DNA of 64,000 bases from an uncultured Candidatus Saccharibacteria bacterium (GTDB lineage: Bacteria; Patescibacteriota; Dojkabacteria; SC72): NCBI GenBank assembly GCA_964610125.1, contig CAZSUV010000001.1, positions 319,877-383,876 on the forward strand, written 5' to 3'. The position numbers and the translations under genes are program-made. Under the pieces are notes generated by a model, which saw only the letters and a list, made by a program, of their open reading frames with translations, did no database searches and had not been told where the DNA came from. Shown here in pieces: positions 1-64,000 of this stretch (positions within the stretch are counted from its first letter, which is position 1; every line of letters starts with the position of its first letter).

Positions 1-373
1 TACGGGAGATTTTAATGCGACTGTAAGAGGAAATGAAATTGTGGATGAATGTGTTGGGAAGGTATCAAAAGCAGTATTGGGAGCGGGTGGAACGGTAATC
101 ATAACTGCAGATCATGGAAATTGTGAGACGATGGTAAATAGGGTAACGGGGGAAATAGATATTGCGCATACAAATAACCCAGTTCCATTAACTATTCTTT
201 CGAATCCAAGTGAGATACAAACTAAAGTAGGTATTCCTATCGTTAAAGTTGGTACCGGCCCTAAAGCAAAAGCAACTGGATTATTAGCAGATTTAGCTCC
301 AACATGCTTAGGTGTATTGGGAAGCGATATCCCTGCAAATATGACAGGAGTTGATATTCGAAAGATGTTATAG
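1..373 (+). CDS. 2,3-bisphosphoglycerate-independent phosphoglycerate mutase, C-terminal fragment (5' end outside the window)
   Basis: The frame is open from position 2 with no upstream start. The translation ...IITADHGNCETM...NPVPL... matches the C-terminal region of the complete iPGM at 48511..50040 (IITADHGNVEEM...NPVPC). Confidence 0.6.
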   Translation, partial: TGDFNATVRGNEIVDECVGKVSKAVLGAGGTVIITADHGNCETMVNRVTGEIDIAHTNNPVPLTILSNPSEIQTKVGIPIVKVGTGPKAKATGLLADLAPTCLGVLGSDIPANMTGVDIRKML

Positions 374-1168
374 CAGATACCCGAAAATCAATATTAAGAT
401 TCCCAGAATTATTCTATATATTCCAAACGCAGATAACCATTTATCTCGGCTAATCCTTTTAAGCATGATTAGTGAGAAGCAACTAACCAAGAATGGGACA
501 AGAATTATAATTCCTAAGTTTACGAAACTTATTAAGGAGACATCTCCCATCGTTGGTATTCCTGTATCTTTGATTATCTTTATTATCTCCCATATTGGAG
601 CTCCAATTAAAACAGGAAGCCCTAGAATTAAACTGTATTCAAAAGCTGTGTATTTTTTTAATCCTAATCCAATTCCTGCAAGAGTTGTAATACCAGACCT
701 TGAAGTACCCGGTATTAAAGCTACAGCTTGTGCGAATCCCATGAGCAATGATTGTTGCCACGTAATATTTTCCATATCTTCGATCTTCCCGTCATCTTTT
801 TTGTTTTGAACTATGATCATTATAATTCCCCAGAAGATTAATGAAACAGCTATAATCCAGTTATCATGTAGTACCTCTTCAATCTTTGATTCAAAAAGAA
901 TTCCAAGAATTGCTGAAGGAATTACAGAAAGAAGGATTTTAAGATAGAAGCCCCACTTTTTTTTTGTGAAGAAATTTGTAAATAACTTTTCCCAGAAAAA
1001 TGCCAATATCGCTATAGTGGTACCAATATGTAGAGATGCTAATAGTAGGGTTGAAGTAGGTATTTCCATTACCTTTCCGAGAATAATTAGGTGGGCACTA
1101 CTAGATATTGGAAGTAATTCCGAAAACCCCTGAGTTATTGCGAGTAATAATAGTTTTATACTTTCCAT
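368..1168 (-). CDS. uppP: undecaprenyl-diphosphatase UppP/BacA
   Basis: N-terminus LAITQGFSELLPISSSAHLII is the UppP signature (QGxTEFLPISSSGHL). The protein is polytopic membrane, 266 aa. Confidence 0.85.
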   Translation of the reverse strand: MESIKLLLLAITQGFSELLPISSSAHLIILGKVMEIPTSTLLLASLHIGTTIAILAFFWEKLFTNFFTKKKWGFYLKILLSVIPSAILGILFESKIEEVLHDNWIIAVSLIFWGIIMIIVQNKKDDGKIEDMENITWQQSLLMGFAQAVALIPGTSRSGITTLAGIGLGLKKYTAFEYSLILGLPVLIGAPIWEIIKIIKDTGIPTMGDVSLISFVNLGIIILVPFLVSCFSLIMLKRISRDKWLSAFGIYRIILGILILIFGYLL

Positions 1169-1197
1169 TAATCTGATATTCTGAAGTAAGATATATT

Positions 1198-1905
1198 ATG
1201 TTAATATTTAATACCGTGATAGTCAAAAAATATATACAAACTATTATTCTTACTCTAATCCTTGTTGGATTTGTTTTTGTATCTCCAATTAAAGCTTCTA
1301 CTGAACCGTCATTCTCACTGTATCCAACAGGTGGTGTTGTAACTAACAAGAATAATGGGTTTACGGTAGATGTAATGATTGATTCTGGAGGGGAAGAACT
1401 AGTATCTGCAAGATTTGTCATTACATATGATCCTGCATATATAAAGGTAAAGAAAGCTGAAAAGAACAATGTTTTGTTTGCTCAGTGGCCTGATGATGAA
1501 ACCAGTATAGATAATACAAATGGCGTAGTTATGCTTACTGGATTCTCTCAATCAGGTACGGATACTTTGTATACGACAAAGGGAGAACCAGAAGTAATGG
1601 CACGTCTTTCATTTGAGGTAATTCAATTGGGAAAAACATCATTGGATTGGGAATTCTCTGGAAATGATGATAGCTTTAAATCTGTGATGTTAACCGATGG
1701 AAGTCCTCCAATAAATGTATTAAAAACCAAACCAGTATCGGCAACATTTACAATTGAGAAAGAGATTGTAAATACAGCTATTCCTTGGAATAGGTATGTA
1801 CTAATAGGGGGGATGGTATTCATCCTCTTTGGAGCTTTCATGATGTTCTCTAGACCTAAGGGTTTTGGTAAGAAAGGAACTGTAGTTATATATGAAGAAG
1901 AATAA
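1198..1905 (+). CDS. membrane-anchored exported protein of unknown function (possibly a cohesin-like beta-sandwich)
   Basis: N-terminal signal/TM LTLILVGFVFVSPIKAS and C-terminal TM YVLIGGMVFILFGAFMMF followed by a basic tail. No recognisable catalytic motif. Confidence 0.35.
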   Translation: MLIFNTVIVKKYIQTIILTLILVGFVFVSPIKASTEPSFSLYPTGGVVTNKNNGFTVDVMIDSGGEELVSARFVITYDPAYIKVKKAEKNNVLFAQWPDDETSIDNTNGVVMLTGFSQSGTDTLYTTKGEPEVMARLSFEVIQLGKTSLDWEFSGNDDSFKSVMLTDGSPPINVLKTKPVSATFTIEKEIVNTAIPWNRYVLIGGMVFILFGAFMMFSRPKGFGKKGTVVIYEEE

Positions 1906-3010
1906 TCCAGAAATTAAGGTTGCTCTTGTTACAGAATCTCTTTGGGGTATGGGTGGCGCAAATAGGGTATTAGAAACTTTTTCTAAAATGTATCATCAAG
2001 CTGATATATATGCACTGTTTGGGGACACTAGATCCCTTTCTTCTGAACTTCAAAAACACAGAATATATTTTTCAAATCTGAATAGAAGACCATTCATAAA
2101 ACAGTTGTACAGATATACCTATCACCTTTGGCCATTACATATTGAGAAATTTGATCTTAGCCAATATGACCTAGTTATATCCTCCTCTTCTAGTGTAGCC
2201 TTTGGAGTAATTACCCTAATGACATGTAAACACATCGCCTATGTTCATTCACCGATGAGATATCTTTGGGATCTTAAAGATGTAGGATTAAAAGGTTTTG
2301 GATTTTTTAAAAAGGCTCTAACCAATTTTATACTTGTATTCATAAGGTTGTGGGAAACCTCTGCTTCTTCCAGACCGGATGTGTTGATAGCCAATTCTAA
2401 GTTTGTTGGTAAACGTATTCAAAAATATTGGGGAAGAAAACCCGATGGAGTTCTTACTCCTCCAATTCATTTCTTTGAAGGTGTAATAAAAGAGAGAAAG
2501 GAAAGGGAGAAAAATGAAGGGGATAAATATATTGTAGCTGGTGCTCCATTTGAATTTAACAAAAAGGGAGAATTTCTACTTGAGTGTATGAAAGATTCGG
2601 ATGTTGTTTTGAAATTAATTGGTAGTGGATCTAAGGAACCGAAATTGAGGAGAAAATATTCTAAATACAAGAATATTCAATTCTTAGGAAAGATAACTGA
2701 TGAAGAGAAATGGGATGTGCTTTCTAAAGCTTCTGCGTTTGTTATGCCTGGAATTGAGGACTATGGTATCTTTCCTGTTGAAGCTATGTCTGCAGGTACT
2801 CCTGTGTTGGCTTACAAAGCTGGGGGTATTTTAGAGAACTTGGTTGAGGGTATTAATGGATATTTCTTTACGGAATGGGATAAGGAGAATTTTAACAATG
2901 GGCTTAAGGAAGTTCTAGATGAAAAATGGAATTACAAGAATATATCTGAATCGGTAAGGAAGAATAACAATACAGAGGATGTGTTTAAAAAGAAGTTTAT
3001 GGAGTATTAG
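1892..3010 (+). CDS. glycosyltransferase family 1 (GT4-like)
   Basis: C-terminal EAMSAGTPVLAYKAGG motif typical of GT-B retaining glycosyltransferases. 372 aa. Confidence 0.75.
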   Translation: MKKNNPEIKVALVTESLWGMGGANRVLETFSKMYHQADIYALFGDTRSLSSELQKHRIYFSNLNRRPFIKQLYRYTYHLWPLHIEKFDLSQYDLVISSSSSVAFGVITLMTCKHIAYVHSPMRYLWDLKDVGLKGFGFFKKALTNFILVFIRLWETSASSRPDVLIANSKFVGKRIQKYWGRKPDGVLTPPIHFFEGVIKERKEREKNEGDKYIVAGAPFEFNKKGEFLLECMKDSDVVLKLIGSGSKEPKLRRKYSKYKNIQFLGKITDEEKWDVLSKASAFVMPGIEDYGIFPVEAMSAGTPVLAYKAGGILENLVEGINGYFFTEWDKENFNNGLKEVLDEKWNYKNISESVRKNNNTEDVFKKKFMEY

Positions 3011-3059
3011 TTGAATGTGGTATGGGTTTTTGATATTATCATACTGTTCTTAATGTATT

Positions 3060-3135
3060 GCCGAGATAGCTCAGCTGGTAGAGCATTTGTCTGAAGAACA
3101 AAGGGTCCCCAGTCCGAACCTGGGTCTCGGCACCA
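3060..3135 (+). tRNA. tRNA-Phe (anticodon GAA), CCA encoded
   Basis: Hand-folded cloverleaf: acceptor GCCGAGA/TCTCGGC, D-arm GCTCAGCTGGTAGAGC, anticodon stem TTTGT/ACAAA with loop CTGAAGA, T-arm CCCAG-TCCGAAC-CTGGG. The T-loop reads TCC, not the usual TTC. Confidence 0.9.
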
Positions 3136-3139
3136 TTAT

Positions 3140-3216
3140 GCGAGAGTAGTTCAGTTGGCTAGAACGACACATTGCCAATGTGTAGGTCGCGGGTTCGAAC
3201 CCCGTCTCTCGCTCCA
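3140..3216 (+). tRNA. tRNA-Gly (anticodon GCC), CCA encoded
   Basis: Acceptor GCGAGAG/CTCTCGC, anticodon stem ACACA/TGTGT with loop TTGCCAA, T-loop TTCGAAC. Confidence 0.9.
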
Positions 3217-3224
3217 TATTCAAA

Positions 3225-3578
3225 ATGAAACAATTACCTATTAAACCTACAATAACGATTGAAGACCTTGATAAGGTGGATATTCGTGTTGGTACTATAG
3301 AGAAAGTTGAAGATATGCCTGAATCCAAAAAACTTGTTAGATTAACCGTAGATTTCGGAGAATTCAAAAGAAATATTCTTGTCGGAATGAAATTGGAGAG
3401 GGAAAACCCTAAAGAAATTGAGGGAAAACAAGCTCTATTTGTTGTAAACCTTGCCCCGAGAGAAATGCTTGGCGAAATTTCCGAAGGAATGATTTTTGAT
3501 ATTGGATACAGTAATGAAATTATTCCTGTACTATCTGAACCAGAAAAACCAGTTCCCAATGGATCTTGTGCTGGATAA
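3225..3578 (+). CDS. tRNA-binding domain protein (CsaA/Trbp111/EMAP-like OB fold)
   Basis: 117 aa. DIRVGTIEKVEDMPESKKLVRLTVDFGE...RNILVGMK resembles the tRNA-binding domain found at the MetRS C-terminus and in CsaA. It lies immediately downstream of two tRNAs. Confidence 0.65.
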   Translation: MKQLPIKPTITIEDLDKVDIRVGTIEKVEDMPESKKLVRLTVDFGEFKRNILVGMKLERENPKEIEGKQALFVVNLAPREMLGEISEGMIFDIGYSNEIIPVLSEPEKPVPNGSCAG

Positions 3579-3661
3579 ATTCAATTTAGTTAAATCATTT
3601 TCACTAGATTCTTACTACAGGTGGTAATAGAATATGCATATTAAATTAACACATTGACCAT

Positions 3662-4351
3662 ATGAATGATCTTCATACTGTTCAGATGCAAATACTTAGA
3701 GAATTAATATTCCATCCTAAATCAAAATTCTCTCAATTAAATATCGCAGGTATAACTAACGATCACTTCAGTTACCATATTAAAGTATTGATCGAAAAAG
3801 GATTAGTTAAAAAGGAAGGCAACAAATACTCATTAACTACAAAAGGAAAAATGTTCTCCTCAAAAATGGATACATCAAATATGACAACCGAGAAGCAACC
3901 AAAGGTAAGTGTATTAGTTAGACCAATATTGATAAAAGGAAACAAAAAGTACTATGCAGTGCAACAGAGATTAAAAGAACCATACTATGGCTACTATGGC
4001 TTTATGACTGGCAAAGTAAAATGGGGTGAGAAGATACTTGAAGCAGGAGCTCGAGAGTTGGATGAAGAGATGGGCTTACATGGTGATATGTCACTCGACT
4101 TCGAGCTACACGAAATGGTATATGACAAAGAGGGTAATATGTTAGAGGACAAATATTTCCATTGTATGACTGTAATCATTAAGGAAGATACATTAAGAAT
4201 AAAGGATGAGGGGTGTCAGAATAGTTGGATGACAAAGAAACAGTTCATGGAGATATCTCCAAAGTATCATAATGAGGTAGAGATATTTAATTGGTTTGAG
4301 AATAGGGAGAGGGATAATATTGAACAGACATACTTCATAGAAGGTTTCTAA
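3662..4351 (+). CDS. winged-helix plus NUDIX hydrolase fusion protein
   Basis: N-terminal HTH-like region. Nudix box GEKILEAGARELDEEMGL (Gx5Ex7REUxEExGU) at residues ~123-140. Confidence 0.6.
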   Translation: MNDLHTVQMQILRELIFHPKSKFSQLNIAGITNDHFSYHIKVLIEKGLVKKEGNKYSLTTKGKMFSSKMDTSNMTTEKQPKVSVLVRPILIKGNKKYYAVQQRLKEPYYGYYGFMTGKVKWGEKILEAGARELDEEMGLHGDMSLDFELHEMVYDKEGNMLEDKYFHCMTVIIKEDTLRIKDEGCQNSWMTKKQFMEISPKYHNEVEIFNWFENRERDNIEQTYFIEGF

Positions 4352-4893
4352 ATCAATATACTTCCAGTATATCCAATATATGCAAATATAATTGCTCTAA
4401 TAGTTTTTCCAAACATTACAGCTATTAAAAACTTCCACCATTTAATACCAAATGCACCAGCTACTAAACCAGCAACATCAAATAACGGATTAGGTATTAA
4501 AGCTAATACAAAGATTGCCCATAATCCATATTTTTTTATCCTAATCTCCATCTTTTTGTATACCTTACTAGATTTAACAATCCCACTCCCGCTATATCCG
4601 GCAAGATAGCCAACTAATTCACCTAAAGAAGAGGCAACGCCTACAGAAAGTCCAACTAAAAGAGGATTAGCCAATATTCCTCCAAGTAATATATTTAATG
4701 GAGCAAGGATAGGGACAGGGATTAGTACTGTAGCATTACCAAGGAACATTATTAAGAATGCTCCTAGGTATCCAAACTCTTCTAATTCTCTAATCTGTTT
4801 ATTAAACACAATTATTAAGACTGAGATAGTTAGAGAGGCTAGTAACATTAAGAGGTGTTTAATACCGAATTTTTCTTGTTTTGGTTCTTCCAT
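4348..4893 (-). CDS. DedA/VTT-family (YqaA-like) membrane protein
   Basis: 181 aa, four TM helices, glycine-rich VTT-like core LIPVPILAPLNILLGGILANP. Confidence 0.5.
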   Translation of the reverse strand: MEEPKQEKFGIKHLLMLLASLTISVLIIVFNKQIRELEEFGYLGAFLIMFLGNATVLIPVPILAPLNILLGGILANPLLVGLSVGVASSLGELVGYLAGYSGSGIVKSSKVYKKMEIRIKKYGLWAIFVLALIPNPLFDVAGLVAGAFGIKWWKFLIAVMFGKTIRAIIFAYIGYTGSILI

Positions 4894-4977
4894 ATTTCAT
4901 TATACTGAATATTTGGAAGAAGCCAATGAAACTGACGGGGTCTATGGTTTTTCCATAAACCCCATTTGGGTCAGTTT

Positions 4978-5442
4978 TTATTTTTCAAGAACACCGTCAT
5001 GGTTCCTGAAAGTATATTCTCCAAGCTGAAATGATTCTTGATTCTGTAATTGAATAATCATCCAGTGGATAAGGTGAGCGCCATCTCTTGCGATAATGCG
5101 TAGATCTTTTAGAGTGTTGCCAAATGCTTCTGCAGTCAAAGATTGATATGCTTTCCCCGAATCAGCGATGAGTACGAGAAGATTTGAATATATTACCTTG
5201 CTGAATTGTCCATCAGGGATAAACAATCCTTGATCTTCAAGTGATGCTTTATAGATACCTTCTTTAATGCCCACATTATTTTCTCTTGTAAAGGCTATTT
5301 TGCCTTGAGGCAAAAGAGCTAGAATGTTAGGGCCAAAAGCTTGGTCACCAGTTTCCCATCCTTTTTTGTGTAAAACCATAGGTGATGTGTCTGATGGTCC
5401 TTTTCTAAATACTACTGTTGCCAGTTCATAAACTTCGTTCAT
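4978..5442 (-). CDS. hypothetical protein
   Basis: 154-aa ORF with no recognisable motif. A hairpin (GGGGTCTATGG..CCATAAACCCC) lies just downstream at ~4937-4965. Confidence 0.3.
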   Translation of the reverse strand: MNEVYELATVVFRKGPSDTSPMVLHKKGWETGDQAFGPNILALLPQGKIAFTRENNVGIKEGIYKASLEDQGLFIPDGQFSKVIYSNLLVLIADSGKAYQSLTAEAFGNTLKDLRIIARDGAHLIHWMIIQLQNQESFQLGEYTFRNHDGVLEK

Positions 5443-5501
5443 TTTTAATCCTTAAAGAGCAATATTTGACGGTCTGAGATTATACCACACCTATAGTATA
5501 T

Positions 5502-6425
5502 TTGTATTCTTTAAAAAATCTGTTAATATTAACTATGAAATTAGCCACAAAACAAGCTAAATCAATACTAACACCAAGCAAACTCCCAGGTTCAGACTAT
5601 GTAGTAAATCCATATTCAGGATGTGCATTTGGATGTGTATATTGCTATGCAGAATTCACTAGAAAATTCACAGGCCACATGGATGATGAATGGGGTAAAT
5701 ATGTAGATGCAAAAATAAATACACCAGAGGTATTTGAAAAAGAAATAACCAATTTAACAAAGAAAGTAATTAAAAAGAATGAATTTAAAACAGGTAATAG
5801 ACCAGTTATATTCTTTGGATCTGTTACAGACCCATATCAGGGAGTAGAAGCAAAGTATGAATTAGTTAAGAAGTGTTTAGAAATCATAGCTAAATCAGAA
5901 ATTAAAAATGATATTGAAATATCATTACTAACAAAGTCTCCATTAGTTACTAGAGATATTGAAATACTAAAACAGATACCTAATTTAGAAGTAGGTATGA
6001 CGATATCGTCTATAGATGACAATATTAGTAGAATATTTGAATGTTATGCTCCTCCTAGTTCGTTAAGAATATTGGCTTTGAAGAAACTTAATGAGGCAGG
6101 TATAAAGACATATGCATTTGTAGGACCATTACTTCCTCATTTTGTTGCTAATGAAGAGAGTTTAAGAAAGTTGTTTAAAGCGATTAAAGATTCTGGAACT
6201 AAGAAGGTATGGGCTGAGCATATAAATCTAACAGGTAGTAAGATGGATAGGTTGATAGGTTTGGTTGGAGATCAATTAACAGAGGAGGAATTAAAACTTT
6301 TTAAAGAATCTCAGACGGATGAATATAAAAGAAAATTAAGTAATATGATATTAGGTATTGTAGATGAGTTAGGATTGGAGTTGGTAGGAAGGAAGGTGAT
6401 TGATCATATAAAGTTGGAGAAGTAG
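5502..6425 (+). CDS. radical SAM protein, SplB/DNA-repair-photolyase-like (COG1533-type)
   Basis: CAFGCVYCYA (CxxxCxxC) cluster preceded by VNPYSGC, as in spore-photoproduct-lyase-like enzymes. The true start may be Met at 5535. Confidence 0.6.
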   Translation: MYSLKNLLILTMKLATKQAKSILTPSKLPGSDYVVNPYSGCAFGCVYCYAEFTRKFTGHMDDEWGKYVDAKINTPEVFEKEITNLTKKVIKKNEFKTGNRPVIFFGSVTDPYQGVEAKYELVKKCLEIIAKSEIKNDIEISLLTKSPLVTRDIEILKQIPNLEVGMTISSIDDNISRIFECYAPPSSLRILALKKLNEAGIKTYAFVGPLLPHFVANEESLRKLFKAIKDSGTKKVWAEHINLTGSKMDRLIGLVGDQLTEEELKLFKESQTDEYKRKLSNMILGIVDELGLELVGRKVIDHIKLEK

Positions 6426-6457
6426 TAATTTCCAAGTGTCTTATAGTATAATCTCGG

Positions 6458-7078
6458 ATGAGCAAAAAGCTACTATTTCTCTATCCAATTGAAGAATACT
6501 GGAAATTCAACTTTTGTTTTACTGATTTTGAGAATAAACTTCAACTGCTGGAGGAAACTATTGATTGTAGATACCGGCAAAAAGGGTACGAGATCTACTA
6601 TCTTGTGATTGCAGATCGAGAAGTTTCGTGCCTGCATGTTTTGCCAGAAGATCACGTACTTGTTGATGAAGGCTCACATATAGAGAAATTCGTATATCCT
6701 AATCAATCACAGCTAATTTCAGCTCTTGGAGAAACAGAACATTTGGTGGTGGGTGGATTCCATGCTAATGATTGTGTAAAAAGAATTGCACAGGCAGGTA
6801 TCGACAATGGATTGGATACTTTAGTTGATATTGAATTAACAAACCATTTCCCATCGTATAGCTCAAAATTTTATTTTAAAAAAGAAGAATATAACTTGGC
6901 TAATCATATTCTTGCGGGTATGTATGAAGTGAATAAATACTCTCCAAAGTTTATTGATCGATGTGAGAAGTATGCGGAAGTATACTATCATCGAAATGAT
7001 TTTGTACCAACAATAACAATAGAGGATGTTGAAAGAAATGAGCAGATAGAGGATGAAGAATTTTTCTTCCCAAAATAA
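6458..7078 (+). CDS. hypothetical protein (weak isochorismatase/cysteine-hydrolase-like core)
   Basis: HLVVGGFHANDCVKRIAQAGID resembles the VVxGxxTxxCV strand-helix of isochorismatase-family hydrolases. This is weak. Confidence 0.3.
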   Translation: MSKKLLFLYPIEEYWKFNFCFTDFENKLQLLEETIDCRYRQKGYEIYYLVIADREVSCLHVLPEDHVLVDEGSHIEKFVYPNQSQLISALGETEHLVVGGFHANDCVKRIAQAGIDNGLDTLVDIELTNHFPSYSSKFYFKKEEYNLANHILAGMYEVNKYSPKFIDRCEKYAEVYYHRNDFVPTITIEDVERNEQIEDEEFFFPK

Positions 7079-7117
7079 TTTCTTTTCAATTATTCATATA
7101 TCATATACACTAGACAT

Positions 7118-7930
7118 ATGGATATTGATATACAAAAACAGCCCACTAATCATATAAAGGATAGAATATTCAGATTCAAACCAATCGCCTTTATTAAAAA
7201 GAATCTCCCCATATTCATTGTACTCTTTGTCTTTTTACTAACCCTCTTAGTAGGAATATGGAATATCAAAAAATATACCCTAACAGATCTTGAAGGCTTA
7301 GACATCCCAACTAATGTATCAACTTTGATAGATAAATACATGGAAGAGAAATTAATAGGAAGAAATTACTTCTCTTTTTCAACAACCTCATTTGAAAAAG
7401 ATATGCTCAAATCAGTACCATATATAAAGGAAGTAAATATTGAAAAAGTTATACCAAATAAATTGGAAATATTTGTAGATTTATACAGACCTGCAAGCAC
7501 AGCCTTACTGAGAGACACAGAGTGTTATCTCCTCTCTGGAGAAGGAGTAGTATTAGATACCATATGTAAAGAAGATCCAGCTAATTGTTGTAAAAACTAT
7601 GCCACAAACAACTCACTATATATCTTTACCTCTTCAGATGTAGATAGCTCTCCATTAACAAATGGAAAGCAAGGATTACTTATAATGGAAAGTATCTACA
7701 AAGTTGTTAAAGTGGTAAATACATATGGATATGAAATAAAGGGGATAACATTTGTAAGCAATATATTGGAAATCACCACTAAAACAGATCAATCTTTTAA
7801 ATTCAGTATGTCTGAAGACCTAGACCTACAGTTAGAAAGATACATCTCAGTTGCAAATAGGGTGAAAAGTGATAACCTTGAGTTCAAGTCGATAGATTTT
7901 CGTTTTGAAAGACCAGTATTAAAAAACTAA
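7118..7930 (+). CDS. ftsQ: cell division protein FtsQ/DivIB-like
   Basis: Single N-terminal TM (LPIFIVLFVFLLTLLVGIW) plus a ~230-aa extracytoplasmic domain, located immediately upstream of ftsA-ftsZ. The call rests mainly on gene order. Confidence 0.5.
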   Translation: MDIDIQKQPTNHIKDRIFRFKPIAFIKKNLPIFIVLFVFLLTLLVGIWNIKKYTLTDLEGLDIPTNVSTLIDKYMEEKLIGRNYFSFSTTSFEKDMLKSVPYIKEVNIEKVIPNKLEIFVDLYRPASTALLRDTECYLLSGEGVVLDTICKEDPANCCKNYATNNSLYIFTSSDVDSSPLTNGKQGLLIMESIYKVVKVVNTYGYEIKGITFVSNILEITTKTDQSFKFSMSEDLDLQLERYISVANRVKSDNLEFKSIDFRFERPVLKN

Positions 7931-7974
7931 TTCTTGCTAAAACTATGATAATTGATTATATTATTAGAAAGGAC

Positions 7975-8002
7975 TTGTCAATTTCTGGTCTTTTTATATA
8001 AT
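7975..8002 (+). promoter_or_regulatory. sigma70-like promoter upstream of ftsA (TTGTCA - 16 nt - TATAAT)
   Basis: -35 TTGTCA at 7975-7980 and -10 TATAAT at 7997-8002, about 35 nt upstream of the ftsA ATG. Confidence 0.4.
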
Positions 8003-8035
8003 TAATTAGTAAAATTAACTCTGCCTTTAAAAAAC

Positions 8036-9334
8036 ATGGCACGCAAAATAATAACAGCTATAGATCTAGGTTCCTCTAAAATTACAACAGTAATTTCTTC
8101 GGTTGAAGACAACCAAACCCCTTCCGTTATTGGTGTATGTTCACATCAAAGCAAAGGAATTAAAAAGGGTGTTGTAGTAAACATTGACGATGCTACTAAT
8201 GCAATATCAGAGAGTGTATTAGCTGCCGAAAGAATGGCGGGTGTTACGGTTTCTGATGTATATGTATCTATCAATGGTGAGCAAGTAACAAGCTTAAACA
8301 ACAAAGGTGTTGTAGCAGTTGCAGGTTCTGAAATTACGATAGATGATACATATAGAGCAATTGAAAATGCTAGAACATTGTCTTTACCAGATAACCTAAA
8401 TCCAATCCACATTATCCCTCGAGAATTCGTAGTAGATAATCAAGGTGGTATTAAGTACCCAATTGGAATGAGTGGTGGAAGGTTAGAAGTAGAAACACAT
8501 ATAATCACAGCCCCAAATTCATATTGGCAGAATATTAGAAAATGTGTAGAACAGGTAGGCTTAAATGTATATGATGTCATCTTTACAGGATGGGCATCCT
8601 CCCTTGCAGTATTAACAGAAACTGAAAAAGAGCTTGGTGTAACTATGCTAGATATGGGGTGTGGCACTACAAGTATTACGATATTTGAGGAAGGTTCCAT
8701 AATCTACAGTAGTTGTATTCCATTAGGTGGCAACAGTATTACAAGTGATATCGCAATTGGGCTTCAGGTATCCTTGGAAGAGGCTGAAAAAATTAAGCTG
8801 AATATGTCAGATATTTTGGATAATAAAGTAGCCGTTGCTAAGGGCAAGGGAATGGATTCAACGCCAGCACTTTTAAGAAGAAAAGACGAACCAAAAGAAA
8901 AGAAAATCAAGATAGATGATATTGATCTAAGTGGATATGGTATTGAAAAACGAATATCAAAGGCTACATTACAAGAAATTGTTGATGCAAGATGTGAGGA
9001 AATATTTGAAATGGCAAAAGAAAACGTATCCAAATCTGGATATAATATTGGTATGCCTGCTGGAATTGTTGTAACAGGTGGCACAGGGCTTTTAAGAAAT
9101 ATTACCAAAATAGTACAAGGTGTATTTGGAGTCTCTGCAAGAATTGGATATCCATCTGGATTGACCGGTATGATAGAGGAGATATCTGATCCTTCATACG
9201 CTTGTGTGCAAGGATTGATTAAACATGCAATGGACGATGATGTAGATATTAGCTCTGCAAATGATAAGAAAAAATCAAATGTAAAAGGATTTGTTGGAAA
9301 GCTAGGTGAGTGGATGAAATCTTTACTGCCTTAA
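8036..9334 (+). CDS. ftsA: cell division protein FtsA
   Basis: MARKIITAIDLGSSKITTVI actin-like N-terminus, 432 aa, upstream of ftsZ. Confidence 0.9.
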   Translation: MARKIITAIDLGSSKITTVISSVEDNQTPSVIGVCSHQSKGIKKGVVVNIDDATNAISESVLAAERMAGVTVSDVYVSINGEQVTSLNNKGVVAVAGSEITIDDTYRAIENARTLSLPDNLNPIHIIPREFVVDNQGGIKYPIGMSGGRLEVETHIITAPNSYWQNIRKCVEQVGLNVYDVIFTGWASSLAVLTETEKELGVTMLDMGCGTTSITIFEEGSIIYSSCIPLGGNSITSDIAIGLQVSLEEAEKIKLNMSDILDNKVAVAKGKGMDSTPALLRRKDEPKEKKIKIDDIDLSGYGIEKRISKATLQEIVDARCEEIFEMAKENVSKSGYNIGMPAGIVVTGGTGLLRNITKIVQGVFGVSARIGYPSGLTGMIEEISDPSYACVQGLIKHAMDDDVDISSANDKKKSNVKGFVGKLGEWMKSLLP

Positions 9335-9358
9335 ATAAATTTTAGTGTTTAAGACACA

Positions 9359-10573
9359 ATGTTAGTTACAACTAATGTAGATCCAGTAGCAAAAATTAAG
9401 GTAGTAGGAGTAGGTGGTGGTGGTTGTAATGCAATCAACACTATGATTACTGACTATGATATTCCAGGTGTGGATTTCATGGCCTTTAATACCGATGCAC
9501 AGGCATTAAAGATGTCTCAAGCTCCTGTTACATTGCAATTAGGTGAGGAATTAACACGTGGACTAGGAGTTGGTGGGAATCATGACATGGGTGCACAAGC
9601 AGCTGAAGAGAGCCTTGATCAAATACAAGAATTTCTAGAAGGTGCAAACATGGTATTCATCACTGCTGGTATGGGTGGTGGAACTGGAACAGGTGCAGCT
9701 CCAATCATTGCAGGTGTTGCTAAGAATATGGGAGCATTAACTGTAGCTGTAGTAACCAAACCGTTTGAATTTGAAGGTAACAAAAGAAAAGAGATAGCTG
9801 AAGAAGGTATTGCTGCTTTGAAAGACAAAGTTGATACATTGATTGTTGTTCCTAATCAAAGATTACTAGAAATTGTTGATGAGAGTGAAAAACTTTCATT
9901 CATTGATGCAATGAAGAAGGTAGATTCCGTATTAGCAGAAGGTGTGAACAGTATTTCCAATTTGATTAGTCAAACAGGATATATTAATGCAGACTTCAAT
10001 GATGCTAAATCTGTAATGCAGAATGCTGGTACAGCATTAATGGGAATTGGTAGAGCAAGTGGTGAGAATAGGGCTGAGAACGCAGCTAGAGCTGCTACAA
10101 CAAGCCCACTTCTTGATATGTCTATTGAGGGTGCAACTGGAGTTCTCTACAATGTAGTAGGCTCTGATTTAACACTCACGGAAATAAGTCAGGTATCTGA
10201 ATTAATCAAAGAAGCTGTCGATCCATCAGCAAATATTAAATTTGGAGCTCAAATTGACCCAAGTGCTGGTGATGTATTAACAATAACAATTGTTGCTACA
10301 GGTTTTGATGAAAATAAACAGGTATTTACTAAGAAGCAAAAAGGAGTAGATGAAAATGTAAGAACATTTGGGTTTAAGCCTAGAGCTGAGGAAGTAAAAC
10401 CAGAACCAGAAATTGATACCGATGAAGATGATGTATTAGAATCCTTTGAAAAAGCAAATCTTCAAGAAGAAGACGAGCAAGAGAAGGTAATACCTTCATT
10501 ACCAAAGAATAATTATGAAGATGGAGATGATCCTTTGGACATTCCAACCTTTATGAGAAGAAACAAACAATAG
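9359..10573 (+). CDS. ftsZ: cell division GTPase FtsZ
   Basis: Tubulin signature GGGTGTGAAPIIA and N-terminal VVGVGGGGCNAIN. Acidic C-terminal tail ending DIPTFMRR. Confidence 0.95.
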   Translation: MLVTTNVDPVAKIKVVGVGGGGCNAINTMITDYDIPGVDFMAFNTDAQALKMSQAPVTLQLGEELTRGLGVGGNHDMGAQAAEESLDQIQEFLEGANMVFITAGMGGGTGTGAAPIIAGVAKNMGALTVAVVTKPFEFEGNKRKEIAEEGIAALKDKVDTLIVVPNQRLLEIVDESEKLSFIDAMKKVDSVLAEGVNSISNLISQTGYINADFNDAKSVMQNAGTALMGIGRASGENRAENAARAATTSPLLDMSIEGATGVLYNVVGSDLTLTEISQVSELIKEAVDPSANIKFGAQIDPSAGDVLTITIVATGFDENKQVFTKKQKGVDENVRTFGFKPRAEEVKPEPEIDTDEDDVLESFEKANLQEEDEQEKVIPSLPKNNYEDGDDPLDIPTFMRRNKQ

Positions 10574-10588
10574 GTATTGTGTTAGAAT

Positions 10589-11926
10589 TTGTTATCTATG
10601 AATTCCCTAATAAATAAATCAAGGACATTTTTATCTATTGATTGGAAAATTCTATTCCCTACCATTTTGCTGTCAATATTAGGTTTGATAACCATTCTTT
10701 CGACAACCATTTTACCTGAGGGAGGGTATGGCGATTTAGGAATTGTTTGGAAACAGGTAATCTCATTGGGTATCGGTTTTATTCTTTTCTTTGTTATCTC
10801 CATCATAGATCTATCATATTTAAAGTATTGGCAAGTTATGCTAGTTGTATGGGTAGCTACAGTATTCCTTCTCGCTTTAACGTTAATAATTGGGCCTGAA
10901 ATAAATGGAGTTAAGCGATGGCTTTACATTGGTGGAACTCAAATACAACCATCTGAGATAGCTAAATTTGCAGTCATAGTTATAACTGCTGGAATATTCT
11001 CCATGCGAGGTAAGTTAAACGAACTAGTACTTTTTGCGATTACCTTTCTCTCTACCATTGCCTTCTTCATCCTCATATATCTCGAACCAGGAGGAAGTAT
11101 GTCTCTGCTAACATTAGCAATCTGGTTCCTAATGACTTTTTTGGCATTGAGTAACCCACTTAGAAATACATTATTAATATTAATCATAGCTAGTGTATCA
11201 GGTGGATTCTTGATTGCAGCTGTAACAGGGAATTGGATATGGTATCTAACAATTATACTGGGTATTGTACTCACGGTATTCATTCTGTATTCAAAGATTA
11301 ATTGGAAACCATTAGCAATTGGATCATTGGTATTAGGTCTTGTATTAGGAATTTTTTTCACAATCTCTTGGGATTCAATACTACATGACTATCAAAAAAA
11401 TCGAATCATTGCATTTATTAATCCTACAGAAGAAACTGTTTTAGAAGATGAAGGGTTCAACGTTAATCAGTCAAAGATTGCAATTGGGTCGGGCCAATTA
11501 CTAGGTAAAGGCTTCGGTAATGGAACTCAAAGTAAAAGAAATTTTCTACCTGAACATCAAACAGACTTCATATTTGCCTCCTTTGCAGAGGAGTTTGGTT
11601 TGGTAGGCAGTGTGTTTGTATTAGGGTTGTATGGGTTTTTAATAGTATATTGTTTTGTAGTTGCAATTAATGTTATTCAAAATCCATTGCATTCTCTAAT
11701 ATGTATTGGGGTTGGGATTAAGCTCCTTCTAGAGGTATTTATAAACCTAGGTACAAATATGGGAACTATACCTGCCACAGGTATACCATTACCGTTAATG
11801 AGTGCAGGAGGGACCATAACTATAATGACATTGGTGTGTTTGGGATTGGTTCAAAACATTGCAGTGAGACATAAGCAGGGGCATAGAGATAGAAGTGGGG
11901 AGATACTGGATGTATATGAGGATTAA
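10589..11926 (+). CDS. ftsW: SEDS-family peptidoglycan glycosyltransferase (FtsW/RodA)
   Basis: 10 TM helices. Conserved GSGQLLGKGFGNG...LPEHQTDFIFA...MSAGGT motifs of the FtsW/RodA/SpoVE family. Confidence 0.85.
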   Translation: MLSMNSLINKSRTFLSIDWKILFPTILLSILGLITILSTTILPEGGYGDLGIVWKQVISLGIGFILFFVISIIDLSYLKYWQVMLVVWVATVFLLALTLIIGPEINGVKRWLYIGGTQIQPSEIAKFAVIVITAGIFSMRGKLNELVLFAITFLSTIAFFILIYLEPGGSMSLLTLAIWFLMTFLALSNPLRNTLLILIIASVSGGFLIAAVTGNWIWYLTIILGIVLTVFILYSKINWKPLAIGSLVLGLVLGIFFTISWDSILHDYQKNRIIAFINPTEETVLEDEGFNVNQSKIAIGSGQLLGKGFGNGTQSKRNFLPEHQTDFIFASFAEEFGLVGSVFVLGLYGFLIVYCFVVAINVIQNPLHSLICIGVGIKLLLEVFINLGTNMGTIPATGIPLPLMSAGGTITIMTLVCLGLVQNIAVRHKQGHRDRSGEILDVYED

Positions 11927-11939
11927 TTTCTCCTATTTA

Positions 11940-11968
11940 TTGACATTTTAGCCATATTCCATTAAAAT
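11940..11968 (+). promoter_or_regulatory. sigma70-like promoter for rplU (TTGACA - 17 nt - TAAAAT). The transcript would be nearly leaderless.
   Basis: -35 TTGACA at 11940-11945 and -10 TAAAAT at 11963-11968. The rplU ATG is at 11977 with no SD sequence between. Confidence 0.35.
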
Positions 11969-11976
11969 CCTTACTC

Positions 11977-12333
11977 ATGACAGAAACAAAGAAAGAAACC
12001 AAAACAATAGAAAAATCAGTAGAAAACAAGTTTGCAGTAATCAAAATTGCAGGAACCCAATTAAAAGTATCCGAAGGACAGGAGTTTGAAGTAAGAAAAA
12101 TTGAAGGTAAAAAAGGTGATGTAATCGAAATAACAGACGTTCTTCTAATATCCGATGGTGATAAAGTAACACTTGGAACCCCAGTAATTGAGGGTGCTAA
12201 AGTAGTATTAGAAATCACTTCTCAGAAAAAAGGAGAAAAGGTTAACGGCTTCAAGTTTAGTGCAAAATCTAGAAATAGAACACACTTTGGAGCAAGACAG
12301 TTAATCACAAAAGTTCTTGTTAAGAAGATATAA
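11977..12333 (+). CDS. rplU: 50S ribosomal protein L21
   Basis: KFAVIKIAGTQLKVSEGQ matches the L21 N-terminal core (YAVIKTGGKQYKV). There is a short N-terminal extension. Confidence 0.85.
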   Translation: MTETKKETKTIEKSVENKFAVIKIAGTQLKVSEGQEFEVRKIEGKKGDVIEITDVLLISDGDKVTLGTPVIEGAKVVLEITSQKKGEKVNGFKFSAKSRNRTHFGARQLITKVLVKKI

Positions 12334-12338
12334 CTATA

Positions 12339-13526
12339 ATGTCCAAACAATATTTTTTCGAGGCAGGAAGTTTCCAAGATCTCTCATACACCGAGCTAGT
12401 TTCAGTTTTCAACCTCTATGGTGTTAGCAAAGATCGTATTCAAAGATTCACAGACAAAGTATTCATAGTTAGAGATAACGAAGTATCTGAGGAAATTGTA
12501 AAAAAGATTTACAACAGACTTGGAGGATTTGTTAGATATGGATATCTCTTAGATCAGGTAGATACATTCTTAGCAGAATATATTGCCAAAGGAACAAAAG
12601 TAACATTCGGTGTAAGTATTTTAGGTAATAGTCATTCCAAAGATCATGTCTTTTTAAGAAAACTTTCAAATGAATTGAAGGATGAGTTAAAAAGAAATGA
12701 AATATCATCAAGATTCATTAGACCATTAAGTGGAGAAACCGAACTCAATGCAGCTCAAGTGTTAAAAAATGAAATAATCGAAAAAGGTTTTGAACTATGT
12801 ATCATCAAGAGCGAAAATGCTGAAATATATGGTTGTACCATGGGAGTACAGGATATCGAAGGCTTTGCAATGCGAGACTATGATAGACCTCATACTGACG
12901 TAAAAATGGGGACATTACCTCCAAAACTTGCAAGAATGATGATCAATCTTGCTGGACTTAAGGAAGGAATCATATGGGATCCATTCTGTGGATCAGGAAC
13001 AATACCAATGGAGGCTGCAGTATTAGGATTTGATATATTGGGGTCAGATATTGATGAAAATGCACTAGAATATACCGAAAAGAATATTGAATGGGCATCA
13101 GACAAGGGATTAATTGGAATTATTAAGTATGATATTTTCCATTTAGATGTAAAAGAACCAGATAACCGAACATTGGCAAAATTGAGAAAAACACCAATAT
13201 CAGCTGTGGTTTGCGAACCATTCATGGGGCCACCTCAAAGAAGTACACTTTTTTCAGGTAAAGCAGAACTATTCCTCAAACGCGTAGAAGAGCTTTACAA
13301 AGGGCTTTTTGATATATTACAAGAAGTAACTCACGAAGGATTTATAGTTGTTATGATTATCCCTTCATACAAAACATCATGGGGTTGGAAAACAATCGGA
13401 GTAAGAGATATTGTTGGAAAACGATGGGAAGTACTAAATACTGAATTATCTGGTGGTAGGGACTTGAAGTGGAGCCGTAAAAATAGTATTATCACTAGGA
13501 ACATTTTCATATTACGCAGAAAATAA
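12339..13526 (+). CDS. SAM-dependent RNA methyltransferase, THUMP/COG0116 (RlmL-like) type
   Basis: DPFCGSGTIPMEAAVLG (motif I of the N6-adenine/m2G methyltransferase family) and the post-motif CEPFMGPP. It is inserted between rplU and rpmA. Confidence 0.6.
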   Translation: MSKQYFFEAGSFQDLSYTELVSVFNLYGVSKDRIQRFTDKVFIVRDNEVSEEIVKKIYNRLGGFVRYGYLLDQVDTFLAEYIAKGTKVTFGVSILGNSHSKDHVFLRKLSNELKDELKRNEISSRFIRPLSGETELNAAQVLKNEIIEKGFELCIIKSENAEIYGCTMGVQDIEGFAMRDYDRPHTDVKMGTLPPKLARMMINLAGLKEGIIWDPFCGSGTIPMEAAVLGFDILGSDIDENALEYTEKNIEWASDKGLIGIIKYDIFHLDVKEPDNRTLAKLRKTPISAVVCEPFMGPPQRSTLFSGKAELFLKRVEELYKGLFDILQEVTHEGFIVVMIIPSYKTSWGWKTIGVRDIVGKRWEVLNTELSGGRDLKWSRKNSIITRNIFILRRK

Positions 13527-13563
13527 ACTGAGTAATATATATATTAATTGTTAAGGTAGCACA

Positions 13564-13830
13564 ATGTCACATGTCGTAGGTGCAGCAAGCACATCAAACA
13601 ATGGCCATGTAGCAGGTAAAAGATTAGGTGTTAAGAAATTTGCTGGAGAGGCTGTAAGAGACGGAAATATTATTGTCAAACAAAAAGGTTCTGTATACCA
13701 TCCAGGTAAGAACGCTTATATGTCTAAAGACTACTCCATTCATGCAAATATTGATGGCTTCGTCCAGTTTAGAAGAATGACTGGTTTCAAAAGAGGACAA
13801 TACTTTGTAGATATTGTAGAATCAATCTAA
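13564..13830 (+). CDS. rpmA: 50S ribosomal protein L27
   Basis: GKRLGVKKFAGEAVRDGNIIVKQKGSVYHPGKN matches the L27 core. 88 aa. Confidence 0.9.
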   Translation: MSHVVGAASTSNNGHVAGKRLGVKKFAGEAVRDGNIIVKQKGSVYHPGKNAYMSKDYSIHANIDGFVQFRRMTGFKRGQYFVDIVESI

Positions 13831-14582
13831 TGGCTAAATCCAAGTTCGTACAGATCGAGAGTAAAAATGCTCTACTTGAGTTATTAAAAGAGGGTAGAGA
13901 TTTTGAAAGATTATATGTAGCAACAAGCGCCTTTAAAGATCCAATTACCAAAGAAATTGTAGAAATTGCAGCAGCTAGAAAGATCCCAATGTTGAAAGTT
14001 TCCAAGAAGATCATTAACAGACGTCTTCGAACTTCCACATCTGAGAGTGTTATTGGTTATATGTATTCTCAGAATAACTGGGAATTAGAGGAACTATTAA
14101 ATCATTTAACAGCAGATGGTAACAAACAACCATTTTTCCTTATTCTTGATGAATTAAAATATACCCAAAACATTGCAGCTATAATGAGATCTGCATTTGC
14201 TGCTGGTGTTAATGGCATTATTGTAAATCCTCAGGAAAAAGGTTTGGTAACTAACGAAACTATTAGAATATCCGAGGGTGCAGCAGAAAGAATTCCTCTA
14301 GTAGAGATGAGTCTTTTTGCAGCTATAAAAATCCTAAAGGATAACGATGTAAAGGTAGTAGGGGTACATATGCAGGGGGAGCACTACTTTGATGTAGATC
14401 TTAGAGGCCCAGTAGCATTAGTACTTGGAGCTGAAGATACTGGAATATCAAATGGTATTTTAGAAAGATGTGATGTATTAGCCTCAATCCCTATGCGTGA
14501 AGGTATCGGTTCATTGAATGTAAGTGCAACTGGTGCTGTAATGGTATATGAGAAGCTTAGACAGGAACTTAAAGGTTTCTAA
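13830..14582 (+). CDS. SpoU/TrmH-family 2'-O-ribose RNA methyltransferase (RlmB-like)
   Basis: C-terminal SPOUT motifs LVLGAEDTGISNGILERCDVLASIPM...GSLNVSATGAVMVYE. Confidence 0.75.
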   Translation: MAKSKFVQIESKNALLELLKEGRDFERLYVATSAFKDPITKEIVEIAAARKIPMLKVSKKIINRRLRTSTSESVIGYMYSQNNWELEELLNHLTADGNKQPFFLILDELKYTQNIAAIMRSAFAAGVNGIIVNPQEKGLVTNETIRISEGAAERIPLVEMSLFAAIKILKDNDVKVVGVHMQGEHYFDVDLRGPVALVLGAEDTGISNGILERCDVLASIPMREGIGSLNVSATGAVMVYEKLRQELKGF

Positions 14583-15430
14583 ATCAATTTCCCCATTAAG
14601 TCATTTAATTCCTCAAGTGAGTTGTATCTAATTACAACTTTTCCACCTTTTGTCATCTTAGTTATATGTGCTGTATATCCTAATTTCTGACTTAATTGCG
14701 TAGAGAATTTATCTGTTGTAGAATCAGTCTTTTTCCAACTTCTAGTTGTTGAACCTTTCCCGTAGTTAATCTTTCTAACTAAAGCTTCGGTTTCTCTTAC
14801 GCTCATTCCTCTTTTAATGACAAGATCTGCAGCAGCTATTAATGACACTCTGTCCTTAATACCAAGTAATGCTCTTGCATGTCCTTCACTTAGTTTCTCA
14901 TTCAAAACTTCTTCTTTAACTTCATCAGGGATATTGAGTAATCGAATCTTGTTTGTAATTGCGACTCTACTTAATCCCATTTTTTTAGCAATAATATCTT
15001 GAGAGATACCAAATTCATCCTGCATCTGTTTAAATGCATAGGCTTCTTCCAATGGATTAAGATCCTTTCTTTGAACGTTCTCGATGATTGCCAATTCAAG
15101 CATTTCTTGAGGGGAAGAATCTTTAAGCAGTACTGGCACTGTCTTCATTCCTGCCAATTGTGAAGCTCTAAGTCTTCTTTCTCCTGCAATCAAGAAATAT
15201 CTGTCTGAATTCTTGTCCTTAGTTATGATTAATGGTTGTATTACTCCATGTTCTCTGATTGAATCCGCTATCTCTATCAATTCCTCAGGATCAATATGCA
15301 TTCTTGGTTGATATGGATTGGGTTGAATATTGTTAATATCAAAGTTTTCAACAAACGAGTTGTTGGTATTTGCCATTTCATTGGAATTGATTAATGCTGC
15401 TAATCCTCTTCCTAATCCTTGTTCGTTCAT
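14579..15430 (-). CDS. parB: chromosome partitioning protein ParB/Spo0J
   Basis: MNEQGLGRGLAALI N-terminus and the ParB box GERRLRASQLAG. HTH MGLSRVAITNKIRLL. Confidence 0.85.
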   Translation of the reverse strand: MNEQGLGRGLAALINSNEMANTNNSFVENFDINNIQPNPYQPRMHIDPEELIEIADSIREHGVIQPLIITKDKNSDRYFLIAGERRLRASQLAGMKTVPVLLKDSSPQEMLELAIIENVQRKDLNPLEEAYAFKQMQDEFGISQDIIAKKMGLSRVAITNKIRLLNIPDEVKEEVLNEKLSEGHARALLGIKDRVSLIAAADLVIKRGMSVRETEALVRKINYGKGSTTRSWKKTDSTTDKFSTQLSQKLGYTAHITKMTKGGKVVIRYNSLEELNDLMGKLI

Positions 15431-15457
15431 TTTAGTAAATATATATTAATTTAATAC

Positions 15458-16246
15458 TTAAAACCTTGCTATGAACTCCTGGGCTAATTTTTTGTAAGCC
15501 AGAGCTCCTGTGGATTTGTCATCATATTGGAATATGGTTTTGCCATGGGATGGTGCTTCTGAAAGCCTAACATTTCGAGGTACTATGGATTTAAAGGCTG
15601 TATCTTTAAAGAAACTTAATACATCGTTAACTACACTTTCTGAAAGTTTGGTTCTACTGTCGTACATGGTTAATATGACGCCTCCAATTGTAAGATTGGG
15701 GTTTATGCCTTTTATGAGCTTTGTTGTCTCTAAGAGCAATCCTAGCCCCTCTAGTGCGAAGTATTCACACTGTATGGGGATGAGAACTTTGTCACATGCA
15801 CTTAATGCATTAATTGTGAGTAATCCAAGTGAAGGAGGACAGTCTATGATTACATAGTCAAAGTCATCTACTAGTGTAGAAAGTGCTTTCTTAAGCAATG
15901 TTTCTCTTGAGAGCATGTTAACCATTTCAATTTCTGCTCCTGCAAGACTTAAATGTGATGGTACTAAGAAGAGGTTAGGGGTAGAAGTTGATACAAATAC
16001 AGTTGAAATTGGAACTTTGTTGACTAATACATCATATATATTCTTGTATGGTGGTTGGTCAGTTGAAGTCCAATTCGTTTTATCAAATTGTTGTGTAAAT
16101 CCTAATCCTGACGAGAGGTTGGCCTGTGGATCTAAATCAATGAGAAGTACTTTCTTCTTCTTGAGTGCAAGACTTGCTCCAAGATTCATCGCAGTAGTTG
16201 TTTTACCAACTCCTCCTTTTTGATTAGCTATAACGAATGTTTTCAT
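15458..16246 (-). CDS. parA: chromosome partitioning ATPase ParA/Soj
   Basis: Deviant Walker A NQKGGVGKTTTAMNLG, 262 aa, immediately upstream of parB. Confidence 0.9.
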   Translation of the reverse strand: MKTFVIANQKGGVGKTTTAMNLGASLALKKKKVLLIDLDPQANLSSGLGFTQQFDKTNWTSTDQPPYKNIYDVLVNKVPISTVFVSTSTPNLFLVPSHLSLAGAEIEMVNMLSRETLLKKALSTLVDDFDYVIIDCPPSLGLLTINALSACDKVLIPIQCEYFALEGLGLLLETTKLIKGINPNLTIGGVILTMYDSRTKLSESVVNDVLSFFKDTAFKSIVPRNVRLSEAPSHGKTIFQYDDKSTGALAYKKLAQEFIARF

Positions 16247-16283
16247 ATGCTTCTTCTAATTTATCATGTTTCACACTCGCGGT

Positions 16284-16892
16284 CTAGAGGTTTGTGTATG
16301 TTTGATGTTGAGCAATTCTGAAGTTGCTGAAAGGAAAGTAAACGATCCATGCTTTCCCCTTGATATTCGCTTTCTCAATTGGCCCAAATGATCTTGAATC
16401 TGAACTGTGTTGTCGGTTATCTCCACATGCAAAGTATTTGCCTTCTGGTACTGTTATGGTTTCTCCCTCATGTAGATATTCACCACCATTGGAATATACT
16501 GATGCATCAAGATATCCTGATTCATCTAATTCTTTTCCATTTACATATATATGTCCATCTTTAAGCATTATCTGATCTCCTGGCAACCCAATTACTCTTT
16601 TGATGAAATCTTGGGTATCTGAATATTTGAATATTATGACGTCTCCTCGTTTTGGTTCTGAGAATTTGTATACCATTTTGTTTGCCATGAGGTATTCTCC
16701 ATCTTTGTATGTTGGATACATTGAGCTTCCAATGACTTCGTGTGGGGTCATAATGAAGAGGTAGAGTACTATGGAGATTACTAATGCAACGACTATTGTT
16801 TCTAGGAATGAGAGTAAGAATTGTCCTATGGATGTGAATGCTCCAGCTATTTTCTCTGTTCCTGTTACTTTTTGTTCTTCTGTTTCGTACAT
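16284..16892 (-). CDS. lepB: signal peptidase I
   Basis: Catalytic Ser box IGSSMYPTYKDGEY, Lys box and GDNRQHSSDSR. Confidence 0.85.
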   Translation of the reverse strand: MYETEEQKVTGTEKIAGAFTSIGQFLLSFLETIVVALVISIVLYLFIMTPHEVIGSSMYPTYKDGEYLMANKMVYKFSEPKRGDVIIFKYSDTQDFIKRVIGLPGDQIMLKDGHIYVNGKELDESGYLDASVYSNGGEYLHEGETITVPEGKYFACGDNRQHSSDSRSFGPIEKANIKGKAWIVYFPFSNFRIAQHQTYTNL

Positions 16893-16966
16893 TTATGGCA
16901 GATATACAATTTAATGTGTAGACTCTGAAATTGTACAATTTTTAGGGAGGTTTGACAAAGATTCAA

Positions 16967-17722
16967 TTATATTTTGAGTTTAAATCCACTTCTACTCCAA
17001 AACCATAATGGTGAATGTACATCTATTGGGTCTATACCAGAACCTTTAAGCGAATTTCTCCATCTAAGGGAGATATCTTCTCTTGATATCTTGTTAGCTT
17101 CTTCGTTACTGATTACACCTAGTTTAATTGAAGCTTGAATCACATGGGTATCAGGGGCAATTTCAATATACTCGCGATTTTTAAGTTTAATATCTGCATA
17201 TTCTTGGATAATATATGCCCAGTAATTAAATATTTTTGGTCCTGAAAGATATGGGAATGATTTCTTGTATTTATTTTGTACAATTTCTTTTAATTTAAGA
17301 AAATCATAATCAGTACTTTCTAGTAGCAAAGCTATACTTCCCCAGTTTTCATTGATTGTTTTTGATATTCTATTCCAAGTATCAATATGTTTGTTAGGTT
17401 GAAGTGCCAGTTTATACTTCAACAAATAATTTCTTAATATTTCAGTATTTAGTTGAGAAGCTGTTTCCATATTAAACACTGCTTTTGTTTCGGTATCTTC
17501 CCAAGTTTTTAATGCTGCTTCCCAAAGTTTGTAACTATTTCTTTGGTAGTTTAAAGCCATGGGAAGGGTAAAATACAAGAGTTTTTCTTCTTGAGTATTA
17601 AAAATAGGGTGAGATTCTTCGGGCATCGCAGTGTCTCCCAAAAGACCATCATTGTAAGCTTTCAAAAGTGTATTTACTCTCTTAATGAAGTCGTTGTTGG
17701 AGTTCATTATTAATAATAACAT
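16967..17722 (-). CDS. hypothetical protein (possible helix-hairpin-helix-like LSGPKIFNYWAYII segment)
   Basis: 251 aa. Only a weak resemblance to the HhH-GPD GxGPKxA element. No confident assignment. Confidence 0.3.
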   Translation of the reverse strand: MLLLIMNSNNDFIKRVNTLLKAYNDGLLGDTAMPEESHPIFNTQEEKLLYFTLPMALNYQRNSYKLWEAALKTWEDTETKAVFNMETASQLNTEILRNYLLKYKLALQPNKHIDTWNRISKTINENWGSIALLLESTDYDFLKLKEIVQNKYKKSFPYLSGPKIFNYWAYIIQEYADIKLKNREYIEIAPDTHVIQASIKLGVISNEEANKISREDISLRWRNSLKGSGIDPIDVHSPLWFWSRSGFKLKI

Positions 17723-17743
17723 GAATCCTGGGATTGAATAATA

Positions 17744-17816
17744 TACCGCTACGGGGGATCGAACCCCGGTTTACAGGATGAAAACCTGTTGTCCTAGACC
17801 ACTAGACGATAGCGGC
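17744..17816 (-). tRNA. tRNA-Glu (anticodon TTC)
   Basis: Reverse complement GCCGCTATCGTCTAGTGGTCTAGGAC..ACAGG-TTTTCAT-CCTGT..GGGGTTCGATCCCCCGTAGCGGTA. G1-U72 wobble. No CCA encoded. Confidence 0.85.
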
Positions 17817-17874
17817 ATAATTAACCAATATGGATTCTAACAAAATAATCTGTGTTTGTGAAGTAAGAAAGGCT

Positions 17875-18123
17875 TTACTTAGAATGTTGTCTTTCCTTTT
17901 CTAACTGTCTTAAAAGCTGTTGTTCTTCTGCAAATGTAGCTCTTTGATATTGATTTAACTCTTTGTCGAATACATATCGTCTTTTACATTTACACTCAAC
18001 CATGAATCTATTGTTTGAAAGATTCCCTAATCTTTTTGCACTTTCTAATGAATTGGTACAACCTACACAAAGCTTTCTCTCGAGCAAGACTGATTGAAAA
18101 GGTCTGATGATGAACTTGAACAT
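17875..18123 (-). CDS. small basic zinc-ribbon protein (CxxC...CxC)
   Basis: 82 aa with CVGC and CKC pairs and a basic, coiled C-terminus. It lies between two tRNA genes. Confidence 0.35.
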   Translation of the reverse strand: MFKFIIRPFQSVLLERKLCVGCTNSLESAKRLGNLSNNRFMVECKCKRRYVFDKELNQYQRATFAEEQQLLRQLEKERQHSK

Positions 18124-18145
18124 GTGTTAGTTAGTTATAAATAAG

Positions 18146-18231
18146 TGCCGGGGACAGGAGTTGAACCTGCAAGGGATATTACTCCCACTTGCTCCTAAGG
18201 CAAGCGCGTCTGCCAATTTCGCCACCTCGGC
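18146..18231 (-). tRNA. tRNA-Leu (anticodon TAG), long variable arm
   Basis: Reverse complement GCCGAGGTGGCGAAATTGGCAGACGCG-CTTGC-CTTAGGA-GCAAG-(variable arm)-GCAGGTTCAACTCCTGT-CCCCGGC-A. There is one A5.C68 acceptor mismatch. Confidence 0.8.
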
Positions 18232-18265
18232 ATATATACTTACAAGGGATATTCTACTAAAGATG

Positions 18266-18559
18266 CTAACTTTCTTCAATGTCACCAAATACTTTCCCAT
18301 ATACTTTCACAAATCCAGCTTCCTTGTGTTTAGCATTTCTTAAGACATCTTCTTGAGATAAAGACTCTTGAGGGATGTCTTCTCTTAATTCCGCAAACTT
18401 AACATGCGCTTTCATAGGTTGAACATCATCAGTATTAACATCCTTGAGAAGAGTAACTGATTCAAGTATTGTTTCCATCTGTGGTGTAAACTTTTCTAAC
18501 TCTTCAGGTGTAAGAGTAATTCTAGATAGCTCAGCTGTATGTTTAACATCTATTTTCAT
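18266..18559 (-). CDS. gatC: Asp/Glu-tRNA(Asn/Gln) amidotransferase subunit C
   Basis: 97 aa, MKIDVKHTAELSRITLTPEELEKF. Its stop overlaps the gatB start. Confidence 0.8.
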   Translation of the reverse strand: MKIDVKHTAELSRITLTPEELEKFTPQMETILESVTLLKDVNTDDVQPMKAHVKFAELREDIPQESLSQEDVLRNAKHKEAGFVKVYGKVFGDIEES

Positions 18560-20025
18560 TTCAGTAATTCCATTAATATATTCTTAACATCATTAGGATT
18601 AGATGCTCCTTTTGTAGCTTGCATAACCTGCCCAACCAAGAAACCCATTGTAGCTTCCTTACCACCTTTGTAATCAGCTACTGCCTTAGGATTATTGTCT
18701 AATACCTGTTTAATAATATCTTGGATATTACCAGCATTCTGTGAAGCATTCTTTTCAAACATATCTAATTCATCTGATATATCCTTGTTGTTTGAAATAC
18801 AGTCCTTTAACATCTCCTCAGCTTTACCCTTAGTAATCTTTCCCTCTTTAAACTTCATAATTAACAATGAAAGATCATTCATATCTATTTCTTTCTCCCC
18901 TTCTAAAGCGAATACTGTTCCCATTAACCAGTTAGCCGCTTCTTGAGCTGCAACTTTTGCTTCTAATTTCTCAGAGAGTAGGGTTTGTAACTTTTCAAAG
19001 TAGGAAGCATCTTTTCTAGAAGCAGATATAACTTCTGCAGCATACTGAGAAATACCCCAATCATTCATATATCTAGTTATCTTCTCATGTGGTAATTCAA
19101 TTAATTCTGATTTAACTCTTTCAATATCATCATTTGAAACTTCGATAACTGGAATATCTGGCTCTGGCATATATCTGTAGTCATCTGCAGTTTCTTTTGA
19201 TCTTTGGAATTCTGTTACATTTTTGTTTGCGTTCCAACCTCTCGTTTGCTGTATTGGTTTCTTTCCTTCTTCAAGCTCTTTGGTTAATCTTTCTACTTCA
19301 AATTCAATGGCTTTTTCAACTGCGGTTATAGAACCAATATTTTTAACTTCAACCTTTGGGTTTAATTCATAGTCTCCAATTGGTAATATTTTTCCATCTT
19401 TTTCTTCCCATCTTCCTTTTTCCTGAATAGAGATATTTGGTTCACATCTCATCTGTCCTTTCTCCATATCTGCGTCAGAGATATTCAAATATCTAGCTAT
19501 CTGCCTTACCTGGGTAGCAAAATCTTTTGCATCTTTAGCACTTCTAATACATGGTTTTGTAACGATCTCAATTAGTGGAACGCCTGATTTGTTGTAATCA
19601 ATTAGGGAGTAATCATTCTCGGATGTTGAAGAATGGTGTGTTGATTTCGCAACATCTTCTTCTTGATGGATTCTTTCAATTTTTACTTCAAAACCATTGG
19701 GTAATGTTACTGATCCATCAGAACAGATGGGATTCTTGTATTGACTAATCTGATATCCCTTTGGTAAATCAGGGTAGAAGTAGTGTTTTCGATCAAAATA
19801 TATTTCGTTTGCAATGGTACAGTTAGTAGCTAATCCCATTAATATACATAGTTCGATTGCGCGTTTGTTTGGTACTGGTAATGCTCCTGGTAATCCCATA
19901 CATACTGGGCATACATGAGTATTGGGCTCTTTCTGAAAGTAGCCAGTAGGGCATGTGCAAAACATTTTTGAATTGGTTTTGGTCTGTACATGTATTTCTA
20001 GACCAATTATTGTGTCATATTCCAT
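18556..20025 (-). CDS. gatB: Asp/Glu-tRNA(Asn/Gln) amidotransferase subunit B
   Basis: MEYDTIIGLEIHVQT...CPVCMGLPGALP GatB N-terminus. 489 aa with a GatB/YqeY C-terminal domain. Confidence 0.95.
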   Translation of the reverse strand: MEYDTIIGLEIHVQTKTNSKMFCTCPTGYFQKEPNTHVCPVCMGLPGALPVPNKRAIELCILMGLATNCTIANEIYFDRKHYFYPDLPKGYQISQYKNPICSDGSVTLPNGFEVKIERIHQEEDVAKSTHHSSTSENDYSLIDYNKSGVPLIEIVTKPCIRSAKDAKDFATQVRQIARYLNISDADMEKGQMRCEPNISIQEKGRWEEKDGKILPIGDYELNPKVEVKNIGSITAVEKAIEFEVERLTKELEEGKKPIQQTRGWNANKNVTEFQRSKETADDYRYMPEPDIPVIEVSNDDIERVKSELIELPHEKITRYMNDWGISQYAAEVISASRKDASYFEKLQTLLSEKLEAKVAAQEAANWLMGTVFALEGEKEIDMNDLSLLIMKFKEGKITKGKAEEMLKDCISNNKDISDELDMFEKNASQNAGNIQDIIKQVLDNNPKAVADYKGGKEATMGFLVGQVMQATKGASNPNDVKNILMELLK

Positions 20026-20045
20026 AGTCAGTAATGTTACCAGCT

Positions 20046-21125
20046 TTATGCGATTTCATCAAGGAAAACATCCCCTTCAGATGATTCTTTTGCAGAGATG
20101 TAATATGTGCCTCTTCCTTGTCCTTTGGCTTTTATATATCCCTTTTCTACCATATCTTGAAGGTCTCTGTATGAGGTCATGAATGAGATTCCCATCATCT
20201 TGGTATATTTATTCCTTGTTACTTTAAAGTTTACTGCAAGGTAATCCAAGAGCTTTATCTGTCTTGGATTGAGCAATACCTCTATGGCTCCCTGATTCTT
20301 TACCTTTTTAATATGTGTATCCTTGTATTCTCTAGATACCTCAATGGCATTGTAAGAAATGGTATACAGGAATGCTTCTAAGAACATTGTTAAATCGTGT
20401 TTGCCTTTGGAGAGCTTGAATGCAGAGGTTAGGTCATCTCCAAGGTACTCTAATGCTTTGGCATATGGGAAGATGTTGTCTGGATTGTAACCGTAGTTCT
20501 TTGCCAATATTTCCAATGTTAGAATTGCAGTCATTTGATTGCCTGCTAGGAATGGTGCTTTGTCTATGAACTCATACAGAAGAATTCCTAGTTTTATGAG
20601 GAAGTGGTTGTGATCTTTCCCATTCTTTACCCATTCGAATACATCATTGAAGTAGTCGTGTGGGTCTACATTTGGGTAGAAGTCTCTGAATTTGTACCAT
20701 GTGTCATATATTTCATTTGGTTTTTCACTAAATCCTCTGAGTTTAGCTAAATCCCAATCATCTGCAATGTTCTTCATCAATATCTTGTTTATGTGTGTGC
20801 TTAACTCTATTGAGGGTTTTAATGCGTTAGTTAATCCATATGAGTTTATGAAGTCTTTTACGTTTCTAAAGTTTGTGAATATTTTTAGATTTTTTCTTTG
20901 TGATGGTTGTTCTTGTCCTCTTTGTATTTGTAATGCTTTGTTGTAACCTACTGGGTATCCAATTATTTCTCCTAACTTCTCTGTGTCTTCTGCATCATAT
21001 TTCTCATGTAGTACTGTTTTGTATTTTTCTGGTAATGGGAAATGATTTATATCTGCTACTGCTAACTCATATTTGATGAGGTAATTGAGTATGAGGCTTG
21101 TTATTGTGTATTGTGGTGTTTTCAT
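20046..21125 (-). CDS. Fic/Doc-family protein with degenerate active-site motif and C-terminal winged helix
   Basis: APFLAGNQMTAI occupies the position of the canonical HPFx(D/E)GNGRxxR. The C-terminus NKYTKMMGISFMTSYRDLQDMVEKGYIKAKGQGRGTYY is the typical Fic-associated wHTH. The ORF-track start at 21203 runs antisense through tRNA-Thr, so I take Met at 21125. Confidence 0.5.
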   Translation of the reverse strand: MKTPQYTITSLILNYLIKYELAVADINHFPLPEKYKTVLHEKYDAEDTEKLGEIIGYPVGYNKALQIQRGQEQPSQRKNLKIFTNFRNVKDFINSYGLTNALKPSIELSTHINKILMKNIADDWDLAKLRGFSEKPNEIYDTWYKFRDFYPNVDPHDYFNDVFEWVKNGKDHNHFLIKLGILLYEFIDKAPFLAGNQMTAILTLEILAKNYGYNPDNIFPYAKALEYLGDDLTSAFKLSKGKHDLTMFLEAFLYTISYNAIEVSREYKDTHIKKVKNQGAIEVLLNPRQIKLLDYLAVNFKVTRNKYTKMMGISFMTSYRDLQDMVEKGYIKAKGQGRGTYYISAKESSEGDVFLDEIA

Positions 21126-21145
21126 CTGTGTATATATATTTAATA

Positions 21146-21218
21146 AGCTAATGGGTGGCCTCGAACCACCGACCTTTCCCTTACGAAGGGATTGCTCTAC
21201 CAACTGAGCTACATCAGC
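21146..21218 (-). tRNA. tRNA-Thr (anticodon CGT)
   Basis: Reverse complement GCTGATGTAGCTCAGTTGGTAGAGC..TCCCT-TCGTAAG-GGGAA..GGTGGTTCGAGGCCACC-CATTAGC-T. Confidence 0.85.
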
Positions 21219-21325
21219 TTAATGTAACGATATTGTAACAAGTGAGAGAGTATATCACAAGGCGAACATACAATTAATTGTGTTAAAGAGAAAAATATTT
21301 TTAAGTGAGGAAACTATTATTTGCG

Positions 21326-22243
21326 TTATTTTACTATTCCAATCCACTCATTGTTTCTACTAAAGTAATTGAATCCATCAGAGCTATCAGAAATAAAGTA
21401 TCCTATCCAACTGTTGGTTTTGTCAAAAACGATATAATTTGATTGATTATTTTTAATTGCATATCCTTGTTGTTGATTGTCTAAATTGTAAATTAATTTG
21501 ATTTCATCATTAGCATCAATAATATATCCTATTTTCTGGTTGTTTCTTTCAAAAAGAGAGAAACCATTAAAGTTTGGATTAAATGTTGGATTGATTACGT
21601 GATTAAAAACAGGGTTAATAGTATGGTTGTAAACAGGATTAATAGTGTGGTTGTACACAGGATTAATAGCGTGGTTATACACAGGATTAATAGCGTGGTT
21701 GTACACAGGATTAATAGCGTGGTTGTACACAGGGTTAATAGTGTGGTTGTACACAGGGTTAATAGTGTGGTTGTACACAGGGTTAATAGTGTGATTGTAC
21801 ACAGGGTTAATAGTGTGATTGTATACCGGATTTCTACCTTCTAAGTTTCTAGCAGGAGAACTAAGTATTTTTTGAGACACTAAAATAATTGCTTCGTATA
21901 TGTTAATTCCGGCAATTTCTGTATTTTTTAAATTCACAGCGGATTCTGTTACTTTTATAGTTCTGTTAAATGATGTTACAAAATGGTCTTCGGTAGAGAG
22001 AAAAGTTATTCTTGCGATACTGTTTAATTCTTCTCTAACAAGTGAATTTCGTATCTTCTCGAGCCAGTAATTCAGGATATTAATTCGGTTAGCACGATCA
22101 ATCCATGGACTACTGATAACAATTGTCCATTTATTGGCTTCTGAGTCTATTTTCATCAAAAGAAAGAGAGCGATTTCTCCTTTTTCTGTTGATATTTGTT
22201 TTATTAGATTTAATAATTTGTTTACCATTGTGTTGACATCCAT
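21326..22243 (-). CDS. octapeptide tandem-repeat protein (13x NPVYNH[TA]I) with an N-terminal globular domain and a C-terminal W-I-G-Y beta-repeat region
   Basis: Translation shows 13 consecutive NPVYNHTI/NPVYNHAI units. The C-terminus has three xWIGYxxD-like repeats. Start taken at Met 22243 (alternative 22228). The upstream part of the track ORF overlaps the HEPN gene. Confidence 0.5.
   Translation of the reverse strand: MDVNTMVNKLLNLIKQISTEKGEIALFLLMKIDSEANKWTIVISSPWIDRANRINILNYWLEKIRNSLVREELNSIARITFLSTEDHFVTSFNRTIKVTESAVNLKNTEIAGINIYEAIILVSQKILSSPARNLEGRNPVYNHTINPVYNHTINPVYNHTINPVYNHTINPVYNHAINPVYNHAINPVYNHAINPVYNHTINPVYNHTINPVFNHVINPTFNPNFNGFSLFERNNQKIGYIIDANDEIKLIYNLDNQQQGYAIKNNQSNYIVFDKTNSWIGYFISDSSDGFNYFSRNNEWIGIVK
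21599..21840. repeat. 24-bp tandem repeat, ~10 copies (ACAGGRTTAATAGYGTGRTTGTAC), coding for the octapeptide repeats
   Basis: Direct inspection: the repeat unit recurs with only G/A and C/T transitions. Confidence 0.9.
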
Positions 22244-22650
22244 GTATGAAACCCCCACCTTCTTGATGTGAGAGCTAATATTAATTCTCGAGATTGAATT
22301 TGAGAGTAAGTTCCAGAGGGTTGGTATCTTTGCTCTGGGCGCCATTGAGTTAATAATAACCAGTTAGTGTATAATTTTTTCTTTGAAATATTGGTTATAT
22401 TTACTTCTCTTTGTAATCCAGATAGTAGTAAGAGCCTATCGAAATCATGTGAACTAAAAATTGGTTTAAAGTCTCCAGTATCAGGATATTCTGAAATATT
22501 GAGATGTTTACATATACGTGCTTTTAAAGCTAGTTCTACCACATAGCCACATAAATATGCCGCTCCATCGTATAGCCCATTCCTATGCAGCACGCGTGCT
22601 TCTTTTAGCCTTACTTCGGCTAGAATTTTGAGATCATTATATTTAAGCAT
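22222..22650 (-). CDS. HEPN-domain protein
   Basis: LKEARVLHRNGLYDGAAYLCGYVVELALKARI...SSHDFDRLL closely parallels the HEPN consensus (A..LL..GLYDGAVF.AQQAAEKALKALL...THDL). Start set at Met 22650 because the track ORF N-terminus is antisense to tRNA-Gly. Confidence 0.6.
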   Translation of the reverse strand: MLKYNDLKILAEVRLKEARVLHRNGLYDGAAYLCGYVVELALKARICKHLNISEYPDTGDFKPIFSSHDFDRLLLLSGLQREVNITNISKKKLYTNWLLLTQWRPEQRYQPSGTYSQIQSRELILALTSRRWGFHTWMSTQW

Positions 22651-22676
22651 TTTCTTGATAAAAATATAATAATTCT

Positions 22677-22752
22677 TGGAGCGAGAGACGAGATTCGAAC
22701 TCGCGACATTCTCCTTGGGAAGGAGACATTCTACCAACTGAATTACTCTCGC
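22677..22752 (-). tRNA. tRNA-Gly (anticodon CCC), CCA encoded
   Basis: Reverse complement GCGAGAGTAATTCAGTTGGTAGAAT..CTCCT-TCCCAAG-GGAGA..GCGAGTTCGAATCTCGT-CTCTCGC-TCCA. Confidence 0.85.
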
Positions 22753-22771
22753 ATAATATTGTTATTCTACA

Positions 22772-22797
22772 AATAAAAAGGGACTATTTCTAGTCCC
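22772..22797. repeat. 26-bp hairpin repeat copy 1 (AATAAAAAGGGACTATTTCTAGTCCC), identical to 23969..23994
   Basis: Perfect 26/26 identity with the second copy. Internal inverted repeat GGGACTA/TAGTCCC with a 4-nt loop and flanking A-run/T-run, so it looks like a bidirectional terminator. Confidence 0.8.
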
Positions 22798-22857
22798 CAT
22801 GTTTTGGTAATGAGAATTATGTTGTATATTTTATTATTAATTTAGATTAATTGGGAT

Positions 22858-23970
22858 ATGAGCGATTTTGAATCATCAGAAGAAATAAATAATCAGCCCA
22901 TTGAAAATACTAATACAGATTCAATATTACAAAAATTTGCGAAAATGATTTCGCATAAATATACGACAGATATAAAGGATTCGACCTACCCAGAATTAGA
23001 GATTATAGATGAAAACTCCGATGGGAATATTCTTAGTAATTCAAATGAAAAAATTTTAATATCATCGGGATACGAAAGCGCGTTTGGATATAGTTCGGAG
23101 GGCTTTGCAGAAGATATAGCCAAACAAAAATCTATAGCGGATTTTGTGATTCAGAAGTTTGCTTGCAAGGGGAGAGGTGATTTCTTAGATGTGGGTTGTG
23201 GCTCAAATATACATATTGCTGATAGATTCGCCGAATCGGGAATACTTTCATTTGCAATTGATGCCCATCATCTTGATTCTTCCACTGGGGAAAGTCTATG
23301 GTCTGAACCAAGATTAAAAAATGTATCAGCCAATGGGGCTGAAATATATAGTGGTGATATTGCTGCGATTGAGGGTCAAAATAGCCAACTTAGTGGTCGA
23401 AAGTATGGGGCAGTACTTTTTAATGGTTCATGGGCTTCAGGTGGAAATAATTTCACTGTAGCTGGTGAAATCATGGAATTTAAACATTACGATAAAGGTG
23501 GCGATAGAAATGAACTTCTCCCATTCATGGATGAAGAAAAAAATAAAATACTGAAAGCATGTAAAGAGCATTTGACCCCAAATGGAGTTATGGGAATAAT
23601 TTCCTCAAGATATGCTTTTCATGGTGCGGGATACTCTTTTGACCAGTATCCTGATGAAAAACTTAGTTTTGTTGATCTATATTCCCGATTTATGGATTTA
23701 GGAGCCAAGAAAATTTATATTGTGGGACTATCCCAGGAAGGACTTGATAAACTCCTACCGAGAGAAGAAGAATTTGATGAAAAAACAAAAATTATCCGTA
23801 ATCAACTCAAATCATGTAAGAACCTCCCTATAGTTGATCTATATATTAATATTGGATCTGACCATGATGGATTCGAAAAAGAGCTAATAAAAAAGACATT
23901 GGGCAAAGTTGGAGAAATTCCTGCGTTGGATAAGATAGCAAGAATAGACGCTATATTTGCGGAGTTTTAA
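22858..23970 (+). CDS. class I SAM-dependent methyltransferase-like protein with acidic N-terminal region
   Basis: Motif I FLDVGCGSN, motif II-like AVLFNGSW and LTPNGVMGI. 370 aa. Confidence 0.4.
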   Translation: MSDFESSEEINNQPIENTNTDSILQKFAKMISHKYTTDIKDSTYPELEIIDENSDGNILSNSNEKILISSGYESAFGYSSEGFAEDIAKQKSIADFVIQKFACKGRGDFLDVGCGSNIHIADRFAESGILSFAIDAHHLDSSTGESLWSEPRLKNVSANGAEIYSGDIAAIEGQNSQLSGRKYGAVLFNGSWASGGNNFTVAGEIMEFKHYDKGGDRNELLPFMDEEKNKILKACKEHLTPNGVMGIISSRYAFHGAGYSFDQYPDEKLSFVDLYSRFMDLGAKKIYIVGLSQEGLDKLLPREEEFDEKTKIIRNQLKSCKNLPIVDLYINIGSDHDGFEKELIKKTLGKVGEIPALDKIARIDAIFAEF

Positions 23971-23994
23971 TAAAAAGGGACTATTTCTAGTCCC
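23969..23994. terminator. 26-bp hairpin repeat copy 2. Bidirectional intrinsic-terminator-like hairpin between the convergent MTase-like and YtxH genes.
   Basis: AAAAAGGGACTAtttcTAGTCCCTTTCTT: 7-bp stem, T-run on the + strand, A-run (T-run on the - strand) on the other side. It overlaps the TAA stop at 23968-23970. Confidence 0.6.
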
Positions 23995-24021
23995 TTTCTT
24001 AAATCAATATTAATCTATTGG

Positions 24022-24390
24022 TTATTTGTTAAACTCTGTCTTAACCATATCCCAATCATTTCGTAACTGAGTGCCTAATTTCTTAGCAGCTTCTGCAGTT
24101 ACAACACCATCCTGCTTAACCTCATCAATAACCTCATTAACTAAATCCATATACTTAGATTCATCTAACTTTGCTCCAAGTTTCTTTACATTAGCTAATT
24201 TCTTTTCCATCATCTTTCTTGTAGCTGTATACATATCAACAGCCTTCTCTGTATATTCCTTAGCTAACTTTTTAATATCCTCTTGTGTCTCCTTACCAGA
24301 CTTAGGTGCTAAAAGAATACCAGCTGCAGCTCCAGCGATAGCTCCAATGAATAGTCCTTTCAAAAATGAAAATGCTTTGTCTCCGTCCAT
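24022..24390 (-). CDS. YtxH-like (DUF948) membrane-associated protein
   Basis: N-terminal GLFIGAIAGAAAGILLAPKSGKETQEDIKK and a coiled acidic/basic C-terminus. 122 aa. Confidence 0.6.
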   Translation of the reverse strand: MDGDKAFSFLKGLFIGAIAGAAAGILLAPKSGKETQEDIKKLAKEYTEKAVDMYTATRKMMEKKLANVKKLGAKLDESKYMDLVNEVIDEVKQDGVVTAEAAKKLGTQLRNDWDMVKTEFNK

Positions 24391-24446
24391 ATGAATATAT
24401 TTAACAAATTATATATATCCATATTAGCTCAAGGAGAAAAAAATAG

Positions 24447-24551
24447 CTACTTCTTCTGTTTAGTCATTTTAACAATGAGATATGCAATGACTAAAAGTAA
24501 CAATGGGGTTACTACAGCTACTAAGATTGTTCCAAAAGATATCGTGTTCAT
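24447..24551 (-). CDS. possible 34-aa single-TM micropeptide (MNTISFGTILVAVVTPLLLLVIAYLIVKMTKQKK)
   Basis: Open frame in the 180-nt gap between YtxH and rnhB, not in the ORF track (<60 aa). No clear SD. Confidence 0.2.
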   Translation of the reverse strand: MNTISFGTILVAVVTPLLLLVIAYLIVKMTKQKK

Positions 24552-24568
24552 AGATATATGGTAACATA

Positions 24569-25222
24569 TTGAATATGGTATATCCAACATTAGATCTAGA
24601 AAAGAAACTTTGGAAAAAAGGTTTTAAAATTGTAGTAGGTATTGATGAAGCAGGAAGAGGACCTTTAGCAGGTCCTGTGGTGGCTGGATGTGTATGTATT
24701 ACTTCTCCTGATCAGGTTGTGGATATTGTAAGGGATAGTAAGAAGATGACTGAAAGACAGAGGAATGAGGCATTCGATCTCATTATGCAAAAATCCAAAG
24801 GGTATGGCGTAGGTATTGTTGATGCAAAACGTATAGACAAGGTTGGTATTAGGCAAGCTGTATTAGAAGCGATGACTAAGGCCGTGGAAGAGACGGAGAA
24901 GATGCTTAAACAAAGAGTGGAATATATCATTGCGGATGGAGGGATTATGTTGATTGAGGGATACAATATGGAGAGTATAAACAAGGGGGATTTAAATCAC
25001 TATTCCATAGCTGCGGGATCTGTATTGGCGAAAGTAACTAGAGACAGGATTATGAATCAGTATGCTAATCAATTTCCTAAATATGGGTTTGAAAAGCACG
25101 TAGGATATGGTACTAAATTACATATGGATATGATTAAGAAATATGGAGCATGTGAGATACATAGGATGAGTTTTGCGCCGTTTAATAGTAAACCTATTGA
25201 CGAGGGTTATAGGTCACTGTAA
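24569..25222 (+). CDS. rnhB: ribonuclease HII
   Basis: VGIDEAGRGPLAGPVV RNase HII catalytic motif. 217 aa. Confidence 0.9.
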   Translation: MNMVYPTLDLEKKLWKKGFKIVVGIDEAGRGPLAGPVVAGCVCITSPDQVVDIVRDSKKMTERQRNEAFDLIMQKSKGYGVGIVDAKRIDKVGIRQAVLEAMTKAVEETEKMLKQRVEYIIADGGIMLIEGYNMESINKGDLNHYSIAAGSVLAKVTRDRIMNQYANQFPKYGFEKHVGYGTKLHMDMIKKYGACEIHRMSFAPFNSKPIDEGYRSL

Positions 25223-25253
25223 GCTAGAAGTAGTAAATTCTACAATATCAAGT

Positions 25254-26276
25254 ATGGTTAATGATCCCAACATTGAACACAGTCAAGAGAGTAAGTGGAT
25301 ATTGGATAAAATTGTTGAAGGAACGCGTATTAACACTGTTTTTATATATCCATTTAACGAGCTTAGGGACAAAGAAACTGCCACAGTAGAGCTTTTTGAA
25401 GCTTTAGCTAACATGAATGTTTGCGAACCAGATGAGGTTGTTGATTGGGATAACATGGCCATACTTCTTTCAAAAGATACTGAGTTTGGATTGAGACTCC
25501 TTTTATTAGATAGAAAACTTACAGAAAAAGATGCATCAGTATTTAGTTTGAATATGCAAAAAGGCCTTTTTTATATTGGTATGCAAGTAGATACTGAAGG
25601 AAACATATTTTCTATTGTCTCTAATAATATCGATCCTGAATTTCGTTTAGCAGAAGTAAATATGATTGCGGGGCACCACATGTTGAATAATGCACTAATG
25701 GGAATAATTCTAAGAAATTCATACTTTGATCATACTGTTGATGGATATCCTTTTTTGAAGAAAGGAAAACCAGACTTAGAATACGATTTTGAGAATGTGG
25801 AAGGTGATGAAGAAGGGCATATCGTGAATAAAGATGGAAAGAAAAAACTTAAAAAAGAAATATTAAACGAAATAAAGGAATTGTTGAAGGGAAAGAGTTT
25901 AATACAGACTAACTTAACAAAAAAAGGATACGAAAGTTTTGATCTAAGTGAATCTTTTTTACGTGATTCTTTAGAAAGGTTAGGTTTCCCAAAAGAAAGA
26001 TTAGATTCTTTAAAGGCAAGGATATATGCCTATCATAGTGAAAAAGGAGAATTTGGGTTATTTCTTGTAGAGAAACAATTTAAAGATTCTGAGGTTATTG
26101 GCTCAAAAGAAATGCATTGTGGAATTGGGATTTCTGCCAAAGGGAAATTGAACTTTTATGTCTCAACAGATTATGGAGTTCAGGAGGAAATGGTGTCTGA
26201 GAAGGATGCAGGGTTGCGCTATTATGAATTTATCAATAGGTTGCTTTTCTGTGTTAGGTGTCTAAATAGTAAGTAG
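25254..26276 (+). CDS. hypothetical protein
   Basis: The long ORF (track 25173..26276) overlaps the rnhB 3' end, so I take Met at 25254. No recognisable motifs. Confidence 0.3.
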   Translation: MVNDPNIEHSQESKWILDKIVEGTRINTVFIYPFNELRDKETATVELFEALANMNVCEPDEVVDWDNMAILLSKDTEFGLRLLLLDRKLTEKDASVFSLNMQKGLFYIGMQVDTEGNIFSIVSNNIDPEFRLAEVNMIAGHHMLNNALMGIILRNSYFDHTVDGYPFLKKGKPDLEYDFENVEGDEEGHIVNKDGKKKLKKEILNEIKELLKGKSLIQTNLTKKGYESFDLSESFLRDSLERLGFPKERLDSLKARIYAYHSEKGEFGLFLVEKQFKDSEVIGSKEMHCGIGISAKGKLNFYVSTDYGVQEEMVSEKDAGLRYYEFINRLLFCVRCLNSK

Positions 26277-26336
26277 GTATTGTCAATAATTGATATCAAG
26301 GATATAATCTTCAGTTATTCATGTATTTATATACAT

Positions 26337-26410
26337 GGGCCGCTAGCTCATCCGGTTAGAGCAACTGCCTTTTAAGCAGTAGGTGCTGGGTCCGAGTCCC
26401 AGGCGGCTCA
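26337..26410 (+). tRNA. tRNA-Lys (anticodon TTT). Its 3' end is the integration site (attL) of an integrative element.
   Basis: GGGCCGCTAGCTCATCCGGTTAGAGC-ACTGC-CTTTTAA-GCAGT-AGGTG-CTGGG-TCCGAGT-CCCAG-GCGGCTC-A. The T-loop is TCC, not TTC. No CCA encoded. Confidence 0.85.
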
Positions 26411-27876
26411 CTTCCTGAAACATTTCCTATGGTGATATAGTCTTTAACTTCTTCTAGTACGGATTCTTGAGGTGTTGCAAATTTCTCTCCGTCAAACTGT
26501 AAACCTTCTGAAAATAGGAATTTTTGCAACTCGTTTTGAGATACAACATCCAATTCTGGCCATACAGAACACATATTCTTGAGAAAGTAGGTTGAATATT
26601 CAAGTAATTCATCGTTTTGTTCCTCAATAGGGGAATATTGTGCTATCTCAAATCCGATCTGCGCATACTCATCTTCAAGCTTATCAAGTTGTTCTTTTGC
26701 TATTCGTGGCGGAAGTATTCCATCTATGTTTTGCTGTGATATGGCGCTTTCCTGATTTGTAATTTGCTTTTGCCTTTCTTGCAGTATTTTTAAGTCTGTT
26801 TGATGGGCTTGTTCTTTCTCTTTCCAGTTTAGTTCTATTGCCTTTTTTGTTAGCTCTACGAGGCCCTCAGATAGGCTTACAGACGTAAGATATTCTTCAA
26901 AGGCTTCATGGACCTCTTTCCTTTTCAAGTTAACATTTTTACAAAAAGTACATTTGTAATATGGGTATTTATGTCTAGTCCAGTTTGCCGTCATTTTTCG
27001 GTTACAATGAGGGCACAAGATAGTACCTCTTAAAGGAAAATCTGGGTGTATTTTTCTATATACAGGGGGATTATGATTCTTACCATCGAGAATATCTTGT
27101 ACTAGGTCAAAGATTTTTGGTTCTATAATTGCGGGGAATGATCCTCTGATATATAAATCCATGTTTGGGATATTAATAAATCCTTTGTATATTGGTCTTC
27201 TAACTAATCGATGGAAACTAGAACGACCATACATTTTGTTATTATTATCCTTCAGTCCTATTTTATATGAATAAATTCGAGCATCTTCAATCGTATGCCC
27301 TCCTTCCGAAAGGTACTGAAAAATCTTCTTAATAATTTGTGCTTCTGTTTCATTCTGAATTAAGTTTGCCTTTCCTCTTCCTCCTGTTTGTATATATCCG
27401 TATGGAGCTGCATATACCCATCGTCCTTGTTTTAATGCTTCCATTGTCCCATTTCTTGCTCTCTCTCCTCTGATTTCATTATCCATCTGAGCAGAGGCTG
27501 CCATCATGGTCTCGAAGAAGCGTCCAGCTGGACTATCTTCAAGATTCTCCGTTAAGGAATGTATGCGAACATTATACCTTGCTAATAAAACTTTGAGACT
27601 TCCATAATCAAGTTGCTGTCTGGAGAGTCGATCTATTTTGTAAATTACGAGTGTATCAACAAGATTCTTATTTTTGCTAACAAAATCTAGTAGTTCTTTA
27701 AGTTTAGTTCGATTAATAGTTTTTGCACTCTCTCCATGTTCAATAAATTTCTTAACTATACATAGATCATTCTTTGAGGCAAATTCCTCGCACATTTTTT
27801 CTTGTGTTATCAAACTCAAGCCATTTTCTGCTTGCTCTTTAGTTGAAACACGGCAATAAATTATAATGTTCTTCAT
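26356..27876 (-). CDS. large serine recombinase (resolvase/invertase catalytic domain + recombinase domain + zinc ribbon)
   Basis: N-terminal IIYCRVSTKEQ (catalytic Ser). The recombinase domain includes a C-terminal CPHCNRKMTAN...YYKCTFC zinc ribbon. 506 aa. The 3' end reads into the tRNA-Lys/att region. Confidence 0.85.
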   Translation of the reverse strand: MKNIIIYCRVSTKEQAENGLSLITQEKMCEEFASKNDLCIVKKFIEHGESAKTINRTKLKELLDFVSKNKNLVDTLVIYKIDRLSRQQLDYGSLKVLLARYNVRIHSLTENLEDSPAGRFFETMMAASAQMDNEIRGERARNGTMEALKQGRWVYAAPYGYIQTGGRGKANLIQNETEAQIIKKIFQYLSEGGHTIEDARIYSYKIGLKDNNNKMYGRSSFHRLVRRPIYKGFINIPNMDLYIRGSFPAIIEPKIFDLVQDILDGKNHNPPVYRKIHPDFPLRGTILCPHCNRKMTANWTRHKYPYYKCTFCKNVNLKRKEVHEAFEEYLTSVSLSEGLVELTKKAIELNWKEKEQAHQTDLKILQERQKQITNQESAISQQNIDGILPPRIAKEQLDKLEDEYAQIGFEIAQYSPIEEQNDELLEYSTYFLKNMCSVWPELDVVSQNELQKFLFSEGLQFDGEKFATPQESVLEEVKDYITIGNVSGSEPPGTRTQHLLLKRQLL

Positions 27877-28049
27877 TTTTTCTTCCCCAAATTTTTAGAT
27901 CTTAAATATGATTCTATAACAATATTTGAGAGTCTTTCTACATTAGGAATAAGAAAAGGAATATCCTCCTCTGGAATCTTTAAGGATTTGGCTATAGCGA
28001 CTAACTTTTTATACTTTGCATCAAATGCAGGATCGAAACTAATAGGCAT
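27873..28049 (-). CDS. 58-aa ORF translationally coupled to the recombinase (ATGA overlap). Putative recombination directionality factor/excisionase-like protein.
   Basis: MPISFDPAFDAKYKKLVAIAKSLKIPEEDIPFLIPNVERLSNIVIESYLRSKNLGKKK. Its stop overlaps the recombinase ATG. The position relative to the recombinase is typical for Xis/RDF genes. Confidence 0.35.
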   Translation of the reverse strand: MPISFDPAFDAKYKKLVAIAKSLKIPEEDIPFLIPNVERLSNIVIESYLRSKNLGKKK

Positions 28050-28267
28050 CTAAACAAGCGTACTTATTTATTTTTCGTGCCTAACCTTGGTTAGACACAA
28101 GATGATGCATAAATCAGTTTTCTCCTTACATAAAAAGTTAGTTACCCGTCTCAGATGAGACATTTGTATCTTACAAAATTGCTTAAATGAAGTCAAAAGT
28201 GGAGAAATAATATTTTAATAGCAACATTTTTTTTGATCTTCCTGATGTGTATAAATGTTTAGAGTTT

Positions 28268-28511
28268 TGCTATAATTTATTTGACCTAAACCATATGAAT
28301 TTATGTGGCATGGTTACTAAAGATATTAGCTAATAACTAATATCTACAATCCAACACAATGGCAGAGGCGGGCTTCCGTTTCACTATCATTGTGTTGGTT
28401 ACAGACCGAAAGGTTTGTAGATACCCCGAAAGAGGTATCGGTGAGCGGGAGTCCACTTTCGCAAAGGTTGGCTCTTACTCGTAACCAACCTAAGTTATTA
28501 AAAAAAAGGCT
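28268..28511 (+). ncRNA. candidate structured 5' leader/ncRNA (riboswitch-like) upstream of the Zn-ribbon membrane protein gene
   Basis: Extended -10 TGCTATAAT at 28268-28276. Palindrome AGATATTAG..CTAATATCT (28321-28345). 11-bp perfect stem CCAACACAATG/CATTGTGTTGG (28349-28359/28389-28399). Two GAAA tetraloop hairpins (ACAGACC-GAAA-GGTTTGT; ATACCCC-GAAA-GAGGTAT). A CGCAAAG motif, then stem GGTTGG..CCAACC just before the RBS. Confidence 0.35.
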
Positions 28512-29693
28512 ATGGAGACACAATGTCCTAGCTGTAATAAGAGTGTAGACGTTTATGGTCCAGGAAGGCATAAATGCTCATGGTGTGGTGATTCTTTTAC
28601 TATTAGTGAGAAAAAATTCTCAACAATGAAAGAATCTTTTCGATCTGTCCATGCGACTAATTCTCCTTCTTTAATTTCTTCAGTTGCTGTGGTATTTCTT
28701 TGGATATTATCAGTACTTGGTTTCTTACTAGGCCTAGTATTCTTAGCGGGGAATGCTCTTTCAGGTGCTTTTGCCCTATGTTCTGCATTTATTATTCTCC
28801 CTCCCATCGCCAAATTACTTATCAAATTATTCCATCTCAGATTAATGTATGTTTTTATTGCATCCATTGCTTTGTTTGTAGCAGGCGCAATTATTCTAAG
28901 ATTTCCCCCAGTGAAATATTTTAACTCAGCCCAATCAAATAGTACTGAAACGCAGAGAATCATCCCTGGAAAAACAGAAATAACTACTGATGACCCAAGA
29001 CAAATCCTTTCATATGATTGTGTTAATGTTACAGCAATAAAAATAGGTGAAAAGGATATAGCACCTGCGAGTATTGAGCAAATCTGTAGTGGTAAATATC
29101 ACTTAAATTTACAAAGTGGGCTAAACTCTTACCATATAGAGATAACTACAAAGTCTGGGGTATTAACAGAAGATTTATCTGTTACTTTTGATGAGGTGAC
29201 ATACAATGCCAAACTGAAGGCAATTGCAGATGCAAAGGCACAAGCAGAGGCAGATGCAAAGGCTGCGGAAGAAGCTAAACTACAAGGATATGCAACAAGT
29301 TATTGTGCTAATAGAAAAACCGCAACGAGAAAATATGGGACATTTACGATATCGGATAAAGGTATTTCTGCTGAATTTTCAAAAGGCAAACAAGGACGAT
29401 ATCTAAAAATTGCTGACTGTAGAGCTATCATCGACACAATGATAGCTACAATGAAGAAAAGGGAAGGCTCTGTGAAGTCAGATATTCTTGATTTGATAAT
29501 AGCTGGAGAATACAAAATGGGGATGTATGAATATTATTTCTTTGCATCCGCGGGGAATCCTGATGATATAAATAACTCACAATATGGATCAAATGAGCAT
29601 GATCAAGTGATATATTACAAAGATTCTTATGGAATTAGTGCAAATTACTATTATTTTGATAATGGTGTTTTAACATCAACACAGGATTTCTAG
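28512..29693 (+). CDS. zinc-ribbon membrane protein with large extracytoplasmic domain (element cargo)
   Basis: N-terminal CPSCNKS...HKCSWCG zinc ribbon and three TM helices. The ~250-aa outer domain has an AKAQAEADAKAAEEAK linker and a Tyr/Asn-rich C-terminus. Confidence 0.5.
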   Translation: METQCPSCNKSVDVYGPGRHKCSWCGDSFTISEKKFSTMKESFRSVHATNSPSLISSVAVVFLWILSVLGFLLGLVFLAGNALSGAFALCSAFIILPPIAKLLIKLFHLRLMYVFIASIALFVAGAIILRFPPVKYFNSAQSNSTETQRIIPGKTEITTDDPRQILSYDCVNVTAIKIGEKDIAPASIEQICSGKYHLNLQSGLNSYHIEITTKSGVLTEDLSVTFDEVTYNAKLKAIADAKAQAEADAKAAEEAKLQGYATSYCANRKTATRKYGTFTISDKGISAEFSKGKQGRYLKIADCRAIIDTMIATMKKREGSVKSDILDLIIAGEYKMGMYEYYFFASAGNPDDINNSQYGSNEHDQVIYYKDSYGISANYYYFDNGVLTSTQDF

Positions 29694-29696
29694 TGC

Positions 29697-29714
29697 TGCA
29701 ACAACGTTGTTGCA
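29697..29714. repeat. 18-bp perfect palindrome TGCAACAACGTTGTTGCA immediately after the stop of the membrane protein gene
   Basis: Self-complementary by inspection. Possible terminator stem or operator. Confidence 0.6.
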
Positions 29715-29732
29715 AAGGCGTTTCGAATTTTT

Positions 29733-29841
29733 CGGTGCGTATAAAAAAGGGGATTTTTGAATAGCTTTTGACACTTTTCCGATGCGTATAAAAAGGGGAT
29801 TTGAGATAAGTTTTTACTTTTTCAGTGCATATAAAAAAGGA
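29733..29841. repeat. three direct repeats (~24 bp, period ~45 bp): CGGTGCGTATAAAAAAGGGGATTT / CCGATGCGTATAAAAAGGGGATTT / CAGTGCATATAAAAAAGGAACGGA, each preceded by a T-run
   Basis: Copies at 29733-29756, 29779-29802 and 29823-29841. Each contains a TATAAAA -10-like core. A TTGACA sits in spacer 1 at 29769-29774. Confidence 0.65.
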
Positions 29842-29949
29842 ACGGAATTTGGTTATTCAATATTTTCCCCCTAATCTTATGTGAGGCCTCTTTCGTTTGT
29901 TTAACAATTTGTACTTGTAAATTACATTTATTATCAATATAATCAAAGA

Positions 29950-30264
29950 ATGGAACCCAATAACGATCAAATCCAGGAAATACAACTTGCTGGGAAGAAG
30001 TTAGACTCCAATACCCAGGACATTTCAATAATAGAAGAATATGGAAAGAATCTTTTCTTAGAAAATGAAAAGTTTATTAAAGAAAAAGTTCCAGATAATT
30101 GGTTCGCAATTATAGACCCATTTAATGCTTTGCTTATTGCTTCGCCAGATACTGTAACGCTATATCAATATTCTCAGAAAAGAACATCTAATATGCTCTT
30201 TTACTTCGTTGGTCTGATAAAAAACAGTTTTAAGAATATGTACATATATGCAAGAAGAGATTAA
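29950..30264 (+). CDS. hypothetical protein (104 aa), overlapping the downstream protease gene by 17 nt
   Basis: ORF with start 100 nt downstream of the repeat trio. No recognisable motifs. Confidence 0.3.
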   Translation: MEPNNDQIQEIQLAGKKLDSNTQDISIIEEYGKNLFLENEKFIKEKVPDNWFAIIDPFNALLIASPDTVTLYQYSQKRTSNMLFYFVGLIKNSFKNMYIYARRD

Positions 30265-30727
30265 GCAACAAAGATTAGAATTCCCTGTCGCAGATAACTT
30301 TTCACCAGAAATTACAATTGAGGTTATTGGACTTTCAGGGGAGTCTAGGAAAGTTGTTGCTATAGTCGATACTGGATTCACAGGTTTTTTACAAATACCT
30401 TTGGCAATAGGAATTTCATGCAATTTAGCCCTTTGGAGTATTAGTACTTCCATCCTAGCAGATGGGAGCAGGGTTCGTAACCTTCAATGTTTTGGGAAAA
30501 TTCGTTTTGGAAACAAAGAACTAGCTAATATACTGACATTATCTGATACTGGAAACGACTGCTTATTAGGGGTGCAATTCCTCCAAGAGTTAAAGGGAGA
30601 ATTCATCTTATCACATGCCGAAAAGAAAGCGATTTTTTGTTTCCCAGAAGTTGAACAATTAAAAGATGGTCCTAAAGATAAAACGGCTGAAAGTGGTACG
30701 AAATCAAAGAAAGAAAAGAAAAAATAA
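30248..30727 (+). CDS. retropepsin-like (clan AA) aspartyl protease
   Basis: VAIVDTGFTGFLQIPL contains the D-T-G-(F/A) catalytic triad in a hydrophobic context. The later LLGVQFL is flap/dimerisation-like. Lys-rich C-terminal tail. 159 aa. Confidence 0.6.
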   Translation: MQEEIKQQRLEFPVADNFSPEITIEVIGLSGESRKVVAIVDTGFTGFLQIPLAIGISCNLALWSISTSILADGSRVRNLQCFGKIRFGNKELANILTLSDTGNDCLLGVQFLQELKGEFILSHAEKKAIFCFPEVEQLKDGPKDKTAESGTKSKKEKKK

Positions 30728-30749
30728 TTGAATCCCCTTTTGTGAAGAT

Positions 30750-31592
30750 TTACAGTGCTAATATGCTAGAAGGTTTTCCGAGGCAGCATTTTTTATACTT
30801 TAATCCACTTCCGCACGGGCAAGGGGAATTACGTCCGATTTTAGTTTTATTTCTAACAGTTGTTTGTATTGGTTCAACGCTTAAACACATATCGGCTATT
30901 TGAAAACCACTTGAATTTTTATATATATTGGCAGTAGGGCATACATATCCAGGCTCTAAAGTCTTTCTAACCTCATGGGCAATTTGCCTAATAGAACCTG
31001 CGATTACATCTACAAAATATGCTTTTTCTGTAGTATTGTTTCCAAACATTAATCCAAGTGAATTGAAATATTTCATATTTAGATATACCTCGTCAGTTAA
31101 CTCAGTATCTATATGAGCTCCACCATCTTGGTCTGCCACATTTAAGACTAAGTCTTTTCTTGTTAAGCCTTGTCCACTACTGTCGTTTATTACAACTGCA
31201 TTCCACCAGTCATTAAAATTAGCTTTCTTTATACCATCATGCGAAGGATCTTCATCTAAGAGAGGAATAGGATGCTTGAAACTTGGATCAATTATAGTGA
31301 GTCCATAGTGTGACATGGGAATTGAAATAGGATTCTTAACAATGTATGTGTCTAAAAAGTCCGTTGTTTCTAAAAGATTCATGCTTCCAAGAAGAGATTT
31401 GCTATTCCTAGTATCATGTAGCAAAAGCCTTAGCCTTGCTGCCATATTTTTAGCCTCTGCATAGGAACCCTCATCATAGCTTTTAATTGAGTTGTCTAGA
31501 AGCTCGAGTTGCTCCTTCAGATCATTTTGTAAATTTTCTGTAGTCTTTATATAGGTCATATTTGAAGTATAGGATATTTTTTTACATAACAA
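30750..31592 (-). CDS. SEC-C-motif (CPCGSG..KYKKCC) zinc-binding protein of unknown function
   Basis: C-terminal [15 protein letters not shown] is a textbook SecA-C-terminal-type SEC-C motif. The remaining ~250 aa have no recognised domain. The true start may be Met at 31559. Confidence 0.5.
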
Positions 31593-31790
31593 AAGATATG
31601 GGGCTAGGGAAGCAATATTCTCTCTAAAGATACTAGAGCGTAAGTAAGCTTATAGGGGCGTTGTTTTTGAAACTTCTCTAGCAGACAGAAGTATAATATG
31701 CTAATGCTGAAGTATACAATCGCAAAGTTATATATGAATCAAGCAGATGATCTAAATTTTAGAAGAAATGCCTATGAATAATAAATAAAA

Positions 31791-31830
31791 AAGACCTCAA
31801 ATGTGTAGTTTATGAGGTCTTTTTCTTAGG
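31791..31830. terminator. bidirectional intrinsic-terminator-like hairpin (AAAAAAGACCTCA..TGAGGTCTTTTTCTT)
   Basis: 9-bp stem AGACCTCAT/ATGAGGTCT flanked by an A-run and a T-run, in the 240-nt gap between divergent genes. Confidence 0.5.
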
Positions 31831-31904
31831 ACATGTATTTCGATAAACACATTGTACTAATGTTTTCCAATAACTTCAAGATTTTAATTTTAAGGGTTAC
31901 TACA

Positions 31905-32192
31905 ATGTCTGAATATAATATTTATGCGACTAGCAGAGTTTCAAGTACTCCAATCTATTCGGAGGAAGAAATATCTGGTTATTACTTTTGGTTAAACGGG
32001 GTCCAAAGGTATCTTTCTAAGGCGGATATGAGGAATGCGTATCGAGTTGGAGATCAATATTTTACCTATCGCTCTAATTCTCAGCCAAGAACGGCGTGTT
32101 CTTGGGAGATAAGCACTCGTAGAGAATGGTATCTAAAGAGTTATCCTAACAATACAAGTGCAGATAACCTTTTATCTTTGCCAATAATATAG
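31905..32192 (+). CDS. hypothetical protein (96 aa from Met 31905), last gene inside the element
   Basis: ORF only. Start chosen at the first Met after the terminator hairpin. Confidence 0.3.
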   Translation: MSEYNIYATSRVSSTPIYSEEEISGYYFWLNGVQRYLSKADMRNAYRVGDQYFTYRSNSQPRTACSWEISTRREWYLKSYPNNTSADNLLSLPII

Positions 32193-32399
32193 GTGGTAAG
32201 GGGCATTGAAATATATGCCCCTCCTATACAGTACTATTCCCATGCTGTATTTATACTCAGGCTTTCAGGTGTAATATTCAATCGCTTTAATAAAGATCCT
32301 AGGCTTAACAACCTTTCTGTAATTTGTTGCAAAACTTTTCCAGGCGGCTCACTTTCTCTCCATAGACTTATCCACATTCTTAACATATAATGATGATAT

Positions 32400-33716
32400 A
32401 TGGATATAAAATCTCAAACTACCCAAACCGATCTTTATTCTAAAGAGCTCATATTTCAAGGAGCACTAAGATTCTTCTTGCATATCCCAAAAGAAATAGA
32501 CAAAAAAGCATTCAAAATAGCTAAAGATATTCTTACAGAAATAGAAATATGGGAACTAGGATATGGGAATAAGAACTTTTCAAAGTTAAAAAACAATTCT
32601 ATTTTAGTAGGATATCTAGCATACAAATTTGGAGAACTCATAGGGTTAGACAAGAAGGAACTCTCAAATGTATATATTGCTGGATTAGTACAAGATATAG
32701 GTAAGATATATATGTGTGATGGGAATAAGGCATTGGCATATGAATATATAACCTCACCACTAAAGAAGGGGGAAAAAGGATTTGATGAAATAGCTAAAGC
32801 ATTAAAAAAATATCCATCTAAAACCAGAGAATATTTAGAAAAGAAAACCAAACTAAATGGATATATTGTAGATTCAGCAACTAACTACCATGCAATATAC
32901 AGTAATCTTTTTAAAGAGGGTTATCCTGATACAGACAAAGAAATATCTCAATTAGATACAGTACTTTGGTTTGCAGATAGTTTAAGTGCAATCTCATTTA
33001 GTAGTATTGATCAATTACAAAGAAACTACAGTAAGGACAGGTACATATCCCTCATAGAAGGTTTTGAATTACTAAGAGAACAAACTGAGGAGAAGATTCC
33101 AAAGTTCTGGGGTAAAGCCTCAAGCACTACACTCATGAGTTTAGCCTTTACCATGATTATGGGAATGGTTTCTACAAGTAAACTTCATGCTGCAAACTAT
33201 ACCTCTCAAGAGGTCATAGCTTTAGCAAACGAAGATAGGGCTACCTTGGGTTTAGAACCATTAAATGCAGATGAAAAGCTAATGCAAGCTGCAATGGACA
33301 AAGCAAAAGATATGTTTGAAAAAGGATATTGGAATCACTATGGTCCTAATGGAGAAACTCCATGGCAATTCATAAAGGGGAAAGGATATGAATACAAAAT
33401 AGCGGGAGAGAATTTGGCCAAGGGATATACTGATGTAAAAAGAATGAATCAGGCATGGTTGAATAGTACAACACACAGGGAGAATATCCTTAAACCAGAA
33501 TTTAATGAAATTGGTGTGGCAGTTGTAGATGGTACATTAGAAGGTCAAGATGTTACATTGGTAGTGCAAATGTTTGCGAAAGAAAAGGAACAAACAGAGG
33601 TTGTACAAGAGAAAAATAACGATTCATCTACATTGCAAAAGAAGACAGAAGAGGGAATGTTATTAAGTTTCCGAGATATCTTGGAAAGGATAAGGGAGAT
33701 ATTGAAAGGAGAATAA
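32400..33716 (+). CDS. membrane-anchored protein with C-terminal CAP/SCP (PR-1-like) domain
   Basis: GYWNHYGPNGETPWQFI...GENLAKGYTDVKRMNQAWLNSTTHRENIL...IGVAVVDG matches CAP-superfamily conserved blocks. Central TM LMSLAFTMIMGMVSTS. The N-terminal cytoplasmic half is unassigned. Confidence 0.5.
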   Translation: MDIKSQTTQTDLYSKELIFQGALRFFLHIPKEIDKKAFKIAKDILTEIEIWELGYGNKNFSKLKNNSILVGYLAYKFGELIGLDKKELSNVYIAGLVQDIGKIYMCDGNKALAYEYITSPLKKGEKGFDEIAKALKKYPSKTREYLEKKTKLNGYIVDSATNYHAIYSNLFKEGYPDTDKEISQLDTVLWFADSLSAISFSSIDQLQRNYSKDRYISLIEGFELLREQTEEKIPKFWGKASSTTLMSLAFTMIMGMVSTSKLHAANYTSQEVIALANEDRATLGLEPLNADEKLMQAAMDKAKDMFEKGYWNHYGPNGETPWQFIKGKGYEYKIAGENLAKGYTDVKRMNQAWLNSTTHRENILKPEFNEIGVAVVDGTLEGQDVTLVVQMFAKEKEQTEVVQEKNNDSSTLQKKTEEGMLLSFRDILERIREILKGE

Positions 33717-34634
33717 CTACCAAATTCTACCCTGATAGTCTTCGGTAAATAGTGTATTTCCCATTGTAGGATTCTGATAGTGTTCTTTACTTAGATATAT
33801 CCCATATGGATCTCTTTGTAATTCCTTTGCTCTAGTTTCAATATTTCTGCTTGCCTCCTCGAAGTGTAAATGTACTTCATCCCATGTTTCAAATTCTTTG
33901 ATATTTGGTCTTTCACAATTCTCTTTGTATGTTAGATCTCCCCATATGATAGATGATGATCCGGTATATCCAATTAGTTCTCCTTCTTCTACCCATTTAA
34001 CATATTTACTTCCTTTGAGATATTTAAGCTCTTCTTCGTTGTAAAGGTATGATTCTTTCTTTTCCAATTTCTCATTAAATGAATATCCATATAGCTTGGT
34101 TATCCATGGATACTGTTTTACCAAAACTAAGGTTTCAGCTATTTTCTTTTCTAATTTCTCCTTACTTACTTTCTTGTGTGATTTTTTGTACTTTCTTAAT
34201 ATCTCTTTTTCATAATCAATAGTTATTGGTTTGAATGTTCTTGCATATATACCGGGAGCAAATTTTGAAAGATGCCCATATTGAGTTATTCTTCCTCCTT
34301 TAATTCCACATACTTTTTCTGGATGGAATATTTGGATGAAATATCCCATTCCTCCTGAGATTGGTAGATTATTTGTAAGTTTTAATGTTTTGTTTTTATT
34401 TAATATTGGGTATCTGTGGTAACTTGCTATCAGGTAACCACTTGCACTGGCATATACTGGAGTTCCCCATTTGCATGCATAATCTATTCCTTTGTGAAAG
34501 TAGTGTCCGTGAACACTTAATTCCTGTTTTGAATAGAGGAATCCCTCGGTTATTCGGTAATCAGACTTAATGGGGTATTTTAAGTATTTAATATTCTTAA
34601 TATTTGGCTCGTATCTTTGTTTTATTGTAGCCAT
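33717..34634 (-). CDS. M23-family (LytM-like) metallopeptidase
   Basis: HKGIDYACKWGTPVYASASGYLIAS (HxxxD and GxxV motifs) and a downstream QYGHLSKF (HxH) motif. Confidence 0.6.
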   Translation of the reverse strand: MATIKQRYEPNIKNIKYLKYPIKSDYRITEGFLYSKQELSVHGHYFHKGIDYACKWGTPVYASASGYLIASYHRYPILNKNKTLKLTNNLPISGGMGYFIQIFHPEKVCGIKGGRITQYGHLSKFAPGIYARTFKPITIDYEKEILRKYKKSHKKVSKEKLEKKIAETLVLVKQYPWITKLYGYSFNEKLEKKESYLYNEEELKYLKGSKYVKWVEEGELIGYTGSSSIIWGDLTYKENCERPNIKEFETWDEVHLHFEEASRNIETRAKELQRDPYGIYLSKEHYQNPTMGNTLFTEDYQGRIW

Positions 34635-34661
34635 ATATCATTATATCACTTATACTATTCT

Positions 34662-35297
34662 ATGCTTCATTCCGATATTCTTAACGAATTCAACAGATTA
34701 CAAAATATATATGGTGAACCTACTTTAGATTCCATAATCAGTGGCGGTCAATATATTAATCCAGATATCTGTTTCATCTTCATGAATCCTACCGGTCGTA
34801 ATATTGCAGCTGAGAAATCATGGACATCTATTAAATCCCCATGGTTAGGTACAAAGAATGTATGGAATATATTTTCCAAATTAAATATGTTAGATGAAGA
34901 AATATATACAGAGATATTAAAAAGAAAACCAATGGAATGGGATTATGATTTTGCAAATAGGGTATATGAGGATATTACAAACAGAGGGATATATATAACT
35001 AATTTGGCTAAGTGTACGCAGTTAGATGCTAGACCATTACCAAATAAAATATTTAAAGAATATTTAGATCTGTTATTTAAGGAATTAGATATTGTTAAAC
35101 CAAAAAAGATTGTTACATTTGGAAATCAGGTGAGTAGTATATTCCTAGATACAAATATATCGGTATCTAGGGATAGAAAGAAGATATTTATGCATAATGA
35201 TATCTCTACATTACCAGTATATTATCCTGTAGGCCAAGGTAGAAGGAATATGGATTTAGCAGTAGAGGATATTGAGTGGTTTATGAATCAAGTGTAG
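34662..35297 (+). CDS. uracil-DNA glycosylase superfamily-like protein
   Basis: ICFIFMNPTGRNIA...SPWLGTKNVWNIF resembles the MUG/family-4 GINPG...PF motif A region. Motif B is weak. Confidence 0.35.
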   Translation: MLHSDILNEFNRLQNIYGEPTLDSIISGGQYINPDICFIFMNPTGRNIAAEKSWTSIKSPWLGTKNVWNIFSKLNMLDEEIYTEILKRKPMEWDYDFANRVYEDITNRGIYITNLAKCTQLDARPLPNKIFKEYLDLLFKELDIVKPKKIVTFGNQVSSIFLDTNISVSRDRKKIFMHNDISTLPVYYPVGQGRRNMDLAVEDIEWFMNQV

Positions 35298-35325
35298 AAT
35301 TAAATATAACTTAAGCAATTAAAAA

Positions 35326-35697
35326 ATGTATAACAGTATCTCTGCAGTCTTAATATGGTCTGAAGATTACAAAAAATTAGCCGATTGGTATCAAGAGAAG
35401 TTTGGTTTTGAAACTATTGAAGAGTTAAGCCATCCTAAAGATACAGGAATTGGATTAAGAGTTGGTACATCATACCTATGGGTAGGTAATCACTCTGAAG
35501 TACATGGTAAGAATCAAGATCCATTTAGAATAATGTTTAATATTGCTGTCGATTCAGTAGAAGCAAGTTTCAAAGATTTACAAAGTAAGGGTGTACATTT
35601 CATAGCTGAACCATTTAAAGCACCATTATCTGAAAAATACTTTGCAACTATGGAAGACTTAGATGGGAATACAGTTCAGTTAATTGGCCCTAGGTAG
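35326..35697 (+). CDS. VOC/glyoxalase-bleomycin-resistance family protein
   Basis: 123 aa with paired beta-alpha-beta-beta-beta modules (VLIWSEDYKKLADWY...; GVHFIAEPF). Confidence 0.55.
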   Translation: MYNSISAVLIWSEDYKKLADWYQEKFGFETIEELSHPKDTGIGLRVGTSYLWVGNHSEVHGKNQDPFRIMFNIAVDSVEASFKDLQSKGVHFIAEPFKAPLSEKYFATMEDLDGNTVQLIGPR

Positions 35698-35700
35698 TAT

Positions 35701-37143
35701 TTAGAGATTCAATACTACTCTCCCAACACCATCCTCTACACCTTGTCCAAGATGTAATAGTGTTTGTTCATCAAAATGTTTCCCTATGAACTGTATACCA
35801 GTAGGCATACCATTAGACAAACCAGAAGGAACTGTTAATCCAGGTAATCCAACCTCAGAACTCCCCTCAGCTAATACATCCGCTATCTCTCCAAACAATG
35901 GGTTATCGGCATCCTTGTCTCTTAGAGCAACCGATGGAGTAGTAGGGGCCACTATAGCATCATATTTACCTAATACATTCTCCAAATCTTCTCTAATTAA
36001 CTGTCTAACCTGTTCTGATTTTCTAAAATATTCATCTGCATATCCAGCTGAGAGTGAGAACGTCCCTGTCATTATTCTTCTCTTAGCCTCTTCACCGAAT
36101 CCTTCTCCACGAGTAGATTCGTAGAATATTTTTACATTTTCATTCTTACTACCTTCTAAACCATATCTAGTACCATCATACCTTGCTAAGTTTGAGGATA
36201 CTTCGCTCCTACAAGTAATGGTATATACTGCCATTCCAAATTTAGGATCCATGATATGTACTTCTTCAATGATTGCTCCTAAATCCCTTAATATCTTTAT
36301 ACTATTCTCAAAATTCTTCCTTACCCCTTCTTCAAGATCTAAATCTAGATATTCTTTTGGTAGTGCTAACCTCATCCCCTTTATTTTGTTTACATCTAAT
36401 TGTGCAAGGTAATCCTGTGTTGAGAGTTTTGAAGATGTAAAATCATGTGGATCATATCCAGCAATTATACTTAATATATATGCCGCATCCTTAACAGTCT
36501 TAACTATTGGTCCTGGGCAATCTAAAGATGATCCCATTGCCAATACTCCATACCTTGGTACTCTTCCGTATGTTGGCTTTAGTCCTACAGTTCCACACCA
36601 TGAGGATGGTAATCTAATGGAGCCTGCAGTTTCAGTTCCTAGAGAGCCTGTACATAGGTCTGCAGCGATTGCAGCAGCAGAACCTCCACTTGATCCTCCT
36701 GGTAGAGTTTCTTTGTTCCAAGGGTTTCTAGTAGGTCCATAGTAGGATGTAATTGTTGAAGATCCATGACAGAACTGATCAAGATTGGTTTTTCCAAGGA
36801 TTATAGCTTCTTCATTTAAAATTCTTTTAGTTACGGTTGATTCATATACTGGGGTATATCCATCTAGTATGTGTGATGCACATGTGGTTAATATATTTTT
36901 TGTAGAGAATACATCTTTAACTGCAATTGGTATTCCTGCTAATTTCTTGTCTTTTAATGTTTCGAAATTGTTGTCAAAATCAGAAGCTTTTTTTAATGCG
37001 TTTTCTGCATCTACTGTGATATATGCGTTGAGTTCTTTGTCTAACTTTCCAATTCTTTGGAGGTAGTAATTAGTGGCTTCTGTGGCGGATATGTTTTTTG
37101 TGAGTAGTTTTTCCCTGAGTTCTGTAATACTAAGATTTTCCAC
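35701..37143 (-). CDS. gatA: Glu-tRNA(Gln) amidotransferase subunit A (amidase signature family)
   Basis: MENLSITELREKLL..., the GGSSGGSAAAIAA amidase signature and the catalytic Ser-cisSer-Lys context. 480 aa. It is unlinked from gatCB. Confidence 0.9.
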   Translation of the reverse strand: MENLSITELREKLLTKNISATEATNYYLQRIGKLDKELNAYITVDAENALKKASDFDNNFETLKDKKLAGIPIAVKDVFSTKNILTTCASHILDGYTPVYESTVTKRILNEEAIILGKTNLDQFCHGSSTITSYYGPTRNPWNKETLPGGSSGGSAAAIAADLCTGSLGTETAGSIRLPSSWCGTVGLKPTYGRVPRYGVLAMGSSLDCPGPIVKTVKDAAYILSIIAGYDPHDFTSSKLSTQDYLAQLDVNKIKGMRLALPKEYLDLDLEEGVRKNFENSIKILRDLGAIIEEVHIMDPKFGMAVYTITCRSEVSSNLARYDGTRYGLEGSKNENVKIFYESTRGEGFGEEAKRRIMTGTFSLSAGYADEYFRKSEQVRQLIREDLENVLGKYDAIVAPTTPSVALRDKDADNPLFGEIADVLAEGSSEVGLPGLTVPSGLSNGMPTGIQFIGKHFDEQTLLHLGQGVEDGVGRVVLNL

Positions 37144-37181
37144 CTGTTGTGTAAGAATATATTAATTACTATGCAATTCTA

Positions 37182-37949
37182 TCAAAGAATCCACAAAATG
37201 AGAATGGATATGGTTGCTGATACTAATGTTCCTACTATGGTTTGCATAATGGTATGTTTTTTCAATATAACCCTAGAGGCTGCAATGAGTGGTGTAAAGA
37301 GAAATATCAATGGTAAAGCTGTTGCATATGGAAATAGATAGAGTAATGTGAAGAATAGTAAGGTTGAGTATGTCATATGTCCGCTCATTTTCCAATACAG
37401 GGTGACTATGGTTAATACACATGTGGAAACAAAGATGGCCAATGTGATATGGATAAGGGTGGTGTCTTTTACAAGGAATGTGGTTAGTAAGAAGAGCAGT
37501 AAATATCCAATGGTTGTGATTGTGAAGTAGAGTGGTCTTTCTTCTCGTTTGGTGAATTCGTAGTCGGAGATTTTTCCCATTTTTCTCAATATGACGAATG
37601 GGGCTATGGTTATAACGAAATACAAAAATGGAAAGAGGAGTTTGTAAATGATATTTGTGTCAGATACCATGAAGGCAATGGTAGGAACTAATATCATTGT
37701 TAGAAAGCCATTGAAGAGTTCTGAGATGATTCTTGCGATTTTGGGTAGTAGATTCTTTTTCATATATCTGACTATTGTAGCGTAGATGTTGGTAGAAAAA
37801 AAGGCACAGATGTCTGTGCCTTTTCTGAGACTAAATATATTCCCTATTTTATATTTTTCTCTTTTTCTTCTTCCTCTTTTCTTCTTCGTGCAATCAAGAA
37901 GATTATGAAGGCTAGAAGTGTTGCCCCACCGATTACATATATCCACCAT
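37182..37949 (-). CDS. polytopic membrane protein of unknown function
   Basis: Six predicted TM helices. The N-terminal ~35 codons of the track ORF overlap the giant gene and are probably not translated (likely start MKKNLLPKIAR). Confidence 0.4.
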   Translation of the reverse strand: MVDICNRWGNTSSLHNLLDCTKKKRGRRKREKYKIGNIFSLRKGTDICAFFSTNIYATIVRYMKKNLLPKIARIISELFNGFLTMILVPTIAFMVSDTNIIYKLLFPFLYFVITIAPFVILRKMGKISDYEFTKREERPLYFTITTIGYLLLFLLTTFLVKDTTLIHITLAIFVSTCVLTIVTLYWKMSGHMTYSTLLFFTLLYLFPYATALPLIFLFTPLIAASRVILKKHTIMQTIVGTLVSATISILILWIL

Positions 37950-40900
37950 GGGATTGTTTTACCTTTGGTTGTATCTGTATTTGTGTCTTGAGCACCTTTA
38001 ACTTCTTCAGTATTTGGAGTTGTTACAGGTGATGTAGTTTCTGTTGCTGGAGGAGTTGTTTCCTCTGTAGTTGCACCCTGTACTTGTCCTTCAGGTGCTT
38101 GAGGTACTGCTGCTACAACAATGCTTGCTGCATATGGGTTGTTTCCTGTAACTACTGTATTAGAGTCACTTTGGTTTCCTGCTTTATCTACAACATAGTA
38201 TGTAAATATATGTGAACCAACACCAAGAGTATTGATAAGGGATGTTACATTCCAGTTGTAAAGGATACCTGTTATTGGGGTACAAACTAATGGATTTGCA
38301 TCAAGTGTATAGCATACCTGATCTAAATCAGTATTATCACTTAATGCTAGCAATCTTGGAGTTGTATCACCTGTTGTGAATGAAAGTGCTGCTAATACTT
38401 GTGCTTCTGGTTTTGTATTATCTACAACTAAACCGGTAAGGGTTTTAACTGTGGTATTTCCACTGTTATCCTCAGCTGTTACAGTTACATTGTATGTACC
38501 ATCTGCAAGATCAAATGTTCCATTGTTGACGTCTAAGCTCCATGTTGAAGCTCCGAGTACTGCATCTGAGGTTATTCCACTTCCAAAGTCTAATGTAACT
38601 TTCTTAACATCAGAGAGACTGTCTGAAACAGTTCCATTTACTGCAAATATGCCTGCAATTGGGAGAGTCACGGAAGGATTTAAAATTGCTAATTCTGGAT
38701 TGGTTTTGTCTATCTTTATAACTACGTCTTTTGAAGTTTCAGAGTTTCCAGCATTATCGATTGAATAGTATGAAACTGTATTTTCACCTTCTGAGGAGAT
38801 AACTACAGAGTCACCCTCGGTATATTCTGACCCATTTAATGAATAGAATGTTTTTGCGCATTCACTTCCATCATCTGAGCATGTGAGTCCGGCTGTTACA
38901 TCTGTCTTATGCCAAAGAGAATCTGTTCCGGAAATTGTAGTTACAGGTGCTGTCCAATCTATATTTATTTTACAACTGCTCTCAATCCCTGAATCATTAA
39001 CTAATGCCCATGGAGACATATTTCCAGCTTTATCTACGGCTCTCACTTGGAATCCATATGTTCCTTCTGATGGAATTGTCCACCATGAGGAGTCAAATGA
39101 ATTAGTTGGCATAATACTGCTTGTTAATCCAGCTGAACCGTCCGGTGCGTTATATGAAGAGTACTCATAATGGTCTAAGTTTGCATCCTCGCTAGGATTC
39201 CAGTACTCGCTTACGTGCTTTGTATTTGAATATCCGTTACATTGGATAGCTTTTGCGTTATCCAAATCCATGAAGTAAAGATTGGTTGGTGTTGTAGGGG
39301 CAACAGTATCTAATGTTACATTCCATATATTACTCCAATTACTGTAATTACCTGCCGCATCCTTAGCTCTTACTTGCCAGTACCAAGTTCCATCAGGAGC
39401 TCCGGATGAGTGAATCATAGCTGTTGGTAGAATATCTGATTTCCAAAGTCCTGTTGTTAATACCCCTCCAGATTGTGTTGGGTTCATAGATGATTGGAAT
39501 TCATATGTAAGTGCTGAAGCATCGGTTGAAGCATTCCAAGTAAAATCGAAGTTGTTAGTTGGGATTATTGAGTTATTTGGAAGTCCATTTGTTGGAACTG
39601 TAGGTGCTGTTGTATCTATTACAAATGGCCCAGCATGTGTTGTAGAAGTTATATTTCCAACATTATCAATTGTTCTGATATTGAAATACCAAACACCATC
39701 AGAAAGAGGGCGACTAGTTACATGGTTAGCATCTGCTGATAACCAATTGAAGAAGCCAATATTTGGGGTTTCTTGTGTGTGAGAGAATGAATAGTAATAG
39801 CCTGATACGCCACTTCCATTACCATCGTTTGCGCCACTAAATGAAATATCAATCGTTTTGTCTCTATTTGGAGTTAATGTATGTGATGTTGAACTTACTG
39901 TTGGGTCTATTGGATTTTGGCTATCCCATATGAATGAATCTGAAGTACCTGCTATAGCTGTATCTTGAACTTGATCCCATGCGTATGGGGTTACAGTATA
40001 GGTAACTCCATTATCCATCATTGAAGATGGTAATAGCTTTGCTAATACCCAATTTTCACCAAAAAGAATAGTATTTTGAGTTCCAAATGAGCTAGACCAG
40101 CTACTATTTCCTACCCAATATCTATTATCACTACTTCTTTGCATTGTTATATTTACATCTGTAACATTACTTACAGAATCAGATGCTGTACCAGCTATTA
40201 GTGGTAAATCATTTGGTCCATAGAAATGATCTGCAATATTTACTTTTGATTTTGCATATTCTTTATCTACTTCTCTTTCTGTAACTCGTGATGTTGCAGA
40301 GTTACCAGCATTGTCTTGAATCTTTGCCTGAATGTCTAAGTCTTCGCTATTGAAGAGTATTGAGCTTGGTACACTGAAGGTACAGCTACTTGCAGTATAT
40401 GTTCCTGTGTTCCATGAGTGGCCATTATTAAGAGTGTATTGGCATGATGTATTATTTATTCCACTTAGAGTGTCATTAACAAGTACTGAAATATTGAATC
40501 CATTGTATCCATTAACATATCTACCAAAATAATCTTGACTAATTTGAATATTTCCAAATGTTGGTTTTCTGGTATCAAATACAATGTTATCCATTTCTGG
40601 GCTATGCTCTGTATTTCCAGCTTGATCTGTTGCTTCTGCTTTTACATCAAATGTACCTTGGAATGGTGGTGTCCATGTTGTAGTAGGCCATACAAAGGTA
40701 TTGCTATTTGAGGAGTTATCCATGTGCTTAAACTTACCCCATGTGTTTCCAGTGCCACTGATTCGGTAATATAGATCTACACCTGTTACACCATTTGAAT
40801 CGGTGGATGTCCCATTTATGACTATTCCAGAATTATGGTATGTGTTTGCTTGAGTTTGAATGAACTGCGATACTGGTGCAAGATTATCTACAGTAAACTT

Positions 40901-43900
40901 CAATCCTAGTACATCTCTAAATTGATTTATTGAAGGTATATCTTTTCTTGTTGCGTTATCATATACCTGATGTGCCATGTAATATGTTCCATCTGGAAGT
41001 GTTGCTACACAATCTGTGAATTGTCTCTGAGTTGTTAGTGTGAATGGATTTCCAGAGAGTGTTACTAGGTTTGGTGCTTGTCTCCAACCACAGTATGAGA
41101 GTTTTCCATTCTGTGAGAATGCGAAGGATCCATCATTTTGAGCTTGGAATATTACAAATGAATCCTGGTATAGACCTGAAGATGGATTGCTATCAGTATA
41201 TGCTCCTGTGAAGGACAATTGGCTTACATTTTTTACAAATGCTTGCGCTCCTAATACTGCGATACCATCTTTAAAGTGTGTATATGTTGCGGTTGGTGCT
41301 TGGGTATCAATAACTACATCCTTTGTCACAACTGTTACATTTCCTGCAAAATCAGTAAGAGTTAAGGTAACAGGGTAGGTACCATCAGGGAAAACTTGTC
41401 CAAATGCAGGTGATGTCCAAGTTCCATTTGTGAATTGTAAATTCTGGTTGTAACCATTCAATGCAATATTTATACTTGCTACACCAACGTTATCAGAGTA
41501 TGTACCCTTGAACATCGGAGAATTGCTATTGGTTTTGAAATTGTTAATTGTATAGTCTTGTGCTCCTACAACATAGTAGAGACTGTCAATGCTTCCACTT
41601 GGTGCGGTGGTGTCTACGTTAAACTGAACTCTTGGTGCCCAGTTTGGATTCCCAGCAAGGTCGTATGCCCATGCTGCAATTTCATATCTGCCTTCTGAAA
41701 GATTACAACTTCCACCATTATTTATTGTTGCTGTCCAATTGGTTCCATCAAATATCGTTGGGATTGATGTACATCCTGAAACTAATGTTTTTACTGCCCC
41801 GACTACTTTGTATATATGCATTGATGCAGATTGAATTCCTGTCTGAGCGTCAGATGCTGAGATATCAATTTTTACATTTCCCTTGAAAGATTGATCAGCT
41901 ACGGGATTAACTACATTAACAGTAGGTCTTGTTTTGTCTAATGTGATATTACAGTAGTTACTCCACTGTGATCTTCCTTCATAACTATCCAAAGTATTAT
42001 TTGAGTTGGAATCTATATATGCTCTGACTCTTGTTTTCCATAGTCCTTCAATACCAGTACTAGAACCAAAGGTTGCAAATGGAGTATTTGTTATACTTCC
42101 AGCATCAAAGTAACTAATTCCACCTGTTGGGAATGTTACTTCTCTTTGATATTTTATATTTAATCCACTTACACTTGACCAGTTCTGGGAAACGCTATTT
42201 TCATTTGTATATACTGTGCCTGTAGAACATGTTAAGTCTAAAGGAGTTTCATTTGGTGTGGTAGATTTTGAAGCCACATTCCATCCAAGGTTGATAGGGG
42301 TTCCGATTCTTAAATACAACACCCTTGTAAATCCATTATCAACTGAGTCATATTGGTCTGTAGTATCAACAACTGAAACAGCTTTTCTAATATCATCCAT
42401 CCATATTGCTTTAAATTCTGTATGATGGCTCGTACCTAAGACAGTTAATTTTGCTTCAGTAGTTACTCCTCCGCCAAGGTCGAGATTTATTCCTCCCCAG
42501 GTATTGTTTGATGTTGTTATATTATTTACAGTAACTGTAGATCCATTAACAACAATACCTGCACTGCCATTATTTTGAACAGTTACTTTATCTAAAAGAA
42601 TATTCTTTGCAACATAGATATTTATTCCATGTAGATTTGTAGAACTAATTCCATCTACAGTAAGATTTTTTAATGTAACATCATCATGGGCAATTGAAAT
42701 TGCAGCATTATTTGAATTATCAGTTTTTGTAAATGTGCTATATATACTGTGATTGTTTCCATCCAATGTTAACGCTTTGTTAATATTGAATCTCGATGCC
42801 ACATGTACATCACTTAAGAAGTGTATTGTTCCACCTGCAGCAACTCTTGCAAGTGCTGGTACTATGGATGAATATGGATGGAATCTTCCTCCCAAATCTG
42901 AGGTATAGGCCGTACTTTCATCTACATATACATCCGAAAGTACTGCTGGAGATACTCTTTGATCTTCAATAACTGCATCGTTATTTGCTTCGCTAAGGGA
43001 TGAAACATTTGTGTAATATGATGAACTTGTTGCTGAGAGAATTGCAATATCATATACATTTGTATTTACTCCAGTACCCCAAGTATTGTTCGTAAATGTC
43101 ATATTACCCTGTTCAACTACCCAACCTTTTGTACTGTATACATAGTTGTTTAATATATTTCCTGTTGTAACACCGCTAATGTATGCAGGCTGTCTAAGAT
43201 TATGGATAGTATTGTTTTGAATCAAAAGCCCACTATGCCCACCACTTATAACCATAGCTCTGCTAACCTCTGGATCACCAATCACAAATTGTCCACTGAT
43301 TTGGTTATTTGTAATTGATATATCATTTGCATTAATCCAGATAATATTCTGCTCTCCTGTTTTATCTGTCTTTTGTATATTAAAGCCTGAAATTGTGTTC
43401 CCGTTTGCACTCATTACGAATCTATAACCAGTTCCAGAAACTTGAATTACAGGATTTCCAATTCCCATTAATGTGACATTTGGGGTATCCATATTTACTA
43501 CAGAATTCAAAACATATGTTCCTGTGTTTACACGAATTGTATCTCCAGCAACAGCTGAATCAACAGCCTCTTGAATGGTATTGTAACATCGATCTCCTAC
43601 ACTTACTGTTAGCCCTGAAGCAGAGCAATCTGTCGAAACTGGATTTGGAAGCGTAACTACAAATATTGTGAAGTGATTAAGGTCTTCTATTTTTAATGAC
43701 TTTCCATTGTCTACAACATTACTAATATCTTTGACGTTATCCTTTGCTAATTCATTAACATTCTCAGCATATACAACCTTTTTGCTATCTCCTGTTTTAG
43801 GCAATGTAAGGTCATATTTAAATGTGCCATCAACCATATCTGTAGTTATGTCATATGCGACATTTGATGAAGCATTTGTAGCCTTAACCTGCTCATCAGT

Positions 43901-44218
43901 TAAATATATGGTTTTAATAGTAAGAGTACTGGATGTAGATGGTAATTTTGAGAATGTAACTGTAACCGCAGGGTTAATAGGATATTCATAAGTGATTCCC
44001 GTAACAACAGGAAGCGATGTAGTGGCAGATTCCCCAGATGTAATCCATGAAGGATCAGATACTCCAGTTGGAAGAATATCCTTACTTTCATCTACAGTTG
44101 TTGCAGCATCCTCCACAGGTATAAGGGATTCTATAGCTAAAAGAGGTTGGGCAAATGTAAACAAAATGAGGAACATGGAGGTAAACAACCTCAAACCGAA
44201 AGTAGAAGATCTCTTCAT
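37844..44218 (-). CDS. giant (2124-aa) secreted cell-surface protein with N-terminal signal peptide, beta-helix/Ig-like repeat regions and a C-terminal TM anchor
   Basis: Signal peptide MKRSSTFGLRLFTSMFLILFTFAQPLLA. Asn/Thr/Ser-rich repeats of the NNTI..N type (right-handed beta-helix-like) and many TxDxAGN-like Ig/cadherin-like blocks. The C-terminus has a TPPATETTSPVTTP linker, the TM IPWWIYVIGGATLLAFIIFLIA and the tail RRRKEEEEKEKNIK. Confidence 0.8.
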   Translation of the reverse strand: MKRSSTFGLRLFTSMFLILFTFAQPLLAIESLIPVEDAATTVDESKDILPTGVSDPSWITSGESATTSLPVVTGITYEYPINPAVTVTFSKLPSTSSTLTIKTIYLTDEQVKATNASSNVAYDITTDMVDGTFKYDLTLPKTGDSKKVVYAENVNELAKDNVKDISNVVDNGKSLKIEDLNHFTIFVVTLPNPVSTDCSASGLTVSVGDRCYNTIQEAVDSAVAGDTIRVNTGTYVLNSVVNMDTPNVTLMGIGNPVIQVSGTGYRFVMSANGNTISGFNIQKTDKTGEQNIIWINANDISITNNQISGQFVIGDPEVSRAMVISGGHSGLLIQNNTIHNLRQPAYISGVTTGNILNNYVYSTKGWVVEQGNMTFTNNTWGTGVNTNVYDIAILSATSSSYYTNVSSLSEANNDAVIEDQRVSPAVLSDVYVDESTAYTSDLGGRFHPYSSIVPALARVAAGGTIHFLSDVHVASRFNINKALTLDGNNHSIYSTFTKTDNSNNAAISIAHDDVTLKNLTVDGISSTNLHGINIYVAKNILLDKVTVQNNGSAGIVVNGSTVTVNNITTSNNTWGGINLDLGGGVTTEAKLTVLGTSHHTEFKAIWMDDIRKAVSVVDTTDQYDSVDNGFTRVLYLRIGTPINLGWNVASKSTTPNETPLDLTCSTGTVYTNENSVSQNWSSVSGLNIKYQREVTFPTGGISYFDAGSITNTPFATFGSSTGIEGLWKTRVRAYIDSNSNNTLDSYEGRSQWSNYCNITLDKTRPTVNVVNPVADQSFKGNVKIDISASDAQTGIQSASMHIYKVVGAVKTLVSGCTSIPTIFDGTNWTATINNGGSCNLSEGRYEIAAWAYDLAGNPNWAPRVQFNVDTTAPSGSIDSLYYVVGAQDYTINNFKTNSNSPMFKGTYSDNVGVASINIALNGYNQNLQFTNGTWTSPAFGQVFPDGTYPVTLTLTDFAGNVTVVTKDVVIDTQAPTATYTHFKDGIAVLGAQAFVKNVSQLSFTGAYTDSNPSSGLYQDSFVIFQAQNDGSFAFSQNGKLSYCGWRQAPNLVTLSGNPFTLTTQRQFTDCVATLPDGTYYMAHQVYDNATRKDIPSINQFRDVLGLKFTVDNLAPVSQFIQTQANTYHNSGIVINGTSTDSNGVTGVDLYYRISGTGNTWGKFKHMDNSSNSNTFVWPTTTWTPPFQGTFDVKAEATDQAGNTEHSPEMDNIVFDTRKPTFGNIQISQDYFGRYVNGYNGFNISVLVNDTLSGINNTSCQYTLNNGHSWNTGTYTASSCTFSVPSSILFNSEDLDIQAKIQDNAGNSATSRVTEREVDKEYAKSKVNIADHFYGPNDLPLIAGTASDSVSNVTDVNITMQRSSDNRYWVGNSSWSSSFGTQNTILFGENWVLAKLLPSSMMDNGVTYTVTPYAWDQVQDTAIAGTSDSFIWDSQNPIDPTVSSTSHTLTPNRDKTIDISFSGANDGNGSGVSGYYYSFSHTQETPNIGFFNWLSADANHVTSRPLSDGVWYFNIRTIDNVGNITSTTHAGPFVIDTTAPTVPTNGLPNNSIIPTNNFDFTWNASTDASALTYEFQSSMNPTQSGGVLTTGLWKSDILPTAMIHSSGAPDGTWYWQVRAKDAAGNYSNWSNIWNVTLDTVAPTTPTNLYFMDLDNAKAIQCNGYSNTKHVSEYWNPSEDANLDHYEYSSYNAPDGSAGLTSSIMPTNSFDSSWWTIPSEGTYGFQVRAVDKAGNMSPWALVNDSGIESSCKINIDWTAPVTTISGTDSLWHKTDVTAGLTCSDDGSECAKTFYSLNGSEYTEGDSVVISSEGENTVSYYSIDNAGNSETSKDVVIKIDKTNPELAILNPSVTLPIAGIFAVNGTVSDSLSDVKKVTLDFGSGITSDAVLGASTWSLDVNNGTFDLADGTYNVTVTAEDNSGNTTVKTLTGLVVDNTKPEAQVLAALSFTTGDTTPRLLALSDNTDLDQVCYTLDANPLVCTPITGILYNWNVTSLINTLGVGSHIFTYYVVDKAGNQSDSNTVVTGNNPYAASIVVAAVPQAPEGQVQGATTEETTPPATETTSPVTTPNTEEVKGAQDTNTDTTKGKTIPWWIYVIGGATLLAFIIFLIARRRKEEEEKEKNIK

Positions 44219-44408
44219 GAATTAAAAAGACATTTAATTTATGTTAAGAAGTTTTACTTTGAAAATAGTCGCCGCAAAACCTCTCTGTACAGATCGGTTT
44301 CGCCATTAGCTCCTCTTGATTCATATAGCGACCAAAACGAAATCAAGTATCAATGCCCCTGTCCCATAATAATATATCTTTTGAAATATGAAAGTCAATA
44401 TCTTTTCA

Positions 44409-46595
44409 TTATGAACCCTTGGAGACAATCATTAACCTATGCAAAGCTCTCGTCATACCAACATAGAGAAGTCTCCATGTTAATTCAGTATCAGGGTACA
44501 AAGTATCATTCATATCCATAATTATTACAGAATCAAACTCCAAACCTTTGGCCTGTTCTATTGGTAAGATGAGAACACCCTCTTTGTAATCACTCTCAGT
44601 ATAGTTAACAACATCCCTCCCAATATATTCCTCGTACTTATCCAATATATTGTAAATTTCCACCGCATGATTCTTGTCCCTACACAGCACCGCGCAAGTA
44701 ACTGCACCTTTTTCAAACTGCAATTTAATCTTCTCAACCACAACCTTGATATCCTTTTCCGATGATTTACTAAAATCATTAGGAAGATATATATTCTCAA
44801 CTGGGTCACCATGTCTAAGTACAGCCTCAGGAAGTTTGTAACCCTCTGGGAATCTGTTCTTAAATATCTCATTAGCATAGTCAATGATCTCAACTGTAGT
44901 TCTGTAACATCTCTGAAGTTGATGATATGAAGTCTCTTTTCTAGTCATCTGATCAGTAATTTCTATTACTCCTTGCCAGTTCTTAATATAGAAAGGAGGG
45001 ATAATGGATTGTGCCAAATCTCCAGCAATGGTTAGATTACCATTCTTAGCAACATTAAGTAGTGTAGCTAGCTGAATGTAACTAATATCTTGAGCTTCAT
45101 CGACCATGATATAGTCACGTTCGATGGATTTAGTACCATATATCTTTTGATGGATGTAAACCATTGGAGCTAGATCTTCTATTCGGTAGAATGTGTTTTT
45201 TCCAGAAGCCGACATTGATTGGAGAGTATATCTTCCGCATTCAGGATTAATGAGACTTGTTCTAAAGAGTTTTTTGTAGAGAGCATATATATTTATACTT
45301 CTATTAAAATAGCTCAATATTTCTCGCTTTTTCTCAATATCATCATTGAAATATGAATCAACATATCCATTCTTAGCTTGGTCAAACTGTCTTTGGGCAA
45401 ATGCAAAATCTACAGAAAGCCCTAATCTTTCTTCCATATCAATATTGGGGAACTGTTCTTTGAGTTCGTAGTATCTCTTAGCAATTCTTTCTTTTCTAGA
45501 GTAGGGGATATGATCAAGAAGGTTCGATTCAAATTCTTCAAAATATTTATCCAATATATTCAAAAATTCTATGGATCCCTTAAATTCTTTAAACCGCAAA
45601 TTCTCTTCAAGTGGCGATATTGTGTAGTTATCTGTCCAACCCAATATCTTCTTCCCCCAGAACATATATGTTTGAGTATCTACTCTTTCAATACCTAAAT
45701 CAGGAAGAACATCAGAAACATAGTCGATGAACATTTGGTTTGGAGCAATGATTAGAGAGTTTCCAGCCCTAATACTTTCTTTATGTGCATAGAAGAGGTA
45801 CGCAAGTCTGTGTAGGAGGATTGTAGTTTTACCACTACCTGCAACTCCTTGTATTAACACAGGCCTATTTATCTCTTCTCTAATAATTTCATTTTGTTGA
45901 GCTTGAATTGTAGATACAATATCTTGAAGTTTTTGACCAAGTCTTTCATTTAATTGAGCAAGTAAGAATGCATCTGCTGCAGCATTGCCTGACTTTGCAT
46001 CATATATCCCTCTAATTCGTGCTCTAGATATTTGGAATTGTCTCTTCTGTTGTAAATCACCCTTCCTTTTCCCAACTGGTGCTACAAATGCCACGTTATC
46101 TGTTGGTCCGGAATTTTCGTAGTAAAGGTTTGCAATTGGTGCTCTCCAGTCTGTAATTATTGGAATATGGGTTTCTTCATCCATTAATGCAAACTTCCCA
46201 ATGTAGAGTATTAATGGCTTCTTGGTAATGCTGTCATATGGTGTGAATACAATCTTTCCAAAATATGGTGAATCTAAAGCAATTAGTTCTGTATTAATAC
46301 GATCAACCAATTCATTTATCTGTCTTAATATCTGATTGTATGCTCCTTTAGCCTCCTTGATGTCGTCTTCACCGGATTCCATGTTGATGATCTCAATCTG
46401 GTGCTCAAGCTCGGCTTCTAATCTATCTAATCTAGGCAAAAGCTGTTTGATGAGTAATGCTTTTCTTTTGGTTACCTCTTGCAACTTAGGATATTCCTCC
46501 TGTTCAAGGGGGGATATGTTAGAGAGGTCAGAAAATGAAGCCACTTCATCCAGATCCTTGTGTAAAGGATTCAGATATTTTTTGAATGATTGCAT
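44409..46595 (-). CDS. helD: UvrD-family helicase, HelD (helicase IV)-like
   Basis: N-terminal coiled region with ITDWRAPIANLYY (HelD N-domain-like). Walker A GVAGSGKTTILLHRLAYL. The rest of the UvrD/REP core includes the Q/D-E box MVDEAQD. Confidence 0.7.
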   Translation of the reverse strand: MQSFKKYLNPLHKDLDEVASFSDLSNISPLEQEEYPKLQEVTKRKALLIKQLLPRLDRLEAELEHQIEIINMESGEDDIKEAKGAYNQILRQINELVDRINTELIALDSPYFGKIVFTPYDSITKKPLILYIGKFALMDEETHIPIITDWRAPIANLYYENSGPTDNVAFVAPVGKRKGDLQQKRQFQISRARIRGIYDAKSGNAAADAFLLAQLNERLGQKLQDIVSTIQAQQNEIIREEINRPVLIQGVAGSGKTTILLHRLAYLFYAHKESIRAGNSLIIAPNQMFIDYVSDVLPDLGIERVDTQTYMFWGKKILGWTDNYTISPLEENLRFKEFKGSIEFLNILDKYFEEFESNLLDHIPYSRKERIAKRYYELKEQFPNIDMEERLGLSVDFAFAQRQFDQAKNGYVDSYFNDDIEKKREILSYFNRSINIYALYKKLFRTSLINPECGRYTLQSMSASGKNTFYRIEDLAPMVYIHQKIYGTKSIERDYIMVDEAQDISYIQLATLLNVAKNGNLTIAGDLAQSIIPPFYIKNWQGVIEITDQMTRKETSYHQLQRCYRTTVEIIDYANEIFKNRFPEGYKLPEAVLRHGDPVENIYLPNDFSKSSEKDIKVVVEKIKLQFEKGAVTCAVLCRDKNHAVEIYNILDKYEEYIGRDVVNYTESDYKEGVLILPIEQAKGLEFDSVIIMDMNDTLYPDTELTWRLLYVGMTRALHRLMIVSKGS

Positions 46596-46657
46596 TCGAA
46601 ATTTGGGCTAGAAATTACAGGGAGAAATGATACAGGATATGGTGATACAAGTCAAAT

Positions 46658-47278
46658 TTAAGTCATCTTCAAACCTAAAGTTGGCTGGCTAAAGTTATTG
46701 CTATTTAACTTCTTTTTCTCAGAACATTTCCTAACTTTAGAAAAAACCACTGCTATACGCTTTTCATTATCGGTATCATTTTGTTCCTTTGAATATTTTA
46801 AGGCAGAGAGTAATAGCTGTTCTTCAAGTCTACAAAGTAAAAAGCCATTTCCAGGATTCTGCTCGAGTGTATGAGTAATATGCCTCAAGAGTATTTCGGC
46901 ATTAATGCCAATAGGGGATGAGGCTATATCAATCAGCGTATCTTCTGGTAGGCCATATGTATCTACATCTACAAGTGTAGCTAGTTGACTTAATCTGTCT
47001 TTGTTTAATGTAAGAAACATTATTGTTGTACTGGGTGCTAATGTTCTAATTTCTGTAGCTGCAGAAAAGATTCCAATTCTCTCTCGAAGAGTTTGAACAG
47101 GAAGATTGGTTAATTGAGGAGCTAGCTGTTGTACTAGTACTTCACTAAGCCCCAATTCATCTAAAACCGGTTGTGTTGATTGAGCATATTCCAAAAGAGA
47201 TGGTTGGCACTCTATATTTTCTTTATTATTAAGACTCATAGTGTGTAGAATTATATCACAACACATCTTGAAATCCAC
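46658..47278 (-). CDS. hypothetical protein
   Basis: 206-aa ORF with no recognisable motif. Confidence 0.3.
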   Translation of the reverse strand: MDFKMCCDIILHTMSLNNKENIECQPSLLEYAQSTQPVLDELGLSEVLVQQLAPQLTNLPVQTLRERIGIFSAATEIRTLAPSTTIMFLTLNKDRLSQLATLVDVDTYGLPEDTLIDIASSPIGINAEILLRHITHTLEQNPGNGFLLCRLEEQLLLSALKYSKEQNDTDNEKRIAVVFSKVRKCSEKKKLNSNNFSQPTLGLKMT

Positions 47279-47316
47279 TCTCTTCTCAATATTTTGTAAA
47301 TAGGATATATTTAACT

Positions 47317-47865
47317 ATGAGTAACCAATTAAAACTTCTTCTTTACATAGTCTTCGTAGTAGCAATATTTTGGTTTGTACAATCAAAATTTCATATATTT
47401 GATATTAAATTAGGGAATATTACTCAAGAAGAATCTAACCAATCAAAAGAAAAGACAAATACTAATGTAACGCCTACAAATTATGTAGAAATTGTTCTTG
47501 GTGCGAATAAATCTGTGAAAGTAAATGTTGAATTAGCAGATTCTGAAAGTGAAAGACAAGCAGGATTGTCGTTTAAAAAATATTTAGGTGATTATGACGG
47601 AATGCTTTTTGTCTTTAATACTGAAACTAACACACCGTTCTGGATGAAGGATATGCAAATACCAATTGATATGATATTCTTTGATTCGCAAGGGTTTATA
47701 GTGGATATGAAGGAGGCTCAAGCCCCTTGCACAGCCACATATTGTCCCTCAATATATTCAGTGAAAAGCTACATGTACGTTTTGGAAGTTAATTCTGGAT
47801 TTGTAGAAAGAAATGGAATAGTTATTGGTGGAAGTATGGTTTTGCACATTGAATCTTTAAATTAA
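47317..47865 (+). CDS. DUF192 (COG1430) family secreted protein
   Basis: N-terminal TM/signal. GLSFKKYLGDYDGMLFVF...TPFWMKDMQIPIDMIFFD matches the DUF192 conserved core. Confidence 0.6.
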   Translation: MSNQLKLLLYIVFVVAIFWFVQSKFHIFDIKLGNITQEESNQSKEKTNTNVTPTNYVEIVLGANKSVKVNVELADSESERQAGLSFKKYLGDYDGMLFVFNTETNTPFWMKDMQIPIDMIFFDSQGFIVDMKEAQAPCTATYCPSIYSVKSYMYVLEVNSGFVERNGIVIGGSMVLHIESLN

Positions 47866-47878
47866 GTAACATAGACAA

Positions 47879-48514
47879 ATGATTCAGACATTGATTGATT
47901 GGTTAGTAAATATTATTAAGACAATTGGGTATCCAGGGGTAATGCTTTCGATGTTCATTGAAAGTTTCTTTGCTCCAATACCAAGTGAACTCATTCTTCC
48001 TTTCTCTGGTTTTGTTGCTTCAAATGGATCATTAAATATATATTTAACAATAGTTTTAGCCTCTGTTGCGGCGTATTTAGGTACTCTACCATTCTACTTC
48101 ATTGGTAAATGGGGAAAAGAGAAAGTTGATCTATTCTTTAGAAAATTTGGGAAATATCTATTTATCAAAGAAGAGGATTTGGACAAAGGTTATGCAATTT
48201 TTGCAAAGCATGGAAACAAAGTGGTATTTTTCGGCAGATTAATCCCTATTGTTAGGACGATTATATCTTTCCCAGCGGGTGTGGCGAATATGAATTTTGC
48301 GCTATTTAGTGTATATACATTGGCTGGAACTTTGATATGGTCTTCATTATTGGCTGGTGCGGGATATATGCTTGGAGATAACTGGGATGTTGTAGGTGGA
48401 TATATATCAAAATATGAAAAAGTAATCATTGTTATTGGAATATTGTTTGTAGTCTTGTTTATAGCCAAGGGAATCTACGATCTTGTTAAGCGAAAGCAAG
48501 TGAAGAAAGTCTAG
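47879..48514 (+). CDS. DedA-family membrane protein
   Basis: YPGVMLSMFIESFFAPIPSELILPFSGF...FFGRLIPIVRTIISFPAG matches DedA/VTT conserved motifs. Confidence 0.7.
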   Translation: MIQTLIDWLVNIIKTIGYPGVMLSMFIESFFAPIPSELILPFSGFVASNGSLNIYLTIVLASVAAYLGTLPFYFIGKWGKEKVDLFFRKFGKYLFIKEEDLDKGYAIFAKHGNKVVFFGRLIPIVRTIISFPAGVANMNFALFSVYTLAGTLIWSSLLAGAGYMLGDNWDVVGGYISKYEKVIIVIGILFVVLFIAKGIYDLVKRKQVKKV

Positions 48515-50040
48515 GTAGTTCTAATTAGAGACTGACCATTCATTTCGCTTGGTTTGGTAATCCCCATTATATCCAATACCGTTGGTGCAATATCCTTTAA
48601 TGAACCATATGGCAAGAACCTATTGGTTATATTTGTTCCTGCAATTATGCATGGAACAGGATTTAACGAATGCTCCGTATCTACAGTACCATTTTCTAGG
48701 TTTATCATTTCTTCTACATTTCCATGGTCTGCGGTTATGATCACCGCTCCTCCTTGACTCAAAAATTGGTTAACCAATTGGTGGGTACAGTAATCTACAG
48801 TTTGTACTGCCTTTATGCCTGCATTTAAAACTCCTGTATGCCCAACCATGTCAGCGTTAGCGAAATTAACGAGTGTAAAGTCATATGATTTACCTGCAAT
48901 AGCTTTTGAAAGTACACTTAACAATTGTGGGGCGCTCATTTCTGGTTTTAAATCGTAGGTTGTAACCTGTGGAGATGGTATAGCGACCTGATCCTCATTG
49001 GCATATACTACAGAAGCTCCACCGTTGAAGAAGTATGTTACGTGAGGAAACTTTTCAGTCTCTGCAATTCTTAGTTGTCTGAAACCAACCGAATCAATTA
49101 CTTTCCCAAGTGGAAGATTAACATACTGTTTAGGAAATACTACATGTGTAGGAAATCCTTTACTGTATTCAACCATACCTACAAAGAAGAGATTTTGTAT
49201 ATTGTCTCTTTTGAAATTACTAAAATCAGGAGCTGCGAATGCTTGTGCCAATTGTAGTGCTCTATCTGGGCGGAAATTTAAAAAGACTATGACATCATTG
49301 GTTTGTACCTTGCTTTCATTGATTACAATTGGTTCCATGAATTCATCTGTTACACCTTTTTGGTAATATGTATCAATGGCTTCTCCATATGTTGCGAATT
49401 TCTGTCCGATATTTCTAGTAAGTAAGAAGTAGGCTCTTTGAGTTCTATCCCATTGATTATTCCTATCCATTGCAAAATATCTTCCAACTATTGTTCCAAT
49501 CTTTCCTATCCCTTTGTCCATACAATAGTTATCCATATCCGTGAGATACTTAAGCGCGGCATTAGGGGGAGTGTCTCTTCCATCGGTGAAAGCATGGATA
49601 TATGTTTTGTTTTCAAAATTTGATTTAGCAAGGAAATCTATGGCAGCCTTGAAATGATCTATGTGAGAATGAGTAGATCCATCGCTTAGTAACCCAATCA
49701 AATGAATGTTACTTTTGTAGGTTTGGGCATGTGCCAGTGCTGCTCTTAGAGTGTCGTTTGTATATATCAACCCCTTAGCTATGGCGTTGTTAATTCTTGG
49801 TAGGGTTTGTGCCACTACATTACCTGCTCCAAGGTTCAAATGCCCAACTTCACTGTTTCCTCTAACATTTTTAGGTAGTCCGACCGCTTCCCCAGAGGCC
49901 AGAAGGTATGTATGTGGGTATATATTCCAGAGTGTAGAAAGTTTCTGTGGATTGGCCAAAGTTACTGCGTTACCGCTATTTTTAGGGGCTGCACCGAGGC
50001 CATCTAATACGATCATTAGGACTTTTTGTTTAGCATTCAT
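48511..50040 (-). CDS. gpmI: 2,3-bisphosphoglycerate-independent phosphoglycerate mutase
   Basis: MNAKQKVLMIVLDGLGAAP... and AIITADHGNVEEM, the full alkaline-phosphatase-like iPGM architecture. 509 aa. Confidence 0.9.
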   Translation of the reverse strand: MNAKQKVLMIVLDGLGAAPKNSGNAVTLANPQKLSTLWNIYPHTYLLASGEAVGLPKNVRGNSEVGHLNLGAGNVVAQTLPRINNAIAKGLIYTNDTLRAALAHAQTYKSNIHLIGLLSDGSTHSHIDHFKAAIDFLAKSNFENKTYIHAFTDGRDTPPNAALKYLTDMDNYCMDKGIGKIGTIVGRYFAMDRNNQWDRTQRAYFLLTRNIGQKFATYGEAIDTYYQKGVTDEFMEPIVINESKVQTNDVIVFLNFRPDRALQLAQAFAAPDFSNFKRDNIQNLFFVGMVEYSKGFPTHVVFPKQYVNLPLGKVIDSVGFRQLRIAETEKFPHVTYFFNGGASVVYANEDQVAIPSPQVTTYDLKPEMSAPQLLSVLSKAIAGKSYDFTLVNFANADMVGHTGVLNAGIKAVQTVDYCTHQLVNQFLSQGGAVIITADHGNVEEMINLENGTVDTEHSLNPVPCIIAGTNITNRFLPYGSLKDIAPTVLDIMGITKPSEMNGQSLIRTT

Positions 50041-50119
50041 AGGCAGTTGTATATATATTCTGGCATATTTTCGAAATTTATTCTATAATTGCACCTGGTT
50101 TAAATATTATTACAGAAAA

Positions 50120-50506
50120 ATGGACAAAAACATATTAAAAAATATAGAGGAAGGTCAACTACAAAACAGACCTGATGTGATGGTAGGGGACACCGTTAAG
50201 TTACATCTTAAAATCAAAGAAGGCAACAAGGAAAGAGTCCAGATCTTTGAAGGAGTTGTCATATCTATGAAGGGTGCTGGTATTGATGCGTCCATTACTG
50301 TAAGAAAAATATCATATGGTGTTGGTGTTGAAAAGATTCTTCCTATGCATTCTCCTGTTTTACAGAAGATTGAGATTGTTAAGAGAGGTACTGTTAGAAG
50401 AGCTAAGTTATACTTCTTAAGAGACAGAATTGGTAAGAGAGCTTTGAAGGTTAACAAGATTAAATCTATATACTTAACTGATGAAGTAGCTGTTCCTGAA
50501 GTTTGA
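50120..50506 (+). CDS. rplS: 50S ribosomal protein L19
   Basis: MDKNILKNIEEGQLQNRPDVMVGDTVKLHLKIKEGNKERVQIFEGVVISMKG... matches L19. The long track ORF 49751..50506 upstream of this Met is antisense to gpmI and is not real. Confidence 0.85.
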   Translation: MDKNILKNIEEGQLQNRPDVMVGDTVKLHLKIKEGNKERVQIFEGVVISMKGAGIDASITVRKISYGVGVEKILPMHSPVLQKIEIVKRGTVRRAKLYFLRDRIGKRALKVNKIKSIYLTDEVAVPEV

Positions 50507-50605
50507 GAGGCTGCTGAAGAGGTTGTTACAGAAGTTCCTGTTGAGGAATCTGTTGAAGTAGTTGAAGAAAAGACAGAAGCTTAGTATCATTAAAAATACT
50601 ATCTT

Positions 50606-50682
50606 GCGGGGGTAGTTCAATTGGTTAGAATGTCTGTTTTCCAAACAGAGGGTTGCGGGTTCGAGCCCCGTCCCCCGCTCCA
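50606..50682 (+). tRNA. tRNA-Gly (anticodon TCC), CCA encoded
   Basis: GCGGGGG-TAGTTCAATTGGTTAGAAT-GTCTG-TTTTCCAA-ACAGA-GGGTT-GCGGGTTCGAGCCCCGT-CCCCCGC-TCCA. Confidence 0.85.
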
Positions 50683-50746
50683 AATTTAGTAGATTAGAAT
50701 ATCATTCCCCTGTAACTTATCCACAATTTGTAATATAATCCTTTGT

Positions 50747-51316
50747 ATGCAAGACGCAGATGTCCCTATGTGGGATAAAGGAGATAAAACTGATGACTAC
50801 GCAAAAGGCGGAGGTGGATTCCCCATGTTTGGAATGGGTAGTGAAAAAGGGGAAAAATCATCTGCCATAGAAGAAGTATACGAGTTAGTTTTAGGGAGAA
50901 AACCAACCTCAAGAGAACAGTCCTACTACAGATATTCTTCAGCTAAGAAAGAAGAAATATTAAAGAAGCTATTAAATAGCGATGAACACAAGGAAGTTAT
51001 TAAAAAAGGGCGAGATTATCCCGAATTAGAAGACCGAGAGAAACTAGGCCAAAGTACAATATTGAAATTAAAACATAGCATTGATGATCAACAAGGAGAG
51101 GTAAATGAAATGAAATCAATGTTAGAAGAGAAGAATAGGGAAATAGCTACATTGAGGGAAGAAAAGAATATCCCATTTGTAACTCAATCATTCCTAGAAG
51201 GTAAAGGAAATATATATTATAGTGATACAACATTTAAACCAGCTCAAACAGAATCTAGATTACCACAATCTTGGTTAGACAAACTATCTTACTTCATACA
51301 AAAAATATCAAAATGA
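50747..51316 (+). CDS. hypothetical coiled-coil protein
   Basis: Gly-rich N-terminus, then charged heptad-like segments. Its stop overlaps the next ATG (ATGA). Confidence 0.35.
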   Translation: MQDADVPMWDKGDKTDDYAKGGGGFPMFGMGSEKGEKSSAIEEVYELVLGRKPTSREQSYYRYSSAKKEEILKKLLNSDEHKEVIKKGRDYPELEDREKLGQSTILKLKHSIDDQQGEVNEMKSMLEEKNREIATLREEKNIPFVTQSFLEGKGNIYYSDTTFKPAQTESRLPQSWLDKLSYFIQKISK

Positions 51317-51516
51317 CTCCAAAACTATTTGCTAAAAGATTAAAACAAGCTAGAGAAGAATATGGTTATTCTCAAAAACAATTGGGATTGAGAATAGGGT
51401 TGTCAGATAAATCAATAAGTATATATGAAAAGGGCCAAGTATATCCTCCAGTTTCAAACCTGATTAGAATTGCTAAGGAATTAAAGAAAGATATTGATTT
51501 CTTTCTTAAAGACTAA
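51313..51516 (+). CDS. XRE-family helix-turn-helix transcriptional regulator (67 aa)
   Basis: FAKRLKQAREEYGYSQKQLGLRIGLSDKSISIYEKGQVYPPVSNLIRIAKEL is a typical Cro/C1-type HTH. Start taken at Met 51313. Confidence 0.6.
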   Translation: MTPKLFAKRLKQAREEYGYSQKQLGLRIGLSDKSISIYEKGQVYPPVSNLIRIAKELKKDIDFFLKD

Positions 51517-52142
51517 CGAGGTGGTGTTAACCAAACCTTTGTCTTCTTTAAAACCTTCTTAGAAAGCTCAATTCCTCCCCATATTGCTAAACCAGAGACA
51601 CCAAGTAATACTAAAACCTCAATAACTACCAATATTGTATATTCAGGGGTAATAGGTTGAGATACTAAACTATTACTAAGTGTTAATGAGTTATTTACAG
51701 TATTTGTATAGTTAGTATCAAATTGCCAAGAAACTACACTCGCAGTAATCTTGTACTCTCCACTCATACTTGGCTTTATGATTGCTTTGTATTTTGATTC
51801 TACGTCCTTAGTAACACTCACAAACTCCTTATGTCTAGGAGTAATTTTAATGGTAGAAGAACTATCCCAAATAATTTGTGTCTTAGCAGAATCAATATGT
51901 GGAACAATGGTTAAAGTATATGTAATACTCTTATCCAAAGGTGATTGCACACCCTCTGTAAGTGTAAGATCAAAATACTTATTTGTAGCCCTAGTAGTAT
52001 TTTCATCAACTGTAGTCTCAAGGGTATATTCTCCTGATGTAGTATCTTCAGTTTCTGTTGTAACCTCTTGAGCATTAACAAAAGAAGATGAAAAAGCAGA
52101 AAAGATTATTAAAAGAGTTAGAACGGATAGTATTTTTTTCAT
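51513..52142 (-). CDS. secreted, C-terminally membrane-anchored surface protein
   Basis: Signal peptide MKKILSVLTLLIIFSAFSSSFVNA and C-terminal TM ILVVIEVLVLLGVSGLAIWGG. Thr-rich. Confidence 0.45.
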   Translation of the reverse strand: MKKILSVLTLLIIFSAFSSSFVNAQEVTTETEDTTSGEYTLETTVDENTTRATNKYFDLTLTEGVQSPLDKSITYTLTIVPHIDSAKTQIIWDSSSTIKITPRHKEFVSVTKDVESKYKAIIKPSMSGEYKITASVVSWQFDTNYTNTVNNSLTLSNSLVSQPITPEYTILVVIEVLVLLGVSGLAIWGGIELSKKVLKKTKVWLTPPR

Positions 52143-52555
52143 TTTAATATCCTATGTATACTCATGTTATATATTTTGTATGCTTCTTCAGCTTCATTTT
52201 CGCTTACATCAAGATCGTCATGCACAATCCGATTTCTTAGTTTATGTGCTTCCCAAAGTCTATCATATTCAGCTCGTTTAAATCTTTTATTTATCAATTT
52301 AAGATTATCTCCACATAGTTTAGTATTACTTAATCGATATTGAAGGGCTTTTGAAAGAATATTGTCTAGTTTTATGACTGTATCCCTTCTTCTAGCTAGG
52401 TCATCACTACTAGCACCTGCTTTAAGGGCCTCTAAGCTATTTAGCATGCGCGAAATACTCTTCTGCCTCTCTTTCCTAGTTCCTGAAGCAACCATGATGA
52501 AAAGGGCTGCTACGGCTATTAAGATCAATATTGTTATTATTACTGCATTATCCAT
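52139..52555 (-). CDS. small N-terminally anchored protein with an R-N-x3-H (HEPN-like?) motif
   Basis: TM IITILILIAVAALFIMVA, then an alpha-helical domain containing AHKLRNRIVHDDLD. The HEPN-like resemblance is weak. Confidence 0.3.
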   Translation of the reverse strand: MDNAVIITILILIAVAALFIMVASGTRKERQKSISRMLNSLEALKAGASSDDLARRRDTVIKLDNILSKALQYRLSNTKLCGDNLKLINKRFKRAEYDRLWEAHKLRNRIVHDDLDVSENEAEEAYKIYNMSIHRILK

Positions 52556-54440
52556 TTTGTTTTGGTTTTATCTTGTTAGATATGAAATATATCAAATATA
52601 CTACACCAGCGAATGTGAGTAAGGATATGGCTTTAGTTATTATTTGAATATATACAGGTGTTTTAATATTAGTATCAGATGCTGAAAGCACGGATTCAGA
52701 ATAGTCTTCATTAGAGAATTCAATATTTAAAGAGATATTTGAAATATCTGAAGTATTAGGAATATTTAATTGAAGGGTGGCACTCTGAGTAGGTAGGATG
52801 ACTTGAGAATTAATATTATTAACAGGATCTATATATTTTTTAATATCCGCAATGTTTGATTCACCAATAGTATAGTTGTTTATGGCGATATTACCAGTAT
52901 TAGTAATATTTAAGAGCCCTTTGATATATTTTGATATTGTATTGTTGTTATCAAATACCAATTGAGTATTGAATTTCAATTCTGGGGTTATTTCTTCCTG
53001 CGAGCTAGAAACTACTTTAAAGTCTGAATCTTTGTAGAAAGTAAGCTTAGGTGCAGAAGGGGATTTACCTCGTTTTAATATTGCAATATGGTCAAAGAAA
53101 GCATTTCCATACAAAGGTTTTGTAGAGTAATCTTCAAGAAATGGGTCCATTGTAATCCATCGTTTTTGAACAAAATCATAGGCTTCAACCCAGTAGCTGT
53201 AAAATCCATCAGAGGTATATCCCGAAATATTTGATACAAAACCAATGACTTGTCTTGTTGGGATACCATATTTACGTAAAATTGTTACTAGGAAGTCAGT
53301 ATAGTCAGAAGGAGTTGCTTCGTTGGGATTGGCTACTAAGTTGTCAAAACCTACGCGACTATCTGTAATTACACCATCTGCAAGATTTTTTTGTGGGTTG
53401 AGTCGCTCTACGGTATATTGATACAGATATTTGTAGACCAATTCTTGTTTACCTTCCTCTAAATCTTTTACATTAGTAAATCCATCGGTTATATCTAGCC
53501 CTTTATTCTTTAAATATGTAATTATTCTTAGGAATTCTATTTTCTCAGTTGTTTTCCAGTATCCATGATTGGTAATTAAAAATGCTTCAGTAGAATTTTC
53601 GTCGGTGATTGGATTGCGTTTTAAGATATGTCCATTAATCTTACAATCAATCGTGCTTTCTGGACCAACTATATATTTGAAAATATAGTTGCCATCCTCA
53701 TCTTGCTCTGCGATGTTTGGGAGTGGATCGAGTTTGTCCCAAACTATTGTCTGAGTAGTACTGTCTGAAGGTAATATTAGCTCAAAGGTTTGATTTTGAT
53801 CTGAGAGTGAGTTAGTAAAGGTTTTTGATACTGTAAACTCATATGAAATGGCTTTGCCAAAAAGCATTGCTATACTAGAGTAGAGTGGCTTTAAAATTGT
53901 GATTTGATAGTTATCATCTACACTCTTTATATTCTGTATTGCATCAGAGGTCCAAAGTGGTTCACCTTTTGCTTTGGGGTATGTCAAGACCACACTGTTT
54001 GTAACTGCATCCTGTACTGAAGAAACAATATTTAATGATTCTGATGAAGTTATATTAGTATGGTATGTGATTCTTAAGGTTATTGGTGCATTGCTTCTAA
54101 CAAGTGAGTTATTGAAATCTACTAAAATATCTGTTCCTCCACTTCGTTTGTAGTTAGTACATCCTAATGGTTTTGATGATGTTACATTGTAGCATTCGGC
54201 GGTGATATTCTCCTGTGGGATTGTGGTAGTAAAGTAGGATATTACCCGTGGTGTATTTGCAGAGATGGTTATTAGGGCTTGTGTATCAATAGTGGTGTCA
54301 CTAATTCCATGAATAAAGTCGGAGGTAAGAGTGAATTGTTCTTCTACTGCATGAATATTTTGTGAGGAAAGGAGAAGGAAGGAGATTACAAGGCTAAATA
54401 GCAACGGAATTTTCTTTAAATAGCCAGTCAAATTTCTCAT
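52548..54440 (-). CDS. large exported, C-terminally anchored protein with a degenerate transglutaminase-like core
   Basis: Signal peptide and C-terminal TM. LRKYGIPTRQVIGFVS and YSYWVEAYDFVQKRWITMDPF align to the transglutaminase-like blocks (GIPARxVxGY; HAWxEVY..W..xDPT), but the catalytic Cys and His positions are not conserved. Confidence 0.45.
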   Translation of the reverse strand: MRNLTGYLKKIPLLFSLVISFLLLSSQNIHAVEEQFTLTSDFIHGISDTTIDTQALITISANTPRVISYFTTTIPQENITAECYNVTSSKPLGCTNYKRSGGTDILVDFNNSLVRSNAPITLRITYHTNITSSESLNIVSSVQDAVTNSVVLTYPKAKGEPLWTSDAIQNIKSVDDNYQITILKPLYSSIAMLFGKAISYEFTVSKTFTNSLSDQNQTFELILPSDSTTQTIVWDKLDPLPNIAEQDEDGNYIFKYIVGPESTIDCKINGHILKRNPITDENSTEAFLITNHGYWKTTEKIEFLRIITYLKNKGLDITDGFTNVKDLEEGKQELVYKYLYQYTVERLNPQKNLADGVITDSRVGFDNLVANPNEATPSDYTDFLVTILRKYGIPTRQVIGFVSNISGYTSDGFYSYWVEAYDFVQKRWITMDPFLEDYSTKPLYGNAFFDHIAILKRGKSPSAPKLTFYKDSDFKVVSSSQEEITPELKFNTQLVFDNNNTISKYIKGLLNITNTGNIAINNYTIGESNIADIKKYIDPVNNINSQVILPTQSATLQLNIPNTSDISNISLNIEFSNEDYSESVLSASDTNIKTPVYIQIITKAISLLTFAGVVYLIYFISNKIKPKQNG

Positions 54441-55128
54441 ATTTTCTTAATATTTGTTTTATTACAGGAGTCTTTGGGGTAATTCCATAGTTTAATATTA
54501 TCTTATCCCAATCTAATTTTTCAGGTTCATTAACAATCTTGTAGTAAGGATTTCGAACAGTTTCCTGTTTGGCATTCTTTCTAATAATATAATAGGCTAA
54601 TCCGTTCTTATCATCAAGCACAACATCAGGGCTTGCATTTATGCTTAAGAATTCAGCAAATATGAGATTTGAATTCTGTCTTGTATTAACAATTACTGCA
54701 CTATATCCAGCTGGAATTATTACTTTTTGCTCTTTTTTAGCTACAATTCTAATTATCCTATTATCTTTTGGATTTCGGTATCTTTGCATCAATATTGTTG
54801 CTCCTCCATATACAATATCTATTAATCTTGCATATTTAGAGCATCTTGTGGCTCTTGTTTTTACGAATTCAATACCTGCTAGGTTAGGTTTAAGTACGAC
54901 AAAGTTAATCTGTAGGTCTTTGGAAGAATAGAGATTATCTAAATCCAAGTGTTTGTATTTTTTGTAAAATACGTCAGGGCATGTAAGCTCTTTGTTTAAG
55001 AGTTGTGGGCGGATATCATCTATGGAGACAGAGACTACTTCCTTGAAGCTTAAGTCTTTTATTTGTAAATCTTCACCATCATAGACTAAAGGAAAACCTG
55101 AAGTCTTTTTTAGGTCAATTTTTGCCAT
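54394..55128 (-). CDS. hypothetical protein
   Basis: 244-aa ORF. No confident domain. Confidence 0.3.
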   Translation of the reverse strand: MAKIDLKKTSGFPLVYDGEDLQIKDLSFKEVVSVSIDDIRPQLLNKELTCPDVFYKKYKHLDLDNLYSSKDLQINFVVLKPNLAGIEFVKTRATRCSKYARLIDIVYGGATILMQRYRNPKDNRIIRIVAKKEQKVIIPAGYSAVIVNTRQNSNLIFAEFLSINASPDVVLDDKNGLAYYIIRKNAKQETVRNPYYKIVNEPEKLDWDKIILNYGITPKTPVIKQILRKYEKFDWLFKENSVAI

Positions 55129-55152
55129 AGCTAGTATTATACCACATCACTT

Positions 55153-55440
55153 TTATTCCCTAGAGAAGGATTTGAGGAGCTCAGAGAGTATAAAGGCCGC
55201 TATCATAAAGAAAACGAGAGCTACGATAGGGGTTAGCGAGAGTGTAAATCTATCTATCTGTATTGCGTTTGTAGTTATACCCTCAAATGGTTTTACAAAG
55301 ATATCACTTGTATTCATAATCCAGCTTACGATTGTATTTTGAATGTTTGCGTTAATAATTGATAATACAATTCGAGTAATTATTAGTGCTTCTACAAGCA
55401 TTGTTGCGGTGTATACAAGTCTGATTAATAGTTTTAACAT
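55153..55440 (-). CDS. YggT-family small membrane protein
   Basis: 95 aa. Two TM segments with an LVEALIITRIVLS...IVALVFFMIAAFIL organisation typical of YggT/Ycf19. Confidence 0.5.
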   Translation of the reverse strand: MLKLLIRLVYTATMLVEALIITRIVLSIINANIQNTIVSWIMNTSDIFVKPFEGITTNAIQIDRFTLSLTPIVALVFFMIAAFILSELLKSFSRE

Positions 55441-55442
55441 GG

Positions 55443-56192
55443 TTATAGATTATCAAGATTATCTGCGTAATAGTCAAGTTCTTTCATAAATCGAGAAACT
55501 GTGTTTGCCCAAACATGCGATGTTCCTTCTGCACATGGTGGACAATATGCGGGTTCAATTTCAAATGGTGTAAGAGTTACTCCGTATCCCTGAGAAAGTC
55601 CTCGAGTAATTTCTTTAATTCCATCTGTCCATGTCGCGAACACACTCCATCCATTTGCGTTCTTGTTAATTCCTCTCCATCCCCATGCATTGTTTGAATT
55701 CCCTCCTGGGGTAATATTCCCAAATGCAGATTCTACTCCAGAAATTGAAGCTACAAGCCTCCAATCTAGCCCATATCTGTCCGCTTCTGTGACAAACACA
55801 TTAGAATACTGTGCCATTGGTGAATGATAGTCGGTTAAAAATTTATTCATTGCCAATATTCTTGGATCAACTGTTAGAAATCGTGATACTCCAGATTTCT
55901 TTGCATCGGCGATATTAGTAGAAAGAGTGTATTCTGGAGAATAAATATGGATATCAAATACTGGAGAAAGAGAGTTGATTTGAGTTTGAGAATTTTCTTG
56001 CGAGACTTTCTCTATGGCATCAACCATAATCTTTTCGTAGTGTGGCGATACAAAGATATAGTACAGAACAAGTACTATGGCTACCATCAGTGCTCTAGTA
56101 ATTCTAGAGTGATATAAAGACTGAATAGACAACTGTTTTAACTTAATACCTATTAGTTCTGTCATAATATCCAGTATAACAGAAAGGGGCAA
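55443..56192 (-). CDS. N-terminally anchored exported protein of unknown function (possible cell-wall hydrolase fold)
   Basis: TM ALMVAIVLVLYYIFV. Trp/Gly-rich C-terminal domain (NNAWGWRGINKNANGWSVFATWTDG) with a CPPCAEG segment. Confidence 0.3.
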   Translation of the reverse strand: MPLSVILDIMTELIGIKLKQLSIQSLYHSRITRALMVAIVLVLYYIFVSPHYEKIMVDAIEKVSQENSQTQINSLSPVFDIHIYSPEYTLSTNIADAKKSGVSRFLTVDPRILAMNKFLTDYHSPMAQYSNVFVTEADRYGLDWRLVASISGVESAFGNITPGGNSNNAWGWRGINKNANGWSVFATWTDGIKEITRGLSQGYGVTLTPFEIEPAYCPPCAEGTSHVWANTVSRFMKELDYYADNLDNL

Positions 56193-56200
56193 TATTTGTT

Positions 56201-59200
56201 ATGTTTACTCATCTACATTTACATACAGAGTACTCTTTGTTGGATGCTACTATTAGAATTCCAGCACTGATTCAGAAACTTCAAGATTCAGGTATGACCT
56301 CTTGCGCTATCACGGACCATGGGAATATGTACGGCGCATTCAAATTCAAAAATGCAATGACTGAAGCTGGCCTTAAACCTATCATTGGTTGTGAGATATA
56401 TGTTGCACCAAGGGGCATGGATTTGAAGGAATTTGGAATAGATAACAAATATAATCACCTGATATTGCTTGCTAAGAATCTCGAGGGTTACAAAAACTTA
56501 ATGAAGATTGTATCCATTGCCCATATGGACGGCTTCTATTACAAACCCAGAATAGATTTTGAAACACTTTCAAAATATACAAAGGATATCGTCTGTACAT
56601 CTGCATGTTTAGCTGGCCCAATATCTCGACCATTGTTGGAAAGTAATTACAATCTAGCTCTAGAAACTGCAAAAAAGTATTCTGAAGCATTTAAGGATAA
56701 CTTCTATATCGAAATTCAAAGAAACGGTATGGAGGAGCAGGAGAAAGTTAATGAAGGATTAATAAAGATTTCAAAAGAGCTAAATCTCCCTCTTGTAGCT
56801 ACGTGTGATGCCCACTATTTAAATAAAGAAGATGCAGCAATACAGGAAATTCTTTGGTGCATCAGTGATGGGACTACAATGGATGATCCTAAAAAGCGGG
56901 CTATGCCGACCAACGAGTTCTATGTTAAAACCCCCGATGAGATGAATGAACTCTTCAGGGATATCCCTGAAGCTATTGAGAATACTCAAAAAATATCGGA
57001 TATGATCGAGGAATATGAAATGTCCTTTGGAAGAATTGAACCCCACTATTTAGATCTTCCAGAAGGAGAAACTACATCTACATTCCTTCATAAGGTAACA
57101 TTTGAGGGTGCTAAGGAGAAATATGGTGAGATAACTAAAGAATTGGAAGAAAGATTGGAATATGAACTTAAAGTCATAGGTGACAAAGGTTACAATGATT
57201 ACTTCCTTGTTGTCCGTGACTTTGTTAAGTTCTGTAGAGATAACGGTATTGTAGTAAGTATGAGAGGCTCAGGTTGTGGATCGGCAGTAGCATATTGTAT
57301 TGATATTACAAATATTGAGCCAATCGGATGGGAACTGTACTTTGAAAGGTTCTTGAATCCTGAGAGAGAATCTCCGCCAGATTTTGATATTGATATTGCA
57401 GATAAAAGAAGAGGGGAATTGATTGAATATACAATACAAAAATATGGAGCGGATAACGTAAAACAAATTGGTACCTTTAGTAAGCTTCAAACAAGACAAG
57501 CCATAAAGGATGTGGGGAGAGTTTTAGGCATTGATTTAGCAATAACCAATAAACTTGCGAAGATGGTCGAAATAGTCTTTGGTAAAGCCAAGGATATTGA
57601 TTACATGATTGAACATAATCCAGAATTTGCTGAATTAATCAATTCTTCGGATAAAACACTTGAGCTTAAAGAAATTGTTAAAAAAGTTTCTGGTATTGCG
57701 CGAGGGACTTCCACTCATGCTTGTGGTGTCATAGTTGCACCTGAACCAGTTGTGAACTTCTGCCCGATACAGAGAGATTCGCATGGTGGTGGTATTGGTA
57801 TGACACAGTATGAAATGGCAGATGCAGAAGCTACTGGCTTAATGAAATTTGACTTCCTAGGTCTAAGAAATCTTAACGTAATAGGTGAGGCTGTAAAAAA
57901 AGTTGAAGTAAATACAGGTACAAAATTGAACCTAAGAACACTTGATAAGCATGACGAAGCGTCATTCAAGGTAATGCAAGAAGGACATACCGTAGGAATA
58001 TTCCAAATGGAAAGTGAAGGTATGAAACGTGTTGTTAAATCAGTATTTCCAGAGACTCTTGAAGACGTCTGCTACATATTGGCCGCATATCGCCCCGGTC
58101 CTATGCAGTTCATCTCAGAATATGTTGATGTAAAAAGGGGTAAGAAAAAAGTCGAATATATATTCCCAGAACTAGAACCAATTCTTTGTGTTACCAATGG
58201 TGTTATCACTTACCAGGAGCATATTATGAGTATTGTAAAAGAAATTGGCGGATATACCATGGGCAATGCAGCCGCATTAATGAAACTGATGAGTAAGAAA
58301 AAATTTGACAAAGTTGAGCATGAAAAACCAATATTCATGGAAGGTGCAATGAAGAAAGGTTTTGATGAAACTAAACTCAATGAACTCTGGGAAAAATTAC
58401 TTTTGTTTGCAAACTACGGTTTTAACAAAGCCCACAGTGCATCATATGCTACTGTTTCTTACTGGACTGCATATCTCAAGGCCCACTATCCATTGGAATT
58501 CATGGCGGCCCTTTTGGAAGGAGACCTAGATAACTTTGATCGTGTCATTATTGATCTTGATGAATGTGAACGATTGAATATAGATGTGCTTCCTCCGACT
58601 ATTAATGAAAGTAATTACTACTTTAAAGTGGAAGGAGACCACGCGATTAGATTTGGATTAGGAGGTATAAAGAATGTTGGTGAGGACATAGTTAAGGCAG
58701 TCGTAGAGGAGAGAAAAAAGAATGGAGAATACAAGCATTTAGATGATTTTGTTCATAGACTATTTCAATCTGTTACTAAACGATCTATCGAATATATGAT
58801 TATGGCTGGTACTATGGATTCATTTGGTGATAGGAATACCCTGCTTCAATTAGTTCCCAATATTTATGAAAAGGAAAAGGTAAGAAACAAGTCATTAACA
58901 CTGGGGCAGATAGATATATTTTCATTAGATCAAGATGCCTCAAAGAAGGAAGAGACTGTTGGTATGACACCATTGCCGAATATAGAAAAAACACCTGTAT
59001 CCCAAGCATTGGCATGGGAAAAAGAACTCCTAGGTTTGTACTTCTCTAGCCATCCATTAGATGCATTCCAAGAATTCTTTGAAAGTAAAAATGTTATATC
59101 CATTCGTGACGCACTTGAAAACAAGAAGAACAACGACATGGTTATACTTGGGGTTATGGTAGACAAGATTAGAAAGATTTCTACTAAGAAGGGTGATATG

Positions 59201-59596
59201 ATGGCATTTTTAACAGTTGAAGATAAATCGGCTACCTCGGACGCTATTGTATTCCCTCGTACATATCAGGAATTGAAAGACACGTTAGTAGAAAACAAAC
59301 CTATGCTTCTTGCAGGAAAAATAAATGTTAAGGAAGGTGAAAAAAGTATTATTGTCGAGAAGGCTAAATATATTGATGAGGTTAAATGTAAATCTGAATT
59401 TGAGGGTGTTACATTTAGAATAAAACCGACACATACGGAAGAAGAGATTGCCCAATTAAAGGCCTTTATAGCCAATTCGGAAGGCGATTTAGCAGTAAAG
59501 ATAATCGTTGATAACGGAGAAAGCAAGAAAACGGTTATGCTGGCTAAAAAAATCCCGATGAATGAAGAAACAAAGAAATGGTTAAGGAAGTTCTAA
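56201..59596 (+). CDS. dnaE: DNA polymerase III alpha subunit
   Basis: PHP-domain start MFTHLHLHTEYSLLDATIRIP, 1131 aa, with palm/fingers and a C-terminal OB region. Confidence 0.95.
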   Translation: MFTHLHLHTEYSLLDATIRIPALIQKLQDSGMTSCAITDHGNMYGAFKFKNAMTEAGLKPIIGCEIYVAPRGMDLKEFGIDNKYNHLILLAKNLEGYKNLMKIVSIAHMDGFYYKPRIDFETLSKYTKDIVCTSACLAGPISRPLLESNYNLALETAKKYSEAFKDNFYIEIQRNGMEEQEKVNEGLIKISKELNLPLVATCDAHYLNKEDAAIQEILWCISDGTTMDDPKKRAMPTNEFYVKTPDEMNELFRDIPEAIENTQKISDMIEEYEMSFGRIEPHYLDLPEGETTSTFLHKVTFEGAKEKYGEITKELEERLEYELKVIGDKGYNDYFLVVRDFVKFCRDNGIVVSMRGSGCGSAVAYCIDITNIEPIGWELYFERFLNPERESPPDFDIDIADKRRGELIEYTIQKYGADNVKQIGTFSKLQTRQAIKDVGRVLGIDLAITNKLAKMVEIVFGKAKDIDYMIEHNPEFAELINSSDKTLELKEIVKKVSGIARGTSTHACGVIVAPEPVVNFCPIQRDSHGGGIGMTQYEMADAEATGLMKFDFLGLRNLNVIGEAVKKVEVNTGTKLNLRTLDKHDEASFKVMQEGHTVGIFQMESEGMKRVVKSVFPETLEDVCYILAAYRPGPMQFISEYVDVKRGKKKVEYIFPELEPILCVTNGVITYQEHIMSIVKEIGGYTMGNAAALMKLMSKKKFDKVEHEKPIFMEGAMKKGFDETKLNELWEKLLLFANYGFNKAHSASYATVSYWTAYLKAHYPLEFMAALLEGDLDNFDRVIIDLDECERLNIDVLPPTINESNYYFKVEGDHAIRFGLGGIKNVGEDIVKAVVEERKKNGEYKHLDDFVHRLFQSVTKRSIEYMIMAGTMDSFGDRNTLLQLVPNIYEKEKVRNKSLTLGQIDIFSLDQDASKKEETVGMTPLPNIEKTPVSQALAWEKELLGLYFSSHPLDAFQEFFESKNVISIRDALENKKNNDMVILGVMVDKIRKISTKKGDMMAFLTVEDKSATSDAIVFPRTYQELKDTLVENKPMLLAGKINVKEGEKSIIVEKAKYIDEVKCKSEFEGVTFRIKPTHTEEEIAQLKAFIANSEGDLAVKIIVDNGESKKTVMLAKKIPMNEETKKWLRKF

Positions 59597-59611
59597 TGGT
59601 ATAATATACCC

Positions 59612-61075
59612 ATGAATGAAGCTATACAAAGAAAATTAGAAACACTTCCACATAAACCAGGAGTATATCGATTCCTAGATAAGGAAGGAACAATACTTTA
59701 CATAGGGAAAGCCATAAACCTCTACAACAGAGTAAGGTCTTACTTTAACAGTGATTTGTATGACAGACCAAGAATCAAACAAATGATGCCATTAGTAGTG
59801 GATTTAGAAGTCATAGAAACAAATAATGAAATAGAATCGTTAGTATTAGAATCAGCCCTCATAAAGAAATATAACCCTTTGTACAATACAGATCTAAAAG
59901 ATGATAAATCATACGCATGGATATACATATCAACTAAAGACAAATTCCCAACTGTAAAAATTGTAAGAACCCTTAATGAAAAAGAATACAAAAAAGGAGA
60001 ACTCTTTGGTCCATACCCAAGTGGATTAGCTACTAAAAGAATCTTTACATACCTTAGAAAGCTCTACCCATTCTGTAACTGTTGCCAAGAAAATACAAAA
60101 GAATCCCTTTACTACTTCTTAGGGCTTTGCCCAGGGCCATACCAAGGTCATATTACTGAAAAAGATTACAGAAAAAATATTAATGAAATTATTAAATTTC
60201 TGAAAGGTAGAAAAAAAGGACAAATTCAACAATTAGAAAAGGAAATGAGAGTATATTCTTCTGAAAAACAGTATGAAAAGGCAGCGAAACTAAGAGATAG
60301 AATTAACGACCTTAAATATCTTGGGGAAAAAATTGAATTTACATACTTTGATACTGAAGAGGACTACAAAACCAGAAGAAGGAATACATTAAAAAAGAAT
60401 TTTGATGGATTAAGAATAGAGCTCGGTATCGAAGATCTAAATCGTATTGAATGTTATGACATTTCTAATATCTCTGGAAAGGAAGCGTATGGCTCTATGG
60501 TTGTAGCTCAGGATGGTGAAATCAAACGAAGTGAATATCGAATATTCAAAATCAAGTCTATGGATACCCCAAATGATCCAGCAATGTTAACTGAAGTATT
60601 GACTAGAAGATTTGCGAACAAGGAATTTAGTATTTTTCCAAATATTGTCCTTATAGATGGTGGTAAATCTCAATTGGGTGTTGTTAAAAGAGCTATCCCT
60701 GAAGGGATATTCATATTAGGTATATCAAAGGGTAAAAGACACAGGCGCAAAGGCGGAAGATTAATAGATGAGTTCTGGGGAATGTATGGGGATGATATTC
60801 AGCAGCTGGATATACAGAATAGGAGTATATTGATTGATTTGAGAGATGAGGCACATAGGTTTGCAATATTACATCACAGAAAGGCTAGGTCTAGAGATAG
60901 CCAAGCCTCTCCGTTAGAAACTATACCAGGAGTCGGCAAGGTTAGAAGGAAAGCTCTAATGAGTGCATTTGGGAGTATAGAGAATATTAAAAAGGGTAGT
61001 GTGGAGGAATTAGAGAAAGTGTTAGGGAACAAGAAAGCAGCCGAGCAGGTTATTAAACATTTTAAAACTTCTTAG
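59612..61075 (+). CDS. uvrC: excinuclease ABC subunit C (compact form)
   Basis: GIY-YIG KPGVYRFLDKEGTILYIGKAINLYNRVRSYF, UVR domain (QLEKEMRVYSSEKQYEKAAKLRDRINDL), RNase-H-like endonuclease region and a C-terminal HhH IPGVGKVRRKALMSAFGSIENI. 487 aa. Confidence 0.8.
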   Translation: MNEAIQRKLETLPHKPGVYRFLDKEGTILYIGKAINLYNRVRSYFNSDLYDRPRIKQMMPLVVDLEVIETNNEIESLVLESALIKKYNPLYNTDLKDDKSYAWIYISTKDKFPTVKIVRTLNEKEYKKGELFGPYPSGLATKRIFTYLRKLYPFCNCCQENTKESLYYFLGLCPGPYQGHITEKDYRKNINEIIKFLKGRKKGQIQQLEKEMRVYSSEKQYEKAAKLRDRINDLKYLGEKIEFTYFDTEEDYKTRRRNTLKKNFDGLRIELGIEDLNRIECYDISNISGKEAYGSMVVAQDGEIKRSEYRIFKIKSMDTPNDPAMLTEVLTRRFANKEFSIFPNIVLIDGGKSQLGVVKRAIPEGIFILGISKGKRHRRKGGRLIDEFWGMYGDDIQQLDIQNRSILIDLRDEAHRFAILHHRKARSRDSQASPLETIPGVGKVRRKALMSAFGSIENIKKGSVEELEKVLGNKKAAEQVIKHFKTS

Positions 61076-62279
61076 TATCTTGTGGTTTTATATTTTCCAA
61101 TATGAAATCAAAGAATGGATTATGCATTATATTGGAGTCGAGTACATATACAATGTTGTTGTAACTGTCTGAAATGACCGCTACTTCACGATCCTCAGAA
61201 TTAGTACTGATTGTTCCTCTTAACCCCGCTCCAAAGTTGGTGGAGATTACATATGTATTTATAACCCCCCATCTGTCCTCAGAAGATGTATTTAATGATG
61301 TAACGTAATCATTTAAAGCATAATCCAATGCTCTTGTTCCAGCTTTGTCTACAGGCACAAGATTTAGTTTTTCTTCAGTTCCAATCTTCGAAAGAGAAAG
61401 CTGTTGTAATGAAGCATCATATGCTGATGATTTGTAAGCAATTATATATTCCTTCGGTACTTGTAATATCCAAGGGAAATCAGGTAAAAGATCTTGAGAC
61501 TCGTCATCTGTAAGTAGTAGCTCCATATCTGTTTGTTGTTTTACACGGTCTGCTAAACCATTTTGTGCCTCTGCTATAGTTATGGTTTCGTACCAGATAT
61601 CATTGTATTTAGAATATATTCTTAATCCCACGTTATCCTTTGTCCAGTACTGTCCATATTCTTTGTCTGGCACTTCCATTGCTACCATTTGTACAAACTG
61701 CCAGCCTAGGGTTGGAAGGTGTTGGGTATAGAATTCGAAGGCATCATCAATATGAGTATTGTTGGGTAATCTGTATGCTGAATTTCCATTACTTAGGAAA
61801 TTTTTTACTGAATCTTGATTGGTGCTGGTTTGGAATATGAAGACTGAATTTGGGTATGCAGGTATGTGTTCTAAACCGGTTACGTATGTTAGTTCTTGGT
61901 TAGCTTCTTTGTTTCTAAGGTTGTTTATGAACATTACTGCGAAGTATCCTACGACTAATAGTAAGCATCCTAAGAAGAAATATACTGAGAATTTTGGAAT
62001 GGCGATAGGGGATCTTCTTCTTGGGCTATTACTTGTTGTTGCTTGTTTTATTTTTCTAAATATATTTGGTTTTGATGTTCTTATGGGTTTTACTGTTGAT
62101 GCTTTTTTAGGCATATATACTCGTGCATCTTTTCTAAAGGTTGTTTTTCGGGGCTTTCTTAGATTCATATCTTTTATTATATATGGTTTGGGAGTTACAA
62201 GTATAGATATTTTTGTAGTATAATCTGCGAGATTTAATGCGGGATCGTCTAATGGTAGGACATTGGCCTTTGAAGCCAA
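61062..62279 (-). CDS. hypothetical N-terminally anchored protein
   Basis: Basic/Pro-rich N-terminus, a single TM VYFFLGCLLLVVGYFAVMFI and a ~280-aa outer domain. Confidence 0.35.
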   Translation of the reverse strand: MASKANVLPLDDPALNLADYTTKISILVTPKPYIIKDMNLRKPRKTTFRKDARVYMPKKASTVKPIRTSKPNIFRKIKQATTSNSPRRRSPIAIPKFSVYFFLGCLLLVVGYFAVMFINNLRNKEANQELTYVTGLEHIPAYPNSVFIFQTSTNQDSVKNFLSNGNSAYRLPNNTHIDDAFEFYTQHLPTLGWQFVQMVAMEVPDKEYGQYWTKDNVGLRIYSKYNDIWYETITIAEAQNGLADRVKQQTDMELLLTDDESQDLLPDFPWILQVPKEYIIAYKSSAYDASLQQLSLSKIGTEEKLNLVPVDKAGTRALDYALNDYVTSLNTSSEDRWGVINTYVISTNFGAGLRGTISTNSEDREVAVISDSYNNIVYVLDSNIMHNPFFDFILENIKPQDTKKF

Positions 62280-62311
62280 GTATCATAGTTCGAATCTATG
62301 TCCCGCAACCA
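62238..62311 (+). tRNA. tRNA-Gln (anticodon TTG), CCA encoded
   Basis: TGCGGGA-TCGTCTAATGGTAGGAC-ATTGGC-CTTTGAA-GCCAAG-TAT-CATAG-TTCGAAT-CTATG-TCCCGCA-ACCA. U1-A72 as in many bacterial tRNA-Gln. Confidence 0.8.
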
Positions 62312-62369
62312 GTTCATTGTAATCCATGGCTATTCCCTTTTCTGTTTTAATTCTATATTCAAAACTGAA

Positions 62370-62876
62370 ATGATTAGTAAAAAGGTTATTGTTAATGATT
62401 TGATGCAGAAGAATTACACCTATTACTTGACTAAGCCAATTGGATTAGATTTTCAAATTGATTTCACCCCTGAATTGACCCCAAAAGAGATGTTAGAACT
62501 TGGAGTATTTGGTGGGAAGTATATGACGGATTGTACAGAAGAATTTCCAAAAGATTGGTTTGTTAATGCAAAACTTTGTCACTCTAAGCATGATCCTGAA
62601 TTAAACTTTTTCCATATTAATGCTAGTCAACCACTTTCTGTATGGAGAGAGAAGGGTTGGATTCATCCCGATGATCCTAGGGGTTGGTTCCAGTGGTATT
62701 GTAGATACTATATGGGTAGAAGGCATGAGGATGATATTAGACAGATAAAGAGATGGAAAGCAATGAAGAGGCATGTTGCTCAGATTAAGAATAACTGTGA
62801 CAAAGGGGATATGAATTGTAGAAGAAAACAGAGGCAAGCGTTGTTACATTGGGCTTATGATAGTAGGAAGTTCTAG
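62370..62876 (+). CDS. hypothetical conserved protein (Trp/Cys-rich, WFQWYCRYYMGRR motif)
   Basis: The ORF-track start overlaps tRNA-Gln, so I take Met at 62370. No confident family. Confidence 0.35.
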   Translation: MISKKVIVNDLMQKNYTYYLTKPIGLDFQIDFTPELTPKEMLELGVFGGKYMTDCTEEFPKDWFVNAKLCHSKHDPELNFFHINASQPLSVWREKGWIHPDDPRGWFQWYCRYYMGRRHEDDIRQIKRWKAMKRHVAQIKNNCDKGDMNCRRKQRQALLHWAYDSRKF

Positions 62877-62880
62877 AACG

Positions 62881-63813
62881 CTACCTATAAAACAGATAAA
62901 CAATCAACACCATATACGATATCAATATAAACAACCCCTCTTTCTTACTAATATAGAATTTCTTTCCTATCAAAGCAGCGGCTACCAATGCTAAATTATA
63001 CAAAACCAATATAACCAATTCATAAATATAATCATTAAAAGGAAGAGTAGTAACAAAAGAAGAAATACCAATAATAAAGAACAAATTAAAGAAATTAGAA
63101 CCAATAATATTACCCAAACTCAAGGCATCTTTACCCTTCTTAAGTGCAACAACTGAAACAATTAACTCAGGTAATGAAGAACCAATAGCCAATATTGTAA
63201 ATCCTGCAAAGCCCTCTGAAATATGTAATAACCCTGCAAGATCAATAGCAGAATCCACTGCAAATTTACCACCCCCCGCAATTAATCCAATACTTAAAAC
63301 AATTAACAACGGGTGAATCCTAGTGTGAGTCGGAGCGCTATCCATACCCTTACCTTTCTCTCTAAAATATACAAGTACAAAATATGCTGCAAATATTGCC
63401 AGTAGTACTAACCCTGCAATCCAATTAATCTGTCCTCTAGTGAAGTAAAGTATTACGAGGAATATTACTACACTAAGTACAGAAAGTGGGATATCAAATT
63501 TTAGATTAGCTTTATTAATCTTTATAGCCCCAAACAGAGCAGTAATTGCAAGTATAAAGCCGATATTAGCAATACAGCTACCGATTATATTACTTGTAGA
63601 AACTGCAACGTTGCCCTGAGATGCAGCTACAAAACTAATTATGAATTCTGGCAGGGAAGTTCCAAACGCAACAATGGTTATACCAATCAAAAATTCTGGT
63701 ATGTGATATTTTCTAGCAAGTGCAGAGGATTGGTTGATGAATAACTCCGCCCCTTGTACAAGTGCATAGATACTCGCAACAAGTATCCCAATATTTAGAA
63801 TAAATGACCACAT
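62881..63813 (-). CDS. Na+/Ca2+ exchanger (CaCA/YrbG-type) membrane protein
   Basis: Two alpha-repeat regions: GTSLPEFIISFVAASQGNVAVSTSNIIGSCIANIGFIL and GSSLPELIVSVVALKKGKDALSLGNIIGSNFFNLFFIIG. Confidence 0.8.
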   Translation of the reverse strand: MWSFILNIGILVASIYALVQGAELFINQSSALARKYHIPEFLIGITIVAFGTSLPEFIISFVAASQGNVAVSTSNIIGSCIANIGFILAITALFGAIKINKANLKFDIPLSVLSVVIFLVILYFTRGQINWIAGLVLLAIFAAYFVLVYFREKGKGMDSAPTHTRIHPLLIVLSIGLIAGGGKFAVDSAIDLAGLLHISEGFAGFTILAIGSSLPELIVSVVALKKGKDALSLGNIIGSNFFNLFFIIGISSFVTTLPFNDYIYELVILVLYNLALVAAALIGKKFYISKKEGLFILISYMVLIVYLFYR

Positions 63814-63825
63814 AATATATTTTTA

Positions 63826-63975
63826 CTAAAGCAGTTTTAATTTAGCCATTGCAGCTTTTGTTGCCTCTTCACCAATCTTTATTAACTCTGATGGATCTTC
63901 GGCTATCGCGGTAATAGGAAGATTAGGATCTACACTAAGATTAAGAGCAACATCAGCTTGTTTCATACTTGCCAT
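63826..63975 (-). CDS. possible 49-aa ORF (MASMKQADVALNLSVDPNLPITAIAEDPSELIKIGEEATKAAMAKLKLL), 13 nt upstream of the exchanger gene
   Basis: Open frame found by hand translation of the window end. Not in the ORF track. Confidence 0.2.
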   Translation of the reverse strand: MASMKQADVALNLSVDPNLPITAIAEDPSELIKIGEEATKAAMAKLKLL

Positions 63976-64000
63976 TGATAAATTATAAAGAGATGTATCA

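Follow-up and report, generated by a model that had tools for sequence, protein, structure and literature searches.

The DNA analysed here, a stretch of 64,000 nucleotides (hereafter the window), raises the question of whether a gene for a small retropepsin-like aspartic protease and the short ORF overlapping its 5' end form one functional unit, and what such a unit might do. The upstream ORF starts with ATG and encodes a partner protein of 104 aa (positions 29950-30264, + strand); the protease gene, which likewise starts with ATG, encodes 159 aa (30248-30727, + strand) with VVAIVDTGFTGFLQIPL in its product. The stop of the partner gene and the start of the protease gene share 17 nt (30248-30264, + strand), and the protease ORF is in frame +1 relative to the partner ORF. 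Both ORFs and their overlap had been described in an earlier note made from the sequence alone and were found again in our analysis. They are regarded as real genes and not as chance reading frames, because both the protease and the 104-aa ORF have homologues.

Family assignment and predicted fold of the protease

The active-site signature of the 159-aa product reads IVDTGFTGF. The codons for D41-T42-G43-F44 are located at 30368-30379 (+ strand), are preceded by those for the hydrophobic residues I39-V40 and fall at the end of a strand in the structural model (residues 33-41). Database searches yielded 26 homologues with identities of 50-65%, in all of which (26/26) D41, T42 and G43 are invariant. 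Residues 23-117 match the NCBIfam model TIGR03698 ("clan AA DTGF") with an E-value of 3.7e-11 and 43.3 bits, which is below the curated cut-off of 57.35 bits, a threshold set for the whole-protein score. Relatives from the candidate phyla radiation (CPR), Chloroflexota and Acidobacteriota score 37-53 bits, and the proteases encoded on Nostoc-type plasmids reach 72-86 bits and thereby exceed the cut-off. Because of its score the window protease is classified as a diverged sister of TIGR03698 and not as a member by the curated rule.

The AlphaFold model of the protease (pLDDT 79.6) comprises a structured core of residues ~7-133 and a lysine-rich disordered tail of residues 137-159 with pLDDT values below 50. 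In the Foldseek comparison suggested by the earlier note, retropepsin structures ranked on top: the best match was APRc (PDB 5c9f; E 9e-7, TM 0.72 normalized to APRc), and further matches were the proteases of HTLV-1, XMRV, HIV-1, EIAV and M-PMV as well as Ddi1 (2i1a), with E-values from 9e-7 to 2e-3 and target-normalized TM scores of up to 0.72. The model contains a beta-hairpin of residues 61-87 (30428-30508, + strand; strands 61-69 and 75-87), which by analogy would act as the flap; in its turn, L70-A71-D72-G73, the first three residues are invariant and G73 occurs in at least 90% of the sequences (26 homologues). A hydrophobic-hydrophobic-Gly motif followed by a helix is the second hallmark of retropepsins. 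It is represented here by L106-L107-G108 in model strand 105-108 and a single alpha-helix of residues 109-114 (30560-30589, + strand), with L106, G108, F111 and L112 invariant among the 26 homologues. An hhalign comparison with HIV-1 protease placed D41 on D25 and was non-significant (E 0.073); the retropepsin assignment derives from the match to the NCBIfam HMM and from the fold, not from this alignment. According to the model, the 159-aa product is a clan AA protease with a single-lobe retropepsin fold, in agreement with what the earlier note had deduced from the active-site signature. Its hydropathy profile shows neither a signal peptide nor a transmembrane segment, so the enzyme is likely cytoplasmic. 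The median pI is 4.4 for the proteases and 6.7 for the partner proteins.

The TIGR03698/COG5550 proteins (including A. fulgidus AF_0612) are prokaryotic, single-domain, non-viral clan AA peptidases and share with the window protease a single-lobe core of ~110 residues, the DTGF signature, the LADG flap and the LLG-helix element. Compared with TIGR03698, the window protease has in addition a conserved N-terminal segment, LEFPxxxNxSPE, and the lysine-rich disordered tail, and its identity to the enzyme encoded on the PCC 7120 plasmid is only 32% over 75 residues. Catalogues have listed proteases of this type since the 2000s with no function assigned to them, and according to a clan AA survey of 2009 little was known about the family (PMC2642776). 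APRc (RC1339) of Rickettsia conorii (PDB 5c9f/5c9b), the best structural match, is likewise a bacterial single-lobe clan AA protease (PMC4140852). The window protease shares only 14-16% sequence identity with APRc and, unlike it, has a dedicated upstream partner gene. While APRc sits in the membrane and works at the surface of the cell, the window protease has no recognizable signal peptide or membrane segment. RimB and RloA of Pseudomonas are characterized retropepsin-like enzymes encoded in operons with partner proteins, which are ATP-grasp or transglutaminase-like; the two enzymes act on polyglutamate tails, RloA as a secreted protein (PMC11957791, PMC11957051). They belong to the Pfam family Zn_protease, which none of the proteases described here matched, and unlike RimB and RloA the window protease gives no sign of polyglutamate specificity. 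The earlier statement that retropepsin-like proteases are rare and functionally undefined in bacteria is dated: clustering at 50% identity yields 703 clusters for this family alone, and characterized examples exist in APRc, RimB and RloA. "Functionally undefined" still applies to the present clade.

The partner family and conservation of the pair

The partner was initially taken for an orphan, since a word-indexed search returned the protein itself alone; this was discarded when positional ORF extraction and profile searches uncovered a family. Positional homologues of the 104-aa ORF with identities of 35-44% are present in related CPR genomes (loci L004-L007), and comparison of the CPR-type with the widespread-type partner profile by hhalign (probability 87.5%, E 3.6e-6) indicates that the two types are homologous. 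The partner HMM matches the window at 29941-30261 (E 3e-23). More than 5,000 members are found in public data, where they are labelled "hypothetical proteins" and weakly resemble DUF5678. A typical partner is ~90 aa long; a conserved N-terminal extension of ~25 aa occurs in the CPR clade only. The predicted fold (AlphaFold, residues 23-104, pLDDT 77) consists of a long N-terminal helix followed by beta-beta-alpha-beta-beta, the first helix being ~3 residues out of register in the alignment underlying the model. Searches of PDB structures with this model gave no significant match, and the window partner itself was not matched in Pfam, NCBIfam, PADLOC or PHROG; in particular, the RHH, HTH, AbrB and Phd domains covered by Pfam and NCBIfam are absent.

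A distant relationship to DUF5678 (PF18929), itself a family of unknown function, is possible. One of about ten single-domain partners matched this model with an E-value of 0.007 and 16.6 bits, the Pfam gathering threshold being 23.2 bits, and among the partners tested only a tandem duplicate (P0029, 26.4 bits) passes it; the window partner and most of the tested members have no Pfam match at all. A DUF5678 protein of Pandoravirus aligned with the partner model at TM 0.61 without significance (E 0.22). A ubiquitin-like partner, whose C-terminal GG would be exposed by the protease, was considered and dismissed: the FGG motif occurs in the Chloroflexota type only, the glycine that is conserved lies in the turn of a hairpin, and the PDB matches of the model included no ubiquitin-like fold.

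In 53/53 related genome loci, the protease gene is immediately preceded on the same strand by an ORF of the partner family. These loci span about nine phyla (CPR, Acidobacteriota, Chloroflexota, Planctomycetota, Cyanobacteria, Armatimonadota, SAR324, Zixibacteria and Termititenax), and the true TIGR03698 members on Nostoc-type plasmids have the upstream partner as in the window. Pairing with the upstream small ORF, as postulated in the earlier note, is therefore not accidental. The note had named two outcomes which would speak against its reading, a DTG context that does not model as a pepsin-like fold and homologues without conserved neighbours; since a retropepsin fold was modelled and the pair was conserved at every locus, neither was observed. 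Pairwise identities of the partners correlate with those of the proteases (r = 0.73, compared with a maximum of 0.27 in 300 label permutations): the two proteins co-diverge and are inherited as a unit. In Microcystis, an intact partner gene was found beside a protease gene truncated after DTGFTGF, a pattern which, with the partner intact and the protease truncated, is expected of a lost toxin with a kept antidote. Natural fusions, in which the partner precedes the protease within one polypeptide, were detected twice among the best 150 cluster representatives (P0207 and P0248); these could be indels or sequencing errors.

The junction of the two genes is variable in detail. Overlaps were found in 48 of the 53 pairs, 29 of them by 4 nt, and measure 8-38 nt in the CPR and Acidobacteriota clades; the exact 17-nt overlap of the window, probably a site of translational coupling, recurs in four CPR relatives (L004, L065, L067 and L069). 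The frame offset depends on the type, with +1 in CPR and Acidobacteriota and -1 in the Chloroflexota and cyanobacterial types (ATGA/GTGA), and an overlap is missing in some pairs. Each protease ORF begins with a start codon of its own, in a position that corresponds to the N-termini of the homologous proteases, and in the Chloroflexota copies GGAG is located ~8 nt 5' of the protease GTG. A consensus scan detected a candidate sigma-70-like promoter, TTGTAA-17-TATAAT (29915-29943, + strand), which ends 6 nt before the partner ATG and could drive the operon, maybe as a leaderless transcript; as such sites are no commoner in the region than in shuffled sequence, the match is weak evidence. Three 21-nt repeats are situated 5' of the pair in the window. 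Comparable upstream repeats were absent in eight CPR relatives, so an interpretation as operator sites is unsupported.

The probable island and other genomic contexts

In the window the pair is part of a probable integrated island of ~5.9 kb (26337-32357), which is recognizable by a recombinase gene, a tRNA-Lys gene (26337-26411) and direct repeats. The repeats are att-like copies of the 3' end of the tRNA with a length of 18 nt (26399-26416 and 32340-32357); the window contains no further match, and the two copies are 5.94 kb apart, with 0 expected by chance. The large serine recombinase (26356-27876, - strand) abuts and overlaps tRNA-Lys, comprises the domains Resolvase (E 7.6e-32), Recombinase (3.7e-10) and Zn_ribbon_recom (1.6e-7) and matches the integrase family phrog_95 (E 3.6e-79). 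As judged from these features, the enzyme probably mobilizes the island, the GC content of which is not distinct from that of its flanks. The earlier description of the pair as cargo of a mobile element is well supported by the recombinase, the tRNA-Lys and the repeats around it. Further elements of the island are a LOOT RNA (28283-28439), a gene for a zinc-ribbon membrane protein of 393 aa (28512-29693), a gene for a 280-aa protein convergent to the pair (30750-31592, - strand) and a 119-aa ORF (31833-32192). The 280-aa protein carries a SEC-C motif (PF02810, E 3.7e-9), and the larger part of it, outside the motif, is a match to the functionally unassigned phage family phrog_7805. We regard the island genes around the pair as context outside the conserved module; the serine recombinase, too, is not conserved with the pair and belongs to this tRNA-Lys island.

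Elsewhere, the pair stays constant while the flanking genes differ among its relatives. Neighbouring genes include PanA/SocA together with IS1595, SymE, ParE, HicA and AIPR. On cyanobacterial plasmids it lies beside ParDE (alpha plasmid of PCC 7120, Trichormus and N. commune) or, as in Nostoc sp. MS1, between the BREX genes pglZ and pglX, and some of these plasmids are conjugative. This association with mobile elements and defence genes is a description of sampled cases and not a statistical enrichment. Extra copies of the pair within one locus or genome were encountered at L023, L028, L035, L037, L040 and L052. The pair is kept in very small CPR genomes, and some copies lie among housekeeping genes, one of them between uvrB and uvrA near lexA. 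Relatives were found neither in IMG/VR viral contigs nor in phage genomes. A search of the plasmid collection gave no match for the window protease, and only the cyanobacterial partner was matched; PADLOC defence models and PHROGs gave no match for either gene.

Possible roles of the pair

As a preferred reading, to which we tentatively assign somewhat less than an even chance, the pair is a mobile, toxin-antitoxin (TA)-like addiction or defence cassette: a cytoplasmic, homodimeric aspartic protease would be held in check by the partner. Two overlapping genes would move horizontally together, with the small alpha/beta partner encoded first and the protease of the TIGR03698/COG5550 lineage translationally coupled to it. 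The protease would form a putative homodimer, which is needed for an active site with two aspartates. Like a pro-segment acting in trans, the partner would bind the protease and keep it inactive, by preventing dimerization or by occupying the cleft; if the partner were lost or titrated, the protease might cleave cellular or invader proteins, which would lead to growth arrest. In the window, such a cassette would be the cargo of the ~5.9-kb serine-recombinase island at the tRNA-Lys of a CPR-like bacterium.

The resemblance to type II TA systems such as ParDE and HicAB lies in a pair of small genes that overlap on one strand, the smaller preceding the larger, in a wide and patchy distribution, in multiple copies, in the occurrence on plasmids, islands and in defence loci and in "antidote" genes left as orphans next to a decayed enzyme gene. 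A difference is the partner without a DNA-binding domain, so that classic autoregulation is unsupported; a DNA-binding, autoregulating antitoxin is not required of every TA type. Against the TA reading stand the acidic protease and its partner of higher pI, the reverse of the charge pattern of many TA pairs, as well as the copies in housekeeping surroundings, the lack of a PADLOC model for either gene and the negative searches of viral contigs, phage genomes and, for the window protease, plasmids. The pair may represent a new protease-based TA or defence module. That it constitutes a new TA or abortive-infection class with a retropepsin-like effector and the partner as pro-segment in trans is conceivable, though we are more inclined to doubt it. 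In the open-access literature (PMC and bioRxiv), neither a description of the module nor an aspartic protease as a TA toxin was found. New are the obligatory, unannotated upstream partner gene of the COG5550/TIGR03698-type proteases, the genomic behaviour of the pair, which is like that of an addiction or defence cassette, and a large partner family which is "hypothetical" across databases, in a module that reaches into reduced CPR genomes. If the TA reading is true, aspartic proteases join the toxin and defence effectors, and the pair WP_010999914.1 and WP_010999913.1 on the alpha plasmid of Nostoc PCC 7120 becomes a tractable model of a minimal retropepsin regulated by a protein inhibitor. 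If it is wrong, the strict pairing still provides the first candidate interaction partner of an orphan protease family.

A different role, rather unlikely in our estimation, is that of a non-toxic protease with a dedicated task in processing or regulation, for which the partner would be a substrate, an adaptor or a folding or activation factor, comparable to RimB-RimK or to the pro-domains of zymogens. The pair would then serve one particular step of protein maturation or turnover instead of arresting growth. RimB and RloA do act with partner proteins on narrow substrates, and the fusions with an N-terminal partner resemble a pro-domain or adaptor architecture; the location of one copy between uvrB and uvrA, the retention of the pair in very small CPR genomes, the partner without an antitoxin-type DNA-binding domain and the acidic protease, unlike many toxins, agree with this view as well. 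A housekeeping role does not, however, predict the patchy distribution, the variable flanks and the multiple copies, nor the plasmid sites beside ParDE and within BREX or the decay of a protease whose partner is kept. A broader proposal of the earlier note had joined the pair with the SEC-C protein into one island-specific effector or sensor system. The convergent neighbour is real, both genes being adjacent on the same ~5.9-kb island, and some candidate defence proteins in PADLOC end in a SEC-C motif. These PADLOC matches are, however, limited to the ~30-residue motif, the rest of the protein matches the phage family phrog_7805, and no SEC-C gene adjoins the pair in the CPR relatives or the plasmid copies examined. 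With neighbouring genes that are not conserved, a three-component system is largely refuted, and we consider it extremely improbable.

The two genes could also yield a single polyprotein by programmed frameshifting within the overlap, followed by self-cleavage as in Gag-Pro. The protease is of the retroviral type, the overlaps of 8-38 nt in CPR and Acidobacteriota exceed what simple coupling needs, and fused ORFs occur twice among the best 150 cluster representatives. The offset is, however, +1, -1 or non-existent depending on the clade, all protease ORFs possess a start codon of their own, with GGAG before the GTG in Chloroflexota, and the fusions are possibly indels or sequencing errors. Because the frame offset differs among clades, Gag-Pro-like frameshifting is rejected as highly improbable. 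In Ddi1 and retroviral Gag-Pro, too, another module stands ahead of the retropepsin domain, be it within one polypeptide or within one expression unit; the pair differs from them by two almost always separate genes and by a frameshift geometry that is not conserved. Under the TA reading, the pair would be a free-living prokaryotic case of this arrangement of accessory module plus retropepsin.

The gene pair and the protease fold

The pair is composed of a partner ORF (29950-30264, + strand, 104 aa) and a protease ORF (30248-30727, + strand, 159 aa), which lies in the +1 frame relative to the partner ORF and has 17 nt in common with it. The protease product contains VVAIVDTGFTGFLQIPL, with the codons of D41-T42-G43-F44 at 30368-30379. 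Convergent with the pair, an ORF of 280 aa (30750-31592, - strand) encodes a protein with a C-terminal SEC-C motif (PF02810, E 3.7e-9). The earlier note had placed all of these features correctly, including the ORFs, the 17-nt overlap, the DTGF and the convergent SEC-C ORF.

Pfam gave only a sub-threshold hint for the protease (gag-asp_proteas, E 0.095). The NCBIfam model TIGR03698 (“clan AA DTGF”) matched residues 23-117 with E 3.7e-11 and 43.3 bits, under the curated cut-off of 57.35; judged from sequence, the protease is a diverged sister of TIGR03698 and by the curated score not a member. Within the 26 database homologues (50-65% identity) D41-T42-G43, the turn L70-A71-D72(-G73) and L106-x-G108-xx-F111-L112 are invariant. 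The AlphaFold model built on the alignment of these homologues (mean pLDDT 79.6) comprises a strand that runs into the DTG loop, a long hairpin of residues 61-69 and 75-87 with LADG at its tip, an LLG strand followed by a single helix (109-114), and terminal strands; the lysine-rich tail (residues 137-159) is disordered. Foldseek against the PDB returned Rickettsia APRc (5c9f, E 9e-7, TM 0.72) as top match, followed by HTLV-1, XMRV, HIV-1, EIAV, M-PMV and Ddi1, with lobes of the pepsin family lower. The check whether the DTG context models as a pepsin-like fold thus yielded a retropepsin fold, and the retropepsin-like assignment made beforehand is upheld by both the TIGR03698 match and the model. 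On this model the protease is a single-lobe, retropepsin-like enzyme with an intact catalytic signature, which would work as retropepsins do. No signal peptide or membrane segment was found in protease or partner, and the protease is likely cytoplasmic.

Among bacterial retropepsin-like enzymes that have been studied, APRc belongs to a different family and shares 14-16% identity with the protease, which is also distinct from RimB, which trims polyglutamate together with RimK, and from the secreted RloA (PMC11957791, PMC11957051). A survey of clan AA from 2009 assigned its lineage to COG5550, a group about which little was known (PMC2642776). The protease family is already known, but functionally an orphan. 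The notion that retropepsin-like proteases are rare in bacteria had to be abandoned, as this family alone has 703 protease clusters. One protein from the profile search, P0178 (2930 aa), has 11 separate matches to profile positions 15-42, the strands leading to the DTG loop, which may point to a repeat protein or to an artefact.

The upstream partner family

A word-indexed search with the 104-aa partner detected no homologue but itself. This apparent orphan status was a false negative, ruled out by positional ORF extraction and profile searches. Extraction of ORFs around relatives of the protease identified an ORF of 90-125 aa directly upstream in 53 of 53 loci, with the pattern G-x-x-[IL]-[YF], an invariant E, [FV]-[AV]-I-[DE], P, a hydrophobic strand, G and a further strand. 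The partner HMM, to which about half of the loci gave no sequence, likewise matched on the protease strand and immediately upstream in all 53, and the pairing proposed in the earlier note was thereby confirmed. Profiles of five partners of the candidate phyla radiation (CPR) type and 28 from other phyla were aligned by hhalign with a probability of 87.5% (E 3.6e-6). In a collection of 5.8 billion proteins 5,262 sequences belong to the family at E <= 1e-3. Almost all of them are annotated as “hypothetical protein” and are without Pfam domain, and a few are tandem duplications. One single-domain member matches Pfam DUF5678 weakly (E 0.007), and the threshold of DUF5678 is passed by a tandem-duplicate partner alone. 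The AlphaFold model of residues 23-104 (pLDDT 77) predicts a long helix and then beta-beta-alpha-beta-beta, the details of which are not trustworthy because the first helix is about three residues out of register in the input alignment. No significant PDB match was obtained for this model, and its superposition on a Pandoravirus DUF5678 protein (TM 0.61, E 0.22) is not significant.

The junctions overlap in 48 of the 53 pairs, by 4 nt (ATGA/GTGA) in 29 of them and by 8-38 nt in the CPR and Acidobacteriota types; an overlap of exactly 17 nt is shared by the window and four CPR relatives (L004, L065, L067, L069). This geometry is consistent with coupled expression. Pairwise identities of partner and protease are correlated (r = 0.73, 39 non-redundant pairs; maximum of 300 label permutations 0.27), and the upstream partner is obligatory and co-inherited with the protease. 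The best 150 of the 703 protease clusters include two natural fusions in which the partner forms the N-terminal domain; they indicate that partner and protease act together.

Mobile copies and possible function of the pair

With tblastn, relatives of the partner were detected on 10 cyanobacterial plasmids. In five of seven examined plasmids RefSeq lists a “hypothetical protein” followed by a “clan AA aspartic protease” with a 4-nt overlap. The plasmid proteases score 72-86 bits against TIGR03698, over the cut-off, and therefore the pairing reaches into the curated family. The pair is constant and its flanks are variable: one copy lies between uvrB and uvrA, another between a nuclease gene and a radical-SAM gene, and others adjoin PanA/SocA together with an IS1595 transposase, or lie near SymE. 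On plasmids of Nostoc PCC 7120 (alpha), Trichormus variabilis and N. commune the pair adjoins ParDE, and on plasmid pNSMS101 of Nostoc sp. MS1 (L072, 2483-3120) it is inserted into BREX, where it separates pglZ from pglX, and an IS630 transposase is close by; helicase and DUF1156 genes are further plasmid neighbors. Several loci carry a second pair or additional partner copies. In five independent Microcystis contigs (L057-L061) an intact partner precedes a protease gene ending after DTGFTGF, and ParE, HicA, AIPR and DUF29 genes occur in the same stretch. At 3697-4117 of L057, for example, the intact partner has 88 aa, and the protease remnant behind it has 53 codons and breaks off right after DTGFTGFLTLPL; a second, solo partner copy is present in L057 and in L058. 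The cassette is mobile, occurs in multiple copies and lies beside defence and toxin-antitoxin genes, and where it decays, the protease disappears and the partner persists.

A single-lobe clan AA enzyme requires homodimerisation. We tentatively consider a toxin-antitoxin-like cassette, a reading just short of probable, in which the partner would bind the protease and keep it inactive, either by filling the cleft or by blocking homodimerisation, and the freed protease would then harm the cell or an invader. In the organisation of its genes the cassette resembles a type II toxin-antitoxin module, but the partner is devoid of an antitoxin's DNA-binding domain. This absence speaks for the main rival, a rather unlikely one, namely a non-toxic protease with a specific task in processing or regulation and with the partner as substrate, adaptor or activator; the acidic character of the protease (median pI 4.4 versus 6.7 for the partner), the lack of conserved operators and the housekeeping surroundings of some copies point the same way. 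Expression as a polyprotein through frameshifting is very improbable, since the frame offset differs between clades and translational coupling accounts for the overlap better than a conserved frameshift. An island-specific system including the SEC-C protein, as the earlier note had suggested by linking the two, has next to no probability: neither a SEC-C protein nor a serine recombinase was found beside the pair in any other locus examined.

Searches of open-access PMC and bioRxiv turned up no paper on the pair, on the partner family or on an aspartic-protease toxin, and PADLOC has no model for the pair. New is the recognition of an obligate partner and of the toxin-antitoxin-like genomic behavior.

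The probable island at tRNA-Lys

A large serine recombinase gene (26356-27876, - strand; domains Resolvase, Recombinase and Zn_ribbon_recom; phrog_95) overlaps tRNA-Lys (26337-26411) with its 3' end at the island junction. The ORF extends 56 nt into the tRNA gene on the opposite strand, so that the antisense strand of the tRNA codes for the C-terminal residues of the recombinase. A sequence made up of the last 13 nt of tRNA-Lys and five more (26399-26416) recurs at 32340-32357 and nowhere else in the 64 kb, where chance would give none; the two copies probably delimit an island of about 5.9 kb carrying the pair. The pair had been regarded as cargo of a mobile element, which agrees with the tRNA, the recombinase and the 18-nt repeat at the far end. 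GC content does not differ between island and flanks. The closest relatives of both genes derive from metagenome-assembled genomes of Saccharibacteria and Levybacteria, and the window therefore probably belongs to a CPR bacterium. Most of the SEC-C protein, residues 16-214, is matched by phrog_7805 (E 8e-40), a phage protein family without assigned function; the zinc motif covers only the last ~30 residues and is the source of the PADLOC E2/PDC-S12 matches.

Between the recombinase with a 58-aa ORF and a 393-aa ORF lies a full-length match to the LOOT RNA (Rfam RF03000, 28283-28439, + strand; 49.0 bits, gathering score 46.4, E 2.6e-8), and small ORFs predicted across it are probably spurious. 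The 2017 paper on 224 candidate RNA motifs does not take up LOOT in its main text. The 393-aa protein (28512-29693, + strand) has an N-terminal zinc-ribbon-like CxxC...CxxC and hydrophobic segments, and yielded sub-threshold Pfam hints and no significant family match. The 256-nt gap before the partner gene contains three direct repeats, each of about 21 nt (TTYCGRTGCRTATAAAAARGG; 29730-29750, 29777-29797 and 29820-29840, + strand) and spaced by 47 and 43 nt. They occur nowhere else in the window, where chance would give 0, and nothing comparable precedes the pair in eight CPR relatives. Elsewhere in the window, ARAGORN called a tRNA-Gly (+) and a tRNA-Ser (-) at 3140-3251, overlapping at 3180-3216, as well as tRNA-Thr and tRNA-Gly (21145-21219 and 22677-22752) overlapping long ORFs at their ends; some of these predictions, whether of a tRNA or of an ORF, are probably erroneous.
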